From positions 1,595 through 65,594 of the forward strand of contig JAFQPM010000025.1 in NCBI GenBank assembly GCA_017411745.1: DNA of 64,000 nucleotides, read 5' to 3'. Position 1 is the first letter of the stretch; every line of letters begins with the position of its first letter. The notes below the pieces were generated by a model. The model saw only the letters and a program-made list of their open reading frames with translations, did no database searches and was not told the DNA's origin. Positions 1-64,000 of the stretch are shown in pieces. Both the position numbers and the translations under genes were made by a program. The stretch is from Clostridia bacterium (GTDB lineage: Bacteria > Bacillota > Clostridia > Oscillospirales > CAG-272).

Positions 1-1607
<1,607 letters not shown>

Positions 1608-1807
1608 TTACGCAAAAAAACAAAAGTGCATAGAAATCCACCATTAATAATAACATATTTTCATCTAAAAGTAAATAGTTTTTTGAAAAAAACCGCGCTT
1701 TTTGACTCGAAAATTTTGCTTTTTGGGTGTAAAACACATCATTTTTGGCTCTTTTTTTGAAAACGATCCTTAAGGGGTATGTAAAACTGCAATTTTTTAA
1801 ATAATTC

Positions 1808-1837
1808 TTGACAACCGTATAGCAAATGAAGTATAAT
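1808..1837 (+). promoter_or_regulatory. Sigma-A-type promoter of the aminopeptidase gene
   Basis: TTGACA (1808-1813), 18-nt spacer, TATAAT (1832-1837). It overlaps the ORF-track ATG at 1826, which argues for the downstream start at 1883. Confidence 0.6.
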
Positions 1838-1882
1838 TTATATAGTGATTTTTATCCGCTTTTGAAACAAGGAGAAAAAAGA

Positions 1883-3154
1883 ATGAACGCCAAACTTTTT
1901 GAATATATCGCCGCGTCGCCCACGGCGTACCACGCCTGTGCGCATACGTCGAAGATCCTGACCGATAACGGCTTCACAGAGCTTTTTGAAAGTGAAAAAT
2001 GGGCTCTTGAGGTCGGAAAGGGCTATTTTGTCAGACGAAACGGCTCGTCGGTGATCGCTTTTAAGATCCCCAAGGGCGATTTTGGCGGCTTTATGATCGC
2101 GGCATCGCACGCGGACAGCCCCTGCCTCAAGATCAAGGAAAATCCCGAGATTGCGGACAAGCATTACGTAAAACTTTCGGTTGAGACCTACGGCGGAATG
2201 ATCTATTCGACTTGGCTTGACCGTCCATTGTCGGTTGCGGGCAGAGTGACCGTTAAGACCGAAAAGGGAATTGAGATCAGGCTTGTTGATACCAATGCCC
2301 CGATCGCGCTTATTCCCAACGTGGCGATCCACATGAATAGGTCAGCCAACAGCGGAATGAATTATAACGCGGCGGTCGATCTTATCCCGCTTTACGAGGG
2401 CGGAGAAAAGAAGGACGCCTTCAAGGGTCTTATCGCAAAAGCGGCAGGAGTATCGGTCGAGGATATCGTCACCACCGATCTTTTCCTTTACAATCCCCAG
2501 AAGGGATACGAGTGGGGAGATTTCATCAGCGCGCCGAGGCTTGACGATCTTCAGTGCGCGTTCAGCTCTCTTGAAGCTTTTCTTGGAGCGAAGGATGGAA
2601 GCGGACTGCCCGTTTGCGCGATCTTCGACAACGAGGAGGTTGGAAGTCAGACCAAGCAGGGTGCGGCGTCGACCTTCCTTTACGACGTTCTTTCCCGTAT
2701 TGCAAAGGCTCTCGGGGAGGATTATTGCAGGCTGGTTGCCAATAGCTTTATGCTTTCTTGCGACAATGCTCACGCAAGTCACCCCAACCATCCCGAATAT
2801 TCCGACAGAAACCATACCGTTTGGATGAATGAGGGTGTTGTTATCAAGTACAATGCGAATCAGAAATATACGTCCGACGCGGTATCCGCGGCGATCTTCA
2901 AGCTGATTGCCGAAAAGGCAGGCGTACCTACCCAATACTACGCGAACCGTGCCGATATGGGCGGCGGCTCAACGCTTGGAAACATCGCGAACACGCAGGT
3001 TTCGCTCAATACGGTCGATATCGGTCTTGCTCAGCTTGCAATGCACTCGTCCTTTGAGACCGCAGGCAGCAAGGACACCGAATATATGGTCCGTGCGCTG
3101 ACCGAATTTTATTCATCGTCGCTCAAAGCGACCGCGGCAGGATACGAAATTTGA
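1883..3154 (+). CDS. M18-family aminopeptidase (aspartyl aminopeptidase-like)
   Basis: MNAKLFEYIAASPTAYHA ... AASHADSPCLKIK ... DNEEVGS ... LAMHS are M18-type motifs. GGAG lies 7 nt upstream of ATG 1883. Confidence 0.85.
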   Translation: MNAKLFEYIAASPTAYHACAHTSKILTDNGFTELFESEKWALEVGKGYFVRRNGSSVIAFKIPKGDFGGFMIAASHADSPCLKIKENPEIADKHYVKLSVETYGGMIYSTWLDRPLSVAGRVTVKTEKGIEIRLVDTNAPIALIPNVAIHMNRSANSGMNYNAAVDLIPLYEGGEKKDAFKGLIAKAAGVSVEDIVTTDLFLYNPQKGYEWGDFISAPRLDDLQCAFSSLEAFLGAKDGSGLPVCAIFDNEEVGSQTKQGAASTFLYDVLSRIAKALGEDYCRLVANSFMLSCDNAHASHPNHPEYSDRNHTVWMNEGVVIKYNANQKYTSDAVSAAIFKLIAEKAGVPTQYYANRADMGGGSTLGNIANTQVSLNTVDIGLAQLAMHSSFETAGSKDTEYMVRALTEFYSSSLKATAAGYEI

Positions 3155-3179
3155 TTTTGGATCAGAAAGGAATTTTACT

Positions 3180-5279
3180 ATGTTTAATCTTGCAAAGCCT
3201 ATTTTTGCCAAAGGAAAGAGCGAGGAGCTCAACGTTTATGCCGTATTTAAGACGACCGTTGATTCTCTCAAGGGCGTGGAGCTTAAGGTGACCGCCGCTT
3301 CATTTTATCAGGTCTACGTTAACGGCAAGTTCGTCGGATTTGGTCCTGCGCGCACCGCGAAGGGATATGCCAGAATGGATGTTTTGCCGCTTGAAAAGTA
3401 TGCTGTTGAGGGTAAAAACGAGATCGTGATCGGAGTTGCGGGCTATTATTGCCGTTCCTTCAACGGAATCTTTCAACCCTCCTTCCTCAGAGCAGAGGTT
3501 GTGCGGGGCGACGAGGTGGTTGCTTGCACGGGCAGAGATTTTGATTGTTATCTTCCCGCATCCCATATTCAGAAGACCGAAAGATATTCCGCACAGCGTC
3601 ATTTCTCGGAGGTTTGGGATTTTACCGACGGAAAATCGCTTACCGACGAATCCTATCGCACGGAAATAGAGATCTTGCCCGAGACACTTACCGTGCTCAA
3701 CAGAACCGCACCCTATCCTTATTATGAGGAAGTTGTATGTGACAAGGCGCTTGTTGCAGGTCACATTACGACTGATGAAACAGTAATTCCCAAAAAGGAA
3801 AACTACTCCTTCGCACTCGATGACTTCTGGCAGGGATTTGATTACGACGAGATAGAATACCATCCCTACGCGTGGGTGCAGACACAGGTACAGCATGCCG
3901 AAAAATTCGACGTAGAGCTTCCTTTGGCTCTTGGCGACGGCGAATATGCGATCTTTGATCTTGAAAAGGTTGAAACAGGATTTTTGAAGCTCTCGGCGAA
4001 GGCAACTGCTACTGCCGACGTTGTGATCGCGTTTTCGGAATACATACCCGATAAAACGTTTCAGTTTGCGAATATGCAGGCGCACAACGTCTGCGAGGTC
4101 AAGCTTGCTGAGGGAGATACGCTCGATTGGATGAGCAGAGAGCCCTATGTTTTGCGCTATGCTATCGTTGCGCTCAAGTCGGGCGCGATCACGTTGAACG
4201 GATTTGGAGTAAAGAGATTTGAGGGCGACGTTTCAGGAGTAGTTATCCCCGAGCTTGAAAATCCCGTGCTCCGTGATATCTACCGCGCGGCAGTCCGCAC
4301 CTACGCGCACAACGTTGTTGACGTTTATATGGACTGTCCCTCCAGAGAGAGAGCAGGTTGGCTCTGCGACAGCTACTTCACGGGCAAGACCGAGCATTTC
4401 TTGTTTGGCAAGACCGACGTTGAGGACGCTTATCTTGAAAATTACCGTCTTTACAAAAATGACGGAGAGCTTCCCGAGGGCGCGATCCCGATGTGCTTCC
4501 CCGCAGACGTAAAGGATACGGGTGAGTTTATCCCTCAGTGGACTATGTGGTATATTCTTGAGGTCGAGGAATATCTCCTCTACCGCAACAAGTCGGTTGA
4601 CAGGGAAGCCTTCAGAGACAGTATTTACGGTCTGCTCGGCTTCTACGCAAGACACGAAAACGAGGACGGTCTGCTTGAAAATCTGCCCTCATGGAACTTC
4701 GTTGAATGGAGCCGCGCAAATCATTGGGTATTTAACGTAAACTATCCCACGAACTTCCTTTACGCAAGAGTACTTGAGGCGGTTTATAATATTTTCGGAG
4801 ACGAGGATTGCCTCAAGAAGTGCGCCCACGTCAGAGGTAAGGCGGTCGAACAGTCCTTTGACGGCAAGCTCTTCTGCGACCACGCGGTAAGAGGAGAGGA
4901 CGGCAAGCTTGTCAGATGTGCCGATATATCCGAAATTTGCCAATATTACGCGATCCTTTTCGCAGGAATAGATACGGCAAAGCCCGAGTATGCATATATG
5001 ATGAACCTCATAGAAAACGTATTCGGCGCAGTCCGCAAGGAGCCGATGCCCGAGATCGAGGAGATCAACGCGTTTATCGGTGTTTATCTGCGCCTTGAAG
5101 CTATGCTTAAGCTTAAGAAATACGACCTCGTGCTTAACGATATCGAGACCTTCTTCGGCGATATGGAAAGGCTTACGGGTACGCTCTGGGAAAACAGATC
5201 GGTCGACGGAAGCCTAGACCACGGATTTGCATGCTACGCGCTGGTTGCTATGACCAAGGCGCTTGAGGCGAAGAAGTAA
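3180..5279 (+). CDS. Alpha-L-rhamnosidase-related (GH78-like) six-hairpin glycosidase
   Basis: The N-terminal region reads LKVTAASFYQVYVNGKFVGFGPAR (rhamnosidase N-domain pattern). MDCPSRERAGWLCDSYF resembles the DCPxRER(L)GW(T)GD catalytic-domain motif. Confidence 0.6.
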   Translation: MFNLAKPIFAKGKSEELNVYAVFKTTVDSLKGVELKVTAASFYQVYVNGKFVGFGPARTAKGYARMDVLPLEKYAVEGKNEIVIGVAGYYCRSFNGIFQPSFLRAEVVRGDEVVACTGRDFDCYLPASHIQKTERYSAQRHFSEVWDFTDGKSLTDESYRTEIEILPETLTVLNRTAPYPYYEEVVCDKALVAGHITTDETVIPKKENYSFALDDFWQGFDYDEIEYHPYAWVQTQVQHAEKFDVELPLALGDGEYAIFDLEKVETGFLKLSAKATATADVVIAFSEYIPDKTFQFANMQAHNVCEVKLAEGDTLDWMSREPYVLRYAIVALKSGAITLNGFGVKRFEGDVSGVVIPELENPVLRDIYRAAVRTYAHNVVDVYMDCPSRERAGWLCDSYFTGKTEHFLFGKTDVEDAYLENYRLYKNDGELPEGAIPMCFPADVKDTGEFIPQWTMWYILEVEEYLLYRNKSVDREAFRDSIYGLLGFYARHENEDGLLENLPSWNFVEWSRANHWVFNVNYPTNFLYARVLEAVYNIFGDEDCLKKCAHVRGKAVEQSFDGKLFCDHAVRGEDGKLVRCADISEICQYYAILFAGIDTAKPEYAYMMNLIENVFGAVRKEPMPEIEEINAFIGVYLRLEAMLKLKKYDLVLNDIETFFGDMERLTGTLWENRSVDGSLDHGFACYALVAMTKALEAKK

Positions 5280-5291
5280 GAAATAAAACAA

Positions 5292-5322
5292 AACAAGGCG
5301 TTCTCAAAACGCCTTGTTTTTC
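5292..5322. terminator. Bidirectional rho-independent terminator between convergent genes
   Basis: Stem AACAAGGCG (5292-5300) pairs with CGCCTTGTT (5310-5318). It is flanked by an A-run and a T-run. Confidence 0.75.
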
Positions 5323-5323
5323 T

Positions 5324-6286
5324 TTAGTTGATAGTGATCTTAATATCTCCCGTGTCGGTGTATATCTCGCATATACCGCCAGTAGTCGTGTGAGGAAGAT
5401 CAACGTCACCCGTGTCAGTATGGTATATGAATACTTTTTCCGAGAGCAGAGAGCCCTTAACGTCGCCAGTGTCGGTCATAATAAAGAGCTGGGCGGCGTC
5501 ACATCCGTCAAGCTTTACGTCACCCGTGCTTCTCTCAACGGAGAGCACTTCGCCTACGATCACGTTTTTCAGAATCATATTGCCCGTGCTGCCTCTTGAC
5601 GAGAGATTTTCGCAGATCACGTCTGTAAGAGTTGTTTTTCCCGTGCTTACCGCAATTTTGATCTCGCCGTCGCATTTTACGTGAGAAGCAACGATATTGC
5701 CCGTCGAGACAGAAATATCAAGCTCCTTTGCGGATATATCTTCAACGCAAACGTTACCCGTGCTCATCTTGATCCTTATATCACCCGATGCGGAGGCAAA
5801 ATTCTTTACGTCACCCGTATCCGTGGAGATGTCGATCTTTTCAAATTTGAGCTCCTTGGGTATTTCAACGTCACCCGTATCTGATTTCAGCAAAAGCTGA
5901 CCGTATTCGCCTTTCGGAATGTAAACGGTTATACTTGGTGAGTTAAAACCGATGCCTATATGCTCGTACCATTTTCTCGTGTCGACGACCTTTATTGTGA
6001 GCGTACCGTCCTTTACCGTGACCGAGTGCTTCATATTGGTTTGCTCGTAGCAGCTGACCGAGCAGCTTGAGTCTTCGGAAGGAACGAATTTAACGTCGGT
6101 AGTATCGACGTCGATCGAGATAGCAGAGAAGCCTTCGGTTATTTCATATTCATTCGTTACGTATTTATTTGTAGATAATTTTGTAAAATCCCATTTTAGC
6201 ATTGCCATCACGCCTCCAAAAACGACCGCTCCGATCAGTACGAGAGAAGCGGCTATAACTAGCCAGATCTTCATTGCCTTGCTCAT
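5324..6286 (-). CDS. DUF4097-family protein (membrane-anchored, repeated TGDV/TGNV beta units)
   Basis: An N-terminal TM segment is followed by repeated DTGDV / STGNV / STGDV units. Start set at ATG 6286 (AGGAG upstream), which overlaps the upstream stop as ATGA. Confidence 0.75.
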   Translation of the reverse strand: MSKAMKIWLVIAASLVLIGAVVFGGVMAMLKWDFTKLSTNKYVTNEYEITEGFSAISIDVDTTDVKFVPSEDSSCSVSCYEQTNMKHSVTVKDGTLTIKVVDTRKWYEHIGIGFNSPSITVYIPKGEYGQLLLKSDTGDVEIPKELKFEKIDISTDTGDVKNFASASGDIRIKMSTGNVCVEDISAKELDISVSTGNIVASHVKCDGEIKIAVSTGKTTLTDVICENLSSRGSTGNMILKNVIVGEVLSVERSTGDVKLDGCDAAQLFIMTDTGDVKGSLLSEKVFIYHTDTGDVDLPHTTTGGICEIYTDTGDIKITIN

Positions 6287-6885
6287 TCTGCTTTCTCCTT
6301 TCTTACAAAACATTTTTTAACACCCAAAGCAAGCTTTTTGGTAAGCAATATAATGCCTTTGGTTGCTTCGTGGCAGCCGAAAAACATAAAGATCGCAAGT
6401 CCCGCGCAGACAATAGCAGCACCGATCATTGCAACGCCTACAAGCGCGTTGTCGAATATAGCAAACACAATGCCGGCAAACGCAACTCCAAGGGCGGATG
6501 CGGCAAGTGCAGCGAAGATTGCCCAGACAGAAACGATCAGAGACCAGAGCACCACGTAGAGCGATAGGATCACCACGAATGCGGCAACAGCAAGAGAGAG
6601 CCATATCGGAGAACCGAGTATCAAAAGCACGATCTCCCAAGCCTTCATTCTTCTTTTCGGCTTGATCCTTTCCTTTGCGATCTTTGCAAAGGGAATATCC
6701 GATATTATCTGTGCCGAGATCTCGTCCACGGATCCAACGCCTGCAACGGCGTCCTCCTCGCTCAAACCGTCTTCTATACGGTCGTCGATCATTTCGCTGT
6801 AAAAGGCAAGACGTTCTTCAAGCTCTTGCTTCGGCAGTCCGACGAGATCTGCGCGAAGCTTGTCGAGAAATTCTTGTTTAAGCAT
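6283..6885 (-). CDS. DUF1700-family membrane protein (PadR-associated)
   Basis: MLKQEFLDKLRADLVGLPKQELEERLAFYSEMIDD is the typical DUF1700 N-terminus. The C-terminal half has TM helices. It lies between PadR and DUF4097, as in the common three-gene operon. Confidence 0.8.
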   Translation of the reverse strand: MLKQEFLDKLRADLVGLPKQELEERLAFYSEMIDDRIEDGLSEEDAVAGVGSVDEISAQIISDIPFAKIAKERIKPKRRMKAWEIVLLILGSPIWLSLAVAAFVVILSLYVVLWSLIVSVWAIFAALAASALGVAFAGIVFAIFDNALVGVAMIGAAIVCAGLAIFMFFGCHEATKGIILLTKKLALGVKKCFVRKEKAE

Positions 6886-7198
6886 TTTTCGAGTCCTCCT
6901 TGGTTATGAATTGGTAGATAGACATGACCTCGCGCCACTCGTTCTTGAATTCCTCGATGCGCTCAAGACCTGCCTTTGTAATATGATAATATTTTCGTAA
7001 TCTTCCGTTATGCTCTGCGGTTCGGACGGTCAGCATTTTCGCCGTTTCCAATCGTTTTAAGATCGTATATAGAGTGGATTCCGACATTTCCGTATATGGC
7101 TTCATATCTTTTATGATTTTGTAGCCGTACGAATCCTCGTCCTTGATAGCGGCTAATAAGCAAACGTCGAGTATTCCGCGTTTTAATTGAATATCCAT
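6878..7198 (-). CDS. PadR-family transcriptional regulator
   Basis: YGYKIIKDM ... STLYTILKRLE ... RKYYHITKAGLE form a winged-helix signature. Start moved to ATG 7198 (GGAG 6 nt upstream). The longer ORF reaching 7285 runs through a leader whose paralogue at the window end has a stop in that frame. Confidence 0.85.
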   Translation of the reverse strand: MDIQLKRGILDVCLLAAIKDEDSYGYKIIKDMKPYTEMSESTLYTILKRLETAKMLTVRTAEHNGRLRKYYHITKAGLERIEEFKNEWREVMSIYQFITKEDSKNA

Positions 7199-7332
7199 AT
7201 AAATCTCCATTCCGCCGCCGGCGACAGCACAAATAGCAATCGATGAATTTTGCTGAGAAGGCAAAATTCGCGCGTGAAAAAGCATGCGTAACCGTTAGAA
7301 AGAAGTAACTTTTACGCTATACCCCTCCTTAC
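7199..7332 (-). promoter_or_regulatory. Conserved ~130-nt 5' leader of the PadR operon (copy A)
   Basis: This is the transcribed region between the -10 box and ATG 7198. Most positions are identical to 63879-64000 on the + strand. It contains the palindrome AATTTTGC-N7-GCAAAATT and a block CTATTTGTGCTGTCG. Confidence 0.6.
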
Positions 7333-7339
7333 GCAATAC

Positions 7340-7368
7340 ATCATATCACGAAGTATTAATTTTGTCAA
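7340..7368 (-). promoter_or_regulatory. Promoter of the PadR-DUF1700-DUF4097 operon
   Basis: On the minus strand: TTGACA (7368-7363), 17-nt spacer, TATGAT (7345-7340). Confidence 0.65.
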
Positions 7369-7387
7369 TACGTTTTTGCAAATTTTT

Positions 7388-7427
7388 TGAAAAGAAAAAG
7401 CGCCAAGCGGCTTTTGCCGCTTGGCGC
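7388..7427 (-). terminator. Rho-independent terminator of the SDR gene
   Basis: A perfect 12-bp stem, GCGCCAAGCGGC (7400-7411) with GCCGCTTGGCGC (7416-7427). It is followed on the minus strand by a U-rich tract. Confidence 0.85.
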
Positions 7428-7442
7428 AATGCAATCTAAATA

Positions 7443-8207
7443 TTACAGAGTAGAGCCGAAATCGGTAACGATGGTCTGTCCTGTGATCGCTCTCGACTCG
7501 TCGGAAGCGAAGAAGAGAAGCATATTTGCCACGTCGTCGGGCATGCAGGGCTGAACCTTGAGGTCGTTGTGCTTCATCATCTGACCAAAGATGTTCATAT
7601 CCATGTTGGAGGGATTCATTCCCGCAACCATGGGGGTCACGATAGTGCCGGGACAGATCGCGTTGCAGCGCACGTTGGTGCCTGCAAAACGGAGCGCTGT
7701 GTGACGGGTAATACCGATAACAGCCGCCTTGGAGGCAACGTAAGCCGCGCCGCCGCAGCCCATAACGCCCGCTACCGAAGCTACGTTAACGATAGAGCCG
7801 TAGCCCGTTTTTGCCATCTCTGCGCTGATCTCGCGCATCATGCACATAGTGCCCTTGGTGTTGATGTCTATAACGCGGTTCATATCATCGTCGGTGAAGC
7901 TGTCTATCGCCTTGAGTCCCTCGTCAAGAACACCTGCGTTGTTGATAAGGATATCGACCTTGCCGAACGCTTCAAGAGTTGCATCAAGAACTCTCTTTGC
8001 GTCCTCGACCTTGGAGATATCACTGACAACGGGGAGTACCTCTCCGCCTGCCGCGCGGATCTTTTCGGCAACGTCAAGAAGGGGAGCTTCGCGGCGACCG
8101 GTAATAACTACCTTTGCGCCCTCTGCGGCAAATTTTACTGCGGTTGCCGCGCCAACGCCCGAGTTTCCACCTGTGATAATTGCTACTTTGTCTTGTAAAC
8201 GGTTCAT
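7443..8207 (-). CDS. Short-chain dehydrogenase/reductase (SDR) family oxidoreductase
   Basis: Motifs TGGNSGVG, NNAG and YVASKAA (YxxxK) are present. Start set at ATG 8207, with GGAGG 5 nt upstream. Confidence 0.9.
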   Translation of the reverse strand: MNRLQDKVAIITGGNSGVGAATAVKFAAEGAKVVITGRREAPLLDVAEKIRAAGGEVLPVVSDISKVEDAKRVLDATLEAFGKVDILINNAGVLDEGLKAIDSFTDDDMNRVIDINTKGTMCMMREISAEMAKTGYGSIVNVASVAGVMGCGGAAYVASKAAVIGITRHTALRFAGTNVRCNAICPGTIVTPMVAGMNPSNMDMNIFGQMMKHNDLKVQPCMPDDVANMLLFFASDESRAITGQTIVTDFGSTL

Positions 8208-8363
8208 ATTAGCCTCCATTCCGCCGCCTGTGGCGGCATAAATTTTAATTTGTATCTGGTTTTATTGTAACATAAAAGTCGGGAAAATACAAGAGGGGTG
8301 CAATAAATAACAAATATTTCTACTGCCAAGTTTATGAGTTTTTCTGACAAAATCTAATCAAAA

Positions 8364-8405
8364 TAGAAAAAAATCACCGCAAACGTAAAAACATTTGCGG
8401 TGATT
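8364..8405 (-). terminator. Terminator closing the AT-rich three-gene operon
   Basis: Stem AATCACCGCAAA (8372-8383) pairs with TTTGCGGTGATT (8394-8405). It is followed on the minus strand by a run of U (A-run on the + strand at about 8365-8373). Confidence 0.8.
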
Positions 8406-8471
8406 TGGCTTTGTATTATTTTTTGTTTTCTTTTACATTGTCAAAGAGATGTCAAAAGGATCGTAAGTGTT

Positions 8472-9635
8472 TTACTTGTTTCCTTTTGCCCTGTTATGAG
8501 TTTTGCAGAGCATTTGGCAGTTGCTTATATCCGTTGCACCGCCTTTACTCCAAGCGGTAACGTGGTCGGCATCCATTTCGGTAATCTTCCAAATGCGGTT
8601 TTTGTTGTTATCTGCTCCCAAAGCACACAAGGGGCAGTTAGAAAGATTCTGTTGCTTTGCCTGTGTGGTCTGCTGTGTGTAAACGGTCTTTTTAGTGGGC
8701 TCGTCAAACACTCTTATGTTTAGAAGTTTGTTATCGGCGCAACCACCGAGAATGTACTCATAAACGCCTTTCTTGTCTTTAACGTAAAAGTCGGAATACA
8801 ATTCTTTGAGCTTTGAAGATACTTCATCAGGAGCGTAAGCGTTTGTGTGGTACTGCTCGTAGAATTCGCCCCACGGCAGACCTCGCATTTCGCTTTCTAC
8901 ATCAATAAACACACTTGACACCCAATCTATAACGCTGGTGAAATAAGCCTTAAGCTCATTGATATTATCGTCATAGCGGTGTTTGCTCATGTAATCATCA
9001 ATATTGCCTTTGCTCACCCAAGACAACGCTGTACGCAAATAATCCTGTCTTATCACGCTACCAGATATGTATGCACTCCATTTCTGGATGTTGGCGTTCT
9101 GGCTGTTGGAAAATTCCTCTTTTGCTTTAGTGACAAAAGGGCCAGAGTGGATAGCGTTGGAAAGCTCCTGCTCGTTAAGGGGTATTCCTGCAATATTGAT
9201 TGTCTTAAACCACTCTTTGATTTCGCTTTCTGTACCCTCACAAATATAGATTGTTAGCTTGGTCTGCATTATTTTGTCCTGCAGATCTTTGGCAAGACCA
9301 GAGAAATATCTCGGTATGCCGTTGCTGTCATTGATGGCAAATTTGCCTGTTACGTATCGTCCAAAGCTGGTTATACGCTGTTGTCCGTCCAAAACCTCAT
9401 ATTTATCCTCTGCCACCTTTGTGAAGTAGATAAGTCCGAGAGGATAACCCTTGAGGATGGAGTCAATAACAGCCACATCACGCTTTCCGTCAGCGTAGAT
9501 ATAGTTACGCTGATATTCGGGCTGAATAGTCAGTTTGCCAGAAAGACCGAACAAACCTTTGCCCTCATATTCGTTATAGACAAAACCTTTACATATATCT
9601 GCAATGGTTATGTCGGTTACTAATGTGGTAATCAT
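8472..9635 (-). CDS. DUF262 (ParB-like NTPase, GmrSD N-domain type) fused to a C-terminal HNH nuclease
   Basis: DGQQRITS is the DUF262 DGQQR motif. The C-terminus reads CPLC ... [12 protein letters not shown] ... [10 protein letters not shown] (HNH). Start at ATG 9635 with AAGGAAGGAG upstream and a 4-nt ATGA overlap with the methyltransferase stop. Confidence 0.8.
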
Positions 9636-10825
9636 TTTATAGCTCCTTCCTTTACAAAATCTTCTGGGTGCAACTTTATCCATTCATCCGTATATCGTAT
9701 CAAAATGCGAGAAAATGGAATTTTGGCATTGCCATCACTATCGTAATAGCACAGCATCTTCATACCCTTTGTATAGTGTCCTTTTCCACCTTGTTGTCTA
9801 TATACATTCAAAAATTCTTCTGGCATTCTTTCTATGCCTACGACAATATTTTCGTCTTCTCTTTCATAACCCAACAACTCAAATTGTTCGCAACAGTAAG
9901 TGCCCATAAATGATTTGGGTACACCCATTATGCCTTTATAGTCTTTGGGAATAGCATCGGAATACGGAACATCCAAGGCATCAAATGTTATGTATTTGGC
10001 GTACGGTTTTCCGTTAACTTCTTTGTGTTTGCTGAATTTAATGTTATCTTCCATAGTCATCAAACTCATTGGCTGATGACGGCGACCGTGCTCAATATTA
10101 GTAAACCAAACAACGCCAGAAACACGTATCATGCCTTCTCTGTGGTCACTGGCAGTTGCATAATCTGTGTAATATTTGTTGATGAAATGAGCCGCACCGC
10201 CCTTGAAACCTCTGCCGAGCCACATTTTATTTTTCATAATCAAAGGAAAAACTTCTTTGTATGTAATCGCATTTTGATTTCCTATGATTAAAAATTGCTT
10301 ATCTGCTTCAACAATCCAAGACAAAAATTCTTTGAATAGGGAAAAAGGGGGATTGGTTATGATAATATCCGCTTCATCTCTTAACGCTTTTACTTCTTCG
10401 CTCCTAAAATCTCCATCACCCTCCAAATAGTGCCATTCCAAATCATCAATGTCTATCACACCAGATTTGTTGTTATCTCTGGTGAGAGTAAAGATTTTTC
10501 CATGTGTATTAGTCTTGCTTTCGTCGAATTGCGGAGACTCCATTTCAAAAATAGAAAGCTGGTAGCCCTCTTTGATATTTCTGCTCTCTATAGCGTAGCT
10601 GGTACTAATAATCTTTTTTAGTCCAAAATTTTCAAAATTTTGAGCAAAGAAGCGAGTAAAGTTGCTCCATTCAGGATCATCACATGGAAGCAAGATTGTC
10701 TTGCCCTTAAACACATCGGAGTTATACTCCAAGTAGGCATTGACTTCTCTCTGTATATCTTCGTATTGCGTATAAAACTCGTCGTTTTTTGCGTTCTTCG
10801 CTTCGGAAAGTTTTTTGTTTGCCAT
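9632..10825 (-). CDS. EcoRI-methylase-family N6-adenine DNA methyltransferase
   Basis: N-terminal [10 protein letters not shown] plus motif [17 protein letters not shown] lies 5-6 nt upstream of ATG 10825. Confidence 0.75.
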
Positions 10826-10844
10826 TTTTTACCTCAATTACTCA

Positions 10845-11636
10845 TCAAAGTTTAATCGTTTCAATCTGTTTCGAGTGCATAGTCAAAAAAATTTTTTTGT
10901 TTGTTTGGAGTTGCTTTATAAATAGCGTTGTTTTTTGCACAAACACCTTGCCAGCAATATTCTGCATAGTTATAAAAACGTCAATAGGAGCTCCCACTTC
11001 TTTTTTATCTATGTTGAAATATAACCATTCCGAAAACGGAGTGTGTTCTTCTTCCTCTACTGTTCCCCCGTTTTTTGATTTAGAATGCGTTATAATCATT
11101 TCACGAAGTCCAGCTATGCAAGTTAAATTGTAATTGATAGAATTTTTGCTATTATTATCTATCATTTCAAGTTGATTAAATATAACATTTTGTATCTCGT
11201 CTTTTATGTATAAAGCTTCAACTTCATTTTTGCTTAACTCAATTCGACTTAATAAAATGTTTTGAATTGGATATTTCCCCAAATTTCTTACATATAATTT
11301 TACTTTTAGTTTGTCGTTCGCATCATCGCACGCAATAACAGAGGATCTTTCTCTCAAGATATCTAAATATGGTATCATTTTTTCTTCTTCAATTTTTAGC
11401 ATCCTATCACTGACTTCATTCGCCTTGATAGAAATATTGACAGCGATACAACTTAAAAAAACTGAGGAAACAACAGAAATAGCAGTGCCACAGTAAGCTA
11501 ATATATCAGCTTTTTTTAAGGGTTCGCATTTAGTGATTCCATTAATAACAAATGGAGTAACGATTATACCTACAATCGCGAAAAAAAGTATAATGATTGA
11601 TAAAATTAATAAAAACGTACTTGATTTGTTTTTCAT
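10845..11636 (-). CDS. Hypothetical protein: two N-terminal TM helices plus a beta-rich C-terminal domain
   Basis: TM1 is FLLILSIIILFFAIVGIIVTPFV and TM2 is ILAYCGTAISVVSSVFLSCIAV, followed by about 190 soluble residues with no motif I recognise. It is the first gene of the operon, 19 nt upstream of the MTase start. Confidence 0.6.
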   Translation of the reverse strand: MKNKSSTFLLILSIIILFFAIVGIIVTPFVINGITKCEPLKKADILAYCGTAISVVSSVFLSCIAVNISIKANEVSDRMLKIEEEKMIPYLDILRERSSVIACDDANDKLKVKLYVRNLGKYPIQNILLSRIELSKNEVEALYIKDEIQNVIFNQLEMIDNNSKNSINYNLTCIAGLREMIITHSKSKNGGTVEEEEHTPFSEWLYFNIDKKEVGAPIDVFITMQNIAGKVFVQKTTLFIKQLQTNKKIFLTMHSKQIETIKL

Positions 11637-11674
11637 ATGTCAAAATCCTATCTGTTTTGGTGTCATTTGACATT

Positions 11675-11703
11675 ATTATACCATAGAATGATAAAATTTT
11701 CAA
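11675..11703 (-). promoter_or_regulatory. Promoter of the AT-rich three-gene operon
   Basis: On the minus strand: TTGAAA (11703-11698), 17-nt spacer, TATAAT (11680-11675) preceded by TGg (extended -10). Confidence 0.65.
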
Positions 11704-11777
11704 GAGAGAATAATCATTTAACCGATTTTGAGAAAGATATATTAGAAACTTGTTGTTGAAGCAGAAATCAAATATAC

Positions 11778-11810
11778 AAAAAGCGGCTTAAAACAATAGT
11801 TTCAAGCCAC
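11778..11810 (-). terminator. Probable terminator of the GMP synthase gene
   Basis: On the minus strand, stem GTGGCTT pairs with AAGCCGC (one G-U pair, 14-nt loop) and is followed by UUUUU. Confidence 0.5.
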
Positions 11811-11822
11811 TTAAAATCTATA

Positions 11823-12824
11823 TTATTCCCACTCAATGGTTCCCGTGGGCTTGGGAGTCAAATCGAAGAGAACGCGGTTAATTCCTTCCACCTCGTTGGT
11901 GATGCGTGCAACGATCTTATGAAGAACCTCGTAGGGTATCTCCTCAATGGTTGCAGTCATAGCGTCCTTGGTGTTGACGGCGCGGATTATCGCGGGCCAA
12001 CCCTCGTATCTGCTTTCGTCCTTTACGCCAACACTCTTGATGTCGGGAATAGCGATGAAATACTGCCAAACCTTTTCGGCAAGACCGCAGTTGTCGAATT
12101 CCTCGCGGAGAATCGCGTCTGCCTCGCGGAGCGCGTGGAGACGGTCGCGGGTGATCGCGCCAAGGCATCTTACTCCAAGACCGGGGCCGGGGAAGGGCTG
12201 ACGGTAAACCATAGCGTGAGGCAGGCCAAGCGCCTCGCCAACAACTCTTACCTCGTCCTTAAAGAGAAGCTTTACGGGCTCAACGAGCTCAAACTGAAGG
12301 TCGTCGGGAAGTCCGCCAACGTTGTGGTGGGACTTGACTGCCTTTTTGCCCTCTGCCTGCTTGATGCTCTCGAGAATGTCGGGGTAGATAGTGCCCTGAG
12401 CCAAAAATTCAACGCCCTCAAGCTTTCTTGCTTCGTCGGCAAAGACCTCGATGAACTCCTTTCCGATGATCTTTCTCTTGCTTTCGGGGTCGCTGACGCC
12501 TGCAAGAAGATCAAGGAAACGGTCGGTTGCGTCTACGTATATAAGGTTTGCGTCGAGCTGATTTCTGAAGACCTCGATAACGTTTTCGGACTCATTCTTA
12601 CGCATAAGACCGTGATTGACGTGAACGCATACGAGCTGCTTGCCGATAGCTTTGATAAGGAGTGCTGCCACTACCGAGGAGTCCACACCGCCCGAGAGAG
12701 CCAAAAGAACCTTTTTGTCGCCAACCTGAGCGCGAACCTCTTTGATCTGCTCTTCGATGAAAGCGTGCGCGAGCTCGGGAGTTGTTATACGTGCCATTGT
12801 TTCAGGACGAATAGAATTCTGCAT
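11823..12824 (-). CDS. guaA: GMP synthase, ATP-pyrophosphatase plus dimerisation domains only (no glutamine amidotransferase domain)
   Basis: SGGVDSSV P-loop, KSHHNVGGLP, and the C-terminal PKPTGTIEWE typical of GuaA. Start at ATG 12824 (AAAGGA upstream). Only about 25 residues precede the P-loop. Confidence 0.85.
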   Translation of the reverse strand: MQNSIRPETMARITTPELAHAFIEEQIKEVRAQVGDKKVLLALSGGVDSSVVAALLIKAIGKQLVCVHVNHGLMRKNESENVIEVFRNQLDANLIYVDATDRFLDLLAGVSDPESKRKIIGKEFIEVFADEARKLEGVEFLAQGTIYPDILESIKQAEGKKAVKSHHNVGGLPDDLQFELVEPVKLLFKDEVRVVGEALGLPHAMVYRQPFPGPGLGVRCLGAITRDRLHALREADAILREEFDNCGLAEKVWQYFIAIPDIKSVGVKDESRYEGWPAIIRAVNTKDAMTATIEEIPYEVLHKIVARITNEVEGINRVLFDLTPKPTGTIEWE

Positions 12825-12984
12825 ATGTTTTCCTTTCTTGTTTTGGCAGGGGATACCCTGCAATTCGCTAAAAACTTAAGGATAGATAATCATTGATCGA
12901 TCACGAGTCTTAAGAGAGCTCATCACCCTTTTAAAACCCAAACCGTTTTTATCTTTTGCTTTCCTTGGGGAAGTTCTTTGGAGA

Positions 12985-13021
12985 GTGCGAGAACGCTTTC
13001 TTTTAAGAAAGGTTCTCGCAC
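12985..13021. repeat. Long palindrome with a CTTTCTT/AAGAAAG core
   Basis: GTGCGAGAAC g CTTTCTT tt AAGAAAG g GTTCTCGCAC, with one internal mismatch. It lies just downstream of the CofE-like stop and has no U-tract. Confidence 0.7.
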
Positions 13022-13030
13022 GCATCCTTT

Positions 13031-14233
13031 TTAGTTCGTATAGTTGTCGAAATAACCCTGAACGAGAACTACGGGAGTGCCCTTATCGCCCGAGCCGCTT
13101 GTCAGGTCGCAAAGCGAGCCGATAAGATCGGTGAGCTGACGGGGAGTAGTACCCTGAGCCGCCATATTACCAACAAGGCTGGAGCCGTCCTTTGCCTTGA
13201 TGCTCTCGGAGATCGCCTTTTTGAGCTCCTCGCCCGAAAGATCCTTGAAATCGTTGTCTGCGAGGTACTTGAGCTTAAGCTCGTTGGGAGTACCGATAAG
13301 ACCGTCCGTGAAAGCGGGGGAAACTACGGGGTCTGCAAGCTCCCAGATCTTACCCTGAGGATCCTTGAACGCGCCGTCGCCGTATACCATGACCTCAACG
13401 TGCTTGCTCGTTCTGTCGAAAATTCTCTTCTGAATGTCGAGAACAAGATCCTTGCACTCGCGAGGGAAGAGCTTTACTGTGTCCTCGGTGGACTTGTTAG
13501 AGCCGAGCAGACCGTATTTTTCGTTATAACCGCTGCCGCTTATCGACTTGGTCATAATATCGTCGAGACTGCAAACGACCTTTGCGCCGTTTGCAAGAAG
13601 AATTCTCTTGGTGCGTGCGCGGGTGTGTATGTCACAGTTGATTATGTGGTCGCAATAGTCAAGGATCGCCTTTGCCTGATTAGCGAATACGATCTCGACC
13701 TCGGCGCCGCATTCCTTTATAAGATCGCCGTAATATTCTACGTAGTCAACGCCCGTGAACTCGTGCTTTTCGTAGCCGAAGAGCTCTCTGTATTTTTCGA
13801 GGGAAAGAACGTCGGAGTAGGGGTTAACTCCTGCCTCGTCGATCTTATCCATGCTGACAAGGTGGTTCCCAACCTCGTCGGAGGGATAGCTGAGCATAAG
13901 AACGATCTTCTTGCAGCCTTTTGCGATTCCGCGCAAGCAGATCGCGAAGCGGTTACGCGAAAGGATCGGGAAAATAACGCCGACAGTGCCTCCGCCAAGC
14001 TTTGCTTTTACGTCGGTTGCGATGTCGTCGACCGACGCGTAGTTACCCTGAACGCGCGCAACTACGGACTCTGTGATAGAGATAACGTCGCGGTCACGGA
14101 GCTCAAAGCCCTCGGACTCTGCCGCCTCTATAACGGTATCGGTCACGATAGCCGCGAGATCATCGCCTTCGCGGAATATAGGGCAACGAATACCTCTGGA
14201 TACGGTACCTACTTTTCTTGTTTTCTGTTCCAT
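13031..14233 (-). CDS. CofE-like (F420-0:gamma-glutamyl ligase family) protein
   Basis: The 400-aa protein has an ISITESVVARVQGN-type motif and the overall pattern of the CofE/PF01996 family. The physiological substrate in Clostridia is unknown. Confidence 0.55.
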   Translation of the reverse strand: MEQKTRKVGTVSRGIRCPIFREGDDLAAIVTDTVIEAAESEGFELRDRDVISITESVVARVQGNYASVDDIATDVKAKLGGGTVGVIFPILSRNRFAICLRGIAKGCKKIVLMLSYPSDEVGNHLVSMDKIDEAGVNPYSDVLSLEKYRELFGYEKHEFTGVDYVEYYGDLIKECGAEVEIVFANQAKAILDYCDHIINCDIHTRARTKRILLANGAKVVCSLDDIMTKSISGSGYNEKYGLLGSNKSTEDTVKLFPRECKDLVLDIQKRIFDRTSKHVEVMVYGDGAFKDPQGKIWELADPVVSPAFTDGLIGTPNELKLKYLADNDFKDLSGEELKKAISESIKAKDGSSLVGNMAAQGTTPRQLTDLIGSLCDLTSGSGDKGTPVVLVQGYFDNYTN

Positions 14234-14413
14234 AATTTTATACTCCTAAATCATATAGAATCAAAAAGAAATCTGAGGTAAATCTGACGTCGCGCGGGGC
14301 GAGAGATCAATTTACATTCCATTATATCAAATTTCAACGCAATATTCAAGATATTTTTTGAAAAAAACACGCGTTTTTTTGTAAAAATCGGTCTAAGCAT
14401 CTTAACAAAGTGA

Positions 14414-14442
14414 ATTATATCACTCTGTATATTGTTTGTCAA
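14414..14442 (-). promoter_or_regulatory. Promoter upstream of the CofE-like gene
   Basis: On the minus strand: TTGACA (14442-14437), 17-nt spacer, TATAAT (14419-14414). It would give a leader of about 170 nt. Confidence 0.55.
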
Positions 14443-14525
14443 TATTTTTGAAATAATTGAGATTTACGAAATTATTTATCACTAAAATATATTTTTTGTG
14501 AAATTTTACAATTTGGTGGATTGGA

Positions 14526-14566
14526 GAAAAAACATAGCAGCGGACAGAGCCGCTGCTATATTTTTT
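14526..14566. terminator. Bidirectional terminator
   Basis: Stem ATAGCAGCGG (14534-14543) pairs with CCGCTGCTAT (14550-14559). It is flanked by an A-run and a T-run, directly after the stop of the 535-aa gene. Confidence 0.8.
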
Positions 14567-16172
14567 AGATGCTATTAGCTATATTTTTAAAGTAATCGGT
14601 GTCTTCGGACGCAGATGGAGAGAGCAGGGATTCAAAAAGCTCTGATCCTATGTATTCTCTTGCTTCTGCGATCCACTTTTCCTCGTCCGCGGTCTCCATG
14701 TCGCGTATGGCGTAACAGATCTTTTTATAATCTCCGGGAGTGATGAGAATGTGTCGCGTATCGGCATAACCCTTTTCGTAGCGAATGCCGAGGTGCAGAC
14801 CGCTTTCGTCGTCAAGCGGCATGTCGGCATAACGGTTTATTATGAACCAATCAATGTTTTCGCATTTGCGGAGCTTGAGGTATGCCAGAACGAAAGCGTA
14901 CGCGCCCTTGTTTTCAGTCTCGGGATCGTCACCGTTCGTGTGGAATCCCTGCTCGTCGAAGACTACGCGGCGAGGCTTGCCCCGATAGGTAAGCTCGGGA
15001 AGCTCGACCAACTCTTGCCATACCTCGAGATTTTTCATCGTTATTCTTGTCGAATCGAACGAGAACGTGGCGGTCTTGTCGTGGTAAAAGTCGGGGCGGG
15101 AGAGATCCTCGGGATAGGGGTGTGCCGAGATGCCCCAATCAAAATCTCCGTCTCGTCTGCAATAAGCCGCGAGATAAGCAAGGCAGTCGCGCGAGGGATA
15201 GTGGCGCATGCGGTCGGGCTCGAGAATATGGTCGGCAAAATTGTGGTCAAAGGAGACGTCAACTCGGAAGCTTGCGTTGTATTTTCGTGCGATCAGATGC
15301 GCCAACCGCAGCTGCTCGGTGTATTCCTCCATATAGTCGGCACAAGACATTCTGCCGCAGTTGTGCCAGGTGTTCTGTGCGTTTATCTCGTTGCCGATAT
15401 CCATTACAGTGGAGCAGAACAGAGGACTTTTCGGGTCAGCGTAGCGCGCGCAGAGAAAGTCAATGCAAGCACAGTACATATTTAGTCCTGCTTCGTCTCG
15501 AAGATTGAACGCGCTCATCTGCTCGTTAAATCCTGTTGGCTCGTAGTCGGGGTGGCCGATGACCTTGACAAGCCCATCATCAGAGCCGCAAAGGCGGTAG
15601 CTGAATCGGTTGATAAGTCTTATCAGGCAAGGGATCTTGCGCTTTACGCAGGGAAGCATGAGCTCATCGTAAAGCTGCATAAATTCGCGGTCAAAATAGT
15701 AGGTCTTGCCGTTCCATTCGTGTGCGACGTCGTCTTCCTTGGGGGAGACCGTCTGTATCCATGCGGTGTTGAATTCATTCATCATACAGCCAAATCCAAG
15801 CAGGTCCATGTCCTCCTCGGTGGATGTCACCCACGTGCCCACGGGCTTTTTGACCGTGAATTCAAAGTTGTCCTTTGAAAAATCGCCGGAAAGGTCGGTG
15901 ACGTAGCGCACGCCGTCGAGTCTTTCACCGTCGACTCCGACCTCAAAGCGACAGATCGAGAGATCGTAACCGTCTATATATCTTGGTAAAACAAATTCGT
16001 CGCCTTGTGCCGCGGAGCTTTGGAAAACGAGCCTGCCGGGAGTTTTGTTATCCCTTGAGTTTCCGTGGACCAGCGGCACGAAGGCTCTTGCGACTGCCTT
16101 TGCGTTGACAGAAAGCCCGGGGATCTGTATTTTTATTTCATTTGCCGATGCAATAATGTTTGATATTTTCAT
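14565..16172 (-). CDS. Putative clan GH-A-like TIM-barrel glycoside hydrolase (possibly DUF5722 family)
   Basis: MDIGNEINAQNTW is an Asn-Glu acid/base-like motif, and the length and pattern suit a (beta/alpha)8 hydrolase. The family call is tentative. Confidence 0.4.
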   Translation of the reverse strand: MKISNIIASANEIKIQIPGLSVNAKAVARAFVPLVHGNSRDNKTPGRLVFQSSAAQGDEFVLPRYIDGYDLSICRFEVGVDGERLDGVRYVTDLSGDFSKDNFEFTVKKPVGTWVTSTEEDMDLLGFGCMMNEFNTAWIQTVSPKEDDVAHEWNGKTYYFDREFMQLYDELMLPCVKRKIPCLIRLINRFSYRLCGSDDGLVKVIGHPDYEPTGFNEQMSAFNLRDEAGLNMYCACIDFLCARYADPKSPLFCSTVMDIGNEINAQNTWHNCGRMSCADYMEEYTEQLRLAHLIARKYNASFRVDVSFDHNFADHILEPDRMRHYPSRDCLAYLAAYCRRDGDFDWGISAHPYPEDLSRPDFYHDKTATFSFDSTRITMKNLEVWQELVELPELTYRGKPRRVVFDEQGFHTNGDDPETENKGAYAFVLAYLKLRKCENIDWFIINRYADMPLDDESGLHLGIRYEKGYADTRHILITPGDYKKICYAIRDMETADEEKWIAEAREYIGSELFESLLSPSASEDTDYFKNIANSI

Positions 16173-16202
16173 AATGTGACCTTTTTGAATTTTTGGTTTT
16201 TA

Positions 16203-17063
16203 TTAATAGATGCGACTAACGTTAATTTTTATTTTTGCTCCTTCGCCCGCGAGCTTAACGATTACTTCCTTGTTGGAAACATCTTTCAGAGTAATAGATC
16301 GAGATTGATTAACGTCAACCGAGCAATAGTATTCTCCGTCGATAATAATTACTATTTCGGCATTTCCTGATTCCACGGAGCTGTCGATGTTAAGAGTAAG
16401 GGTATTTCCCGATATTTTGGTTGCTTGAAGAATTACAATACCGTGTAATTTTCCGAACGACCTACTGATATGATCGTAATCATAATCCCTAAGCCTCGTT
16501 CCGACGATGTTTGTGTGGTATCCCGAATACCTTTGCGATGACATATAGCTTCTGTAGTTGTTACCTTTGTTCAAAATGTCGTCACGCGTTATTTCAGTCA
16601 GGGCATAATTATCAGGTCCGTTTGTGTCAACAAAGTCGGATTCCGATGCCAATGAAATGATAACGGCGAGCGCAATCAAAATTGTAACAACTATGGGAAT
16701 GGTAATACACAAGGCAATAACTAAACCGTTTTTGGATCTTTTGTATCCGCAGCTTTCAAGATAGTTATGCAAGATTTGCCTTACCTTTTCCGAGTCAAAC
16801 TCCTCTTTTGACCCATCCGAGCAGTATGAAACGGCTTTTTTTCGAACTCCGTATTGTCTGCGGTATCCGTCAAAGTCATAAGTTTTTTCAGTATAGGTTT
16901 TATCATCCTTTAACTGTGCGACACAGCGAAACGTTGACTCTCTCAAGTGTTTGCCGCGATATTTTGCTTCGAGTATTATTTTATCGCCTTCAACAGTCAC
17001 AGTATAATTTTTATCACTACTGTTCAATGCAAGCGCATACTGTAAAACTTCTTGTTTTGTCAT
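16203..17063 (-). CDS. Hypothetical single-pass membrane protein
   Basis: Start at ATG 17063, with the extended SD AGAAAGGCGGTG upstream. The central TM is LVIALCITIPIVVTILIALAVIISLA. The gene is AT-rich and has no recognisable domain. Confidence 0.55.
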   Translation of the reverse strand: MTKQEVLQYALALNSSDKNYTVTVEGDKIILEAKYRGKHLRESTFRCVAQLKDDKTYTEKTYDFDGYRRQYGVRKKAVSYCSDGSKEEFDSEKVRQILHNYLESCGYKRSKNGLVIALCITIPIVVTILIALAVIISLASESDFVDTNGPDNYALTEITRDDILNKGNNYRSYMSSQRYSGYHTNIVGTRLRDYDYDHISRSFGKLHGIVILQATKISGNTLTLNIDSSVESGNAEIVIIIDGEYYCSVDVNQSRSITLKDVSNKEVIVKLAGEGAKIKINVSRIY

Positions 17064-17262
17064 GATGGCACCGCCTTTCTGTTTCATAGTTTAATTGTAT
17101 CACAAATTTATTAATATTTCAACCCGTTTCTTCGTATCTCTCGAAATGTCAAAGCCGGCTTTACGGAACCCAAAAGGCGAGGAAAGAAGGACTTAGAGCC
17201 TTAGCACAAAAATTGCAAGCAATTTTTGGCGGAGGCGTTCTGCATAAACCATACTACACTTG

Positions 17263-17305
17263 CCAAAACAAAAGGGATGGTCAACGACCATCCCTTTTGT
17301 TTTGG
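17263..17305. terminator. Very strong bidirectional hairpin terminator
   Basis: A perfect 20-bp stem, CCAAAACAAAAGGGATGGTC with GACCATCCCTTTTGTTTTGG, and a 3-nt loop. Confidence 0.8.
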
Positions 17306-17482
17306 GACTGTTTTACCAATTTGTAGTTTCGCATCCAAATCACGCCGTAGCGCAAGTTTTTTCAAAAACGATCCGTGGTTTTTGGTCGGTGGATAGACTT
17401 ATCCCTTGGCGATGATGGGAGTTGCACTTGACCGCTATCTTCCGGGGTGCTGCTCCATGCTTGCAAACGAAGCTATGTATAA

Positions 17483-17764
17483 CTATTCTTTTTTTGAAAA
17501 CTTATTGAAGTGTTTTTCGAGTTTTCTCTCTATGAGAGGAGTATATTTTTTATCCAAAGCCTTGAATACAAAATGTAAGATGATTTCCAAAATGATGAAT
17601 AATGCAAAATATCCTCCAATTGCAATCGCGTAATATTGCCATGAAAACGAATTTAGCAGACCTATAACGAGAAATAATGCCGGAATAGCTAAAATTTCAA
17701 TAATATCCCAAATCACCATACCGACATAAAGAATATTAGCGATAAAACCTAATATCTTTTTCAT
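17483..17764 (-). CDS. Small (93-aa) three-TM membrane protein
   Basis: Start at ATG 17764 (AAGGAGG upstream), which overlaps the upstream stop as ATGA. The sequence is hydrophobic: ILGFIANILYVGMVIWDIIEILAIPALFLVIGLL ... YYAIAIGGYFALFIILEIILHFVF. Confidence 0.6.
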   Translation of the reverse strand: MKKILGFIANILYVGMVIWDIIEILAIPALFLVIGLLNSFSWQYYAIAIGGYFALFIILEIILHFVFKALDKKYTPLIERKLEKHFNKFSKKE

Positions 17765-18108
17765 TTTGCGCCCTCCTTTGCTGTGTTGATGGAGGCGATC
17801 AACATTCTGCGGATCGTTCCGCATTGATTATACAAATCTTTTGCAATCTCTCGGTCAAGTAATTCTGATTTTACAAATAATTTAAGCCAATATTCCGTTT
17901 CATAGCACTCTTTCAATGCAATTTGAAACTTGGCAACAAAGTCAGCTTTACTATGAGCATAATTCGCTTCGTGAATATTGGCACCTATCGAAGTAGAGGA
18001 ACGTTCCAACTGATTGACAAGAGAATAGTGACCTTTTATGCCGTCACACATTTTGATAACTTTAACCGCAAAGTCTGTGGATAGGTCACGAAGCTTTGAA
18101 TCTGCCAT
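17761..18108 (-). CDS. Four-helix-bundle protein (23S rRNA intervening-sequence protein / Avd-like family)
   Basis: LVNQLERSSTSIGANIHEA ... DFVAKFQIALKECYETEYWLKL is the typical PF05635-type signature. The extended SD is AGAAAGGCGGTG. Confidence 0.8.
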   Translation of the reverse strand: MADSKLRDLSTDFAVKVIKMCDGIKGHYSLVNQLERSSTSIGANIHEANYAHSKADFVAKFQIALKECYETEYWLKLFVKSELLDREIAKDLYNQCGTIRRMLIASINTAKEGAK

Positions 18109-18160
18109 AATAACACCGCCTTTCTGCCGTTATTATATCATAAAATCGCTAGCTTTTCAA

Positions 18161-18425
18161 GTGAAATATTCGGCTTGCGCCGAATGTGAAATAGTTTTTT
18201 GCGTACTCGGAGTGGTACTCTGAGTTTTTGATCTTTAGTGAAATATTTTGCCTTGCGGCAAAATGTGAAATAATTTCCTGGCGGAAATTGTGAAATATCT
18301 CCCGCCGCCTACGGCTTTGGTCGATGTGAAATAAAATTCGCCTCCTCACGCGCGAAGCGCATTTCACATGCGAAGCATATTTCACGCTCCGAAGGAGTAT
18401 TTCACTCGCCGCAGGCGAATTTCAC
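18161..18425. repeat. Divergent array of mini-hairpins each linked to GTGAAAT/ATTTCAC
   Basis: GTGAAAT occurs at 18161, 18186, 18238, 18265, 18290 and 18326. ATTTCAC occurs at 18361, 18379, 18399 and 18419. Between the copies are short stems of differing sequence that all pair: ATTCGGC/GCCGAAT, ATTTTGCC/GGCAAAAT, AATTTCC/GGAAATT, GCGC/GCGC, ATGC/GCAT, CTCC/GGAG and TCGCC/GGCGA. Confidence 0.85.
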
Positions 18426-18427
18426 TG

Positions 18428-18461
18428 AAAAAAGCCATCCGCTTACGCGAATGGCTTTTTT
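18428..18461. terminator. Bidirectional terminator immediately 3' of tRNA-Trp
   Basis: Hairpin GCCATCCGC ttac GCGAATGGC (18434-18455, one mismatch), flanked by A6 and T6. Confidence 0.75.
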
Positions 18462-18463
18462 CT

Positions 18464-18539
18464 TGGCAGGGGCAGAAGGACTTGAACCCACGACCCTTGG
18501 TTTTGGAGACCAGTACTCTACCAACTGAGCTATACCCCT
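18464..18539 (-). tRNA. trnW: tRNA-Trp (anticodon CCA), 76 nt with encoded CCA
   Basis: The minus strand reads AGGGGTATAGCTCAGTTGGTAGAGTACTGGTCTCCAAAACCAAGGGTCGTGGGTTCAAGTCCTTCTGCCCCTGCCA. It folds as a cloverleaf with anticodon loop CUCCAAA. Two non-Watson-Crick pairs were noted (C27-A43 and U50-U64). Confidence 0.85.
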
Positions 18540-18571
18540 GTATTTTGCTGTTTTTTCATCACAGCCTTAGT

Positions 18572-18600
18572 ATTATATCATAAACTCAAACAAATTTCAA
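18572..18600 (-). promoter_or_regulatory. Promoter of tRNA-Trp
   Basis: On the minus strand: TTGAAA (18600-18595), 17-nt spacer, TATAAT (18577-18572), about 30 nt upstream of the tRNA 5' end. Confidence 0.6.
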
Positions 18601-18644
18601 TAGGTTTTCAAAAAATAATTTAAAAATTTTATTCGCGATATTTG

Positions 18645-18673
18645 TTGACATAAATTTGTCTTTATAGTACAAT
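18645..18673 (+). promoter_or_regulatory. Promoter of the GNAT gene
   Basis: TTGACA (18645-18650), 17-nt spacer, TACAAT (18668-18673). Confidence 0.55.
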
Positions 18674-18714
18674 GGGTTTAATGATGTAAGAATGTTTTTA
18701 CGGAGGATGATCGG

Positions 18715-19230
18715 GTGACTTTCATCAGAAAAACAGAGACAAAAGACCTCGAGAGCATTATGCCGATATTTTCCGAGGCGAGAAAAACGATCGCTTTGCT
18801 CGGGATCGACCAATGGCAGAATGGCTATCCGTCACAAACGGTCATCGAGCAAGACATAGATAAAGAGCAGTCCTATTGCGTTATTGTCGGCGAAAAAATC
18901 TGTGCGACGTTCGCCATACTTTTGTACGGTGAGCCAACTTACGATGAAATTTTCGACGGAAAATGGCTGACAGGCGACGAAAGGGGACGGTATCTCGCGA
19001 TCCACCGCGTCGCGATTGCGCTATCAAGCCGAGGCAGCGGCATTTCGGGAAAAATTATCTCTTACGCCGCCGAGCTTGCCACATCTCTTGGCAAAAGATC
19101 CTTGAGAATAGACACGCACGAGGGTAACGTTGTTATGAGGCGGATGCTTGAGAAAAACGGCTTCGTTCATTGCGGCACGATATTTCTTAAGGACGGCGAT
19201 AAAAGAGTCGCTTATGAAAAACTGCTTTAG
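18715..19230 (+). CDS. GNAT-family N-acetyltransferase
   Basis: HRVAIALSSRGSGISGKIISY ... MRRMLEKNGF is an acetyl-CoA binding motif pattern. The start is GTG, with GGAGG 7 nt upstream. Confidence 0.75.
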   Translation: MTFIRKTETKDLESIMPIFSEARKTIALLGIDQWQNGYPSQTVIEQDIDKEQSYCVIVGEKICATFAILLYGEPTYDEIFDGKWLTGDERGRYLAIHRVAIALSSRGSGISGKIISYAAELATSLGKRSLRIDTHEGNVVMRRMLEKNGFVHCGTIFLKDGDKRVAYEKLL

Positions 19231-19244
19231 TAAGGAGATATGAT

Positions 19245-20108
19245 ATGAGAATAGGAATAGAATCCCCCGCATATCTGCAGTACGGAGTTACCGAGGGCGC
19301 AAGACGGGCAAGGGAGCACAGATTTGATTGCTTTGATTATTCAAATTTCATCCACACGGACACAGATTTTTTCAATCTGTCCGAAACCGAGTTTGAAAAA
19401 GAGCTGACGAGGCAAAGGGCGCTTATAGCGGCAGAGGGAATACGTGTAAATCAAGCACACGCGCCTTGGGAAATGCCCGTCAAGTGCGGCACTCCCGAGG
19501 AGAGAGCAATAAAGCTCGAAAAGGCGTCGAAGGCGATGAGAGGAACGGCGTATATCGGCGCGACCGACCTTGTCATTCACGCGATCATGCCGTTTGGAGA
19601 GAACAGCCCCGAGAATCCCGAGCTTATGCGCGATCTCAACGCGGAGTTTATGGGCAAGCTTGCCGAGGTCGCCAAGGAATACGGAGTAAAACATATTAAT
19701 ATCGAAAATCTGCCTTTTCCTCAGCTCCCCATCAATCACACAAACCAGTGCCTTGATTTCGTCAAGAGAATGAACAGGGAAACGAACAGCGACATATTCC
19801 GCGTTTGTCTCGACACGGGACACAGCAATTTCTGCGGAGAGAGCCCTGCGGACGCAGTAAGAACGCTTGGCTCTTATCTCGGAGCTCTGCACGTCCATGA
19901 CAACGACGGTACAGCAGATTCTCACCGAATTCCCGGGCAGGGAACGATAGATTGGGACGATTTTTCCGACGCGCTTGCCGAGATCGGCTTTGACGGAGTT
20001 TTAAATTTTGAAACTATGGTTTCTTGGGATATTCCGCACGGCGACGAGCGAGACCGCCTTGAGCGAGAGCTGGCGCTTATCGGACATAAGCTCGCGAAAA
20101 ACATCTGA
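19245..20108 (+). CDS. Sugar phosphate isomerase/epimerase (xylose-isomerase-like TIM barrel)
   Basis: The motifs NIENL, LDTGH and HVHDND are typical of the AP_endonuc_2 / xylose isomerase-like fold. Confidence 0.75.
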   Translation: MRIGIESPAYLQYGVTEGARRAREHRFDCFDYSNFIHTDTDFFNLSETEFEKELTRQRALIAAEGIRVNQAHAPWEMPVKCGTPEERAIKLEKASKAMRGTAYIGATDLVIHAIMPFGENSPENPELMRDLNAEFMGKLAEVAKEYGVKHINIENLPFPQLPINHTNQCLDFVKRMNRETNSDIFRVCLDTGHSNFCGESPADAVRTLGSYLGALHVHDNDGTADSHRIPGQGTIDWDDFSDALAEIGFDGVLNFETMVSWDIPHGDERDRLERELALIGHKLAKNI

Positions 20109-20149
20109 TCTTAATATAATGATATATCAACTCACAAAGGAGAAACCAA

Positions 20150-22537
20150 ATGAAAGAATTGCATTTAATCTGTAACGCGCATCTCGACCCCGTATGGCAG
20201 TGGGATTGGAACGAGGGAGCAACAGCGGCGCTGGCAACCTTCTATTCCGCGGCGCAGTTGGCAGACGAGTACGACTACATATTCTGTCACAACGAGGCAC
20301 TTCTGTATGAATGGATCGAGGAGCACGACCCCGCGCTCTTTGAGCGCATCCGCGAGCTTGTAAAGGCAGGCAAATGGCACATTATGGGCGGCTGGTACGT
20401 TCAGCCCGACTGTACCGTTCCCTCGGGCGAGGGCTTTGTTCGTCAGATCGAATCTGGACTTTCATATTTCAAAGAAAAATTTGGCGTAAGACCGACGGTC
20501 GCCGTAAACTTCGACTCATTTGGTCACACGCAGGGGCTTGTTCAGATCCTCAAAAAGTGTGGATATGATGGATATATCTTCTGCAGACCGATGCCCGGGC
20601 TGATGGAGCTGCCCGACAGAGTCTTCAACTGGGTGGGATTTGACGGAAGCAAGGTCAAGGCGTCACGTTTCGAGGATATGACTATATATTGCTCGGAGCT
20701 TGGAAGTGCGGTTGAGGATATCAAGCGTAAGCTCATCCCTTGGCAAGAAAGCGACGTTGCGTTCGCTCTCTGGGGTGTTGGCAACCACGGCGGCGGCGCT
20801 TCGAGAAAGGACCTTGGCGATATAAAAGAGTATATCGAGGAAAGCAAGAAAAACGGTGTCACTGTTATCCATAGTACCCCTGAGACATTCTTCTCGAGAG
20901 TTGATTCGACGGCAGAGTTCAACAAGGCGCTCGAGCCTTGCTTCGTTAAGTGCTACTCCTCCGACAGTAGATTGAAGCATAAGTACGCCGAGCTTGAAAA
21001 CAAGCTTGTAGTGACCGAAAAGATCTGCGCTTACGCGGCAAGTGAGTGCGGAACGAAGTACGACCACAAGGCTTTTGCCGAAGCGCAGAAGAATATGAGC
21101 GCAGTGCAGTTCCACGACGTTTTGTCGGGAACCAGTATTTTCGACGGAGAGCAGAGCAGTCTGCGCAAGGCAGATTATGCTATGGAGATCCTCGATAAGC
21201 AGTTTACCAAGGCGTTTTTCGATCTTTTCTCGGGATACGAAAAGGCAGCGCCCGGCGACTATCCCGTGTTCGTCTACAACCCGATGCCCTATAAGGTGGA
21301 CGGCATATTCGAGTGCGAGATCTTCCTTTTGAACGGCATCGTTTCCGATACCGAGGCTTACGACTTCAAGATCATAAAGGACGGCAAGGAGGTCCCCTAT
21401 CAGACCGTAAAGGAAGGCTCTACCATCAATATGGACAGAAGAAAGCGCTTTGCTATCAAGGCAGAGCTCAATCCTATGTCGCTTACGAGATTTGACGTTG
21501 TCATCAGCAAGAAGGAAAAGACCTTCCTCGATAGAACGCCCCAGACCGAGTTCGATCTCGGACGCGGCGTTACCGCGAAGTTTGACAAAGAAAACGGCTG
21601 CCTTACTTCCTTTGTGGTTGACGGCAAGGAATACCTATCTGGCGGCGCATTCGCTCCAGTGATGTTCGAGGACAACGCAGACCCGTGGGGTTGGCATATG
21701 AAGACCGTCGGCAAGAATTATAAGTACGCCGATGTCAAAACCTCTCTGCGCGTTGTCGAGCGCGGAGACCTTTTGACGACAGTTGAGAGCATTTACGACA
21801 CGGGCAAGAGCGAGGTCCGCGTGGCTTACAAGCTTTATAAGGACTACGATTACGTTGACGTCACCGTTAACGTTTGCTGGAACGACGCGGGCAAGGGACT
21901 TAAGCTCGAGATCCCCGCAGCCGCCGTTCAGCGTTTCATCGGTCAGACCTCCTTCGGAACTCAGGAATACGAGCTTGATCTTGAGCAGTGCTCACACAGA
22001 TTCTGCGGAGTTGAATCGGACGGAAAGGTTCTCGCCGTATTCAAGGACGGCACCTACGGTTGCTCGGTAGAGAACGGCAAGCTCTATTTGACCTTGCTTA
22101 ACGGCTCTGTATACTGCGCTCACCCCGTAGGAAACCTGCCGATCATCGACGAAGAAAGATTTAATTATTACCTCGACACAGGCAGACACGAGTTCTCATT
22201 CAGACTCGCCGTTTGTAAGGAAAGAGAGCTTGAGAGAATGGCGACTGAATTTATCCAGAAGCCGTATACTCTCAACGCGTATCCTCACGGCAAGGGAGAG
22301 AAAAAGGAGCATAGCCCCATCGAGCTTTCCGACAACAATATCTCGCTCGCCGCGTTCAGAATGATTGCGGACGGCAGCTATATGATCCGTCTTATAAACA
22401 ACTATAAAGAAGGCGCTGAATGTGAGTGCAGAGTGTTTGATAAGACCCTGTCGCTGTCATTCGGTCGATACGAGGTCAAGACGCTTATTTATAAGGGCGG
22501 AGAATTGAAGGAATCCGATTCGATGCTTGAGCTTTAA
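20150..22537 (+). CDS. GH38 alpha-mannosidase
   Basis: The N-terminal CNAHLDPVWQW and FDSFGH motifs, together with the 795-aa length, match GH38 architecture. Confidence 0.8.
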   Translation: MKELHLICNAHLDPVWQWDWNEGATAALATFYSAAQLADEYDYIFCHNEALLYEWIEEHDPALFERIRELVKAGKWHIMGGWYVQPDCTVPSGEGFVRQIESGLSYFKEKFGVRPTVAVNFDSFGHTQGLVQILKKCGYDGYIFCRPMPGLMELPDRVFNWVGFDGSKVKASRFEDMTIYCSELGSAVEDIKRKLIPWQESDVAFALWGVGNHGGGASRKDLGDIKEYIEESKKNGVTVIHSTPETFFSRVDSTAEFNKALEPCFVKCYSSDSRLKHKYAELENKLVVTEKICAYAASECGTKYDHKAFAEAQKNMSAVQFHDVLSGTSIFDGEQSSLRKADYAMEILDKQFTKAFFDLFSGYEKAAPGDYPVFVYNPMPYKVDGIFECEIFLLNGIVSDTEAYDFKIIKDGKEVPYQTVKEGSTINMDRRKRFAIKAELNPMSLTRFDVVISKKEKTFLDRTPQTEFDLGRGVTAKFDKENGCLTSFVVDGKEYLSGGAFAPVMFEDNADPWGWHMKTVGKNYKYADVKTSLRVVERGDLLTTVESIYDTGKSEVRVAYKLYKDYDYVDVTVNVCWNDAGKGLKLEIPAAAVQRFIGQTSFGTQEYELDLEQCSHRFCGVESDGKVLAVFKDGTYGCSVENGKLYLTLLNGSVYCAHPVGNLPIIDEERFNYYLDTGRHEFSFRLAVCKERELERMATEFIQKPYTLNAYPHGKGEKKEHSPIELSDNNISLAAFRMIADGSYMIRLINNYKEGAECECRVFDKTLSLSFGRYEVKTLIYKGGELKESDSMLEL

Positions 22538-22548
22538 GAAAACAAAAA

Positions 22549-22576
22549 CACGGAGTTGAAAAACTCCGTGTTTTTT
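22549..22576. terminator. Bidirectional terminator
   Basis: Stem CACGGAGTT (22549-22557) pairs with AACTCCGTG (22562-22570). T6 follows and an A-run precedes. Confidence 0.8.
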
Positions 22577-22587
22577 ACTTTGGATAA

Positions 22588-23412
22588 TTACTTGTTTTTG
22601 ATATGTACGTCGAGATGATTGAAAGGGATTTCGATTCCGTTCTTGTCAAACTCGGCCTTAACGGCTTCGGTAAGATCAAAGAAGACCGTCCAATAATCAG
22701 CGCCGTTTACCCAAGCGCGAGCTTTGATCTGGAGTCCCGATGTGCTGTGTGCTCCAACTCTTACGAAAACGGCAGGATCCTTGAGAACGAGCTCGTGCTT
22801 TTCGCAGATCTCGGTGATAATAGCCTTTGCCTTCTCAGCATCGGAAGCATAGCTGATGCAGAAGTCGACATCTACGCGGCGGGTTTCCTTTTCGGAATAG
22901 TTGATGATATTTCCGTTAGCAAGAGTGCCGTTGGGAACGTAGATAACTTTGTTGTCGGGGGTGATGATCTTAGTGCTGGTTATACGGATATCCGAAACCG
23001 TGCCCGAAACGCCCTGAGCCTCGATGAAATCATCGACCTTGAAGGGACGGGTAATGAGAATAAGTACGCCGCCTGCGAGATTGGCGAGCGTGCCGTTTAC
23101 AGCAAGACCGATGCATACGCCCAGAGATGCAATAAGTGCGGTGATCGCACTGGTGTCGATGCCGAGATAACCGATAAGACAAACGGCCACAAGACACTTA
23201 AGCGCGAGCTTAAATGCGTATACCAGAACGTTCATAATGGTCTTGTCCGCGTTTTTCTTTTCGCCGATCTTAGCGATCTTTTTGCCTACGGCGTTGATAA
23301 TCTTGAACGAGATAAACATCACGATCAAAGCGATTATGATCTTGATTCCCGTATTTGTTGCCCAGTTTACTATATTAGCAACCAGATTAGTGAGAAATTC
23401 TTCTAAAGTCAT
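22588..23412 (-). CDS. MscS-family mechanosensitive channel
   Basis: LANLAGGVLILITRPFKVDDFIEAQGVSGTVSDIRITSTKIITPDNKVIYVPNG is the MscS core. Start at ATG 23412, with AAGGAGG upstream. Confidence 0.85.
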   Translation of the reverse strand: MTLEEFLTNLVANIVNWATNTGIKIIIALIVMFISFKIINAVGKKIAKIGEKKNADKTIMNVLVYAFKLALKCLVAVCLIGYLGIDTSAITALIASLGVCIGLAVNGTLANLAGGVLILITRPFKVDDFIEAQGVSGTVSDIRITSTKIITPDNKVIYVPNGTLANGNIINYSEKETRRVDVDFCISYASDAEKAKAIITEICEKHELVLKDPAVFVRVGAHSTSGLQIKARAWVNGADYWTVFFDLTEAVKAEFDKNGIEIPFNHLDVHIKNK

Positions 23413-23562
23413 GTTATCCTCCTTGAAAATTTTATTGCAACGAACATTGTAGCATATATCTGATGAAAAGTCAACAAAAAAACGAATATTTATTAGATAA
23501 ATTCTTCCACCGTCTTTTAAACGAAAACGATCTCTGCGGATATATCGCAAAGATCGTTTTTG

Positions 23563-24741
23563 TTATCTTATTATCATCATAATGGCGGTCAGAATTATCA
23601 AAAATCCGAAATTGAAAGCCGAGAACAGACCGACGTATTGAAGTGTTTTTCCCTTGACGTGAGAAGTGTATTCTCTGAAAGTAATTAGACTTGCGAGTGA
23701 GGAGATCAGCGTTCCTACTCCTCCGATGTTTACACCTATAAGAAGTTCTCTCCAGTTATCTGTGAATTCCGAAAGCAATATAGCCGAAGGAACGTTACTC
23801 ATGATCTGGCAGGACAGAACGCCGGTAAGCAGGGTGTCCTTTTGAAGAAGGCTGGAGAAAAAGTTGTTGACTGCATCGATCCTTGATATGTTACCCGCAA
23901 GCAAGAAGAAGGAAACGAAGGTCAGAAGAAGGGGATAGTCTACCTGTTTGAGTGCATCTCTGTCTGTGAAAAGCACGGAAAAGAGCACGACGGGCAGACA
24001 GATATAGTAAGGAACTATTCTGAACACCGTGAGTATCGCGAGAGCGAAAAGGACCAGATTAAATATCGTGCGTCCCGAATTTATTTTGTCGTCGTCGGTA
24101 CTGTTCAATTCAAGGCTTTCTTTGGGGATAAAAAGACAGCAACCCGTGAAAAGAAGTATCGACAAAGCAAAGGGAACGAGCATAACGCTCATGAATTCTC
24201 CCGTGGGGATGTTGAACTTGGTGTATATATAGAGATTTTGCGGATTGCCAAAGGGTGTCAGCATACCTCCGAGGTTTGCGGCTATGTTTTGCAGAATAAA
24301 GATCACCGCCATGTATTTTTCCTTGCCCGTTGCGGTCAGGGATATATAGCCGAGAGGCAGAAAAGTCAGAAGTGCCATATCGTTGGCAAGGAACATCGAG
24401 CCGATAAAGGTTATATATACCAAGGAAATGGCGAGCGTTCTCGTGTTGCCCGCGGTTTTGACTATCTTGCGCGCAACTATTGTGAAGAATCTGAGATTCT
24501 TTAAAGCGCAAATGACTGCCAACGTGCAAAAAAGACATGTCAGCGTCTTGAAGTCGAAATATCCGATATACTCGGCGTCTGGCGTAACGAAAAAGCAAGA
24601 CATTATCGCAAGCGTAGCGGCGATCACGAGCACGGTGTTCGTTGCTACGAAATGTTTTATCGAAGCTGCCGTGTGATGTAAAAGCGTGTGAATGTGCGAT
24701 ATGGAAATATGATGGCGATGTGCCGCCGGAGATCTGTTCAT
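23563..24741 (-). CDS. ArsB/NhaD/CitMHS-superfamily anion permease
   Basis: The protein is polytopic, with NLGGMLTPFGNPQNL and IGVNIGGVGTLISSLA motifs. Start at ATG 24741, with GAAGGAG upstream. Confidence 0.6.
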   Translation of the reverse strand: MNRSPAAHRHHISISHIHTLLHHTAASIKHFVATNTVLVIAATLAIMSCFFVTPDAEYIGYFDFKTLTCLFCTLAVICALKNLRFFTIVARKIVKTAGNTRTLAISLVYITFIGSMFLANDMALLTFLPLGYISLTATGKEKYMAVIFILQNIAANLGGMLTPFGNPQNLYIYTKFNIPTGEFMSVMLVPFALSILLFTGCCLFIPKESLELNSTDDDKINSGRTIFNLVLFALAILTVFRIVPYYICLPVVLFSVLFTDRDALKQVDYPLLLTFVSFFLLAGNISRIDAVNNFFSSLLQKDTLLTGVLSCQIMSNVPSAILLSEFTDNWRELLIGVNIGGVGTLISSLASLITFREYTSHVKGKTLQYVGLFSAFNFGFLIILTAIMMIIR

Positions 24742-24872
24742 AAAAGCTCCTTCATATAGGTTTATGTAAAGCAATGGTGTTTAAAGCCCAAACAATTAGA
24801 CAGTATACCACCGAGGGCAACGTTTGTCAATAGCTTTTATGAACTTTTTTTGAGTATTTTTACAATATAAAA

Positions 24873-24910
24873 AATGGCTCGCCATCACTTTAATGTGATG
24901 GCGAGCCATT
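24873..24910. terminator. Bidirectional terminator
   Basis: A perfect 16-bp stem, AATGGCTCGCCATCAC with GTGATGGCGAGCCATT, flanked by A and T runs. Confidence 0.8.
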
Positions 24911-24923
24911 TTATGATATAACT

Positions 24924-25673
24924 TTATTCGTCTTTGATCGCCTTTCCGCCTGTGAGAACTATCATTTTAATAGCGTCTGCGGAGAATTCATTTGCCTCGA
25001 CGGTAAGATGCTTGTCAAGAGTTCCTCTTGCAAGAACCTTTATGTAGTCAGTCTTTTTGGGTATAAGTTCCTTTTCCTTGAGGGTGTCCAGATTGACTGT
25101 GTCTCCCGAGTTGAAGTTGCTCGAAAGAGTGTCAATATTGATTATTTCTTTTTTGGAGAATGTTTTGGGCTCGTTTGAGGACTCAGCTTCAGCAGTTTCA
25201 ACTTCTATGTGATGGATCTCTACGAGCGTTGCCGCAACAGAGTCGTCCATAGCATCATGAGCTTCTTCTACGGTTATGGATTCGTGAATTTCTATTTCCG
25301 GAAGCGGCTCGGGTTCAGGCTCAGGCTCGGGTTCAGGCTCAGGTTCGGGTTCAGGTTCGGGCTCAGGTTCGTATTTTGTCGGGGCGGCTTCGTCGGATAC
25401 GCGCGCTCTCAATTTTATCAAGCAGAAAATTATTGCATAAAGAAGGAGAGCGACCTCGATAAAGAGCACTATACAAGCCGCCAAAAGTCCTGTGGGAAAA
25501 GCCGCAAGAAGAAAGAGTGCGACGGTGTTGAGCTTTGTGTTGTTCGAGGTCTTTTTGCCTGATACTTTATTGCGCATAGCAATTTTTGTAATCAGTATTA
25601 CCAAGATCACGGATTCTATCATGATGATAGCGGAAAGCACGAGAGCAGCGATAATAAATGCGTTTGTCAACAT
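24924..25673 (-). CDS. Membrane protein with an (EP)11 linker and a C-terminal uL15-like domain
   Basis: There are three N-terminal TM segments and an (EP)11 run. The C-terminus, INIDTLSSNF..GDTVNLDTLKEKELIPKK..IKVLARGTLDKHLTVEANEFSADAIKMIVLTGGKA, parallels the C-terminal half of ribosomal protein uL15 (B. subtilis RplO, as I recall it). Confidence 0.7.
   Translation of the reverse strand: MLTNAFIIAALVLSAIIMIESVILVILITKIAMRNKVSGKKTSNNTKLNTVALFLLAAFPTGLLAACIVLFIEVALLLYAIIFCLIKLRARVSDEAAPTKYEPEPEPEPEPEPEPEPEPEPEPLPEIEIHESITVEEAHDAMDDSVAATLVEIHHIEVETAEAESSNEPKTFSKKEIINIDTLSSNFNSGDTVNLDTLKEKELIPKKTDYIKVLARGTLDKHLTVEANEFSADAIKMIVLTGGKAIKDE
25305..25370 (-). repeat. Coding hexanucleotide repeat (GAR-CCN)x11 encoding (EP)11
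   Basis: I read this directly. Eleven consecutive Glu-Pro codon pairs with synonymous variation. Confidence 0.9.
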
Positions 25674-25743
25674 AATGTTTCTCCTTTTCGTTTATTTAAT
25701 TTTTATTTGGAGTTGTTTGGATACGATTTCAAGTTGTTTCGGA

Positions 25744-26517
25744 TCAATCGCGGATTTCAATCATATCAGATCGCGCAAACCGAACAGACGCCTCAAGGCA
25801 GATCTGCATATCCTCGTTTACCGTGCGGATGTCAACCGTATCGTCCTCGCGAATTTGAGAGCGATATACTGTAAGGGTTGCACCGAGATGCGACTCCTTG
25901 ATATAAGAAAGCGCAAGTGATGCGACTCTATACGATAAGGTCTCGTCGGTCATTTCCTCAAGGAAATCGCATATCATGTCAGGATAATGCGTATTGTTCA
26001 TGTGCATATTGTAATCTATATCGGAGTATACGATCTTTCTTTTTCCGACCTCATACAGCGTGGCATCTTTCGGGAGCCTCGGCTTAGGGGGAAGGATCGA
26101 GGGATCTATGGGGTCGTCGTAATAAAAACAACCTGACATGAATTCGCAGCTGCTTGCACGGACCATGCTTTTAGTATTCAGATCTATGAGCACCCAGGTT
26201 GAAGACGCCTCGGCGATCTTTTCATCTCCTCGATATATCTCAAAATAGCGGTTGAATATATAGCTTTTTGCTTCCTTGCACCAGGTTCGGACCTCTATCT
26301 CCTCGTATGCGTGAAGAGGGGAGTAGATATTGATCGAAAGCGCGCCGAGGATAAAGGCAAGGCCTCTTTCGTCGCGGAGCTTTTCGAGAGGAAGCCCCGA
26401 GGACTCGCACTGTGCGTTTGCAGTCTCCTGCATATATTCGACTATTTTGCTTGCGCGCACGTTGCGGTGAGCATCCGTGTCATGCCAGTTGGTTTTGATT
26501 TTATTGGTAAACTTCAT
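25744..26517 (-). CDS. Acyl-ACP thioesterase
   Basis: The sequence has a double hot-dog pattern: WHDTDAHRNVRASKIVEYMQE ... YSDIDYNMHMNNTHY. Confidence 0.8.
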   Translation of the reverse strand: MKFTNKIKTNWHDTDAHRNVRASKIVEYMQETANAQCESSGLPLEKLRDERGLAFILGALSINIYSPLHAYEEIEVRTWCKEAKSYIFNRYFEIYRGDEKIAEASSTWVLIDLNTKSMVRASSCEFMSGCFYYDDPIDPSILPPKPRLPKDATLYEVGKRKIVYSDIDYNMHMNNTHYPDMICDFLEEMTDETLSYRVASLALSYIKESHLGATLTVYRSQIREDDTVDIRTVNEDMQICLEASVRFARSDMIEIRD

Positions 26518-26580
26518 ATTAATTCAAAAAAGCCCACCGATAGCTCGGCGGGCTTGATCCTCAATTTTGGCTTTTTCAGA

Positions 26581-27540
26581 TCAAAGGGTTCCCGCAGAAC
26601 CGAGAACGTTTTGTATCTTGTGAGCGACCATCTTCTTGACCTCTGCTCTTGCCACGGTGAGATAGGCTCTGGGGTCGAAGACGTCAGGCTTTTCGGTAAG
26701 TACGCGACGGATTCCCGCGGTCATAGCCAAACGGATATCCGAGTCGATATTGATCTTACATACAGCCATAGATGCGGCCTTTCTGAGCTGCTCCTCGGGG
26801 ATACCCACAGCATCGGGGAGCTTGCCGCCGATGGAGTTGATCTCCTGAACGTACTCCTGGGGAACGCTGGACGCTCCGTGAAGAACGATGGGGAACAAGG
26901 GAAGTCTCTTTTCGATCTCCTCAAGAATATCGAAGCGGAGAGGGGGAGGAACGAGAATGCCCTGCTCGTTTCTGGTGCACTGCTTGGGAGTAAACTTATA
27001 AGCGCCGTGAGATGTTCCGATCGAGATGGCGAGCGAATCAACTCCGGTCTTGGTTACGAATTCCTCAACCTCATCGGGACGAGTGTAGGAGGAATGTTCT
27101 GCTACAACGTCATCCTCAACGCCTGCAAGAACTCCGAGCTCACCCTCAACGACAACGCCGCGCTCGTGGGCGTACTCAACGACCTTTCTGGTAAGAGCAA
27201 TATTGTCCTCGAAGGAATGGTGAGAGCCGTCGATCATAACCGAGGTAAATCCGCCGTCGATACAAGCCTTGCAGATCTCAAAATCTGCGCCGTGGTCGAG
27301 GTGGAGCGCGAGATCAACGCCGCTGTCCTTGATAGCCGCGTTAGCGAGAGCCATAAGGTACTCCTGCTTTGCGTACTTGCGTGCGCCTGCGGAAACCTGA
27401 AGGATAACGGGAGAACGGAGCTCGCCCGCAGCCTCGGTGATCGCCTGAACGATCTCCATGTTGTTGATGTTGAATGCACCGATAGCGTATCCGCCGTCGT
27501 ATGCCTTTTTAAACATTTCTTTTGTGTTTACAAGAGCCAT
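26581..27540 (-). CDS. fba: Class II fructose-1,6-bisphosphate aldolase
   Basis: The motifs GAFNINNME, LHLDHG, SVMIDGS and HGASS are present. Confidence 0.95.
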   Translation of the reverse strand: MALVNTKEMFKKAYDGGYAIGAFNINNMEIVQAITEAAGELRSPVILQVSAGARKYAKQEYLMALANAAIKDSGVDLALHLDHGADFEICKACIDGGFTSVMIDGSHHSFEDNIALTRKVVEYAHERGVVVEGELGVLAGVEDDVVAEHSSYTRPDEVEEFVTKTGVDSLAISIGTSHGAYKFTPKQCTRNEQGILVPPPLRFDILEEIEKRLPLFPIVLHGASSVPQEYVQEINSIGGKLPDAVGIPEEQLRKAASMAVCKINIDSDIRLAMTAGIRRVLTEKPDVFDPRAYLTVARAEVKKMVAHKIQNVLGSAGTL

Positions 27541-27695
27541 TTTATCACCTTTTTCTGCTCGGTTAATATAAATAACCCGAGCTGTTATTTTTATTCTACA
27601 TTAACATTTTACCACACAAAAGCGCCAAAATCAATAGCAAGATAAAACTTTTTACAATAATTTTGTTGAAAAATGCTTGAGCAATGTATCTGAAA

Positions 27696-27728
27696 GGGCG
27701 ACTCGCGTAAAAATACAGCGAGTCGCCC
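27696..27728 (-). terminator. Hairpin downstream of mazF
   Basis: An 11-bp stem, GGGCGACTCGC with GCGAGTCGCCC. The minus-strand trailing sequence UUUCAG is only weakly U-rich. Confidence 0.5.
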
Positions 27729-27740
27729 GAAAAAACAAGA

Positions 27741-28187
27741 TCACCCGAGGACGCTTGGATTGTGATCGTCATCAGAAAAAGCCGTTGACGCAACGGCGGC
27801 AGAGGATTGGGAATAGTCCGCGGGCACGTTGTTCATACCTCCTAGTCCAAAGCTAACGGCAATCGCGGTGTTCACTTGAGACATAACCGCGCTGTCCAGA
27901 TGTCCCATTTTTTCCTTTAATCTTCGTTTGTCGAGCGTTCTTATCTGTTCGAGAAGAATTACCGAATCCTTTGCCAGACCGACGCGGTCGGCATGAATGT
28001 CTATATGAGTCGGCAGTTTTGCCTTGCCCATACGCGAGGTTATGGCAGCGGCAATGACTGTGGGACTGTGACGGTTGCCTATATCGTTTTGAATTATAAG
28101 TACCGGTCGCAGACCTCCTTGCTCACTTCCTACCACGGGACTCAGATCGGCGTAAAATATATCTCCTCGTTTTATATTCGATATCAT
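27741..28187 (-). CDS. mazF: MazF/EndoA-type mRNA interferase toxin with a ~30-aa C-terminal extension
   Basis: [46 protein letters not shown] ... [17 protein letters not shown] is nearly collinear with B. subtilis EndoA as I recall it. An extra tail follows: [35 protein letters not shown]. Confidence 0.9.
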
Positions 28188-28276
28188 CTTTCAAATATTC
28201 CTTTCGCTTTGTTGCCTTCTGCGGCGAGCTTATCTTTCAGGAATATTTTTGCCGCAGATAACGGCACTTTAAACAT
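28184..28276 (-). CDS. 30-codon ORF coupled to mazF (possible truncated RHH antitoxin remnant)
   Basis: The peptide is [30 protein letters not shown], and its TGA overlaps the mazF ATG as ATGA. It is too short to appear in the ORF track and its SD is weak (AAGGA 13 nt upstream). Confidence 0.3.
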
Positions 28277-28446
28277 AGAAACAAAAATATCCTTGCGGAA
28301 ATTTCATTTGGGCGAAGGGCACGCAAGTCCGGCGATTAACTTAAGGGAACACGCCCTTCACCACAGTATATGCGAAAATCGGGCAAAAGGATAAGGCCCT
28401 CGGCGGCACGTGCCGTATAGCGCTTACAAAATTAACATAATGGTCA

Positions 28447-28475
28447 TTGACATATCGATCTCTTTGTTGTATAAT
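28447..28475 (+). promoter_or_regulatory. Consensus promoter of the LtaS-like / YidC-TagF operon
   Basis: TTGACA (28447-28452), 17-nt spacer, TATAAT (28470-28475). Confidence 0.7.
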
Positions 28476-28571
28476 AAAACGGAATGTAATTTTCATAGGA
28501 CATAGTGAATTTGTCCATTATCCGATCATACCGGCTTGCCTCGAAAGCAGGCTTTTTAGAAGGAGAAATAA

Positions 28572-30398
28572 ATGAGCACCAAGAAATCAAAAAAGAAGAA
28601 TCGCTCGTCGTCTAAGACGCAGATTCAGCAGAAGAGCAAAAGAGAATATTCGTTTAAGAATAAGCTCCTTACAACACTGCTTCTTTCTTTTGTCGCACCT
28701 CTGACGGTCTGCTTTTTCGGCCCGTTTGAGACATATTGCGGAAATATCAGTGAATTTACCTTCGCGCTCGGAGATTTTCTGCCGTATGTTGCGGCAATTT
28801 CGGTCACAGTCGCGGTTGCTGTCTTCGTTCTTCTTATGATACTCGACGGCAGAGCGTTTGATATCGCTTCTGCAGTCGTTTTGGCTTTGACCGTGTTGAC
28901 GTTCGCGCAAAAATATTACCTTAATCTCGGTGTAAATGCGCTTGCAGGTGACGGTGTCGGAACGACCGAGGTCGGACCGCTTGCAACCGTTCTCAACGCG
29001 CTTATCTGGGTCATAGTTATCGCAGGTGCTGTTGCCGCCGCAATTATGCTAAAAAAGCAGAACAAGGCGAGATTTTTCGTTTCAACTGCACTCGTGCTTA
29101 TAGCCGTGCTCGTGATGCAGTCGATCGGATGCATCGCTATCGCCACTGATCTTGGCTCCCAGACTGAACAGGGAGATGCTTCCGACAGCGCGCACAGAGA
29201 GAAGAATATGCTGACCTATGAAAACCTCAACGAGCTTTCGGAAGGTAAGAATATCGTGTTCTTCCTTATCGACCGCTTTGACGTGAGATATTTTGAAAAG
29301 CTTCAAGCGACCGATCCCGAATTTCTCGAGGGGCTTGACGGATTTACCTTCTACAACGATTACACGAGCCTCTATTGCCGTACTTATCCCGCTATCGCGT
29401 CGATATTGACGGGCAAGGAGAACGATTTTAAGGATAGCAGACTTGAGTTCTTCAAGGAGGTATATACCGACGGCGGACACATGAAAAATCTTCACAACGC
29501 GGGCTATGACGTTAACATATACACAGAGAAATATTACGCGTACGATGACGCCTACTATATGTCCGACTATGTCGGCAATATGTCGGGCGTGAATGGATAT
29601 GAAATAGACAGCAATACTGCACTTTCGCGCGATATGATCCGCTTGTCACTCAGCACCTGCTTACCCTTTGTGGCAAAGGATGTTGTCGGACAGATGAGCA
29701 CCCCCGATTTCAACGCACACGCCGTCTACGAGTCGGATGAGGACGTTTACGACGCCGATATGAAGAACGTTTACGATTATATAACCGAAAACGACTTTGT
29801 AAAGAACGAAAGCAAGGGACAGTTCAGCTTTATTCACATCTACGGCTGCCACACCCCCGTAAAGTACAATCTTAATTGGGAAGCAGCAAACGACAAGGAA
29901 AAGAACGACACCACGATGGCACTCAAGCAGAGCCTTACCATCATATACGAGTATATCGAAGAAATGAAGCGCCTTGGCGTTTATGACGACGCTACGATAG
30001 TCATTACGGGCGACCACCCCGCCGCGCTCAGCGATACCAAGCTTATCGGTGAAGCAAGCAAGAGCGACAACGGCACGCGAGTTACTACTATGCTCTTCAA
30101 GAGATCGGGCGACAGCGGAACTGCGCTTAAGACCAGCACCGCGCAGATCTCACAGGACGAGCTTTGGGCAACGATATACGAGTCCGAGGGTCTTAAATCG
30201 CTCAAGACGGGAGAATCCTTCTTTGATATTCCCGAGGGAGTGGACAGAGAGAGAAGATATCTCTTCGAGCTTTCGGTCACGCGTGAAGATAAATCCCGCG
30301 CCGACGAGATAGTTACCTATAAGATAGTCGGAACGGCAAGGAACAGAGATAACTGGTCGATCGAGAGCCGCGAGGTTGTTGAAAAGATATACAAATAA
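28572..30398 (+). CDS. LtaS-like sulfatase-family phosphoglycerol transferase (membrane-anchored)
   Basis: An N-terminal polytopic region is followed by an extracellular alkaline-phosphatase-superfamily domain (FFLIDRFD ... HIYGCHTP ... VITGDHP). Confidence 0.7.
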   Translation: MSTKKSKKKNRSSSKTQIQQKSKREYSFKNKLLTTLLLSFVAPLTVCFFGPFETYCGNISEFTFALGDFLPYVAAISVTVAVAVFVLLMILDGRAFDIASAVVLALTVLTFAQKYYLNLGVNALAGDGVGTTEVGPLATVLNALIWVIVIAGAVAAAIMLKKQNKARFFVSTALVLIAVLVMQSIGCIAIATDLGSQTEQGDASDSAHREKNMLTYENLNELSEGKNIVFFLIDRFDVRYFEKLQATDPEFLEGLDGFTFYNDYTSLYCRTYPAIASILTGKENDFKDSRLEFFKEVYTDGGHMKNLHNAGYDVNIYTEKYYAYDDAYYMSDYVGNMSGVNGYEIDSNTALSRDMIRLSLSTCLPFVAKDVVGQMSTPDFNAHAVYESDEDVYDADMKNVYDYITENDFVKNESKGQFSFIHIYGCHTPVKYNLNWEAANDKEKNDTTMALKQSLTIIYEYIEEMKRLGVYDDATIVITGDHPAALSDTKLIGEASKSDNGTRVTTMLFKRSGDSGTALKTSTAQISQDELWATIYESEGLKSLKTGESFFDIPEGVDRERRYLFELSVTREDKSRADEIVTYKIVGTARNRDNWSIESREVVEKIYK

Positions 30399-30413
30399 AA
30401 CTTGGAGAAAACG

Positions 30414-32489
30414 ATGAATAACGTACTGTATTACATCTGCGTTCCGCTTGGAGCGCTGATGAAATGGTGTTGGCAGCTGCTTGGCAATTACGGTCTTGCC
30501 GTCCTGCTTTTCACGCTTGCCACGAAGCTGGTTCTTTTACCGATCTCTGTCTGGATACACAAAAACTCGATCCTGATGGTCAAGATACAGCCCGAGATGA
30601 ATATGCTCAAGGTCAAGTATAACGGTGACAGCCAGACGCTTGCAACCGAGCAGTCAAAGCTCTTTAAAAGAGCAAAATACCGCCCGATGCTCACGCTCGT
30701 GCCGCTTATCTTGCAGATAGTTCTTCTGCTTGGAGTTGTATATATCATCAATCGCCCCTTGACTTACCTTTTTGGTGTCGGAAATTCCGATATTATTGCT
30801 ATGGCAGAGGCAGCGGGAATGAATCTCGAATCATCCTCATACGAGCTGTCGCTTATCGAAGCGATACGTGCGGGTAGCTACAGGCTTCCCGAGAATTTCG
30901 CTTGGCTCGGTGATAAGATCGCGGCGTTTGACAGTAGATTTTTGGGTCTTGAGCTTGCCACTATACCGACGGCTGTGTGGGGAATATATACCTTGATTCC
31001 TCTTCTTGCCGCGGCATCGTCCTGGGTTCTCTGCTTTGCACAGAACAAGGCAAACGTGCTTCAGCACGAGCAGGGAAACGGCAACAAATACGGCACGATG
31101 ATCTTTTCGGTCTGTCTTTCGCTCTACCTCGGTTGCTTTGTGCCGACGGGTATCGCGCTTTATTGGATGGCAGGAAATATTCTTTCGGTCGTCCAGCTTC
31201 TCATTCTTAACGTCGTTATAAATCCGAAAAAGCACGTCGATTACGAAGCGCTGGAGGAAAGCCGCAAGGCGCTTGCCGAGCTTAAGCTTGACGAGAACGC
31301 GGAAGAGAAGAAAAAGAAGGAAAAGGAAAACCGCCGCCGCGAAAATGCGGATTATAAGAAATTTTTCTCTATAGTAGACAAGCACCTCGTTATCTACTCG
31401 GAAAAGAGTGGATTTTACAAGTATTTCAAGGGAATTATAAAGGAATTGCTCTCGCGCTCGGACATGGTGATACATTACGTCACCAATGACCCCGACGACG
31501 TCATTTTCGAGGTCGCGAAGAAAAATCCACGTATCAAGCCCTACTATATCGGACTTAAAAAGACGATAAGCCTGATGCTTAAGCTCGAGTGCGATATCTG
31601 TCTTATGACCACTCCCGATCTTGATAAATATTATCTCAAAAAGTCCAAGATGAAGAAGGACATTGAGTATATTTACGCCCCCCACGCGCTTATGAGTATG
31701 CACATGGGAATGAAAGAGGGCTCGCTTGACGCGTTCGATACGATCTTCTGCGCGGGTGAGCATATAAAGAGAGAGGTACAGGCGACCGTGCAGGTCTATG
31801 GACTTCCGCAGAAGGAATACGTAGAGTTTGGTTATCCTCTCGTTGACGATCTCATTCCGCTTGGCGAGGCGGAGAGAAAAACTCATAAGCAGGGCGGCAG
31901 ATGCGAGATACTCATCGCTCCCACGTGGAACGAGGATAATATTCTTGATAGCTGCATCGATGAGATGCTTGAGAAGCTTCTTTGCGACGAATATCACATC
32001 ACCGTCCGTCCTCACCCCGAGTACGTAAAGAGATTTGGCCAGAAAATGAACGCCACCGTCGAGCGCTGGCGCGATAAGATCGGCGACGGGCTTACCTTTG
32101 AGCTTGATTTTTCGAGCAACAAATCAATTTATTCGTCCGATCTGATGATCACCGACTGGTCGGGAATTTCGTTTGAGTTCAGCTTTGCGACCAAGCGCCC
32201 TACGCTCTTCGTCAATACGAAGATGAAGGTTCTCAATGAGAACTGGCAGAAGATCAACTGCACGCCAATCGAGATCACCCTGCGTGACGAGATAGGTATG
32301 TCGATCGAAAAGAGCGATGTCAAAAATATCGGCGAGATCGTCAAGGACACTTTCAAGAGATCGACAGAATACGAAAAGAAGATAGACGCGGCGCTTCACA
32401 AGGCAGTCTATAACGTCGGACATTCCGACCCCGTCGGCGCAAAGTATATCCTAAAGCGGATCGTTGAGAAACAGGAGGCGAGAAAATGA
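30414..32489 (+). CDS. Fusion protein: N-terminal YidC/Oxa1 insertase domain plus C-terminal TagB/TagF-type CDP-glycerol glycerophosphotransferase domain
   Basis: Residues ~1-285 read GNYGLAVLLFTLATKLVLLPISVW...IQPEMNMLKVKY ... GIALYWMAGNILSVVQ (YidC). A charged linker EEKKKKEKENRRRE follows. The C-terminal part, ILIAPTWNEDN ... ITVRPHPE ... DLMITDWSGISFEF, resembles TagF. Start set at ATG 30414, with GGAG 6 nt upstream. Confidence 0.7.
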   Translation: MNNVLYYICVPLGALMKWCWQLLGNYGLAVLLFTLATKLVLLPISVWIHKNSILMVKIQPEMNMLKVKYNGDSQTLATEQSKLFKRAKYRPMLTLVPLILQIVLLLGVVYIINRPLTYLFGVGNSDIIAMAEAAGMNLESSSYELSLIEAIRAGSYRLPENFAWLGDKIAAFDSRFLGLELATIPTAVWGIYTLIPLLAAASSWVLCFAQNKANVLQHEQGNGNKYGTMIFSVCLSLYLGCFVPTGIALYWMAGNILSVVQLLILNVVINPKKHVDYEALEESRKALAELKLDENAEEKKKKEKENRRRENADYKKFFSIVDKHLVIYSEKSGFYKYFKGIIKELLSRSDMVIHYVTNDPDDVIFEVAKKNPRIKPYYIGLKKTISLMLKLECDICLMTTPDLDKYYLKKSKMKKDIEYIYAPHALMSMHMGMKEGSLDAFDTIFCAGEHIKREVQATVQVYGLPQKEYVEFGYPLVDDLIPLGEAERKTHKQGGRCEILIAPTWNEDNILDSCIDEMLEKLLCDEYHITVRPHPEYVKRFGQKMNATVERWRDKIGDGLTFELDFSSNKSIYSSDLMITDWSGISFEFSFATKRPTLFVNTKMKVLNENWQKINCTPIEITLRDEIGMSIEKSDVKNIGEIVKDTFKRSTEYEKKIDAALHKAVYNVGHSDPVGAKYILKRIVEKQEARK

Positions 32490-32758
32490 TCTTTAATATG
32501 TTTAATACGGTCGTAAATCTTGACCTCAAGGCGCTTTATATTGACCCGACCGCGATAACGACCTCGCTCGTTTCAGCAAGCGGAATTATAATCGCGCTTG
32601 GTGCATCCGCAGGAGTTCTTCTGGCGAAAATGGCGACGGTAAGTGCAAATTTGAGCGTATTTCTCACCAAAATAACGCGTGGATTTGTAAATGCGTTCTG
32701 CGTGGTCGATCACGCAGGTAAAACGGTCGAGCCCGATATAACGGTCAAGAAAAAATAA
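32486..32758 (+). CDS. Small hypothetical membrane protein
   Basis: Its start overlaps the upstream stop as ATGA. One hydrophobic segment reads SASGIIIALGASAGVLLAKMA. The gene lies upstream of the operon terminator. Confidence 0.4.
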   Translation: MIFNMFNTVVNLDLKALYIDPTAITTSLVSASGIIIALGASAGVLLAKMATVSANLSVFLTKITRGFVNAFCVVDHAGKTVEPDITVKKK

Positions 32759-32773
32759 ATACGTTTAAATTAG

Positions 32774-32804
32774 AAGCATCCCTTTAATCGAGGGATGCTT
32801 TTTG
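32774..32804 (+). terminator. Operon terminator
   Basis: Stem AAGCATCCCT (32774-32783) pairs with AGGGATGCTT (32791-32800), followed by a T-run. Confidence 0.8.
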
Positions 32805-32898
32805 TATATAATTCTGCCTAAAAATCTACCGCAAAGCAAAATCTTTTTGTCAAATGTCCAAAATTGCGAAATTTACCGCTTTAATTTGCTAAAACCTA

Positions 32899-32927
32899 TT
32901 GACGAATTTTTTTAATCGTAGTATAAT
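32899..32927 (+). promoter_or_regulatory. serC promoter
   Basis: TTGACG (32899-32904), 17-nt spacer, TATAAT (32922-32927). It overlaps the ORF-track start, supporting ATG 32965. Confidence 0.65.
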
Positions 32928-32964
32928 GATACTAATTTATTTTATTTGTGTTGCGGAGGTTTTT

Positions 32965-34062
32965 ATGAACAGAGTTTATAATTTTTCAGCAGGTCCTTCT
33001 ATGCTTCCCCTGCCCGTGCTTGAGCAGGCGGCAAAAGAGCTTGTATGCTACGGCGAATCGGGAATGTCTGTAATGGAAATGAGTCATCGCTCTCCCGATT
33101 ACGAGGCGATCATTCAGGCGGCAGAGGCAGATCTGCGCCGATTGATGAATATTCCCGACAACTATAAGGTGCTCTTCCTTCAGGGTGGCGCATCCACGCA
33201 GTTTTCGTCGATTCCTATGAATCTGATCAATCTCAAGCCCGCCAAAAAGGCACTATACGCGGTTTCGGGACAGTTCTCGGGCAAGGCGTACAAGGAAGCG
33301 CAGAAGATGGGCTACAACGCAAAGTGTATCGCTACCACGAAGGACGATAACTTCGACCACGTTCCCGCGATCACCAAGGATATGGTAGATCAGGACGCAT
33401 CCTATCTCCATATTTGCTTCAATAATACTATATACGGCACGAAGTATCCCTATATCCCCGAAACGGGAGACGTTCCGCTGGTTGCGGACCTCTCATCCTG
33501 CATCATCTCCGAGCCCGTTGACGTGACTAAGTTCGGCGTGATCTACGCAGGCGCGCAGAAGAATATGGCTCCCGCAGGTGTTACTCTTGTAATCGTCCGC
33601 GAGGACCTGCTCGGCTATGCCGACGAGAGCATTCCCACAATGCTTGATTGGAAGACCATGGCAGACAACGATTCTATGTATAATACTCCCCCTTGCTACG
33701 CTATATATATTGCAGGGCTCGTCTATAAGTGGATCGAGCAGCTGGGCGGTCTTGACGTCATGAAGGAAATGAACGAGAAGAAAGCCAAGCTTATCTACGA
33801 TTATCTCGATAGCCAGAGCTACTACGTAGCACCCGTCAAGCCCGAGTCGCGCTCCTTGATGAACGTTACGTTCGTTACGGGCGACGCAGACCTCGACAAG
33901 AAATTCGCAAGTGAGGCGGCTAAAGCAGGACTCAAAAACCTCAAGGGACACAGAAGCGTCGGCGGCATGAGAGCCTCCATTTACAACGCTATGCCCTACG
34001 AGGGAGTTGAAGCGCTCGTCGCGTTTATGAAGAAATTCGCCGAGGAAAATCCTAAGGCGTAA
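32965..34062 (+). CDS. serC: Phosphoserine aminotransferase
   Basis: The motifs MNRVYNFSAGPSMLP, GGASTQF and AGAQKN are present. GGAGG lies upstream of ATG 32965. Confidence 0.95.
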   Translation: MNRVYNFSAGPSMLPLPVLEQAAKELVCYGESGMSVMEMSHRSPDYEAIIQAAEADLRRLMNIPDNYKVLFLQGGASTQFSSIPMNLINLKPAKKALYAVSGQFSGKAYKEAQKMGYNAKCIATTKDDNFDHVPAITKDMVDQDASYLHICFNNTIYGTKYPYIPETGDVPLVADLSSCIISEPVDVTKFGVIYAGAQKNMAPAGVTLVIVREDLLGYADESIPTMLDWKTMADNDSMYNTPPCYAIYIAGLVYKWIEQLGGLDVMKEMNEKKAKLIYDYLDSQSYYVAPVKPESRSLMNVTFVTGDADLDKKFASEAAKAGLKNLKGHRSVGGMRASIYNAMPYEGVEALVAFMKKFAEENPKA

Positions 34063-34072
34063 AAGGGAAGCA

Positions 34073-34099
34073 AGGGCTGCGAGGGCTGCGAGGGCTGCG
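34073..34099 (+). repeat. Perfect 9-bp tandem repeat x3 (AGGGCTGCG)
   Basis: I read this directly. The units are at 34073-34081, 34082-34090 and 34091-34099. Confidence 0.95.
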
Positions 34100-34111
34100 T
34101 GCCTTCGGCGA

Positions 34112-34138
34112 CCTACTTTCTTTGGAAAAGAAAGTAGG
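34112..34138. repeat. Palindrome CCTACTTTCTT / AAGAAAGTAGG
   Basis: Perfect 11-bp arms with a 5-nt loop. It is related to the palindrome at 59880-59905. Confidence 0.9.
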
Positions 34139-34237
34139 CAAAGAAACTTCCAATAAGGCTTTTGTTGCCTTAAAATAAATCACAAAAAAGCAATATCCTT
34201 TGAATTCTATACTGTAAGATGAGCTGTATCTCAGTAG

Positions 34238-34285
34238 GTTGAAATTTGACTCGTCAAATTTCAACGTTTTCAGCTTGCTGAAAAC
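34238..34285. repeat. Two adjacent perfect hairpins
   Basis: The first is GTTGAAATTTGA ctcg TCAAATTTCAAC (34238-34265). It is followed immediately by GTTTTCAG cttg CTGAAAAC (34266-34285). Confidence 0.9.
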
Positions 34286-34334
34286 AGGTTATATCCACCA
34301 CAGTTAGAACCCAAGGCGGCAAGTTCTTTGCCAA

Positions 34335-34352
34335 GCTTTCTTTCAAGAAAGC
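34335..34352. repeat. Palindrome GCTTTCTT / AAGAAAGC
   Basis: Perfect 8-bp arms with a 2-nt loop, followed by a T-rich stretch. Confidence 0.85.
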
Positions 34353-34395
34353 GCCCTTTTCTCCACACAAACTAACTATTAAGGAGCTCGTTGTT

Positions 34396-35556
34396 ATGAT
34401 CAAAAACATAAAATTACTCAACAAAATTGCCAAGGTCGGCACGGATAAGCTTGACCGAGAGCTTTTCAACGTAGGCGAGGACGTAGAAGCGCCTTATGGA
34501 ATTATGGTGCGCTCTGCGAATATGCTTGATATGGAATTCAACCCCGAGCTTCGCGCTATTGCGAGAGCAGGCGCGGGAGTCAACAATATCCCGATAGATA
34601 AGTGCACGGAGCACGGCGTCGTCGTGTTCAATACTCCCGGGGCTAACGCTAACGCCGTTAAGGAGCTTGTTATTTGCGGACTTATGCTCGCGTCGCGAGA
34701 CGTAGTCGGCGGCGTAAAATGGGCGGGCACTCTGACCGAGGACGTGGCAAAGCAGGTAGAGAAGGGCAAGAGCAAATTCGCGGGCGTTGAGATCGCAGGC
34801 AAGACCCTTGGCGTTATCGGACTTGGCGCGATCGGCGGAATGGTAGCAAATACTGCGGTGCATCTGCGGATGAACGTGGTTGGCTGTGATCCCTATCTGT
34901 CGGTAGAGGCTGCGTGGAACCTCAATCACCACGTAACCAAGGCGGCTACGTACGACGATATCTACGCTTGCGCGGATTATATCACCCTTCACGTGCCCTC
35001 CACCCCTCAGACTAAGGGAATGATCAATAAAGAGACCCTCGCGAAGATGAAGGACGGCGTCAGAATTTTGAATTTCTCTCGCGCAGACCTTGTGAACGCG
35101 GCAGACCTCAAGGAAGCACTTGAAAGTGGAAAAGTTGCCGCATACGTGACCGATTTCCCCACCGAAGAGGTAATAAATGTCAAGGGTGTGGTTGCGATCC
35201 CCCACCTTGGCGCATCCACCGAGGAGAGCGAGGACAACTGTGCGGTCATGGCAGCGCAGGAGCTTGCCGATTATCTTACCAACGGAAACGTCCGTAACAG
35301 TGTCAATTTCCCCGCGATCTCAATGGCTCGCAGCGGCGACGCGAGGATCTGTATGCTTCATAAGAACGTTCCCGCAGTGCTTTCGAGCATCACGACCTGC
35401 TTCTCGGAGCAGGGGATCAACATCGAGAATATGACCAACAAATCTCGCGGAGAGGTTGCATACACCATTCTTGATATCACGGGCGAGGCAAGTGCCGATT
35501 CTCTTGACAAGCTCAAAGCCATCGAAGGTGTAATAAGAGTAAGAATTTTGAAGTAA
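34396..35556 (+). CDS. serA: D-3-phosphoglycerate dehydrogenase with a C-terminal ACT domain
   Basis: The NAD-binding GVIGLGAIGG motif, the 2-hydroxyacid dehydrogenase pattern, and a C-terminal ACT-like segment are present. AAGGAG lies upstream. Confidence 0.9.
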   Translation: MIKNIKLLNKIAKVGTDKLDRELFNVGEDVEAPYGIMVRSANMLDMEFNPELRAIARAGAGVNNIPIDKCTEHGVVVFNTPGANANAVKELVICGLMLASRDVVGGVKWAGTLTEDVAKQVEKGKSKFAGVEIAGKTLGVIGLGAIGGMVANTAVHLRMNVVGCDPYLSVEAAWNLNHHVTKAATYDDIYACADYITLHVPSTPQTKGMINKETLAKMKDGVRILNFSRADLVNAADLKEALESGKVAAYVTDFPTEEVINVKGVVAIPHLGASTEESEDNCAVMAAQELADYLTNGNVRNSVNFPAISMARSGDARICMLHKNVPAVLSSITTCFSEQGINIENMTNKSRGEVAYTILDITGEASADSLDKLKAIEGVIRVRILK

Positions 35557-35565
35557 ATCAACAGA

Positions 35566-35597
35566 AAAAGGAGCTTTGCCGAAGCAAAGCTCCTTTT
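35566..35597. terminator. Bidirectional terminator (serA and the convergent giant gene)
   Basis: Stem AAAAGGAGCTTTGC pairs with GCAAAGCTCCTTTT around a cgaa loop. Confidence 0.8.
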
Positions 35598-35605
35598 AAA
35601 TTTTC

Positions 35606-35639
35606 ACCCGAGCCCCGCCGAAGCGGGACTCGGGTTTTT
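35606..35639 (+). terminator. Second hairpin plus T-run
   Basis: ACCCGAGCCCCGC cgaa GCGGGACTCGGGT, followed by TTTTT. Confidence 0.7.
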
Positions 35640-35672
35640 GTGGGATCGTTTATTTACGCATAGCCGATAAGC

Positions 35673-38600
35673 TTAGGGAACGACTACGTCAATTCTGATT
35701 ACTTCTATTGCCTCTCGTACACCAACCAGGCTTACCTCGTAAACCGCGGTTAAGGTCTGTCCTGTGTAGTCGGTAAGGGAGATAATGTTTGAGTTGCCGT
35801 TTAGTCTGTAAGGAACTGTGCGTTCCCCATAGTGCATATTGTTTGAAACGTGACTTACCACGCCTTCTTCCGCTGCGAACAGCTCGCATTCAATGGTATC
35901 AAGAAGTGTGCCGTCTGCGTTGTAGATCTTACAGGACAAGCCGGAGATGTCGTATCCGTCAACGGCTATCCAGCCGTTCGCCCATTGTATGTAGTTGGCG
36001 GGACCAATGGACGTATACGTGTTGGTTCCGTTTGTAATGGAGTTTCCTTCCGTGTCGTTGGTGCGGCAGTCTGAGTACGTTGTTAAGTCGCTGTAATCGC
36101 TATTTTGGCAGAAATAGAATGTATCCACGGATGCATGCCATGTCGCATCAAACAAATCGATATACGCAATCTCTATGCTATCACCTGCGGGCAGAGCTGT
36201 CAAGAAATCAAATCTTACGAAGTTGATATAATATTTTCCGTCAGCAGCCTTTGCTACGTCGCTGATCTGCGAGAGATCGAAGTAAGCTACGTGCCACTCG
36301 TTATCGACTGTAAGCTTGTTATTGGAGAGGCGCTGATTGCCGCCGTCCTGCGCGGCGTAAACGTTCGTGCTTGCGTAGAGATGATAGGTCTGCGAGTATG
36401 CAGTGCCCGACGTGTTACCTCTGTACTTGATCGCGAGATATTGTCCCGTTGCCACCTTGGCAGCATCCGTTTCCGCGTTGATCAACAAGGAGATGTAGGT
36501 CTCGCCCGATGCGTTCTGTTCCTTTGTGAGGATCAGATTTCCTTCGTTGGAAAAGCCGGCGGTGATATTGTTGTCACCTACGATATGTCCGATGCTGGTC
36601 GCATTCGTAACGGTGCTTTGAGGAGTAAACGTGGGAAGATCTACGTTAAATTCCCACAGAGTCTGAATAGATACTCCTCCGTTTACTGCGGAATCGTAAA
36701 ATCCTGCCGCCAAGACAACGGTTACCTGTCCGCCAAAGTCGCTGAGATCAAAGTTATAGGACACTCTCTTTACGGTGGGATCGGTATAAGTGTTCGTCGT
36801 AGGATCGCTGGTGACGTACGGCAAAAGCGTATCCTCAGGCTCGATCAACGCGCCGTCTGCAGCCATCCATGCGCTGTGATTGCCCTTTGCGTCAATTACC
36901 TGATAGTACAGTCCCGCAAGCTCGGTGGGGTTGTCGAGCGCGATCCAACCGTTGCTTATTGCCAGCTGCCACTTGTCGTTGGTAGACATAACGGAGGTCG
37001 AAAGCATCGTACTTGAATTCACGAATCCGTTGGTAACGTAGTCGGTCGTGCCGTTGGTAAGCGAATCTATCTGGAAATGATACCTATGGTTGCTCTCGAG
37101 ATATCCGAAACTGCTATCTGCGGAAAGCATCTTGAGCGTGTCTGCGTTGCAAAGACCTACGTAGGCGATATCGATCGTTTCCCCAACAGCCATCGCTTCG
37201 GTCATGTCGAGTCTGAAATATTTGAGATAATACTTTCCGTCAGCAGAAGGAGTTACGGAGCTCATCTGCGACAGATCGATATAGGTTATATGCCACTCTC
37301 CGTCGGAGATCAGGTGTGAATTTTCAAATCTGACAGCTCCGTCCTTGGCGGAATATTCGGAGGTGCTTGCAAAAATATTGAAATTCTTGAGGCTTGCACT
37401 GTTCGTTCTGTACTTCATAACGAGATACTGACCCGTTTCGTTGTTAGTCGATTCGGTATTTGAACGAACGGTGAAGTATGCGCCGTTTGCATTGGATTTC
37501 GTAATGGTCACGTAGCCTGTGTTAACCGTTGCGGAGAGCGATGAGTTATCGTGCTCGCCGTATCCGTCGGTTATCTGCGAGGAAAGAGAGTCTGCGGTAA
37601 AGCCTGCGTTGAGAAGATAAGAATTTGCCCGTCCAAGCTTTGCGGATCTGATGTAGAATACGTCGCCCGCTGCCGCCTCATGTAAGAAGTCGATTCGTAG
37701 CTGATTGATCTTGCCCGTCCAAGCGGCACCGAGGTCGCTCGTATTGATCCTTGCGGTATGGAACTGACCGTCTGCGGTGAGGTTGATGGGGAAATAATTG
37801 TAGGTACCGTCAACAGCCACAACGTCACCGACGCAGTAGAAGAGCTGTGCCTGATAAACTCTGCCCGCAACGCCTGCAGGGATCATATACTCAAATTCTA
37901 TATAATCATAGTTGTCTGCGGTATAGACCGTGTCGTACAACGAGTAGTTGAGATGGAAATACGGGTCTCCCGCGGTCACGTCGAGTCTGACGGCACCAAC
38001 GGATGCGTCGAAGGAGGAGATCGAGTTGGTCATATCGCGAATGAACAATGCGTTGGTTTCGTTCGAGAAATCAATATACTCAAGATTGATCTCGTCGGGG
38101 ATCTTCTGGGAAATGGAATTCTCGTTGAGCGAATAGTTGCTGGCAAAGTCCTTGTTGTTGTAGAACGTAGTACGGATGGTGCTGAGCGTGCCCGCGCAGA
38201 GCAGATAGCTGTATTCGATCGGTTCGTAGCAGACTATCTGAAGGGTCTTCAGCGGAGCAAAGTAGCTGGTGTAACCCGAGGCTGCGTCCGCCACCTTGTT
38301 TTCTTCCGATCCATCGAGTCTTCCGCCCTTTATAGTGTCTATATTGGGCACGTACATACCGAGACCGTACAGCGTGCTTTCGCTTACAAATGCGCCCCAG
38401 GTCTCCGTGTTGCTCACTTGATAATTGAACGTGGTTTCAGCGAACTTCGCAGTGTCCCCCCAGAATGGAAGATTATCTTCGCGTGTCAAATTTGCGGTTC
38501 CGCTTGTCAAATTCCAAGGATCCTTGCCATTATACCAATAATAGTCATCAAGGTAAGCGAGGGTATAGAACGCGGGAAGCTCCTGCGTGGTGTAGGGATG

Positions 38601-40709
38601 ATTGTATCCCGAGAAGTCAACCATTCTGTTGTCGACCTGAATATAGTCGCCCTTGAGTGTATAGCGATTTTCTATATAGCAGAAGGTAAAGCGGGAATCG
38701 GTCTGGGTATAGGTTCCGTCTGCGTTGGCAACGTAGTTTGCCCAGTCGAGAGGCTGAGCCTTTACGTAGATGTAGTCGCTGCCCACCTCAAAGTCGATGA
38801 TTCGGCTTTGGTTGTTATTGGCATCTCCGCCCTGAACGGGGTTGTAGGACCACTTTGCATAGGGCAGATCGTCTCTCGATTTCCACCAGTGCGGAGTATA
38901 ATTGGGATCGCTGTCTCCGTTAGTTCCGTAATAGGATTGCTGAATAAGACGGCCCGTATCGCTCGCGTTGATAAGGTTTGTGCCCGAGTTGATGCTTCCG
39001 CTGTTTGCGGTCAGATCGTAAAGCTCGGATATAGCGCCTCCCCAGGTGAGATTGATGCCAAGCTTGTAGTGTGCATCCTGCACGTAAGACAAATAGCAGG
39101 TCTTGCTGTTGTTGTAAGCAACCTGAGTCAAAGAGGGATTTACCGTTTCCGCACTGTAATTAAACAGTGCAAAATCAAAATCTCCGCTTATGAGAGGCTC
39201 AATGGTCATCTTGCTGAGGGTAAAGTACTCGTTTCGTCCGTATTTTGTGACCTTATCCTGCTCCGATCCGCCGCCATTCGAAGCAAGGAAGCTGTATTCG
39301 ACCGCGGAGAAAACGTTTTCGCCCGCCTCCATATAATATACTTCATTTGCGGTGTAATCGGTCTTGTTGGGACCGTAAGTATACGTCATCGTAAGCTTAA
39401 CGGGAACCGAAGCGTAGTAGTGCAGATGGAATCTGTTCGTCGTAGTTGCACTATAGATATCTGTGCCTGAAATTACCAGTGCATTTCCTGCAGGAACGTG
39501 CAGACCGGTTTCCGCCGCCGCGGTGTCGTATCCGCTTGCAACGTAGTCCAATCCCTCGGTCGTGGTGATGGTGGAATTGGCACCCAGATTGATCGCACCC
39601 GATGTGCCCGTTTGCGTTCCGCAGTCAGAGCAGAGGAACGCGTTGCCGCGATGTGCGTCGATATACGTGCGGTCGTGCAAGCAATTTTGAGCGTGCGTTG
39701 CGGTAGAAACGTCGATTCCTGCGTACTCAGAGGTCCAAACGTAGAACAAGAACATCGAGTACGCAACGTTTTTGAGGGCTACGCTGTCCGTGCTTGCGAG
39801 AACGCTCTGAAGGTAGTTGAGCACGCTGTAGTTCATTACTGCATAGTTGTCTCCGCCTTCACTTACGACTATCGCATATCTATGGTTGAATTTCGTTGCG
39901 GGGATATCGTTTATGAGTATGTAATAATTTCCGAGCTCGTCTTGCGTTATCTCGTTTTCATACTGCTTTCCTTCCACCGTGACTATGAGATTTTTGGGAT
40001 CTAACGCACCGTTGTATTCAAAATAGATGCGGAGACATACGGTATCCTCAAGATAAGCGTTCGCACTTGTGAATTTTATGACGCTCTCGTTCGTGGTAGA
40101 CGACGTTGAGGCTTCGATTCCGTAAAGATCCTCGTAAGACATATCGTCGAGAGGATTTGTGCCTCTGTAATACAAACCCTCGTTGGCGAGAACGTCCTGA
40201 TTATATCCGAAGTTAATCTGCGCCATAGCTCCGTAATTGAGCATGCTTTTTACGGCGGCAACTACGGGAAAGTATGCCTCGTTTGTGCCTGCAAGCTCAA
40301 GCAGCTTGTCGGCATAGTCCTTGATAGAATAGTTGTAGATCTTTTTGCTTCCGACGTCGTTTGCGTTGAATGCCTGGACCGAGACCTTGGATGCCTGCTG
40401 AGCCGCGGCAAGCGGCACCTTAAGCAGATATCTGTCCTTGACAGAGTCGTATCTAAGGGAACTCTTTTCAACCACTTCTGTGGTGCTTGAGCCGTCCTTG
40501 TTTGGAACGGTGACCTTAAAGTAGGACACGTTACTTAAGTTCTTGAAATAAAACATCAGCGACACCTTGCCGGATGCTTCGACGTTCATTGCCGAGAGCG
40601 TTTCGCCGAGATCGGCGGTGCTCGCTGCGACTATCGAGAAATTAAATCCCGATATTGCAAACAAGCAGATAAGCAGTACGGCGAGAACTTTTGTCAGAAA
40701 TTTTTTCAT
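35673..40709 (-). CDS. 1678-aa secreted multi-domain protein with an uncharacterised central domain and duplicated C-terminal beta-sandwich-like modules
   Basis: The signal peptide is MKKFLTKVLAVLLICLFAISGFNFSIVAAS. SD AAGAGGTGGG lies upstream, and a TTGACT-17-TATAAT promoter sits at 40791-40819. Internal duplications are listed as separate features. I recognised no catalytic family. Confidence 0.85.
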   Translation of the reverse strand: MKKFLTKVLAVLLICLFAISGFNFSIVAASTADLGETLSAMNVEASGKVSLMFYFKNLSNVSYFKVTVPNKDGSSTTEVVEKSSLRYDSVKDRYLLKVPLAAAQQASKVSVQAFNANDVGSKKIYNYSIKDYADKLLELAGTNEAYFPVVAAVKSMLNYGAMAQINFGYNQDVLANEGLYYRGTNPLDDMSYEDLYGIEASTSSTTNESVIKFTSANAYLEDTVCLRIYFEYNGALDPKNLIVTVEGKQYENEITQDELGNYYILINDIPATKFNHRYAIVVSEGGDNYAVMNYSVLNYLQSVLASTDSVALKNVAYSMFLFYVWTSEYAGIDVSTATHAQNCLHDRTYIDAHRGNAFLCSDCGTQTGTSGAINLGANSTITTTEGLDYVASGYDTAAAETGLHVPAGNALVISGTDIYSATTTNRFHLHYYASVPVKLTMTYTYGPNKTDYTANEVYYMEAGENVFSAVEYSFLASNGGGSEQDKVTKYGRNEYFTLSKMTIEPLISGDFDFALFNYSAETVNPSLTQVAYNNSKTCYLSYVQDAHYKLGINLTWGGAISELYDLTANSGSINSGTNLINASDTGRLIQQSYYGTNGDSDPNYTPHWWKSRDDLPYAKWSYNPVQGGDANNNQSRIIDFEVGSDYIYVKAQPLDWANYVANADGTYTQTDSRFTFCYIENRYTLKGDYIQVDNRMVDFSGYNHPYTTQELPAFYTLAYLDDYYWYNGKDPWNLTSGTANLTREDNLPFWGDTAKFAETTFNYQVSNTETWGAFVSESTLYGLGMYVPNIDTIKGGRLDGSEENKVADAASGYTSYFAPLKTLQIVCYEPIEYSYLLCAGTLSTIRTTFYNNKDFASNYSLNENSISQKIPDEINLEYIDFSNETNALFIRDMTNSISSFDASVGAVRLDVTAGDPYFHLNYSLYDTVYTADNYDYIEFEYMIPAGVAGRVYQAQLFYCVGDVVAVDGTYNYFPINLTADGQFHTARINTSDLGAAWTGKINQLRIDFLHEAAAGDVFYIRSAKLGRANSYLLNAGFTADSLSSQITDGYGEHDNSSLSATVNTGYVTITKSNANGAYFTVRSNTESTNNETGQYLVMKYRTNSASLKNFNIFASTSEYSAKDGAVRFENSHLISDGEWHITYIDLSQMSSVTPSADGKYYLKYFRLDMTEAMAVGETIDIAYVGLCNADTLKMLSADSSFGYLESNHRYHFQIDSLTNGTTDYVTNGFVNSSTMLSTSVMSTNDKWQLAISNGWIALDNPTELAGLYYQVIDAKGNHSAWMAADGALIEPEDTLLPYVTSDPTTNTYTDPTVKRVSYNFDLSDFGGQVTVVLAAGFYDSAVNGGVSIQTLWEFNVDLPTFTPQSTVTNATSIGHIVGDNNITAGFSNEGNLILTKEQNASGETYISLLINAETDAAKVATGQYLAIKYRGNTSGTAYSQTYHLYASTNVYAAQDGGNQRLSNNKLTVDNEWHVAYFDLSQISDVAKAADGKYYINFVRFDFLTALPAGDSIEIAYIDLFDATWHASVDTFYFCQNSDYSDLTTYSDCRTNDTEGNSITNGTNTYTSIGPANYIQWANGWIAVDGYDISGLSCKIYNADGTLLDTIECELFAAEEGVVSHVSNNMHYGERTVPYRLNGNSNIISLTDYTGQTLTAVYEVSLVGVREAIEVIRIDVVVP
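35676..36587 (-). repeat. Internal duplication, copy 2 (aa ~1375-1678)
   Basis: TGQYLAIKYRGN ... DNEWHVAYFDLSQIS..ADGKYYINFVRFDFLTALPAGDSIEIAYIDL ... NGWIAVDGYDISGL parallels copy 1. Confidence 0.8.
36660..37592 (-). repeat. Internal duplication, copy 1 (aa ~1040-1350)
   Basis: TGQYLVMKYRTN ... DGEWHITYIDLSQMS..ADGKYYLKYFRLDMTEAMAVGETIDIAYVGL ... NGWIALDNPTELAGL. A more diverged third copy lies at about 37635-38072 (YDYIEFEYM ... INQLRIDFLHEAAAGDVFYIRSAKL). Confidence 0.8.
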
Positions 40710-40790
40710 AACCCACCTCTTATGGAATAAATGAAGCGTCGCTAAGTCAAAAATACAATCTGTTTCGACGTGCGACGCACTGTACTAAAT

Positions 40791-40819
40791 ATTATACAAC
40801 CTTACAGGGCAAAAGTCAA
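40791..40819 (-). promoter_or_regulatory. Promoter of the giant secreted-protein gene
   Basis: On the minus strand: TTGACT (40819-40814), 17-nt spacer, TATAAT (40796-40791). Confidence 0.6.
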
Positions 40820-41078
40820 GGGTTTTTTGAAAAAAATAGCACAATTTACATATTATATATGACAATTTTCAGAAAAAAGGTGAAATATCTTCGAATTTCG
40901 ACCTCTTTTTAAGCTTTTAAGCAGAATTTAGGAAGACAAGGCAAATGAGGTCTTCCATATAAAAAAGCGCTTGCGAAGAAGCGCCTCGAGAAACTTTGTC
41001 AACATCCAGCTAAACGTTTTGGGCTTTCGCACGAGACGAAACCCTAATGCTTGAAAAATCGAGCAGGGAACTGCCCGG

Positions 41079-41117
41079 AAAAAGCAGTGCACGGAAGGCG
41101 GGTTGCCTTCCGTGCAC
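41079..41117 (-). terminator. Strong terminator of the small peptide gene
   Basis: A perfect 13-bp stem, GTGCACGGAAGGC with GCCTTCCGTGCAC (41087-41117). On the minus strand it is followed by TGCTTTTT. Confidence 0.85.
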
Positions 41118-41219
41118 ATATTGCTTTGAATTCTCGGTTTAGAAGCACAGCAAGTTTTGGCGGATCTTTTTGTCCGGACTTTGTTCCTCGGTCGCTTCTT
41201 CAACTCCAAATCCTCACCT

Positions 41220-41345
41220 TTATTCCCATCCGGTTACGTCTTCAAAGGTCACTTCTCCGCCTTGGTTGCTCAAGGTAAGAATGTCTTCATCTACGAGCTC
41301 CACTTTGATCGAGGGCGCAGAGTATACGAGCTTTTCGTTTTTCAT
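41220..41345 (-). CDS. 41-aa acidic peptide (not in the ORF track)
   Basis: The peptide is MKNEKLVYSAPSIKVELVDEDILTLSNQGGEVTFEDVTGWE. GGAG lies 10 nt upstream. The gene has its own perfect consensus promoter and a strong terminator about 100 nt downstream. Confidence 0.6.
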   Translation of the reverse strand: MKNEKLVYSAPSIKVELVDEDILTLSNQGGEVTFEDVTGWE

Positions 41346-41437
41346 TTCGATACATCTCCGTTTGTTATTAAGTATTTGTTCGTGCTTGTGTCTCAATGCT
41401 TGCGGCAGCGAAGCTACCTGCTAATAATTCAGTTTAC

Positions 41438-41466
41438 ATTATATCACACAAAAACACCCGTGTCAA
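41438..41466 (-). promoter_or_regulatory. Perfect consensus promoter of the small peptide gene
   Basis: On the minus strand: TTGACA (41466-41461), 17-nt spacer, TATAAT (41443-41438). Confidence 0.7.
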
Positions 41467-41539
41467 TAGTTGTTGAAAAAAATTTTTGGGAAAACTTCGG
41501 AATGCGCATCAACGAGCAATAGAATAACAAGCTATAGGT

Positions 41540-42865
41540 TTAAAAATTTTCAAATTTAATAAATTTTATGCTGTTTGGCGGCATACACAAGATAGAAAGA
41601 TCCTCGTTAGTCTCCGCGAAAAGATTATTCTCGTCAACAGCGTAGGTTTTCGCGGAATATCCCGATAGTCCGTCAAGATTTAGAGAGATCTCCTGATTTT
41701 CACCCGTGCGGTTGACTATGGCAAGAGCCGCGCTTTGCTCTCCGCGTGCCGCGATAGCGTAAATGCCGTCATTGTCGGAACAACACTCGATCTGTTCTCC
41801 AAGCGTATAGAGCTGACCGAAAATATAAAAAGAATAGTAAGTGTTAAAAACCCCGTGATTGATCGGATTGAACAGACCGCAATAAGGAGACATAACGTTG
41901 GAGTCGTAATACATCAACATATCTACGGGGGCGTTTTGCATAGCGATCATATTGGCAAGAACGTTGACTGCGTCCTCTGCCGTACCGCGCAGATGAAAGC
42001 TCGGGTTCCATTCGTTGAGATGTATCTCGCAGCTCGTGTATCCCGCCTCGTCGAGCGCTTTTCTCGGGAATTCGGCAAATTCCACCATATCCTTTATTCC
42101 CGCATAGCTGTGCCAGCTGAAAAAGTCAAGCGGAAGCTTGCGGTCGCGTACATATTCAACGAATTTTACGAAAAATTCAATAAAATACTCGGTTCGCGAG
42201 GACGAATTTGCGATGCTTGACACGTCGACCGAATTTATCGCGTAAAATCCGCACGAGCCGTATCCGCCGATCTTTAAATGAGGAAATTTTTTCTTCAAAT
42301 GCGTTGACGTGACCTCGTAAAGTCTGAAATAATCCTCCATAGAGCCCTTCCACATCACGTTGTCCTTAACGGCAGGCTGATTGTCGGGCTCGTTCCAGAT
42401 CTCCCAGTATTCGATGCCCATTTTAAATCCGTTTGCCCAGCCCTCGTTGTAGTGAAGGATGATATGCTCGCATATACGTGCCCATTTTTCGTAATCCTTC
42501 GGCGGAAAGATGTGATACGGTTTTATGTATTGATGATTTTCAATAGAAACACCAAGACGGTAATAAGGTTTTATTCCGTTGGCGCACATTTCGGAAAGAA
42601 GCGCGTCGGTGAATGCAAAATCGTAAGAATTGGGGTCGTTTTCATCGGCGTCAAAGCAGGGAAAAACGTTAGGAATATCAACGTAGTGCGCTCCGCCGAA
42701 GTAGCCACCCGTGTCGTGCAAACGAGCGTACGGTACGTGTGCATCTCGAAGCTTGCCGAAAAGATCGTATCCCCAATCCGTCGGCACGGTGGGCATATTA
42801 TTGACTGCGTGCATTGGCTTGATCCTTCCGCAGACTTCGTTGAAATTTGCGTGTATTTTTATCAT
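41540..42865 (-). CDS. GH39-like clan GH-A glycoside hydrolase
   Basis: IEYWEIWNEPDN is the acid/base NEP motif as found in GH39 xylosidases. There is no signal peptide. AGGAGG lies upstream. Confidence 0.55.
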   Translation of the reverse strand: MIKIHANFNEVCGRIKPMHAVNNMPTVPTDWGYDLFGKLRDAHVPYARLHDTGGYFGGAHYVDIPNVFPCFDADENDPNSYDFAFTDALLSEMCANGIKPYYRLGVSIENHQYIKPYHIFPPKDYEKWARICEHIILHYNEGWANGFKMGIEYWEIWNEPDNQPAVKDNVMWKGSMEDYFRLYEVTSTHLKKKFPHLKIGGYGSCGFYAINSVDVSSIANSSSRTEYFIEFFVKFVEYVRDRKLPLDFFSWHSYAGIKDMVEFAEFPRKALDEAGYTSCEIHLNEWNPSFHLRGTAEDAVNVLANMIAMQNAPVDMLMYYDSNVMSPYCGLFNPINHGVFNTYYSFYIFGQLYTLGEQIECCSDNDGIYAIAARGEQSAALAIVNRTGENQEISLNLDGLSGYSAKTYAVDENNLFAETNEDLSILCMPPNSIKFIKFENF

Positions 42866-43001
42866 AAACGAGCCTCCTCGATGATATTATATTTTAATTA
42901 TACCCCGTTGAATTTGTTTTGTCAACTTATTTTACAAGCGCTATAACAACAGCCGCCTGTTCTAAGACAAACGGCTGTATTTTTAAAATTTGTTCGAAGC
43001 C

Positions 43002-43340
43002 TTATTTTCCGTAAGGTGTTCTGTGGTGCTTGGAGTTTTCGCTTGCACTTGTGTCCTTTTCCGCTTCGGTTCCGTGTGTGGCATCCTCGCGGTTGTCGTC
43101 GTCGACTACATCGCTTACGATGTTTCCTGCGCCGTTGATGATATCATCTGCCATATCTCCAACATTGCTGCCGATCTCGCCTGCGACGCTGTCGTTAGCG
43201 GCTTTTTTCGTAGTTTCTACTGTTGTTTCCTTGCCTGTGTCGTCGCCCGACGTGTTGTCGTTTACTCCGCAAGATGCTAACAAGGCACTCGTGCACATAG
43301 TCAGCGCCAATGCGGAAATTATGATTTTTTTATTTAACAT
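43002..43340 (-). CDS. Small acidic lipoprotein
   Basis: Start at ATG 43340 (GGAG upstream). The signal plus lipobox reads MLNKKIIISALALTMCTSALLASC. The mature part is rich in D, E and T. Confidence 0.65.
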   Translation of the reverse strand: MLNKKIIISALALTMCTSALLASCGVNDNTSGDDTGKETTVETTKKAANDSVAGEIGSNVGDMADDIINGAGNIVSDVVDDDNREDATHGTEAEKDTSASENSKHHRTPYGK

Positions 43341-43574
43341 AGCCTGTGCTCCGTATTCGTCTCTTTGCGCCAAATTGATCTTGTCAGGTTGACGCAAAGT
43401 TAGTTTGTCCCGCGGCGTTGCTTTTCAATCCTTTATTTTTTAGGTAATGTGTGGAATATAACGCAAAGAACGGCAATAAATTTTCAAAAGGGCAGCGTTA
43501 TCCGCTTTAATGTCCAAAACAGTTTTTGACGAATAACGCAATATTTTAAACGATCGCTTGACAATTACGGTAAT

Positions 43575-44486
43575 ATGAGATATAATTTAAAAAAGATATG
43601 TAAAAAAATTTTAGCATTCTTCGCGGTAGTGCTTTTCTTACTAGTGGCGCTTGCGTCAGATTGCCTTGCTTTTGATGAAGAAACGGTGGAGCTTGTCGGC
43701 GAAAAAAGCTCTTTGTTTATGGACGCCTCATTATCGGAGGAAGGCGGCTGCGTGGAAGTGACTTTGGGCTCGTCGCGGTCTGCCTGCGGCATATTGGCAA
43801 CGCTTTCGTATGATCCTGAGTTGCTGTCGTTCTTGACGTTTGCAAAGAGCGACGCACTTGGAGAGAAAGTAACCGTTTCTTGCTTCGACTCAAACGGCAC
43901 GTTGCGGATTCTTGTCGATGCCGACGAGAATTTTGAGGGTGTCTTGTGCAGATTTTTCTTTTCGATAAACGAAACAAAGTTGAGTGAGAAGGCAGAAGGC
44001 GGGCTTTTATCCGAGATAAGCGTTTTGCCCGAGTCGGCGTACGGGAAGACCGACTCTGGATTTAGCGAGCTTTTCTTTGACGGCGCGACCGAGCTGCTTG
44101 ACCTGAACGGATCGCAAGATAGCGAGCAAAACAAAGTTGAAGACTTTGACTCCGTGTCGGTGCAGTGGATCGATTTTGAAAACGCTTTCCAGACACAATG
44201 CTCGGTGTGCGTTTCTGGCTTTTTTGAAAAAAACGAGGTTGCCGCAGGCTTCGAGATCACGGTAAGCTGTGAAAATTTCACCGAAACCTATACGGCGTCT
44301 CGGATTTTGCCCGCGGAAGCGGAAAATGACCGAAAATATGCGGTGATAGTGCCGTTGCCGATTCGTGATAGCTTTTACGTCACGGTTCGCGAGATCGGGT
44401 ATTTTGGCAAGAACGTTATCGTTGAAGATAAAACAAATTGCTTTTTTATTTGCGGCTCGAGCGTTGAACGAGTCGGATCTGATTGA
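43575..44486 (+). CDS. Secreted protein with a possible cohesin-like domain
   Basis: The signal peptide is KKILAFFAVVLFLLVALASDCLA. GGCVEVTLGSSRSACGILATLSYDPELLSF follows the cohesin pattern (G.V.V.V...GI....L.YD...L). The start codon lacks a clear SD and lies inside a promoter-like element. Confidence 0.5.
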   Translation: MRYNLKKICKKILAFFAVVLFLLVALASDCLAFDEETVELVGEKSSLFMDASLSEEGGCVEVTLGSSRSACGILATLSYDPELLSFLTFAKSDALGEKVTVSCFDSNGTLRILVDADENFEGVLCRFFFSINETKLSEKAEGGLLSEISVLPESAYGKTDSGFSELFFDGATELLDLNGSQDSEQNKVEDFDSVSVQWIDFENAFQTQCSVCVSGFFEKNEVAAGFEITVSCENFTETYTASRILPAEAENDRKYAVIVPLPIRDSFYVTVREIGYFGKNVIVEDKTNCFFICGSSVERVGSD

Positions 44487-44511
44487 TAAAATTCAAATGA
44501 GGTATTGATCA

Positions 44512-46164
44512 ATGAACAAGGAAGTTGCGAAAAAAAGGATTTGCGAAATAGTTGCGGCAGTTCTGTCGATTTTGATGCTTGCAGGCATATTTTCCTGTTT
44601 TTCCGTATTTGCGGATAACGCGCGTATAGAGGAGAGCACTTCGGGTGCCGCAGAGGATAATAGCGAAGGATCGTCGACTGTGATATTGCGTGGGGATGAG
44701 CTTGTAAATAAGACTTATCCCGGTTCAAATACTGCCGTGGAGCTTGTTGAGCGCGACGGCATATCCGTTATGGATCTTACCGTAAGTCAAGAGACCAACG
44801 ATACAATGGTTTATCTCGATGTTAAAGGATATAGAGCGACCCGATACGTCGTGGTTTTAGCACGCGCCGATATCGACGCCTATACTAATTTCTCAATTTA
44901 CTATCATACGAGCGCTCGTGGGGACGAGAGCATGTCCTTGGGAGAAGACGCAAGGGAAGCCTCTCCCTATTATTTCGGCAACGGATGGCAGTTTTTGGAG
45001 TTTGATATGAAGGACGAAGAGGGCTGGGGCGGAAGCATATATGAATTCAGATTGGACTACCTTGAGGGCGGCGACTATGCGGTCGGAACAAAATGCGAGA
45101 TCGCGGCGATCATTTTTTCGGATGACGCACAAGCGGTCTACGATGCCGCGTTTGATTTAATGACGGATATTTATTCTCCCGTTCAGACGCTTTCGGATTT
45201 CAAGGAGTTGGACGTTGCATATTTTTGCCACGGCAACTCACTTAATACTAAAATCGACGCAATCGAAGGCAACCTTATATACAGATACGTCGATGACGGA
45301 GAACCTAACGATCCGCAGGCGATGTTCGATTATCTTGGCTACACGGAAGCCAACGGAATGCAAGCGCTTACAACTGACGAGTTCAGATATACGGTCATAA
45401 GGTACAGCGCGCCGGAGATAGCTAATTCGGTTATGGAGCTGTTTACCTTGACGGGCTCTGCCCAAAGCTTGATGGAAATGATACGAGCAGAGAAGTATGT
45501 TTGTCACTCGGCACAGGCGAGCTACAACCGCGCGGTGACGTGGAACACTATGGTTCTTGATATGGCAGAAGACGATGGTCTTGAGGAGAACACCGGTCTG
45601 AAATACGGCTGGAATAGAGAAGATGGAGACAAAACGTTCAAGGGCTTCCGAGTAGACTGGTGCACCAAAGGCATAGCTGGATACTATCTGGAAATATCCG
45701 ATTTTATGTTTTATAAGGACGCGAAAGCGGCAGAAGGAATGACATTTGCTTTGTCGTCGCTGATGATCGGGGATACGTATTGGGGAGAAGACCCCGAAGA
45801 AACAACCGAGGATATCTTCATACCTCCGTGGGACAGCACGGTAGAGGAAACTACCGAAGAAACGGTACCGGAATACGTAAACCCCGATGAGAAAACGACC
45901 GAAAGTGTTTCGGAAGATATCACAGAGTCATCGACCGAAGAAACCACTGAAGAGTCTTCACAAGGTGAAACGGACACCGAGGAGAGTGAGGACGAGTCCA
46001 AGTCCGAGATCACAATGATCCCGGGCGGCGTTGGAGGATCTGAGGATGAGCCAAAAGAAAATGGCTCGGAGGTTCCTTTCTACGTGGCTTGCATTTCTCT
46101 TGCGGCACTCAGCGTGACGTCCGTCGTTGTTGTAGTGGTTATCAGGATAAAAGAAAAGATGTAA
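44512..46164 (+). CDS. Type I membrane / cell-surface protein with two beta-sandwich-like modules, an acidic T/E-rich stalk and a C-terminal TM anchor
   Basis: The N-terminal signal is VAAVLSILMLAGIFSCFSVFA. The modules end in IYEFRLDYLEGGDYAVGTKCEIAAIIF and FKGFRVDWCTKGIAGYYLEISDFMFY. The stalk reads TTEETVPEY..TEESSQGETDTEESEDE, and the C-terminal TM is FYVACISLAALSVTSVVVVVVI. Confidence 0.7.
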   Translation: MNKEVAKKRICEIVAAVLSILMLAGIFSCFSVFADNARIEESTSGAAEDNSEGSSTVILRGDELVNKTYPGSNTAVELVERDGISVMDLTVSQETNDTMVYLDVKGYRATRYVVVLARADIDAYTNFSIYYHTSARGDESMSLGEDAREASPYYFGNGWQFLEFDMKDEEGWGGSIYEFRLDYLEGGDYAVGTKCEIAAIIFSDDAQAVYDAAFDLMTDIYSPVQTLSDFKELDVAYFCHGNSLNTKIDAIEGNLIYRYVDDGEPNDPQAMFDYLGYTEANGMQALTTDEFRYTVIRYSAPEIANSVMELFTLTGSAQSLMEMIRAEKYVCHSAQASYNRAVTWNTMVLDMAEDDGLEENTGLKYGWNREDGDKTFKGFRVDWCTKGIAGYYLEISDFMFYKDAKAAEGMTFALSSLMIGDTYWGEDPEETTEDIFIPPWDSTVEETTEETVPEYVNPDEKTTESVSEDITESSTEETTEESSQGETDTEESEDESKSEITMIPGGVGGSEDEPKENGSEVPFYVACISLAALSVTSVVVVVVIRIKEKM

Positions 46165-46210
46165 GGTCAGTATGCGCTGACGTTGCAAGCCGAGATCAAT
46201 AAACAAAAAA

Positions 46211-46251
46211 AGAAGCGGCCTGCTATCGCGAAGAGATAGCAGACCGCTTCT
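46211..46251. terminator. Bidirectional terminator
   Basis: Stem AGAAGCGGCCTGCTATC pairs with GATAGCAGACCGCTTCT (one mismatch). It is flanked by an A-run and a T-run. Confidence 0.8.
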
Positions 46252-46260
46252 TTTTGTGAT

Positions 46261-46470
46261 TCAACTGTTTTTGATAGCGGAAGCAAGCTTTGCGGGGGTG
46301 TTGATCTCGGGGGAAAGCTCCACAGTCAAGCCCTCGTTTTCAAGCTGAATAACGAGCTCTGCAAGGTCGAGCGAGTCAAGGCCCATTTCTGTGAATTTCT
46401 GATCAACGCCGTAATTTTCAACGGGACGTCCCTGATATTCTGCGATGATCTCAATGATTTTCTGTTCCAT
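46261..46470 (-). CDS. Acyl carrier protein-like (stand-alone)
   Basis: The 69-aa protein carries the phosphopantetheine site motif GLDSLDLAELV. Confidence 0.7.
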   Translation of the reverse strand: MEQKIIEIIAEYQGRPVENYGVDQKFTEMGLDSLDLAELVIQLENEGLTVELSPEINTPAKLASAIKNS

Positions 46471-46775
46471 AAATGTTCTCCTATATAAAGTATGGTTTGT
46501 CCGCAGACGAAATATCCTATGGTTATTCTAACACATTTTCCCGAAAAAGTCAATGGTAATACCGTCAAAAAATGAAAGATCGGAGGCTTTTTTGATTTTC
46601 AAGAGCGATATTTGTCCAAATTGTGAGATGTCTGTGATGGATTTGTGTAAAATTGACCAACTAACCCGCAAAAAAACGCGGTTAATTGTGGTTTTTGACG
46701 ATTGAAAATTGTGAGCGCATATAGGTGTAGGAATTATATTTTAACAGGATCCGACAGGGTCAAGCGGAGGCAGAT

Positions 46776-47354
46776 GTGAAACTTCTTGAGGACAGAATAC
46801 GCAGCGACGGAAAAATCTTCGAGGGCGACGTGCTGAAGGTAGACAGCTTTGTAAATCACCAGATAGACGTAGGATTTATCAGCGAGCTGGGAAGGGAATT
46901 TTACAGACTTTTCTGCGATTGCGGCATCAACAAGATCCTTACGATAGAAGCGTCGGGCATTGGCATCGCTTGTCTTGTTGCCACGCATTTCAACGTCCCC
47001 GTCGTGTTTGCGAAAAAATCCAAGTCGATCAACATAAGCGCAGACGTTTATTCGTCCAAGGTCGAGTCCTATACCCACGGAAAGACCTACGACGTGATCG
47101 TATCGAAGGAATTTCTCGGTAAGGATGACAAGGTGCTTATCATCGACGATTTTCTTGCAAAGGGAAGTGCGCTCAAGGGACTGATAACTCTCGCCAAGAA
47201 CGCAGGCGCAGAGGTCGTCGGAGCAGGCATAATCATCGAAAAGGCATATCAGGGCGGCGGCGATTATATCCGCAACGAAATGGGTGTAAGGGTCGAATCG
47301 CTGGCAAGAGTTGCTTCTATGAGTGTCGAAGGCGGAGTCGTTTTTTGCGACTAA
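46776..47354 (+). CDS. xpt: Xanthine phosphoribosyltransferase
   Basis: MKLLEDRIRSDGKI..GDVLKVDSFVNHQID ... VLIIDDFLAKGSA is the PRPP motif. The start is GTG, with GGAGG 5 nt upstream. Confidence 0.9.
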   Translation: MKLLEDRIRSDGKIFEGDVLKVDSFVNHQIDVGFISELGREFYRLFCDCGINKILTIEASGIGIACLVATHFNVPVVFAKKSKSINISADVYSSKVESYTHGKTYDVIVSKEFLGKDDKVLIIDDFLAKGSALKGLITLAKNAGAEVVGAGIIIEKAYQGGGDYIRNEMGVRVESLARVASMSVEGGVVFCD

Positions 47355-47376
47355 ATATCAAAAAATTTAATATCAA

Positions 47377-47467
47377 ACTACCGATATAATCCCGAATGAG
47401 AGAGTGCGATACGCACTCGAAGGCTCGGAAGTCTCTACCGCGCGGCATAATGCGCGACTATTGGTGT
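47377..47467 (+). promoter_or_regulatory. Purine (guanine-type) riboswitch aptamer with an atypical enlarged P2
   Basis: P1 is ACCGAUA / UAUUGGU, J1/2 is UAUAAU, J2/3 is GUCUCUACC, P3 is CGCGCG gcauaa UGCGCG, and J3/1 is ACU. All are collinear with the B. subtilis xpt aptamer as I recall it (UAUAAU ... GUUUCUACC ... GACUAUG). It is followed by a terminator and the nucleoside-uptake operon. Confidence 0.6.
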
Positions 47468-47488
47468 TCCGCAACGGGCGGATTATCG

Positions 47489-47514
47489 GCAGTTATTGAT
47501 ATAACTGCTTTTTT
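47489..47514 (+). terminator. Riboswitch expression-platform terminator
   Basis: GCAGTTAT tgat ATAACTGC, followed by TTTTTT. Confidence 0.75.
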
Positions 47515-47573
47515 GTTTACAATCGGGAGCTTTCCCGGGTAAAAATAAAAATTTTTATGGAGGAACATTGGAC

Positions 47574-48860
47574 ATGTTCAAGAAAATTCTTTCACTCGTT
47601 CTCGTAGCTGCAATGATCGCAACATTCTGCGCAGTATTTGCTTCCTGCGACACCGGATCGGACGAGCTCAAGGGACTCAGCGAGTCTCCCCTTCCTACCC
47701 CCGCGGTCAGCTCGAGCGTTGAAATCCCCGAAGATTTCAAGATCGGCTTCATCTGTCTGCATGATGAAAACTCCACCTATGACAACAACTTCCTCAAGGC
47801 AGTTGCTGCTGTAAAGGCCGCACTTGGACTCACCGATAAGCAGGTTATCATCAAGACTCAGATCCCCGAAGGCGACGAATGCTACGTTGCAGCAAAGGAT
47901 CTTGCAAGCCAGGGTTGCGACATCGTATTCGCAAATTCCTTCGGCCACGAGCCCTTCATGCTTCAGGCTGCAGCAGAATTCCCCGAGGTTGAGTTCTGCC
48001 ACGCTACAGGTACCATGGCTCACACCGCAGGTCTTGACAATTTCCACAACGCGTTTGCTTCCATCTACCAGGGAAGATATCTTGCAGGTATCGCTGCAGG
48101 AATGAAGCTCAACGAGATGATAAAAGCAGGCGAGATCACTGCTGACGAGGCAGTTATGGGTTACGTTGGTGCATTTACCTACGCTGAGGTTATGTCCGGA
48201 TTTACCTCCTTCTATCTTGGTGCTAAGTCCGTATGTCCCTCCGTTACCATGAAAGTTCAGTACACCGGCTCTTGGTACGACGAGGCTCTCGAGCAGGAGG
48301 CTGCAAATGCGCTTCTTTCTAAGGGTTGTGTTCTTATTTCCCAGCACGCAGACTCCATGGGTGCTCCCTCCGCTTGTGAGGTTAAGGGCGTTCCGAACGT
48401 TTCCTACAACGGCAGCACCTACGATGCTTGCCCCGATACGTTTATCGTTTCTTCCGCTATCAACTGGGCGCCTTACTACGTATACATCATCGAGTCCGTT
48501 ATTAACGGAACCGAGATCGCTGACGACTGGTGCGGCGGCATCAAGGAAGGCTCCGTAGTTCTTTCCGGCATCAACCTCGACGTTGCTGCAGAGGGAACTG
48601 TTGAGGCTATCGAGGCTGCTATTGCAGACTTCAAGGCAGGCACTCTCCACGTATTTGACGTTACCAAGGACAACTATATCACCGTTAACGGCGAGAAGCT
48701 GACCACATACATGGCAGACGTTGATACTGACGATGCATTCACTCCCGACACCGAGGCTATCAAGGACGGTTACTTCAACGAGTCCGGAGATCGTTCGGCT
48801 CCCTATTTCAACATTCTTATAGACGGTATTGAAAACCTCAACACCAACTTTGGAGAATAA
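47574..48860 (+). CDS. BMP-family (PnrA/Med-like) ABC transporter substrate-binding lipoprotein, nucleoside/purine type
   Basis: The lipobox is FCAVFASC, and the BMP pattern FANSFGH ... GYVGAF ... YTGSWYD is present. ATG 47574 is preferred over TTG 47568, with GGAGG 10 nt upstream. Confidence 0.85.
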   Translation: MFKKILSLVLVAAMIATFCAVFASCDTGSDELKGLSESPLPTPAVSSSVEIPEDFKIGFICLHDENSTYDNNFLKAVAAVKAALGLTDKQVIIKTQIPEGDECYVAAKDLASQGCDIVFANSFGHEPFMLQAAAEFPEVEFCHATGTMAHTAGLDNFHNAFASIYQGRYLAGIAAGMKLNEMIKAGEITADEAVMGYVGAFTYAEVMSGFTSFYLGAKSVCPSVTMKVQYTGSWYDEALEQEAANALLSKGCVLISQHADSMGAPSACEVKGVPNVSYNGSTYDACPDTFIVSSAINWAPYYVYIIESVINGTEIADDWCGGIKEGSVVLSGINLDVAAEGTVEAIEAAIADFKAGTLHVFDVTKDNYITVNGEKLTTYMADVDTDDAFTPDTEAIKDGYFNESGDRSAPYFNILIDGIENLNTNFGE

Positions 48861-49007
48861 GTTTAACTAACAGCAAGGGCTGTCGCAATTTGAAAATTAC
48901 GGGTTGCGACAGCCCTTATTGATTTTTGTTTTTGTATTTTAAGGGTGTATTGTTGAAATACAATATTTCGTTAAAATGTAAAAACGTATGCTGCAAGGAG
49001 GTACGCT

Positions 49008-50588
49008 GTGAAAGGCGCAATAGCACTTGAATTAAAACACGTAACCAAGCGGTTCGGAGCCGTTGTGGCAAACCACGACGTCAGTCTGTCGGTCCACCAC
49101 GGAGAGATACTTGCCGTTTTGGGCGAAAACGGAAGCGGCAAGACCACGCTGATGAATATGATCTCGGGAATATATTATCCTGACGAGGGCGAGATCTATA
49201 TTGACGGCAACAAGGCGCAGATCCTGTCGCCCAAGGACTCCTTCAAATACGGAGTCGGAATGATCCACCAGCATTTTAAGCTGGTAGACGTTTTCTCTGC
49301 GACCGAAAATATTGTTCTTGGTATCGAGGACGGAAAAAAGTTCAATTTAAAGGAATCGTCGGCAAGGATCGCCGAGATCGCCGATAAATACGGCTTTGAG
49401 ATCAGCCCCGAGAAAAAGATATACAATATGTCGGTATCGGAAAAGCAGACGGTAGAGATCCTCAAGGTGCTTTATCGCGGCGCTGACATACTTATCCTTG
49501 ACGAGCCCACGGCGGTTTTGACTCCCCAGGAGACCGACAAGCTTTTCGCGGTTCTCCGCAGAATGCGTGACGATGGAAAGTGCATCATTATTATAACGCA
49601 TAAGATGCACGAGGTTTTGTCGCTGTCCGACAGAGTTGCAGTCTTGCGTAAGGGTGAGTACGTCGGTACGGTCGAGACTGCGATGACTAGCGAGAGCGAG
49701 CTGACCGAAATGATGGTTGGAAAGAAGATCGCGCTCAACATCGACAGAACAGACGCGCTTGGTCTTGGCGAGCGACTTGTCGTAGACAAGCTGAATTGCT
49801 TGGACGAATACGGCGTCAAGGTATTGCAGGACGTCAGCTTTTCGGTGCACGGAGGAGAGATCTTGGGTATAGCGGGTATCGCGGGAAGCGGACAAAAGGA
49901 GCTTCTTGAGGCGATCGCGGGAATCCAGCCCACCGAAAGCGGAAAAATTTCTTATATCGAACCTGAAAGTAAAGAGCTTATCGACCTGAGAACCAAGACT
50001 ACCGCCGAGATCAGAGATCTTGGAATCAGACTTTCATTCGTTCCCGAGGATCGACTTGGAATGGGTCTGGTAGGAAATATGGACGCGGTCGACAATATGA
50101 TGCTGCGCGGATACGAAAAGAGCACGGTCTTCGTTGACAGAAAGAAGCCGAAGGAGCTTGCCGATAAGATCATTGACGAGCTTGAGGTCGTTACTCCCGG
50201 CACGAGCACTCCTGTTCGTCGCCTTTCGGGCGGTAACGTGCAGAAGCTGCTCGTAGGACGCGAGATCGCGTCCGCGCCCAAGGTGTTTATGGCGGCTTAT
50301 CCCGTAAGAGGACTTGATATCAATTCGTCCTACACCATATACAATCTTTTGACCAAGCAAAAGGAAAGCGGCGTTGCGGTCATGTTCGTCGGCGAGGATC
50401 TTGACGTTCTTATGGATCTTTGTGACAGAATTATGGTAATTGCCTCGGGTAAGATCACGGGAATAGTCGATGCGAGAACTATTACGAAGGAAGAATTGGG
50501 TCTGCTTATGACCAAAACCACCTCTGTTTTTGAAGATCGGGAATCCCGTACGAATTCTGAAGAAAAGGAGAGCCTTAGCGATGAGTGA
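49008..50588 (+). CDS. ABC transporter ATP-binding protein (duplicated ATPase, nucleoside/sugar type)
   Basis: Walker A motifs GENGSGKTT and GIAGSGQKE, plus signature LSGGNVQK. The start is GTG, with GGAGG upstream. Confidence 0.9.
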   Translation: MKGAIALELKHVTKRFGAVVANHDVSLSVHHGEILAVLGENGSGKTTLMNMISGIYYPDEGEIYIDGNKAQILSPKDSFKYGVGMIHQHFKLVDVFSATENIVLGIEDGKKFNLKESSARIAEIADKYGFEISPEKKIYNMSVSEKQTVEILKVLYRGADILILDEPTAVLTPQETDKLFAVLRRMRDDGKCIIIITHKMHEVLSLSDRVAVLRKGEYVGTVETAMTSESELTEMMVGKKIALNIDRTDALGLGERLVVDKLNCLDEYGVKVLQDVSFSVHGGEILGIAGIAGSGQKELLEAIAGIQPTESGKISYIEPESKELIDLRTKTTAEIRDLGIRLSFVPEDRLGMGLVGNMDAVDNMMLRGYEKSTVFVDRKKPKELADKIIDELEVVTPGTSTPVRRLSGGNVQKLLVGREIASAPKVFMAAYPVRGLDINSSYTIYNLLTKQKESGVAVMFVGEDLDVLMDLCDRIMVIASGKITGIVDARTITKEELGLLMTKTTSVFEDRESRTNSEEKESLSDE

Positions 50589-51768
50589 GAATATCGATCG
50601 TGTAAACGAGACCGAAGCGGCGGTTCAAGATGTAAAGCCCGACGGTCACAAGGACCAAAAGAAGCGCGAGCCCCTTTTCCATATAACCAAGCGCGGACAG
50701 CTGCCGCTTATACAGGCGATAGGCATTCGTGCGGCGGCGATAGTGCTGGCGCTTATCGTTGGAGGAATCGTATCGGTCTTTGTCACGGGAAAAAACCCCA
50801 TTGATATATATGCTTCTATTTTTGACGGGGCTTTTGGAAACGGCGACAGAGCCTGGGTCACGCTGCAGGAGATCGCGGTGCTTTTGGGAATATCTCTTGC
50901 TGTCACACCCGCATTCAGAATGAGATTCTGGAACACCGGAGCAGAGGGACAGGTGCTTATAGGCTGTCTTGCAACTGCGGCTTGTATGTTCTGGATAGGC
51001 GGAAGCGTTCCCGAATGGCTGCTTATTGTTATAATGCTTGGAGCAAGTATAATTGCAGGAATTTTGTGGGGAGTGCTGCCCGCAGTCTTCAAGGCATTCT
51101 GGGGAACAAACGAAACCTTGTTCACGCTTATGATGAACTACGTTGCGATCCAGCTGGTTGAAAGCTTTTTGAAGATAGCGGACAAGAGTGGATCTAACAC
51201 CGTAGGTCCTACGATATTGGTTCACGGATGGGTGCCAAACCTCTTTGGTGTACAGTATCTGCTCAATATCGTTATCGTAGCTGCACTTTGTGTGCTCATG
51301 TATATCTATCTGAAGAAGACCAAGCAGGGATACGAGATCTCCGTAGTCGGAGAAAGCGAAAATACTGCCCGCTACGTTGGAATAAACGTAAAAAAGGTCA
51401 TTATTCGTACTATGGCTATTTCCGGTGCTATCTGCGGTCTGATCGGATTTTTGCTTGTTGGTGCGACCTCGCACTCTATCGACGCGGATCTTGTCGGCGG
51501 ACGCGGATTTACCGCGATCATGGTTTCCTGGCTTGCAAAATTCAATCCCGTAATTATGGTATTGACCTCGTTTTTGCTGGTATTCCTTGATCTTGGAGCA
51601 GGGGAGATGTCGTCTGCTCTAGGACTTAACAAGTCCTACGGAGAGATCCTTACGGGAATCATTCTTTTCTTCATCATCGGATGTGAGTTCTTCGTACAGT
51701 ATAAGATCAACGTAAATAAGAACCATAAGTTCTTTGTAAAGAAAGGCGAAAAGGAGGTGCTGGAATGA
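50581..51768 (+). CDS. ABC transporter permease
   Basis: The protein is polytopic. Start at ATG 50581, which overlaps the ATPase stop as ATGA. Confidence 0.85.
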   Translation: MSENIDRVNETEAAVQDVKPDGHKDQKKREPLFHITKRGQLPLIQAIGIRAAAIVLALIVGGIVSVFVTGKNPIDIYASIFDGAFGNGDRAWVTLQEIAVLLGISLAVTPAFRMRFWNTGAEGQVLIGCLATAACMFWIGGSVPEWLLIVIMLGASIIAGILWGVLPAVFKAFWGTNETLFTLMMNYVAIQLVESFLKIADKSGSNTVGPTILVHGWVPNLFGVQYLLNIVIVAALCVLMYIYLKKTKQGYEISVVGESENTARYVGINVKKVIIRTMAISGAICGLIGFLLVGATSHSIDADLVGGRGFTAIMVSWLAKFNPVIMVLTSFLLVFLDLGAGEMSSALGLNKSYGEILTGIILFFIIGCEFFVQYKINVNKNHKFFVKKGEKEVLE

Positions 51769-52757
51769 TCTTCGGATTTCCAATAGTATTGTTTATTCAG
51801 CGTGCTATTTTGCAGGGAACAGCACTGCTTTTCGGCTCAACGGGAGAAATTTTGACCGAAAAATCGGGAAATCTTAATCTCGGTATTCCCGGAATTATGT
51901 ATATCGGCGGCATTTCGGGCGTTATCGGCGGATTTCTTTATCAAAGCTCCGCGGGAAGAACGGTTAATCCTGTGCTTGCGATCATTATTCCGCTGCTTTC
52001 AAGCCTTTTGGGCTCGCTTCTGGCATCCTTGCTTTATTGCTTCCTGACGGTTACGCTCAGAGCAAATCAGAACGTGACGGGTCTTGCCCTGACTACCTTT
52101 GGTGTGGGCTTCGGCAACTTCTTCGGCGGCTCTTTGATCAAGCTTGTAGACAGCGAGGTTCCCTCGATCGCACTCACCAAGATTGCAAAGGTGTTCAAGA
52201 AAACATTGCCCTTTGCCGACGATCTCGGGTGGTTTGGAGATATCTTCTTGAGCTATGGATTTATGGTATATCTTGCGATAATTCTCGCGGTCGTAGCATC
52301 TATATTCCTGAAAAAGACCCGCACAGGACTTTATCTGCGCGCAGTCGGAGAGAATCCCGCGACGGCAGATGCGGCAGGAATCAACGTCTCGAAATATAAG
52401 TATCTTTCCACCTGCATCGGCGGAATGATCGCGGGACTTGGAGGCTTGTACTACGTTATGGACTACACCAACGGTGTTTGGTCGAACAACGGATTCGGTG
52501 ACAGAGGTTGGCTTGCGATAGCACTTGTTATTTTTGCAACCTGGAAGCCCTCGGTCGGTATTGTGGGCTCGTACCTTTTCGGTGCGCTCTACGTTCTCTA
52601 TAATTACATCAGCGTAAGCATGCCGATGATGCCTATCATTCAGATGCTTCCTTATGTGGTAACCATCATTGTTCTCATTATTACAAGCATGAGAAACAAA
52701 AAAGAAAATCAGCCCCCCGCATCTCTCGGTCTTTCTTATTTCCGAGAAGAGCGATAG
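51765..52757 (+). CDS. ABC transporter permease
   Basis: The protein is polytopic and has an ATGA overlap with the preceding permease gene. Confidence 0.85.
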   Translation: MIFGFPIVLFIQRAILQGTALLFGSTGEILTEKSGNLNLGIPGIMYIGGISGVIGGFLYQSSAGRTVNPVLAIIIPLLSSLLGSLLASLLYCFLTVTLRANQNVTGLALTTFGVGFGNFFGGSLIKLVDSEVPSIALTKIAKVFKKTLPFADDLGWFGDIFLSYGFMVYLAIILAVVASIFLKKTRTGLYLRAVGENPATADAAGINVSKYKYLSTCIGGMIAGLGGLYYVMDYTNGVWSNNGFGDRGWLAIALVIFATWKPSVGIVGSYLFGALYVLYNYISVSMPMMPIIQMLPYVVTIIVLIITSMRNKKENQPPASLGLSYFREER

Positions 52758-52838
52758 GGGGTCAAATCGGGGAAGCTTCGCTACACGGCACGGCTTTCCC
52801 GATTTCTTCAAAAAACAAGAGCTTTTTTGGCTTTTTTG

Positions 52839-52867
52839 TTGACAGAATTGCATCTGTGTATTATAAT
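52839..52867 (+). promoter_or_regulatory. Consensus promoter of the nucleoside hydrolase gene
   Basis: TTGACA (52839-52844), 17-nt spacer, TATAAT (52862-52867). Confidence 0.65.
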
Positions 52868-52942
52868 ATAGTTAGTCTTGCTTTGTTGGTAAAAGCCCTC
52901 GGCATCGACGAGCAAAAAAACTTTATCACGAGGTGAAATCAA

Positions 52943-53911
52943 ATGTTTGAATCCTTAAAAATGAAAAACAGAAGCATTATTCTCGACACCGATATAGGTC
53001 CCGATTGCGACGACGTAGGCGCGCTTGCGGTATTGTTTTCCTATGCAAAGGAAAATAACGTTTCGATACTCGGAGTCTGCAACTGTACGTCAAATACTTA
53101 CGGAAGTGCGACTGTTGACGCCGTAAAGGAGTTTTGCAACGCTCCTGATTTTAAGATAGGTATGTATTCCAAGCCGGGATTTTTCAGCTTTGATAACCCC
53201 GTGCACGTGAAATATAATAAATATATCGCGGAAAAATACTCAAAGAAATATAACGACGGCACGCTTGAGCTGTTGCCCCACGTTTCCTTCTACCGCAGTT
53301 TGCTTGCAAACGCCGAGGACGACGGAGTGGTGCTGGTAACTATTGGAATGTTCAACGCGTTTGCGGACTTTCTTAAGAGTGGTCCCGATAAGTACAGCGA
53401 CCTTAGCGGAATAGAGCTCGCCAAGAAAAAGATACACGCCGTAGTTTCTATGGCTTCGATTTTACCCGAGGGAAGAGAGTTCAACGTGTTCTGTGACTAC
53501 AAGGCGGCAAAATACTGCTTTGAAAATTGCCCTGCGCCCATGTACCTCTCGGATTTTCACATCGGTGTATCAATATTGACGGGATATTCTCCCGAGGCGG
53601 CGGAAAAGCACCCGAACAATCCCATAGTCGAGGCATATCAGCTTTATACAAAGGGATTTCCAAGACCGGGATTCAACTGTACTTTCGATTTGACTGCCGT
53701 TCAGTTCGCGTTTGAGGGAGAGGGAGATCTCTATTCCTTGACCGTCCCCGGCAGAATTGAATTTTACAACGCAGATCCCGAAAAATTCGAAGCGGATGCC
53801 AATAGATTTGTCGAGGACGAAAACGGCAAGATCTACTTTATGAAAAAGGTAGCCTCCGACGAGGAGATCGCCAAGAGCATTCAGGCGAGAATGGATGAAT
53901 ACGTATTATAA
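52943..53911 (+). CDS. Nucleoside hydrolase (IUNH family)
   Basis: The N-terminal ILDTDIGPDCDDVGAL contains the DTDxGxDxDD motif. GAGGTGA lies upstream. Confidence 0.7.
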   Translation: MFESLKMKNRSIILDTDIGPDCDDVGALAVLFSYAKENNVSILGVCNCTSNTYGSATVDAVKEFCNAPDFKIGMYSKPGFFSFDNPVHVKYNKYIAEKYSKKYNDGTLELLPHVSFYRSLLANAEDDGVVLVTIGMFNAFADFLKSGPDKYSDLSGIELAKKKIHAVVSMASILPEGREFNVFCDYKAAKYCFENCPAPMYLSDFHIGVSILTGYSPEAAEKHPNNPIVEAYQLYTKGFPRPGFNCTFDLTAVQFAFEGEGDLYSLTVPGRIEFYNADPEKFEADANRFVEDENGKIYFMKKVASDEEIAKSIQARMDEYVL

Positions 53912-53919
53912 TCAGAGAA

Positions 53920-53943
53920 CCCTCCCCGAGCTCTCGGGGAGGG
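53920..53943. repeat. G/C-rich perfect palindrome
   Basis: CCCTCCCCGAG ct CTCGGGGAGGG. There is no U-tract. Confidence 0.85.
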
Positions 53944-53968
53944 TAAATTAAGAGAACAAAAGGATTTT

Positions 53969-55267
53969 ATGGAAGAAAATATAAATTTATACGAGTCGCG
54001 TGAGTTTAAGCGCTCTCGTGCCGCATACAGATGGGAATGTGCCTTTGAGTATTTCGCATCGCTTATGGTGGCGGACAGCCTCCTTGCGAAGTTATTGACT
54101 TCGATAGGCTTTTCCGATGCAGAAACGGGAATTTTGTCGTCCTTCATTACGCTTGCGTTTCTGTTTCAGATCATTTCAATATTCGTTATCAGGAAAATAA
54201 CCAACACCAAGCGCTTTGCCGTGCTTTTTCACTCGCTGGGACAGATAGTCTGCGTAATTATTTTCCTCATTCCGTTTATGCCGTTTTCAAAGCCGCTTGG
54301 AAAAGCCTTGACGGTGGCTTGCATACTTATAGCGTATTTTGGCAATTATATGGTCTCCACACTTATTTACAGATGGGGAAATTCCTTCGTTGAGCCAACT
54401 AAAAGAGGCAGATTTAATTCGGGCAAGGAAATGCTGTCGCTCTTGACTGGCGTGGTGGTATCTATCACCGTCGGAATTGCCGTTGATAAATTTGAAAAGG
54501 CGGGGAACGCAAAGGGAAGCTTCCTTTTTATCGCGATCGCCGTGTTGGCGTTTTTTGTTTGCGATCTTGCGATGCTTTTGCTTATGAAAAACGAGATCAA
54601 GCCCAAGCAGGAAGAAAAAGAAAGCGTGCCGATGCGCGTGATCTTGAAGAACACCTTGGGAAATAAAAGCTTTCGCAATATTATTATTCTTGCAATCCTC
54701 TGGAATTGCGCGAGGTTTATGACGGTTGGCTTTCTTGGCACCTATAAGACCGAGGATCTGGCATATACGATGACGGTCGTACAGGTGATCAATATCGCCG
54801 CGTGTCTTGCTCGCGCCCTGATCTCAAAGCCGTTTGGAAAATACAGCGACAAGCGCACCTTTGCGAAGGGAATAGAGCTCGGACTTGTCATCGCCGCGGC
54901 TGCATTCTTTTCGGGAATCTTTGCGACCCCCGAGACGAGATTTTTCATCATCGTACATACCGTGCTGTTCCACGTATGTATGGCAGGCGTAGAGGGAAAT
55001 TTCATCAACGTCACGTATAGCTACGTTGACAGCCGTTATTTTGCCGAAGCGTCAGCTATTAAAAACTGCATTTCGGGCGTTTTTGGCTTTGGAGCTTCGC
55101 TTGTCGGAGGCAAAATATTGGCAACCGTTCAGGCGAATAATAACACCTTGTTTGGATATACCGTTTACGGTCAGCAGGTATTGTTCGCAATTTCTTTCGT
55201 GCTGATATTGAGTGCGATTTTGTTCGCACACTTTGTTGTCGGAAAGCAAAAGGTAATGATACAATAA
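53969..55267 (+). CDS. MFS transporter
   Basis: The protein has about 12 predicted TM segments and an MFS-like loop, RWGNSFVEPTKRGRFNSGKE, between TM segments. Confidence 0.6.
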   Translation: MEENINLYESREFKRSRAAYRWECAFEYFASLMVADSLLAKLLTSIGFSDAETGILSSFITLAFLFQIISIFVIRKITNTKRFAVLFHSLGQIVCVIIFLIPFMPFSKPLGKALTVACILIAYFGNYMVSTLIYRWGNSFVEPTKRGRFNSGKEMLSLLTGVVVSITVGIAVDKFEKAGNAKGSFLFIAIAVLAFFVCDLAMLLLMKNEIKPKQEEKESVPMRVILKNTLGNKSFRNIIILAILWNCARFMTVGFLGTYKTEDLAYTMTVVQVINIAACLARALISKPFGKYSDKRTFAKGIELGLVIAAAAFFSGIFATPETRFFIIVHTVLFHVCMAGVEGNFINVTYSYVDSRYFAEASAIKNCISGVFGFGASLVGGKILATVQANNNTLFGYTVYGQQVLFAISFVLILSAILFAHFVVGKQKVMIQ

Positions 55268-55273
55268 AAAACA

Positions 55274-55307
55274 AAACACGGAGCGCGTGTCAACACGCTC
55301 CGTGTTT
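55274..55307. terminator. Bidirectional terminator
   Basis: Stem CACGGAGCG (55277-55285) pairs with CGCTCCGTG (55296-55304), and the stem is extended by A/T pairs. Confidence 0.8.
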
Positions 55308-55329
55308 TTATGCGATTTGGCAAAGCGAA

Positions 55330-56697
55330 TCAAGATTGACCGCCAAGAGTAACAGATACAGAGTGATATTGACCGCCACGATGATACGTCAAGGTGATCT
55401 CGTCTCCGATCTTAAAATCATAAAGTATATTGGAAAGTTGGGCAAGATTGTATATTTTCGAGCCGTTGATCGCGGTAATGATGTCGCCCTTTTCAAGCTT
55501 GCCGTAAACGGCAGAGCCGACCGATACCGAAAGCACGTAAACTCCGCTTGCTTTTGCGCGGAAAGAGCCGTTGATAGCGTCGGATTCAGTGATCTTGTCA
55601 GACGAGATCTTGTACCAGTGGCCTTCTTTTACGCCTACGCAGGTTATTCCCAAAAAGGCGCGTTCGTTGGAAATGGAAGACTCGATACCGTCCGCGCTGC
55701 CTGTAGCGATAATAGCCCAGATTATTTCAATAGCGCCGTCGATCGGAAGAGCAAAGCCTACTCCCTCGCTTTCTCCGAGCTTCATTGATACTATGCCCAC
55801 GACCTCGCCTCGCGCATTGATCAGCGGGCCGCCTGAGTTTCCGGGATTGACGGGAGTGTCGGTCTGAAGGACACGCATCGTTTTTTCAAGGTTCTCGTTG
55901 TCGTCGTATATCCAAAGAATTCTGTCGACGGCGGAGATTATACCTTGAGTAACCGTCCAAGAGAAGTTTTCTCCCTCGGGAGTTCCCATAGCATAAACCT
56001 TGTCTCCGGCGCGGCAGGTCGCATAGTTTGCAAGCGTCAGGGGGGAGAGCCCCGAGGATGCGATCTTCAAAACGGCAATATCGTCCTCAAACGAATAGCC
56101 GACAAGCGACGCCAAAACGTAATCACCCGTTTCGTAAAGTCTTACGTAGATCTCGCTCGCGTCTGCAACGACGTGATAATTCGTCGCTACGTAGTCGTAC
56201 GACTTGTCCTCGGAGACGCCAACTATGAATCCTGAGCCCGTGCTCGTTCCGCTTGCCAACTCCGCCGATACGACCACCACGGAGCTCATCGCCTTGCTTA
56301 TGGTGTCGGGGGAAGCGTCACCGTCAATGACGTCATTGTTGGTAGAAGTTGGAATAAAAACGATGCTTTTTTCGGGGGAAGGAAAAAGACCGAGCATAAG
56401 CGCGGACGTCATCGCGATCAAAAGAAGTATCGAGATCGCAGACAGTATCGCGGCGGCACCGAATCCGTTATTTGACCTCGCCTTGATCACACGCACGGTT
56501 TTGACGGCAGACGTATCCTCGACCGTATGATCGGTCGGCTCAACCTCAACCTGCGGCTCGGCGAAAAATTGATACGTGTGAGCGTTTCGCTCGGATATCT
56601 TCTTTCCCTTGGCCGAAATACGCTCGCTCTTTTTTCTGATGCGTTCGTTTTTTTGCTCTGTGCGAGAGCTTGAGTTTGATTTGTATGTATTGCTCAT
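55330..56697 (-). CDS. HtrA/DegP-family serine protease with an N-terminal membrane anchor and a C-terminal PDZ domain
   Basis: The catalytic triad contexts TNYHVV, DIAVLK and GNSGGPL are present. The PDZ-like tail reads KGDIITAINGSKI. Confidence 0.9.
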   Translation of the reverse strand: MSNTYKSNSSSRTEQKNERIRKKSERISAKGKKISERNAHTYQFFAEPQVEVEPTDHTVEDTSAVKTVRVIKARSNNGFGAAAILSAISILLLIAMTSALMLGLFPSPEKSIVFIPTSTNNDVIDGDASPDTISKAMSSVVVVSAELASGTSTGSGFIVGVSEDKSYDYVATNYHVVADASEIYVRLYETGDYVLASLVGYSFEDDIAVLKIASSGLSPLTLANYATCRAGDKVYAMGTPEGENFSWTVTQGIISAVDRILWIYDDNENLEKTMRVLQTDTPVNPGNSGGPLINARGEVVGIVSMKLGESEGVGFALPIDGAIEIIWAIIATGSADGIESSISNERAFLGITCVGVKEGHWYKISSDKITESDAINGSFRAKASGVYVLSVSVGSAVYGKLEKGDIITAINGSKIYNLAQLSNILYDFKIGDEITLTYHRGGQYHSVSVTLGGQS

Positions 56698-56765
56698 TTC
56701 AGGTACCTTTGTAATAATACGCCAACCCCATATTCAAGGTTGGCGTAATGATGTTGATTTTAATA

Positions 56766-57458
56766 TCAGTCGACAAGCTCGAATTTGTAGCCAACGCCCC
56801 AGACCGTCTTGATCACCCATTTTTCAGATGCCTTTTCAAGCTTTTCGCGCAGACGCTTGATGTGAACGTCTACCGTACGGGAGTCGCCGAGATAATCGAA
56901 GCCCCAGACCTTGTCAAGAAGCTGGTCGCGGGTAAATACGCGATTGTAGTTGGAAGCGAGGAAGTAGAGAAGCTCGAGCTCCTTGGGGGGAATGTCCACG
57001 CTTCTTCCGCGAAGCTTAAGCTCGTATTTCTGAAGACTGATCTCAATATTTTCGAATCTGATGACCTCGTCGTCCGCCTGCGGAACGTGAGACTGGCAAC
57101 GGCGAAGCACCGCCTTTATTCTCGACGAAAGCTCCTTGTTGTCAACGGGCTTTACCATATAGTCGTCCGCGCCGAGCTCAAGACCGAGCACCTTGTCGAA
57201 TACTCCGCCCTTGGTGCTGACCATGATGATCGGCTTGGAAGAGTTCTCGCGGATCTCGCGGCAGACCTGCCAGCCGTCCTTCTTGGGAAGGGTGATGTCG
57301 AGAATGACTATGTCGGGATCATACATTTTAAAGAAATTGATACCCTCAGAGCCGTCGGTTGCAATCTTGACCTCGTAGCCCTCGTTTTCAAAGTATGTTT
57401 TGATAGATTCGGCAAGCGCCGCCTCGTCCTCAATGACGAGAATTTTAGTATCCATCAT
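56766..57458 (-). CDS. OmpR-family response regulator
   Basis: The receiver domain reads ILVIEDE ... DIVILDITLPKKDG. The winged-helix output domain reads RTVDVHIKRLREKL ... VWGVGYKF. Confidence 0.9.
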   Translation of the reverse strand: MMDTKILVIEDEAALAESIKTYFENEGYEVKIATDGSEGINFFKMYDPDIVILDITLPKKDGWQVCREIRENSSKPIIMVSTKGGVFDKVLGLELGADDYMVKPVDNKELSSRIKAVLRRCQSHVPQADDEVIRFENIEISLQKYELKLRGRSVDIPPKELELLYFLASNYNRVFTRDQLLDKVWGFDYLGDSRTVDVHIKRLREKLEKASEKWVIKTVWGVGYKFELVD

Positions 57459-57882
57459 TTTTTGTGTCCTCCGAATATGTAAAAGTTGGTTTTTCCGATT
57501 GATCTGCCTTGTGCGATTTCATAAACTTACCGTTGTAATTCAACTCTATTATAGACTGCCTGTAGGAAATCTATGTGAAAAATGGCTGAATTTTGAACGA
57601 ATTTTCAATGCCGTTAAATTTGTCGACACACGAAAACAGATTAAATTTCAATTCTTGTTAATAATTATACCACAAAAAATTCGATTTGTACAGTAGTTTT
57701 TAAAAAATTTTATCGATTTTTTTAATAAAATTCAGACCGTTTTAAAAAATAATTCAAATTTTGACCTCGAAATTTTAACAAATTGTTTCGTGTGCCGCAT
57801 TTTCGAGCAAAAGTGTCTGATTTCTATGCGAGTGAAAACCCTTAAAAAAACAAATCTTTGATGCTAATTTCTCCAACACCCC

Positions 57883-57911
57883 TTGAAAAATCCGCAAAAA
57901 TGTATTATAAT
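57883..57911 (+). promoter_or_regulatory. ychF promoter
   Basis: TTGAAA (57883-57888), 17-nt spacer, TATAAT (57906-57911). Confidence 0.6.
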
Positions 57912-57964
57912 GTATTTATAATAGGTAATTATGCGTATTTTTACGGAAAGCAGGTAATTTTTAT

Positions 57965-59059
57965 ATGAAGCTCGGCATAGTGGGACTTCCAAACGTAGGA
58001 AAATCAACTCTTTTTAACGCGCTGACCAACGCGGGCGCAGAATCGGCAAACTATCCCTTCTGCACTATTGAGCCCAACGTGGGCGTTGTCACCGTACCCG
58101 ACAGCCGCCTTGACGTGCTGGCAAAAATGTACGACCCCAAGAAATACACCCCCGCGATCATTCAGTTCGTAGACATTGCGGGACTCGTTAAGGGCGCGTC
58201 GCAGGGAGAAGGACTTGGAAACAAGTTCTTGTCCAACATTCGTGAGTGTGACGCGATCATTCACGTAGTCCGTTGCTTTGAGGACGATAATATCATTCAC
58301 GTCGACGGCTCGGTCGATCCCATGCGTGACCTTGAGACCATCAATATGGAGCTCATTTTCTCCGATATGGAAATGGTCGAAAGAAGAATAGACAGAACCA
58401 AAAAGGCAATGAAGGGCGACAAGACCCTCGCGGGCGAGCTCGCACTCTTTGAGCGCATCTACGCGACGTTAGAGGAGGGCAAGTGCGCGCGTACTATGGA
58501 GCTTTCCGACGACGAACTGGCTTGTCTTTACGATACCCCTCTGCTTACCATGAAGCCCGTTATATACGTTGCAAACGTCAGCGAGGACGATGCGACCGCA
58601 GAGCCCGTAAACAACGAGGCGTATATGAAGCTCAAGGCATTTGCCGAGACCGAAAAGAGTGGCGTTATCGCAGTCTGCGCGGGCATCGAGTCCGAGATCG
58701 CAGAGCTTGAGGGCGAGGAAAAGCAGATGTTCCTTGAGGATATGGGAATCGAGGAAAGCGGACTTGATAAGCTCATCAAGGCAAGCTACTCGCTGCTCGG
58801 TCTTATCAGCTACCTTACCGCAGGACCCGAGGAGGTCCGCGCGTGGACTATCACGAGAGGAACTAAAGCGCCTCAGGCGGCAGGCAAGATCCATAGCGAT
58901 TTCGAGCGCGGCTTTATCAGAGCCGAGGTCATCGCCTTCGACGATCTCGTTTCTTGCGGCAATATGGTCGCCGCAAAGGAGCAGGGACTCGTTCGCAGCG
59001 AGGGCAAGGAATACGTAATGAAGGACGGCGACATCGTTCTGTTCAGATTTAATGTATAA
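57965..59059 (+). CDS. ychF: Ribosome-binding ATPase YchF
   Basis: MKLGIVGLPNVGKSTLFNALT ... and the C-terminal TGS-like domain ... GKEYVMKDGDIVLFRFNV. Confidence 0.95.
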   Translation: MKLGIVGLPNVGKSTLFNALTNAGAESANYPFCTIEPNVGVVTVPDSRLDVLAKMYDPKKYTPAIIQFVDIAGLVKGASQGEGLGNKFLSNIRECDAIIHVVRCFEDDNIIHVDGSVDPMRDLETINMELIFSDMEMVERRIDRTKKAMKGDKTLAGELALFERIYATLEEGKCARTMELSDDELACLYDTPLLTMKPVIYVANVSEDDATAEPVNNEAYMKLKAFAETEKSGVIAVCAGIESEIAELEGEEKQMFLEDMGIEESGLDKLIKASYSLLGLISYLTAGPEEVRAWTITRGTKAPQAAGKIHSDFERGFIRAEVIAFDDLVSCGNMVAAKEQGLVRSEGKEYVMKDGDIVLFRFNV

Positions 59060-59069
59060 GGCGGCACGT

Positions 59070-59110
59070 GGGGAGAGGGGAAACTTTTGAAAAAGTTTCG
59101 CCCTCTCCCC
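59070..59110. repeat. Long G/C-rich hairpin
   Basis: GGGGAGAGGGGAAACTTTT ga AAAAGTTTCGCCCTCTCCCC, with one bulge. It lies directly after the ychF stop and has no U-tract. Confidence 0.8.
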
Positions 59111-59187
59111 ACACCCCACACCCTTTCAAAACTTTCCCAAAAGTAAAACAGCGAGAAAAGATAAATCAAAAATATCAGGAAAAGAAT

Positions 59188-59838
59188 ATGAGAATGAGAA
59201 AAAAGAAGCACGGCGACGAGAGGATTCTCGCCTGTGCAGAATTACTTATAGAAGCCCCCGAAACGCTGAAGGATGATCCCAAAAAGCCCTTTGCCGATAA
59301 GGAAAAGTTGCTTTGCCTTGAGATCGGATGCGGCAAGGGCAACTTTGCCGTCGGCACTACCGCAAACGAGCACGACATCAATCTTATCGCGATGGAAAGA
59401 GTCAGAGACGTCTGCTGCCTCGCGCTTGAAAAGGCGATGGCTTGCAAGGACTCAAGACCTGACAATCTGCGCTTCATCATCGGTAACGCCGACAATCTCG
59501 AGGAGTGGTTTCCCGAAAAATGCCTCGATAGAATATACCTCAATTTCAGCGATCCGTGGCCCAAGGCAGGTCACGCAAAGCGCCGCCTGACTCACAGAAA
59601 TTACCTCGCGAAGTACAAAAAGCTACTCAAGGACGGCGGCCTTTTGATCTTCAAGACCGATAACGTAGGACTTTTCGACTTTTCACTCGAGGAATTTGCC
59701 GAGTTCGGCTTGACGGTCGAATGGATGACCCGCGATCTCCACAACAGCGATCGCGCCGAGGGCAATGTGATGACCGAGTACGAAAAGAACTTTTCGGAAA
59801 AGGGCTTTACGATAAATTCTGCAATTGTAAGATTTTAA
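59188..59838 (+). CDS. trmB: tRNA (guanine46-N7)-methyltransferase
   Basis: The motifs LEIGCGKGNF, NFSDPWPK and MTEYEKNF are present. The start was moved to ATG 59188, because the longer ORF would read through the hairpin at 59070-59110. Confidence 0.9.
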   Translation: MRMRKKKHGDERILACAELLIEAPETLKDDPKKPFADKEKLLCLEIGCGKGNFAVGTTANEHDINLIAMERVRDVCCLALEKAMACKDSRPDNLRFIIGNADNLEEWFPEKCLDRIYLNFSDPWPKAGHAKRRLTHRNYLAKYKKLLKDGGLLIFKTDNVGLFDFSLEEFAEFGLTVEWMTRDLHNSDRAEGNVMTEYEKNFSEKGFTINSAIVRF

Positions 59839-59879
59839 TAACCGTATCCAAAATCACTATCCTAATTGGAGTTCTTTTG

Positions 59880-59905
59880 CCTACTTTTCTTGCAAGAAAA
59901 GTAGG
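59880..59905. repeat. Perfect 26-nt palindrome CCTACTTTTCTTG / CAAGAAAAGTAGG
   Basis: I read this directly. It is related to the palindrome at 34112-34138. Confidence 0.9.
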
Positions 59906-59919
59906 GGAATCGAGGCAAA

Positions 59920-60843
59920 ATGAAACATTCCGAAATTGACAATCTGCCGGGCGGAGTTCTTGCGATAAAAAAGGCGGCAGGGATGACCTCCCACGATGTT
60001 GTAAACAAGATCAGAAGACTTTACAATACAAAGAGAGTCGGTCACGCAGGCACGCTTGACCCGATGGCAACTGGAGTGCTCGTCGTGCTTGTCGGCAGAG
60101 CCGCAAAGGCTTGCGAGTATATCTCGTCGGATAAAAAGACCTACAAGGCGACCTTGCGTCTTGGATTGACAACCGACACCGAGGACGTGACAGGGGAGGT
60201 TTTGACAAAAAGCGACGATATTCCTTCTGCCGAGCAAGTAGAGGCTGTATGCCGTGAATTTGTGGGAGAGTTGAAGCAGATACCTCCCATGTATTCGGCA
60301 TTGAAGGTTAACGGTCAAAAGCTTTATGACTTAGCAAGGCAGGGAGTGACCGTTGAGCGCGATGCGAGAGATATTACCGTATTTTCCCTTTATTGCGAGG
60401 CAACCGAAAGCAAGACCGACTATATTTTGACGGTTACCTGCAGCGGAGGCACGTATATCCGCACGCTCTGTGCCGACATCGGAGCAAGGCTCGGTTGCGG
60501 CGGTGTCATGGCAACCCTTGAGCGCACGGAGGCTTGCGGAATGTCAATAGACGAGTGTCATACGCTTGACGAGATAGAGAAAATGCCGGAAGATGACCGC
60601 CAAAAGCTACTGTTACCGACAGAACGACTCTTTGCCGAGCTTGACTCGGCAAAGTTACCCGCGTTTTTTGAAAAGCTATTCCGTGACGGTTGCCCGATCT
60701 ATCAGAAAAAAATAAAGACCGATTTCAAGATCGGTCAAAGAGTGCGCGTCTGCTCCGAGAACGGTCACTTTTTCGCCTTGGGCGAAATAGTCGAGCGCGA
60801 GGAGGGAAGCGCGATAAGATCGGTTAAAATATTTGAACTGTAA
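59920..60843 (+). CDS. truB: tRNA pseudouridine(55) synthase
   Basis: The motifs GMTSHDVV, VGHAGTLDPMATGVL and PPMYSALK are present. Confidence 0.95.
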   Translation: MKHSEIDNLPGGVLAIKKAAGMTSHDVVNKIRRLYNTKRVGHAGTLDPMATGVLVVLVGRAAKACEYISSDKKTYKATLRLGLTTDTEDVTGEVLTKSDDIPSAEQVEAVCREFVGELKQIPPMYSALKVNGQKLYDLARQGVTVERDARDITVFSLYCEATESKTDYILTVTCSGGTYIRTLCADIGARLGCGGVMATLERTEACGMSIDECHTLDEIEKMPEDDRQKLLLPTERLFAELDSAKLPAFFEKLFRDGCPIYQKKIKTDFKIGQRVRVCSENGHFFALGEIVEREEGSAIRSVKIFEL

Positions 60844-60846
60844 TAC

Positions 60847-60881
60847 AAAAAGGAGAAGGTTTGAAAGCCCTTCTCCTTTTT
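60847..60881. terminator. Bidirectional terminator
   Basis: AAAAAGGAGAAGG tttgaaagc CCTTCTCCTTTTT. Confidence 0.8.
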
Positions 60882-60889
60882 GTGTTCAA

Positions 60890-62215
60890 TTATTTTACGA
60901 ATTCATTATAGATCGCGCCCAGCGCAGTGTTGAAATCGTGCTCCTCAACGCCAACGATGATATTAAGCTCGCAAGAGCCCTGGTCGATCATACGGATGTT
61001 GACTCCCGCGTTCGATATAGCGGAGAAAACTCTTGCCGCAGTACCCTTTGCCTTGACCATTCCTCGACCAACAACGGCAACGAGAGCAAGACCGTCCTCG
61101 ATGCTGATGCTGTCGGGCTTTGTGCGGCGGGTGATTGCCTGAAGCACGCGTTCCTTGTGAGCCTCAAACTGCGCGGTGGATACTACAACACTCATCGTAT
61201 CGATACCGGAGGGAAGGTGCTCGAAGGATATATCGTTGTCCTCAAGACATTCAAGCACCTTACGGCCAAAGCCGATCTCGGAGTTCATCATATCCTTTTC
61301 AATGGTGATAACAGAAAAGCCCTTCTTGCCCGCGATACCGGTGATGACGTGCTCGCTGTCGTAGCTTGAAGCCTGCGAAACGATCATCGTGCCCTTGTCC
61401 TCGGGGTGATTGGTGTTTCTGATATTGATCGGAATACCCGCGTAACGAACGGGGAATATCGCATCCTCGTGAAGCACAGTCGCGCCCATGTAGGAAAGCT
61501 CGCGAAGCTCACGGTAGGTTATCGTGTCGATAGGTTGGGGATTGCTGATGATACGGGGGTCTGCCATAAGGAAGCCCGAAACGTCGGTCCAGTTCTCGTA
61601 AAGATCCGCCTCGGCAGCGCGCGCAACGATAGAACCCGTGATATCTGATCCACCGCGTGAAAAAGTCACGATAGTGCCGTTGGGAGCGATGCCGTAGAAT
61701 CCGGGAATAACGGCGTACTTGTGATCCTTGAGCTCGAGGGAAAGAATGTCGTTGGTCTTGTCCTCATCAAAGGTTCCGTTTTCGCGGAAGTAGACCACGT
61801 TCTCTGCATCGATGAAATCAAATCCGATGTATTTTGCGAGAATAAGACCGTTGAGGTACTCGCCGCGGCTCGCAGCAAAGTCACGTCCCGAATTGTGCAG
61901 GATAGCGTTTTTGATGTACTCATATTCGCCCGAGAGGTCGAAATTAAGACCAAGCTCGGAAATTATTGAATTGTATCTCTCCTTGATCTTCTCGTAATGA
62001 GCGTCGATGACGTCGCTGGAGGCGTGAGAGCGAACCAGCTCGAAAAGAGTGTAAAAGAGATCGGTCACCTTCGTATCGTCGGAAAATCTCTTTCCGGGCG
62101 CGGAGGGGACGACGTATCTGCGGTCGGGGTCGGCTTTTATGATCTCGGCGACCTGACGGAAATGCTGCGCGTCCGCGAGGGATGATCCGCCGAATTTAAC
62201 GACTTTAAGACTCAT
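60890..62215 (-). CDS. lysC: Aspartate kinase
   Basis: MSLKVVKFGGSSLAD and the C-terminal ACT repeats are present. Start at ATG 62215, downstream of its promoter. The longer ORF reaching 62356 covers the promoter. Confidence 0.9.
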   Translation of the reverse strand: MSLKVVKFGGSSLADAQHFRQVAEIIKADPDRRYVVPSAPGKRFSDDTKVTDLFYTLFELVRSHASSDVIDAHYEKIKERYNSIISELGLNFDLSGEYEYIKNAILHNSGRDFAASRGEYLNGLILAKYIGFDFIDAENVVYFRENGTFDEDKTNDILSLELKDHKYAVIPGFYGIAPNGTIVTFSRGGSDITGSIVARAAEADLYENWTDVSGFLMADPRIISNPQPIDTITYRELRELSYMGATVLHEDAIFPVRYAGIPINIRNTNHPEDKGTMIVSQASSYDSEHVITGIAGKKGFSVITIEKDMMNSEIGFGRKVLECLEDNDISFEHLPSGIDTMSVVVSTAQFEAHKERVLQAITRRTKPDSISIEDGLALVAVVGRGMVKAKGTAARVFSAISNAGVNIRMIDQGSCELNIIVGVEEHDFNTALGAIYNEFVK

Positions 62216-62290
62216 ATTTATCTGCCTTTCTTGCGCCGTGGCGCAACAAAAAATATCAATTTCTCGTCTGTAAGCGACAATGTATACTAT

Positions 62291-62319
62291 ATTATATGAA
62301 AAAACGGCTTTTTTGTCAA
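62291..62319 (-). promoter_or_regulatory. Consensus promoter of lysC
   Basis: On the minus strand: TTGACA (62319-62314), 17-nt spacer, TATAAT (62296-62291). Confidence 0.65.
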
Positions 62320-62500
62320 TAGCAATTATCAATAAAAAGTTAGTTTCAGAGCGCAAAAAGGTGTTTTTATTAACGAAAAAGCCGCGTTTTTTGAGATTTT
62401 TTATTAAGATGCTTGATTGTTGGGGCTCTTTATGGTAAAATACAAGTAAAGGTCAATGCAAGGATCGTGTTGACTCCACCTCCCGAAAGGAACCGATTTT

Positions 62501-63766
62501 ATGAAGACATATCTTTATCCATCAAATATATTATTGCCCGATTTTAATAAGATCGACGGCACGAAATGGTCGGCAGTCGCCTGCGACCAGTATACCAGCG
62601 AGTCTGAATATTGGGAGAAAGCGTACGAGCTAGTCGGCAACAGCCCCTCAACGCTCGAGCTTATGCTTCCCGAGGCGTTCCTCGACAGAGAGAATGAGAT
62701 GATTCCAAAGATCAATCAAAAAATGCACGAATATCTCGCAAATCACCTTTGTGAGCACGAGAATTCCATGATATATCTCGAGCGCACGCAGTCGGACGGC
62801 AGAGTACGCAGAGGCATCGTAGGCGCGATCGACCTCGAGGATTACGACTATTCAAAGGGCTCGCAGACCCTGACGCGCGCTACCGAGGGCACGGTGCTTG
62901 AGCGCATACCGCCAAGAGTTGCTATCCGTCGCGGCGCGGCGTTTGAAATGCCGCATATTATGATACTTATCGACGATCCCGATCGTACGGTCATCGAACC
63001 CGTTTCGTCAAAGGCAGAGAGCTATGCGAAGGCATACGACTTTGACCTTATGGCAGAAAGCGGACACGTTAAAGGATATTTTATCTCTCCCGAGGATTTT
63101 GACGGAATAAATACGGCGCTTGATAAGCTTGCCACGGCTGAAGCTATGAATAAAAAATACGGAGTCGAAGCAGCTCCTCTGCTTTTTGCCATGGGTGACG
63201 GAAATCACTCCTTGGCGTCTGCAAAGGCGCTTTACGAGGAGATCAAGAGAGAGATCGGCGAGGGGGCGGCAAGCGTCCACCCCGCACGCTACGCACTTTG
63301 CGAGATCGTCAATCTGCACGACGAAGCACTTGATTTTGAACCGATATACAGAGTGCTTTTCGGAGTCGATAAGGAAGATTTTACAAGATCCTTTGCCGAC
63401 TACCTGTCTGCACTTCACGGCAACGCCGAGGAGCAGATCATTGATCTCTGGCAGGGCGGCGAGATCATAAAAACCTACACGGTAAAGAGCGCCGAGGCTC
63501 AGCTTGCGGTCGGAACGGTGCAAAACTTCCTTGATATTTACGGTAAGGCTCACCCCGAGGTGACCGTAGATTATATTCACGGCATCGAAACCGTAAAAGC
63601 GTTGACAAGACAGGACAACACCCTTGGCATCACCTTCGACGGAATGACGAAGAATATGCTTTTCAAGACCGTCATCTGTGATGGTGCTTTGCCTCGCAAG
63701 ACCTTCTCGATGGGCCACGCGGCAGATAAACGCTTCTACCTCGAGTGCAGGAAAATTACTCCGTAA
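62501..63766 (+). CDS. DUF1015-family protein
   Basis: YLERTQSDGRVRRGIVGAIDLEDYDY ... ATEGTVLERIPPR ... FAMGDGNHSLASAKA follows the DUF1015 pattern. Confidence 0.75.
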   Translation: MKTYLYPSNILLPDFNKIDGTKWSAVACDQYTSESEYWEKAYELVGNSPSTLELMLPEAFLDRENEMIPKINQKMHEYLANHLCEHENSMIYLERTQSDGRVRRGIVGAIDLEDYDYSKGSQTLTRATEGTVLERIPPRVAIRRGAAFEMPHIMILIDDPDRTVIEPVSSKAESYAKAYDFDLMAESGHVKGYFISPEDFDGINTALDKLATAEAMNKKYGVEAAPLLFAMGDGNHSLASAKALYEEIKREIGEGAASVHPARYALCEIVNLHDEALDFEPIYRVLFGVDKEDFTRSFADYLSALHGNAEEQIIDLWQGGEIIKTYTVKSAEAQLAVGTVQNFLDIYGKAHPEVTVDYIHGIETVKALTRQDNTLGITFDGMTKNMLFKTVICDGALPRKTFSMGHAADKRFYLECRKITP

Positions 63767-63866
63767 ACAAGACGAAAAACAAAAATCCGACACGAAATCC
63801 ACTCTACCGGTGGTTGTTTTCTCCTCACTCAACCAACGGTGTGTGGATTTTATGTGCTTTTGCGGT

Positions 63867-64000
63867 TATACTGTAGGCGAAAGGAGGATAGCGTGAAAAC
63901 GACTTCCGTCTAAAATATACTTTTTCACGCGTAACATTTGCCGTTACGGCAAAATTAGCGATTACTATTTGTGCTGTCGTCAGCGGCAGAATGGAGATTA
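63867..64000 (+). promoter_or_regulatory. Putative -10 box plus conserved leader (copy B of the PadR-operon leader), truncated by the window end
   Basis: TATACT lies at 63867-63872. The following sequence aligns block by block with the minus-strand leader 7332-7199: AAGGAGG..ATAGCGT.AAA, CTTTTTCACGCG, TTTGCC-loop-GGCAAA, GATTNCTATTTGTGCTGTCG and GCGGCNGAATGGAGATTTA. Confidence 0.6.

Follow-up and report, generated by a model that had tools for sequence, protein, structure and literature searches.

A horizontally acquired cassette in a gut Clostridia genome, probably a restriction-modification pair with a DUF262-HNH nuclease and an accessory membrane protein gene

To our knowledge, the DUF262 nucleases known so far are either modification-dependent (GmrSD, BrxU) or phosphorothioate-sensing (SspE). 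A classical type II nuclease works without an NTP-binding domain and usually diverges more quickly than the methyltransferase it is paired with. In the DUF262 proteins that have been characterised, the domain acts as a sensor of DNA modification and as an NTPase (PMC10952713, PMC12065111). Here we describe a 3.5-kb insert in a gut Clostridia genome, analysed within a stretch of 64,000 nucleotides (the window), in which a membrane protein (gene 1), a methyltransferase (gene 2) and a DUF262-HNH nuclease (gene 3) are encoded in one operon (Table 1).

The locus resembles type II restriction-modification (R-M) systems (HNH + PF13651) in its adjacent methyltransferase and nuclease genes, which are predicted to be translationally coupled, in having an EcoRI-family NPPF methyltransferase, a zinc-ribbon HNH nuclease and type II matches in PADLOC, and in its mobility, with the pair found on plasmids and at variable chromosomal spots. 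It is unlike them in the N-terminal DUF262 domain of its nuclease (ParB/Srx, DGQQR), which suggests NTP control, in a nuclease that is more conserved than the methyltransferase, and in the extra membrane-protein gene upstream in the cassette lineage. With GmrSD and BrxU, the nuclease shares the fusion, within a single polypeptide, of a DGQQR-bearing N-terminal DUF262 domain to a His-Me finger nuclease (PMC4619093, PMC10952713), but it carries a PF01844 HNH domain where they have DUF1524, and it is about 200 residues shorter. GmrSD and BrxU also stand alone, whereas here a methyltransferase is always paired with the nuclease where its position can be read, and this constant pairing implies that methylation protects from cleavage rather than provoking it. 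The logic of SspABCD-SspE, where a host activity that modifies DNA works together with a restriction component of the DUF262-nuclease kind (PMC10952713), is the same as that of the coupling predicted here. In that system, however, the mark is a phosphorothioate made by four proteins and the nuclease domain is DUF1524, whereas here N6-methyladenine from a single enzyme is predicted and the nuclease domain is HNH. Gene 1 is comparable to Pycsar PycTM and CBASS Cap15, as its product joins N-terminal transmembrane (TM) helices to a small soluble domain rich in beta structure, its relatives also occur among defence genes, and there is a weak match to PycTM (6e-4). Unlike these systems, the cassette has no cyclase or other signal-producing gene (no pyrimidine cyclase gene was found in the insert or its flanks), and gene 1 has no significant family or fold match. 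A C-protein-controlled R-M system was also considered and rejected, as the one additional gene, gene 1, codes for a membrane protein (263 aa) that matches no helix-turn-helix (HTH) family.

Table 1. Features of the insert and its boundaries (window coordinates).
Feature	Position	Strand	Evidence
Strain-specific insert in the gap between the SDR gene and the guaA-like gene	8301..11776		Break in homology to L023; GC
Gene 1, 263-aa membrane protein of an uncharacterised family	10845..11636	-	ORF, AF2, hydropathy
Gene 2, 397-aa EcoRI-family N6-adenine DNA methyltransferase (predicted)	9632..10825	-	Pfam, PADLOC, NPPF
Gene 3, 387-aa DUF262 + zinc-ribbon HNH nuclease (predicted)	8472..9635	-	Pfam, PADLOC, motifs
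Sigma-70-type promoter (predicted), TTGAAA-17-(TGg)TATAAT	11675..11703	-	Top site in 8200-11900; conserved motif
Intrinsic-terminator-like hairpin + T run	8362..8406	-	Terminator scan; shared with same-species contigs

Homology to a contig of the same species (L023) ends at 8300 and restarts at 11777, and a 433-aa gene stands there in place of the insert; the guaA-like and SDR genes that flank it enclose different cargo in same-species genomes. The GC content of the insert is 0.367, compared with 0.54 for the SDR gene and 0.53 for the guaA-like gene. Together, the alternative cargo and the shift in GC support the horizontal acquisition that the original prediction had suggested. Its estimate of roughly one third G+C holds for gene 1 and the methyltransferase gene (0.30 and 0.38), but the nuclease gene is higher (0.43). 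In agreement with its reading of the sequence, the insert was found to contain no integrase or transposase and no meaningful flanking repeat, and no convincing direct or inverted repeats lie around it as signs of insertion. The cassette would have been inserted at a variable spot directly past the terminator of the guaA-like gene.

The operon layout was recovered as predicted, with three co-directional minus-strand genes separated by a 19-nt gap and then joined by a 4-nt ATGA overlap. The mechanically called nuclease ORF extends up to an ATG at 9683; since all homologues are 386-387 aa long, the start was placed at 9635. The promoter proposed upstream of gene 1 is a strong one, matching at 11/12 positions with a TG before the second hexamer, and is the best promoter-like site in 8200-11900, a region in which the number of promoter-like sites (13) is not above that expected from shuffles (11.8). 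Moreover, CTCTTGAAAA-N15-19-TATAAT is found 5' of gene 1 in 9 cassette-carrying loci (8 with the full trio in sequence, and L051, which ends within the methyltransferase gene) and is absent from the other 42 loci. The predicted terminator is present as a hairpin with a 16-bp stem (8406-8371) followed by a T run, and the operon stops at it. This hairpin is part of the recipient locus rather than of the cassette, as the segment 8301-8404 is 97-98% identical in same-species contigs that carry other cargo (L024, L027, L029, L030), and the sequence 3' of the nuclease stop codon is unrelated in other loci. The description of the operon as self-contained is accordingly correct for the promoter, which travels with the cassette, but not for the terminator.

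Gene 2 matches Pfam EcoRI_methylase at 2.1e-115 (386 bits, with a cut-off of 26), with the NPPF motif (catalytic motif IV) intact at residues 158-161, and gene 3 matches both GmrSD_N (3e-19) and HNH (PF01844, 3.3e-8), so that both enzymes are what they had been taken to be. The motifs of gene 3 are likewise intact, including the ParB/Srx-like DGQQR of DUF262 (83-87), CPLC (334-337), DH (357-358) and HN (380-381). A DUF1524 match was not obtained at E up to 0.1, the C-terminus being a PF01844 HNH domain. PDB sequence searches gave nothing significant for gene 2 or for gene 3 (BrxU, E 0.32). The AF2 model of gene 3 is poor (pLDDT 58) because the alignment is shallow, and its fold matches to ParB, BrxU (E 0.02) and an HNH nickase, at E 0.005 or weaker, do no more than echo the Pfam result. 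Gene 3 is under very strong purifying selection (dN/dS 0.023-0.028, with dS of about 1.4). The statement that the trio matches no named R-M system does not stand for two of its three genes: gene 2 matches PADLOC MTase_II (2.4e-78) and gene 3 matches REase_II PDLC03418 (7.5e-92, covering 12-372 of the 372 profile positions). A match to an already named system was among the outcomes that the original prediction had listed as refuting it, and for these two genes it has come about. The core of the locus is thus an ordinary, already catalogued kind of R-M system, and only the membrane protein is truly uncharacterised. Our literature search turned up no open-access paper in which the methyltransferase/DUF262-HNH pair is named or characterised.

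For gene 1, hydropathy and the AF2 model (pLDDT 79) agree with the predicted 2TM/beta-rich protein: the N-terminal part has two long TM helices, at about 3-37 and 43-72, and the C-terminal part (about residues 90-260) is a beta-sandwich. No family match was found in Pfam, NCBIfam or PHROG, and in PADLOC the only match was the weak one to PycTM (18 bits, residues 4-136). Ten more distant relatives had no match in PADLOC. Fold searches against the PDB matched nothing more specific than Ig-like sandwiches of a generic kind (Asf1, E 0.01) and Kir channels (E 0.06), none with a TM-score above 0.37; the best structural neighbours were uncharacterised viral membrane proteins (E 1.7e-4, TM-score 0.5). 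A profile search found 717 representatives, mostly alike in the N-terminal ~100 positions only. Non-synonymous divergence of gene 1 is about six to eight times faster than that of the nuclease, and its dN/dS of 0.17-0.21 indicates purifying selection. Among the neighbourhoods of relatives, which cover a handful of loci only, one relative adjoins a 593-aa DUF262 protein (PADLOC HEC-05, 1e-33) and a type I R-M system, another adjoins the PADLOC candidate PDC-M42 and a serine recombinase, and another overlaps a DUF4391 gene. With ~700 representative clusters, gene 1 represents an undescribed family that occurs among defence and mobile genes, and this makes it a plausible candidate for a phage-exclusion factor not described before.

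The trio recurs in other loci: the full set is present in the window (L025), L001/2, L003-5, L031 and L032, and L006 and L051 have gene 1 and a methyltransferase gene cut by the contig end. The promoter-TM-methyltransferase-nuclease order is seen in six or more genomic contexts, spread over several bacterial lineages, although synonymous sites are saturated, and the spacing between gene 1 and the methyltransferase gene is only 19-30 nt. From this recurrence of the trio with its promoter and from its dN/dS, gene 1 is stably linked and functional, and since the sole conserved promoter lies 5' of gene 1 at this short spacing, gene 1 may be more than a passenger. The R-M pair is far more broadly distributed. 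The methyltransferase is directly upstream of the nuclease in the window and in 18/20 loci (L011 and L012 are cut inside the methyltransferase gene), with a 4-nt overlap in several loci; among these loci are metagenome contigs without gene 1 and plasmids of Enterococcus, Pediococcus and Rhodococcus. The nuclease has >8000 homologues in metagenomes, compared with 19 close homologues for gene 1, and is carried by 111 plasmid records; plasmids from several phyla carry the pair, which usually lacks gene 1. Homologues of gene 1 were not found in plasmid records, including these 111, or in phage records. The methyltransferase/DUF262-HNH pair is therefore very common as a stand-alone module of two genes, and one of the more widespread R-M-like modules in sequences from the gut and from plasmids. 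Gene 1 is dispensable for it, as the pair also occurs without gene 1 in L009-L022.

We consider that the insert is probably a horizontally acquired R-M pair (genes 2 and 3) with an accessory membrane gene (gene 1). The EcoRI-family enzyme would methylate N6-adenine at its own recognition sites in host DNA, and the DUF262-HNH protein would cut incoming DNA that does not carry this mark, using its His-Me (HNH) active site, with the ParB-like, NTP-binding DUF262 domain probably in control. Through their 4-nt ATGA overlap, the two genes are predicted to be coupled in translation, so that the nuclease would be made along with the methyltransferase and never without it. Gene 1 would have joined this lineage, where it would be transcribed from the single conserved promoter of the cassette. 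The membrane is the most likely site of action of its product, which could serve in phage exclusion or abortive infection on its own or could assist the nuclease; the R-M pair would not depend on gene 1.

The main alternatives concern how far gene 1 belongs to the system and whether the pair is of the classical kind. The three genes could instead form one integrated defence system with the 2TM/beta-sandwich protein as an obligatory third component, either a membrane effector triggered once foreign DNA is sensed by the nuclease or methyltransferase, or an anchor that keeps the nuclease where DNA enters the cell. The conserved gene order despite saturated synonymous sites, the sole promoter 5' of gene 1, purifying selection on gene 1, its weak PycTM match and a 42%-identical relative lying directly upstream of a different DUF262 protein are all consistent with this. 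However, the pair nearly always occurs without gene 1 (19 versus >8000 homologues, and 0/111 plasmid records), relatives of gene 1 that are 50-60% identical occur without the pair (L007, L008, L033-36, L050), gene 1 diverges much faster than the nuclease, and it has no fold or family match to a known effector, and we regard an integrated system as unlikely. A more elaborate form, in which the trio is one unit of a new kind, with an exchangeable m6A methyltransferase that writes a self mark, a highly conserved, NTP-driven nuclease that reads this mark and no sequence of its own, and a 2TM/beta-sandwich protein that couples the response to the membrane as a sensor, anchor or suicide effector, seems quite unlikely. 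It is very improbable that the DUF262-HNH protein belongs with GmrSD and BrxU among the type IV (modification-dependent) nucleases and that the methyltransferase beside it is functionally unrelated. Its DUF262 + His-Me nuclease architecture is that of GmrSD (PMC4619093), and the weak BrxU matches by fold and sequence point the same way, but the methyltransferase is directly upstream wherever this can be read, across four phyla, with the genes overlapping in several loci; furthermore, a classical HNH domain takes the place of DUF1524, and the protein, at 387 aa, falls well short of the length of the BrxU chain in the PDB (roughly 580 aa).

The pattern of conservation bears on the remaining alternative. 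In 53/55 locus pairs, conservation is higher for the nuclease than for its methyltransferase, and nucleases that are 99% identical sit beside methyltransferases that are only 47-59% identical in their C-terminal half, which is mosaic among loci and is the presumed target-recognition part. A conserved nuclease beside a mosaic methyltransferase fits a simple type II model poorly, which weighs against the favoured reading, and together with the DGQQR domain it raises doubt about NTP-free cutting at a fixed unmethylated sequence. The nuclease might then have little specificity of its own, relying on an exchangeable methyltransferase or on sensing of the methyl mark to distinguish self from foreign DNA, and hydrolysing NTPs, in the manner of type III R-M or SspABCD-SspE, and its NTP-binding DGQQR motif is intact. 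Methyltransferases that are 45-60% identical often have one common specificity, so the mosaic pattern is no proof of different target sites, and those seen here may still share one. In addition, the role of the C-terminal half as a recognition domain is deduced from motif order, and PADLOC files the family under type II; on balance, we find this alternative doubtful. The arrangement offers a direct test of whether the nuclease holds specificity at all. If confirmed, a DUF262 member restrained by adenine methylation would widen the known roles of the domain.

As a pointer to the recognition site, palindrome depletion was compared between hosts with and without the system. CTAG, GGCC and CCGG are depleted in both, and CATG is lower in trio hosts (O/E 0.39 versus 0.75-0.83), a weak hint between host sets that differ in taxonomy.

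The three minus-strand genes of the original prediction were all found at their positions in the ORF list (see the table of operon features). For gene 3, the mechanical ORF reaches further, to an ATG at 9683, but since its homologs (the best 120 of more than 8000 relatives) are all 386–390 aa, we placed the start at 9635, and genes 2 and 3 therefore share an ATGA start/stop overlap. Genes 1 and 2 are separated by 19 nt. The number of promoter-like sites in the region was not raised (13 vs 11.8 in shuffles). GC content is 0.30, 0.38 and 0.43 for genes 1 to 3, against 0.53–0.54 in the flanking SDR and guaA-like genes.

Features of the membrane protein, methyltransferase and nuclease operon
Feature	Position	Strand	Description
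Gene 1	11636->10845	minus	ORF, 263 aa
Gene 2	10825->9632	minus	ORF, 397 aa
Gene 3	9635->8472	minus	ORF, 387 aa
Promoter	11703-11675	minus	TTGAAA-17-TATAAT, TG before second hexamer; best consensus match in region
Terminator-like hairpin	8406-8371	minus	16-bp hairpin and T run; terminator scan

Gene 2 matches Pfam EcoRI_methylase (2e-115), with NPPF at residues 158–161. Gene 3 combines an N-terminal GmrSD_N/DUF262 domain (Pfam, 3e-19; DGQQR at 83–87) with a C-terminal zinc-ribbon HNH domain (CPLC at 334, DH at 357, HN at 380). The original prediction matched the trio to no named R-M system; this does not hold for genes 2 and 3, which hit the PADLOC-DB models MTase_II (2.4e-78) and REase_II PDLC03418 (7.5e-92, profile positions 12–372 of 372), respectively, so that as a pair they already have an entry among type II R-M systems. 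NCBI labels go no further than "adenine-specific methyltransferase EcoRI family protein" and "DUF262 domain-containing protein", our literature search found no paper characterizing the methyltransferase/DUF262-HNH pair, and reviews place DUF262 only in GmrSD, BrxU, SspE, Menshen, Dazbog and PD-T4-2. At E ≤ 1e-10, we counted over 8000 relatives of the nuclease, the best 120 of them 79–89% identical to it. On a metagenome contig (L009; 617–2106, 6276–8341), the pair is flanked on one side by CD-NTase and Cap15 genes and on the other by DUF6602 and SMODS-AGS_C genes, with an integrase adjoining, a clear defence island.

We consider the locus to be probably an R-M pair with an accessory membrane protein: the m6A mark from the methyltransferase would shield host DNA, the DUF262-HNH enzyme would cleave DNA without the mark, and the product of gene 1 may act either independently or as an auxiliary factor, all enzymatic steps being drawn from family membership and motifs. 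The operon observed in the original prediction stood, and its interpretation as an uncharacterized defence module stood in part, the core being of a type that is known and catalogued. The membrane gene and the conservation pattern make the locus a variant of that type, worth modest follow-up.

Gene 1 had no family in Pfam, NCBIfam or PHROG, and its sole family hit was a weak one to PADLOC PycTM (6e-4). Its AlphaFold model (pLDDT 79) has long helices at 2–35 and 42–85, which span both hydrophobic stretches (3–37 and 43–72), followed by a beta-sandwich. Fold matches in the PDB were generic (e.g. Asf1 at E 0.01), and the top matches in a viral library were similar-sized uncharacterized membrane proteins (E 1.7e-4, TM-score 0.5). 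Only 19 close homologs were found in a set of 5.8 billion proteins, and none in the plasmid or phage records searched. A profile search gave 717 representatives, with similarity in most of them confined to the ~100 N-terminal positions (TM1, a PxIINE motif, TM2 and an ANxISxRxLxxEE helix); ten of these had no match in Pfam or PADLOC.

Could the three genes form one integrated system? The trio recurs: besides the window (equivalent to locus L025), it is present in L001/L002, L003–L005, L031 and L032, and in L006 and L051 gene 1 precedes a methyltransferase interrupted by the contig end. The promoter motif CTCTTGAAAA-N15-19-TATAAT was found in 9/9 of the loci with genes 1 and 2 (with or without gene 3) having upstream sequence and in 0/42 other loci, and gene 1 is under purifying selection (dN/dS 0.17–0.21). 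However, an obligatory link is disfavoured because, in the overwhelming majority of cases, gene 1 does not accompany the methyltransferase–nuclease pair, and because gene 1 relatives at 50–60% identity (L007, L008, L033–36, L050) have no R-M neighbours. Other relatives lie between a HipA-like gene and a 593-aa DUF262 protein (HEC-05, 1e-33) followed by a type I R-M system, between DUF3990/HTH genes (PDC-M42A/B) and a serine recombinase, or overlapped by a DUF4391 gene. The gene 1 family therefore accompanies defence and mobile genes, with differing partners, and we regard an integrated three-part system as unlikely. In L045 (807–2869), a gene 1 relative, similar in just the N-terminal part, lies 32 nt downstream of DUF3990 (PDC-M42A, 2.5e-46) and HTH (PDC-M42B, 7e-8) genes, and could represent a third gene, not listed so far, of candidate system PDC-M42.

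It seems very improbable that the nuclease is of type IV and the methyltransferase functionally unrelated to it: in all sampled contexts (metagenome loci reached via three nuclease relatives, and plasmids of Enterococcus faecium, Pediococcus pentosaceus and Rhodococcus ruber), the methyltransferase gene is directly upstream of the nuclease gene, overlapping it by 4 nt in several loci. Gene 1 is absent from all of these contexts. In type II R-M systems, nucleases usually diverge faster than methyltransferases. Here the order is reversed, the nuclease being better conserved in 53/55 pairs (11 loci). The nucleases of L003, L031 and L032 are 99% identical to one another and their methyltransferases 64–82% overall, with the C-terminal half at 47–59% in two of the three comparisons; between L003 and the window, the methyltransferase is a mosaic (92–97% identical to about residue 245, 19–64% thereafter). 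Even with synonymous sites at or near saturation (pS 0.60–0.86, window vs L001, L003 or L032), the nuclease retains 94–95% amino-acid identity (dN/dS about 0.025). This pattern is compatible with a single shared specificity served by interchangeable methyltransferases, and also with a nuclease that leans on the methyltransferase or methyl mark for discrimination. That the nuclease is not a classical type II enzyme but depends on NTPs and either is guided by the methyltransferase or senses the mark is a minority possibility, which can coexist with the R-M pair reading. In the same comparisons, the methyltransferase gene has a pS of 0.81–0.86, above the 0.75 expected at saturation, with protein identity up to 95%, which suggests a codon-usage shift between hosts.

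Same-species contigs, obtained by look-up of the exact SDR protein (flanks 95–98% identical to the window), differ in the contents of the guaA-like/SDR gap, a hotspot of variation between strains of this species. One contig, L025, matches the window at 100% identity, and L023 carries one 433-aa gene in the gap. In L024 and L026, that side of the SDR gene holds integrase, Rep protein, ABC transporter and LytTR/DUF3021 genes; within 8 kb, a guaA-like gene was not found. The 433-aa protein has a weak RPN7/TPR-like match, under Pfam's cut-off. Aligned against L023, the window-specific segment is 8301–11776, beginning immediately past the guaA-like gene's own terminator hairpin (11812–11781). Because L024, L027, L029 and L030 share sequence with the window up to 8404, operon terminator hairpin included, this hairpin is local scaffold, in agreement with the unrelated sequences found downstream of the nuclease stop codon between loci. 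The ORFs and a repeat search of the insert confirmed the predicted lack of an integrase, transposase or flanking repeats.

In three lineages, the promoter and operon directly follow a guaA or guaA-like gene (window 11823–12863, L001 3800–5332, L051 3334–4335; products 100%, 87% and 56% identical to the window's), which suggests that insertion is preferred at, or targeted to, a site close to the guaA 3′ end; in L001, a NikA-like mobilization gene intervenes. The window's "guaA" product is a split-type GMP synthase subunit of just 346 aa (NAD_synthase and GMP_synt_C domains, without a glutamine amidotransferase domain). Across the window, GGCC (O/E 0.17), CCGG (0.27) and CTAG (0.14) are strongly depleted; because related hosts without the operon show the same, the depletion suggests that these genomes are under restriction pressure from other sources. 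A second low-GC stretch (17001–18500, 0.38–0.39) holds genes for a 113-aa hydrophobic protein and a 115-aa protein, four-helix-bundle-like by eye.

Follow-up and report, generated by a model that had tools for sequence, protein, structure and literature searches.

A probable BanLI-type cassette of a gut Clostridia-type bacterium, in which a variable EcoRI-family methylase may guide a near-invariant DUF262-HNH nuclease

The closest described system to the locus reported here is BanLI of Bifidobacterium animalis subsp. lactis, a partly tested example that is filed in REBASE as Type II/IIS (PMC3990576; PMC13091528) and whose EcoRI-like methylase modifies a single strand, giving RTC(m6A)GG (PMC3990576). 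The restriction subunit, R.BanLI, has a mass of 43.5 kDa (PMC3990576) and its gene is annotated as encoding a “DUF262 domain-containing protein” (PMC13091528). Restriction by BanLI is weak but real: the clone carrying the restriction–modification (R-M) genes shows an EOP of 0.1 and restricts unmodified P1vir, and methylation raises transformation 1.8-fold (PMC3990576). A literature search found no biochemical studies of the architecture that joins a DUF262-HNH nuclease to an EcoRI-family methylase beyond those on BanLI. The cassette is very common, as detailed below, and barely studied; it is not a new system, since the databases PADLOC and REBASE already list it as Type II.

Here, we describe a locus that is very probably an R-M pair of the BanLI kind, the link being drawn from the DUF262 annotation (PMC13091528) and from protein sizes and gene order (PMC3990576) and not from a sequence alignment. 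It lies in a stretch of 64,000 nucleotides, the whole of which is called the window in the following, from a gut Clostridia-type bacterium; in sequencing data this stretch occurs only in gut-metagenome DNA assemblies. The locus is a three-gene operon of 3.3 kb on the minus strand, low in GC, in which a gene for a protein with two transmembrane segments (2-TM) is followed by the methylase gene and then by the nuclease gene. The operon is flanked by a guaA-like gene and an SDR gene, and its acquisition between these two neighbors is the best explanation of the arrangement. It is preceded by a promoter-like site (11675..11703, minus strand; TTGAAA-17 nt-TATAAT with TG), which agrees with 11 of 12 consensus positions, is proposed from this consensus match alone and is located just downstream of a terminator-like hairpin of the guaA-like gene (11812-11781). 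A second terminator-like hairpin, with a 16-bp stem and a T-run (8371..8406, minus strand), closes the operon. No phase-variable repeats are present in the methylase gene, homopolymers of 7 or more being confined to the 2-TM gene and the terminator. The junction between methylase and nuclease genes reads GGAGCTATAAAATGATTACCA; the ATG of the nuclease overlaps the TGA of the methylase as ATGA, with a GGAGG-like Shine-Dalgarno sequence 8 nt 5' of this ATG. It is strongly supported that the two genes form a translationally coupled pair.

The methylase, P0002 (9632..10825, minus strand; 397 aa, 46.3 kDa), is an N6-adenine DNA methyltransferase of the EcoRI family, as indicated by its matches to Pfam (PF13651 EcoRI_methylase, E 2.1e-115) and PADLOC (MTase_II, E 2.4e-78). 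Its DEFYT (10769-10783, minus strand) and NPPF (10343-10354, minus strand) motifs were verified at these coordinates, P0002 being a member of the M.EcoRI family with intact SAM-binding and NPPF motifs, and its AF2 model has a pLDDT of 85.6 and a pTM of 0.82. The methylase sequence had no match in the PDB, and the fold search returned only generic Rossmann methyltransferases and M.BseCI, with no solved homologue for the C-terminal half, which therefore cannot be mapped onto a known target-recognition domain.

The restriction subunit, P0001 (8472..9635, minus strand; 387 aa, 44.0 kDa), combines a DUF262 domain of the ParB/Srx fold (PF03235 GmrSD_N, E 3e-19), a helical middle domain and an HNH nuclease (PF01844, E 3.3e-8), and it matches a catalogued Type II REase model over its full length (PADLOC REase_II PDLC03418, E 7.5e-92; residues 18-387 on model positions 12-372 of 372). 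A longer ORF of 403 aa from the ATG at 9683, called mechanically, was rejected; the start was placed at 9635 because every homologue begins at the ATGA-overlapping ATG. The protein carries, at verified coordinates, a PEYQR motif (9507-9521, minus strand), the DGQQR motif of the DUF262 domain at aa 83-87 (9375..9389, minus strand), which in GmrSD has been assigned to NTP binding and hydrolysis (PMC4619093), and an HNH finger at aa 334-381 (8493..8636, minus strand) that reads CxxC ... DH ... N ... CxxH N and holds both the D-H ... N ... N set of the His-Me finger and the zinc ligands. In the AF2 model (pLDDT 84.7) the helical middle domain of 150 residues reaches a pLDDT above 90. The fold neighbors of the nuclease in the PDB, BrxU (7p9k) at the top and then ParB-CDP/CTPgammaS, Noc, PadC, DndB-like, SspE and sulfiredoxin, form a coherent set in which all matches are weak (E ≥0.01), and sequence comparison with the PDB gave marginal matches only (BrxU, E 0.04-0.3).

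These data agree with the preliminary description of the locus, made from the sequence alone, in that an adenine methyltransferase with DEFYT and NPPF motifs overlaps a DUF262-HNH gene as ATGA, as confirmed by the coordinates and by PF13651, PF03235 and PF01844. The same description called the nuclease GmrSD-like; the term holds for the N-terminal DUF262 (ParB/Srx) domain only, because the C-terminus is a PF01844 HNH instead of the DUF1524 of GmrSD, BrxU and SspE. It also envisaged that the HNH or DGQQR residues could prove degenerate on alignment. In alignments of 9 and of 66 homologues, Q42, R43, D83-G-Q-Q-R87, D357, H358, N372, N381, C334, C337 and C377 are invariant, the DGQQR motif in all 66; H380 is kept throughout the 66 close homologues, but two distant plasmid homologues carry another residue there. 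The nuclease thus shows no degeneracy at its catalytic positions, and it is strongly supported that the predicted catalytic motifs are intact in both proteins.

The same pair, methylase first and nuclease second, was found, often with the ATGA overlap, in at least 415 species-representative genomes belonging to many phyla. Plasmids, CPR bacteria and a phage carry it too, and the family comprises more than 8000 protein clusters at 90% identity, which places it among the most widespread R-M pairs. The pair is kept in 8/8 annotated plasmid and phage records (Enterococcus, Moraxella, a Flavobacterium phage, Rhodococcus, Gordonia, Macrococcoides, Mammaliicoccus and Microbacterium) and in nearly all of the 80 genome loci that match best among at least 415 matching species; Bifidobacterium is not among these 80 closest loci of the genome scan. 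Considering 88 loci and the window together, the methylase lies directly upstream of the nuclease in 78 of the 89 sequences, and in 8 of the 11 sequences lacking a methylase match fewer than 250 nt of sequence precede the nuclease gene. In L034, tblastn picked up a methylase fragment cut off by the contig end, an intact nuclease stands beside an IS256-truncated methylase in L008, and the nucleases of L042 and L087 have no adjacent methylase. Of 76 loci, 30 have a gap of –4 nt between the two genes and 66 have a gap within 20 nt, and the nuclease is under strong purifying selection across phyla. The conservation of the pair across bacterial phyla is strongly supported, and the coupling of methylase and nuclease is conserved and not accidental. 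The likeness of the layout to an R-M pair, noted in the preliminary description, is borne out. The unusual logic suggested there is not supported: the DUF262-HNH family is regularly paired with methylases of the EcoRI family, PADLOC already has a Type II REase model for it and REBASE files it as Type II, and the second reading offered there, by which the methylase marks self DNA and the nuclease spares it, is ordinary R-M logic.

A different aspect of the family emerges when the two proteins of 68 complete pairs are compared. The nuclease sequences align without gaps and are evenly conserved, with identities of 61-95%, whereas the methylase contains hypervariable blocks: var2, at aa 201-240 (10106..10225, minus strand), has a column conservation of 0.36-0.46 against about 0.8 in the core and includes, in the AF2 model, a low-confidence hairpin loop at aa 221-229, and var3 with the tail, at aa 321-397 (9635..9865, minus strand), has a conservation of 0.04-0.46 and many gaps. 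Both behave as cassettes, with 14 discrete types of var2 and 33 types of var3 that reassort independently of each other and give 57 combinations in the 68 systems. Solely from their position C-terminal to NPPF and from this cassette behavior, we infer that var2 and var3 are the putative target-recognition elements. Nuclease identity correlates with that of the methylase core (r 0.55), but not with that of var2 (r = 0.04) or var3 (r = 0.05). The window and L010 illustrate the point, their nucleases being 94% identical while their methylases share only 15% in var2 and 11% in var3; the nucleases differ at 25 scattered positions, and at 11 of these L009, which shares its methylase type with the window, differs as well. 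With L031, the window shares var2 (90%) and not var3 (12%). A per-column AMI test, in which the positive control gave an AMI of 1.0, detected no association of single nuclease columns with cassette type beyond permutation (maximum AMI 0.15 for var2, with a null 95th percentile of 0.15, and 0.32 for var3, with a null 95th percentile of 0.29). That the nuclease sequence does not track the cassettes suggests that specificity is supplied by the methylase, a proposition to which we give an even chance or marginally better.

By analogy with BanLI, the methylase would mark a short site, which in BanLI is one strand of an asymmetric sequence, and the pair would restrict unmethylated incoming DNA. The target would be set by the two independently reassorting cassettes in the C-terminal half of the methylase, the nuclease not reading the target itself; the near-invariant nuclease would be a generic effector, recruited or licensed by the methylase at unmethylated sites, and its DGQQR nucleotide pocket of the ParB/Srx type is probably the switch gating the HNH finger. 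The overall logic would resemble that of Type III or Type I systems without a helicase. Taken as a whole, the statement that the window holds an intact BanLI-type cassette working by this methylase-guided mechanism appears to us slightly favored. More tentatively, and with less than even confidence, BanLI-type pairs, including that of the window, may be misfiled as Type II and may represent a separate, very widespread, helicase-free R-M class, in which all the specificity would come from the two reassorting recognition cassettes of an EcoRI-family methylase, acting as a monomer and possibly marking only one strand, and a generic, near-invariant effector made of a ParB-fold nucleotide switch and an HNH finger would be loaded or licensed by the methylase at unmethylated sites. 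On this view, the effector might move along DNA by sliding, in the manner of ParB and of Type III enzymes, and in the window the 2-TM protein of the operon might contribute a membrane arm.

The main competing explanation is that the pair is a classical Type II system (IIP/IIS), in which the DUF262-HNH protein recognizes and cuts its sequence alone unless it is methylated and the methylase only protects. This is how PADLOC (REase_II) and REBASE (via PMC13091528) file it, the system is made up of a methylase gene followed by a nuclease gene and includes neither a helicase nor a specificity subunit, and the well-modelled helical middle domain of the nuclease could read DNA. The explanation is nonetheless rather unlikely in the light of a nuclease that remains gapless and 61-95% identical across phyla next to 57 methylase cassette combinations, and, as an indirect argument, of the lack of covariation between nuclease and cassettes, both by identity and by single column. 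A further objection comes from BanLI, where methylation of a single strand of an asymmetric site implies that replication leaves one daughter duplex unmethylated and open to cleavage by a Type II enzyme acting alone; moreover, the nuclease gene has stayed intact next to a truncated methylase and also where no methylase is adjacent. It could also be that the nucleases of the conserved clade are isoschizomers that all read one fixed site, the variability of the methylase serving some other purpose. An ordinary Type IV (modification-dependent) GmrSD-like nuclease, standing by chance beside an unrelated orphan methylase, would fit the known occurrence of the DUF262/DGQQR domain elsewhere, namely in GmrSD, BrxU and SspE. 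This reading retains next to no probability: it is rejected in view of the conserved methylase coupling, ATGA overlap included, across phyla and of the PF01844 HNH that stands in place of DUF1524, and the BanLI data show better transformation upon methylation and restriction of unmodified P1vir by the RM clone.

Two further explanations concern the role of the cassette in its host. The first gene of the operon, P0003 (10845..11636, minus strand; 263 aa, 29.8 kDa, with two N-terminal hydrophobic segments), had no match in Pfam, NCBIfam or PHROG, and could encode a functional partner, for instance a membrane effector or an abortive-infection arm, making this a three-gene system. It shares the promoter–terminator unit of the pair with a gap of 19 nt to the methylase gene, has a weak PADLOC match to PycTM (E 6e-4), and recurs in a trio with methylase and nuclease in L009, L091/92 and L100/101, while the gene of a 42%-identical homologue immediately precedes that of another type of DUF262 protein (593 aa, GmrSD_N). 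On the other hand, a P0003-like gene is present in only 1 of the 88 examined relatives’ loci (L009), the family counts only 19 clusters, in which the gene is always first and the downstream cargo varies, homologues elsewhere precede unrelated small proteins, and between the window and L009 the TM protein diverges faster (63% identity) than the methylase (96%) and the nuclease (95%); a three-gene system is accordingly improbable. Even less probable is a decaying or purely selfish cassette, kept by addiction only and without a defense function in the host, as might be suggested by the weak restriction of BanLI, the high mobility of the cassettes and a GC content unlike that of the host. Both reading frames and all predicted catalytic residues are intact, the operon has promoter-like and terminator-like sites of its own, and the strong purifying selection to which the nuclease is subject across phyla points to an activity that has been maintained.

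The locus of the window, taken alone, is one more copy of a catalogued cassette and matters little; the family matters more. If the methylase does guide the nuclease, these pairs would add a third design of targeted restriction machine to those of Type I and Type III, with a ParB-like nucleotide switch taking the place of the helicase, and would offer a natural cassette system for reprogramming specificity. In that case, the motif predictions of methylome and host-linking tools that treat such pairs as ordinary Type II would need revision.

In comparison with known systems, P0001 shares with GmrSD, BrxU and SspE the QR and DGQQR motifs of an N-terminal DUF262 domain of the ParB/Srx fold, as well as a His-Me finger nuclease of D-H-N-N arrangement at the C-terminus. 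Sequence similarity to these proteins is marginal (E 0.04-0.3), and they have 580-770 aa and a DUF1524 domain, whereas P0001, of 387 aa, gave no match to DUF1524 (PF07510) and has a CxxC...CxxH zinc-site HNH instead. Furthermore, GmrSD and BrxU are modification-dependent and have no methylase partner, and SspE is modification-sensing and works with the SspABCD phosphorothioate-modification genes, while P0001 and most of its relatives have a methylase gene directly upstream. The DUF262 domain also matches the NsnA model of Menshen (PADLOC, E 2.9e-29, residues 33-176), but the window contains neither NsnB nor NsnC partners, and NsnA is devoid of an HNH finger and has N-terminal DNA-binding domains (PMC12065111). 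With the EcoRI system, the locus has in common a methylase of the same Pfam family as M.EcoRI (PF13651, E 2e-115); in contrast, the partner nuclease is unrelated to R.EcoRI, a PD-(D/E)XK enzyme, and the window methylase carries hypervariable cassettes. Type III systems such as EcoP15I Mod/Res resemble it in the order of the genes, mod then res, in the methylase target-recognition segments, here only putatively exchangeable, next to a constant nuclease, in a nuclease subunit that is probably nucleotide-dependent, and in the one-strand methylation of an asymmetric site, a trait known only from BanLI. They differ in that they possess an SF2 helicase/ATPase Res, profile searches having found no helicase domain in the three proteins of the operon, P0001 included, and in that their methylases belong to the Type III Mod family and not to the EcoRI family. 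Finally, compared with BanLI, a 2-TM gene leads the operon of the window where an integrase gene precedes BanLI, and the variable cassettes of the window methylase need not match those of M.BanLI (RTCAGG); as in BanLI, an EcoRI-like m6A methylase of about 42-46 kDa is directly followed by an R gene for a DUF262 protein of about 43.5-44 kDa, and the pair lies in an island of lower GC.

The interval 8472-10825 is filled by two ORFs, both on the minus strand: an EcoRI-family N6-adenine methyltransferase of 397 aa (P0002, 9632-10825; PF13651, E 2.1e-115; PADLOC MTase_II, E 2.4e-78) and a DUF262-HNH nuclease of 387 aa and 44.0 kDa (P0001, 8472-9635; PF03235, DUF262/GmrSD_N, E 3e-19; PF01844, HNH, E 3.3e-8). 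The nuclease ATG at 9635, preceded by a GGAGG-like Shine-Dalgarno sequence, shares ATGA with the methylase TGA. The Pfam matches on both proteins and this overlap bear out the coupled pair proposed in the preliminary description, whose quoted motifs were each found and their coordinates verified. The catalytic residues, on whose integrity that proposal depended, show no degeneracy: two alignments, of 9 and of 66 homologues, show no variation in the nuclease's QR and DGQQR motifs or in its D-H...N...N set, and among the CxxC...CxxH zinc ligands three out of four are likewise invariant. H380 is constant in the 66 close homologues and substituted in two distant plasmid homologues.

The pairing had been regarded as an unusual logic, a view that its distribution does not sustain. 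P0001 matches the PADLOC Type II REase model PDLC03418 along its entire length (E 7.5e-92) and has at least 8000 relatives in the protein database; among the matches listed, identity reaches 79-89% for the best, and all that bear a name are called just "DUF262 domain-containing protein." When one genome was scanned for each species, at least 415 species proved to carry the nuclease, those listed belonging to Bacillota, Bacteroidota, Chloroflexota, Patescibacteria, Melainabacteria, Proteobacteria, Spirochaetes, Kiritimatiellia and Actinomycetota, together with one Pacearchaeota MAG, and tblastn located homologues on 111 plasmids and one Flavobacterium phage. At 50% clustering, 465 representatives remained at E ≤ 1e-30, and the inter-phylum nuclease clade was reduced to essentially one full-length representative. 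All eight annotated records inspected (Bacillota, Actinomycetota, Pseudomonadota and the phage) carry an "adenine-specific methyltransferase EcoRI family protein" immediately 5' of the nuclease, on the same strand. The methylase lies directly upstream in 78 of 89 sequences (88 relatives' loci and the window); eight of the other 11 have less than 250 nt 5' of the nuclease gene, in L034 tblastn detected the methylase only as a contig-cut fragment, and a true absence of an adjacent methylase is confined to L042 and L087. Of 76 loci, 30 have a distance of –4 nt between the methylase stop and the start of the nuclease, and in 66 it is at most 20 nt.

Some loci depart from this layout. In L018 (2344-3990) the same nuclease type adjoins a methylase of 549 aa that matches PF13651 in two stretches and may be duplicated or extended. 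At four loci the methylase and nuclease genes are separated by an additional gene, of about 280-320 aa (L020, 3156-4004; L051, 3136-3999; L056, 1293-2249; L044, 3107-3976); judged by eye, L020 and L051 have N-termini (...WYF.V.DV..VLT.S.DP.AYWRKLK...) that resemble Bro-N/ORF6N-type proteins and the L056 gene appears RhuM-like. Such genes are often nested within Type I R-M and BREX operons.

In the window, methylase and nuclease form the distal portion of a self-contained three-gene minus-strand operon, which follows a promoter-like site (11703-11675), begins with a 263-aa protein having two N-terminal hydrophobic segments (P0003, 10845-11636; 19 nt before the methylase) and is closed by a 16-bp terminator hairpin (8406-8371). 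Its GC content is 37% (30, 38 and 43% for the TM, methylase and nuclease genes, respectively) against 48-50% in the flanks, which carry genes for a GMP-synthase C-terminal protein and one resembling an F420 ligase at one end, and for an SDR and a PadR/HAAS/DUF4097 set at the other. This contrast, the self-contained organization, the neighbouring genes and the presence of the stretch in animal-gut metagenome assemblies identify the operon as a small island gained by horizontal transfer that has no mobility genes itself. A second low-GC patch (16000-18200, minus strand, 39%), with 294-aa and 113-aa ORFs lacking Pfam matches and a 115-aa "23S rRNA-intervening sequence protein" (PF05635), may be another.

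The P0003 family is tiny (19 clusters, gut Clostridia), and its gene is always the first of a short operon whose downstream cargo differs: the methylase and DUF262-HNH pair in the window, L009, L091/92 and L100/101; a different, 593-aa GmrSD_N protein adjoining Type I hsdR/hsdM in L093-95; and an unrelated small protein of 173, 196 or 218 aa in L089/96/97, L098 and L099. In L091 (2800-8181), from another gut metagenome, the three genes (TM gene 62% identical) lie directly 3' of the GMP synthase gene; since the window (8472-12863) shares this neighbour, the island may repeatedly have landed on the 3' side of guaA. L100 and L101 (3153-8795) have unlike left flanks and one common block (a 196-aa ORF, TM gene, methylase, nuclease, a 185-aa ORF and a nucleotidyltransferase/HepT toxin-antitoxin pair), and thus the cassette also travels within a larger mobile defence island.

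When 68 complete pairs were compared, the two proteins proved to vary very differently. The nuclease alignment is essentially gap-free and evenly conserved, whereas the conserved methylase core is broken by hypervariable blocks at aa 81-120, 201-240 (var2) and 321 to the end (var3), with 14 discrete var2 and 33 var3 types in 57 combinations; the window and L031, for example, have var2 in common (90%) and unlike var3 (12%). Nuclease identity correlates with that of the methylase core (r 0.55) but not with var2 (r 0.04) or var3 (r 0.05). In fact, the nucleases of the window and L010 are 94% identical with cassettes of only 15% (var2) and 11% (var3) identity; their 25 differences are scattered along the protein, 11 of them at positions where L009, of the window's methylase type, differs too. 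No association of nuclease columns with cassette type exceeded permutation, while the positive control gave AMI 1.0. Both var2 and var3 are C-terminal to NPPF, as is the target-recognition domain of gamma-type adenine methylases. In the AF2 model (pLDDT 85.6) var2 is a hairpin with a disordered tip, and no solved homologue was found for the half bearing var2 and var3.

If, as their position after NPPF suggests, these cassettes set the DNA target, the nuclease, which never co-varies with them, cannot itself read the same sequences, and it would depend on the methylase to recruit or license it, in the manner of Type I and Type III systems. A classical Type II enzyme reading its own site is a less probable alternative, under which every nuclease of the clade would have to be an isoschizomer and the methylase cassettes would need another purpose. 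Moreover, M.BanLI, from the Bifidobacterium animalis BanLI system, produces RTC(m6A)GG on one strand only (PMC3990576), and a Type II enzyme cutting on its own could not coexist with such marking of an asymmetric site once the DNA has been replicated. Methylase guidance fits this property, the nucleases of L042 and L087, and L008 (Microbacterium plasmid NZ_CP012699.1, 1116-4167), a natural "R without M" case in which an IS256 transposase shortens the methylase to 188 aa, without its NPPF half, and the overlapping DUF262-HNH gene is full-length with every invariant residue. That the nuclease is a Type IV enzyme with an orphan methylase as its neighbour is very unlikely: the coupling is conserved, DUF1524 is missing and the BanLI results speak against it. 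P0003 is improbable as a third component, its gene being present at only one of the 88 fetched loci (L009). The HNH could be gated by a nucleotide; this is plausible by analogy because NTP binding in GmrSD has been assigned to the QR and DGQQR residues (PMC4619093), which are invariant in this family, and the nuclease model (pLDDT 84.7) has weak ParB-type matches, its nearest folds being BrxU, CDP/CTPgammaS-bound ParB, Noc, PadC, SspE and sulfiredoxin, each weak. A family-level proposal of a methylase guiding a generic ParB-fold/HNH effector was not found in the literature searched.

Likened to BanLI through published descriptions rather than sequence, the window locus functions in the manner of an R-M system and falls within the BanLI-type family, filed under Type II in databases. 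M.BanLI of B. animalis subsp. lactis (41.7 kDa) was aligned with M.EcoRI by its authors and is followed by a gene for a presumed R subunit of 43.5 kDa (PMC3990576), against 44.0 kDa for P0001; the cloned pair lowered P1vir plating to about 0.1, and pre-methylation raised transformation 1.8-fold (PMC3990576). According to a 2026 paper, the gene that REBASE lists as the Type II REase for RTCAGG in strain CECT8145 bears the annotation "DUF262 domain-containing protein" (PMC13091528). The term "GmrSD-like" holds for the PF03235 domain but not for family membership, since the nuclease lacks DUF1524, a feature of the GmrSD family; likewise, without the helicase characteristic of Type III, the locus is not a Type III system.
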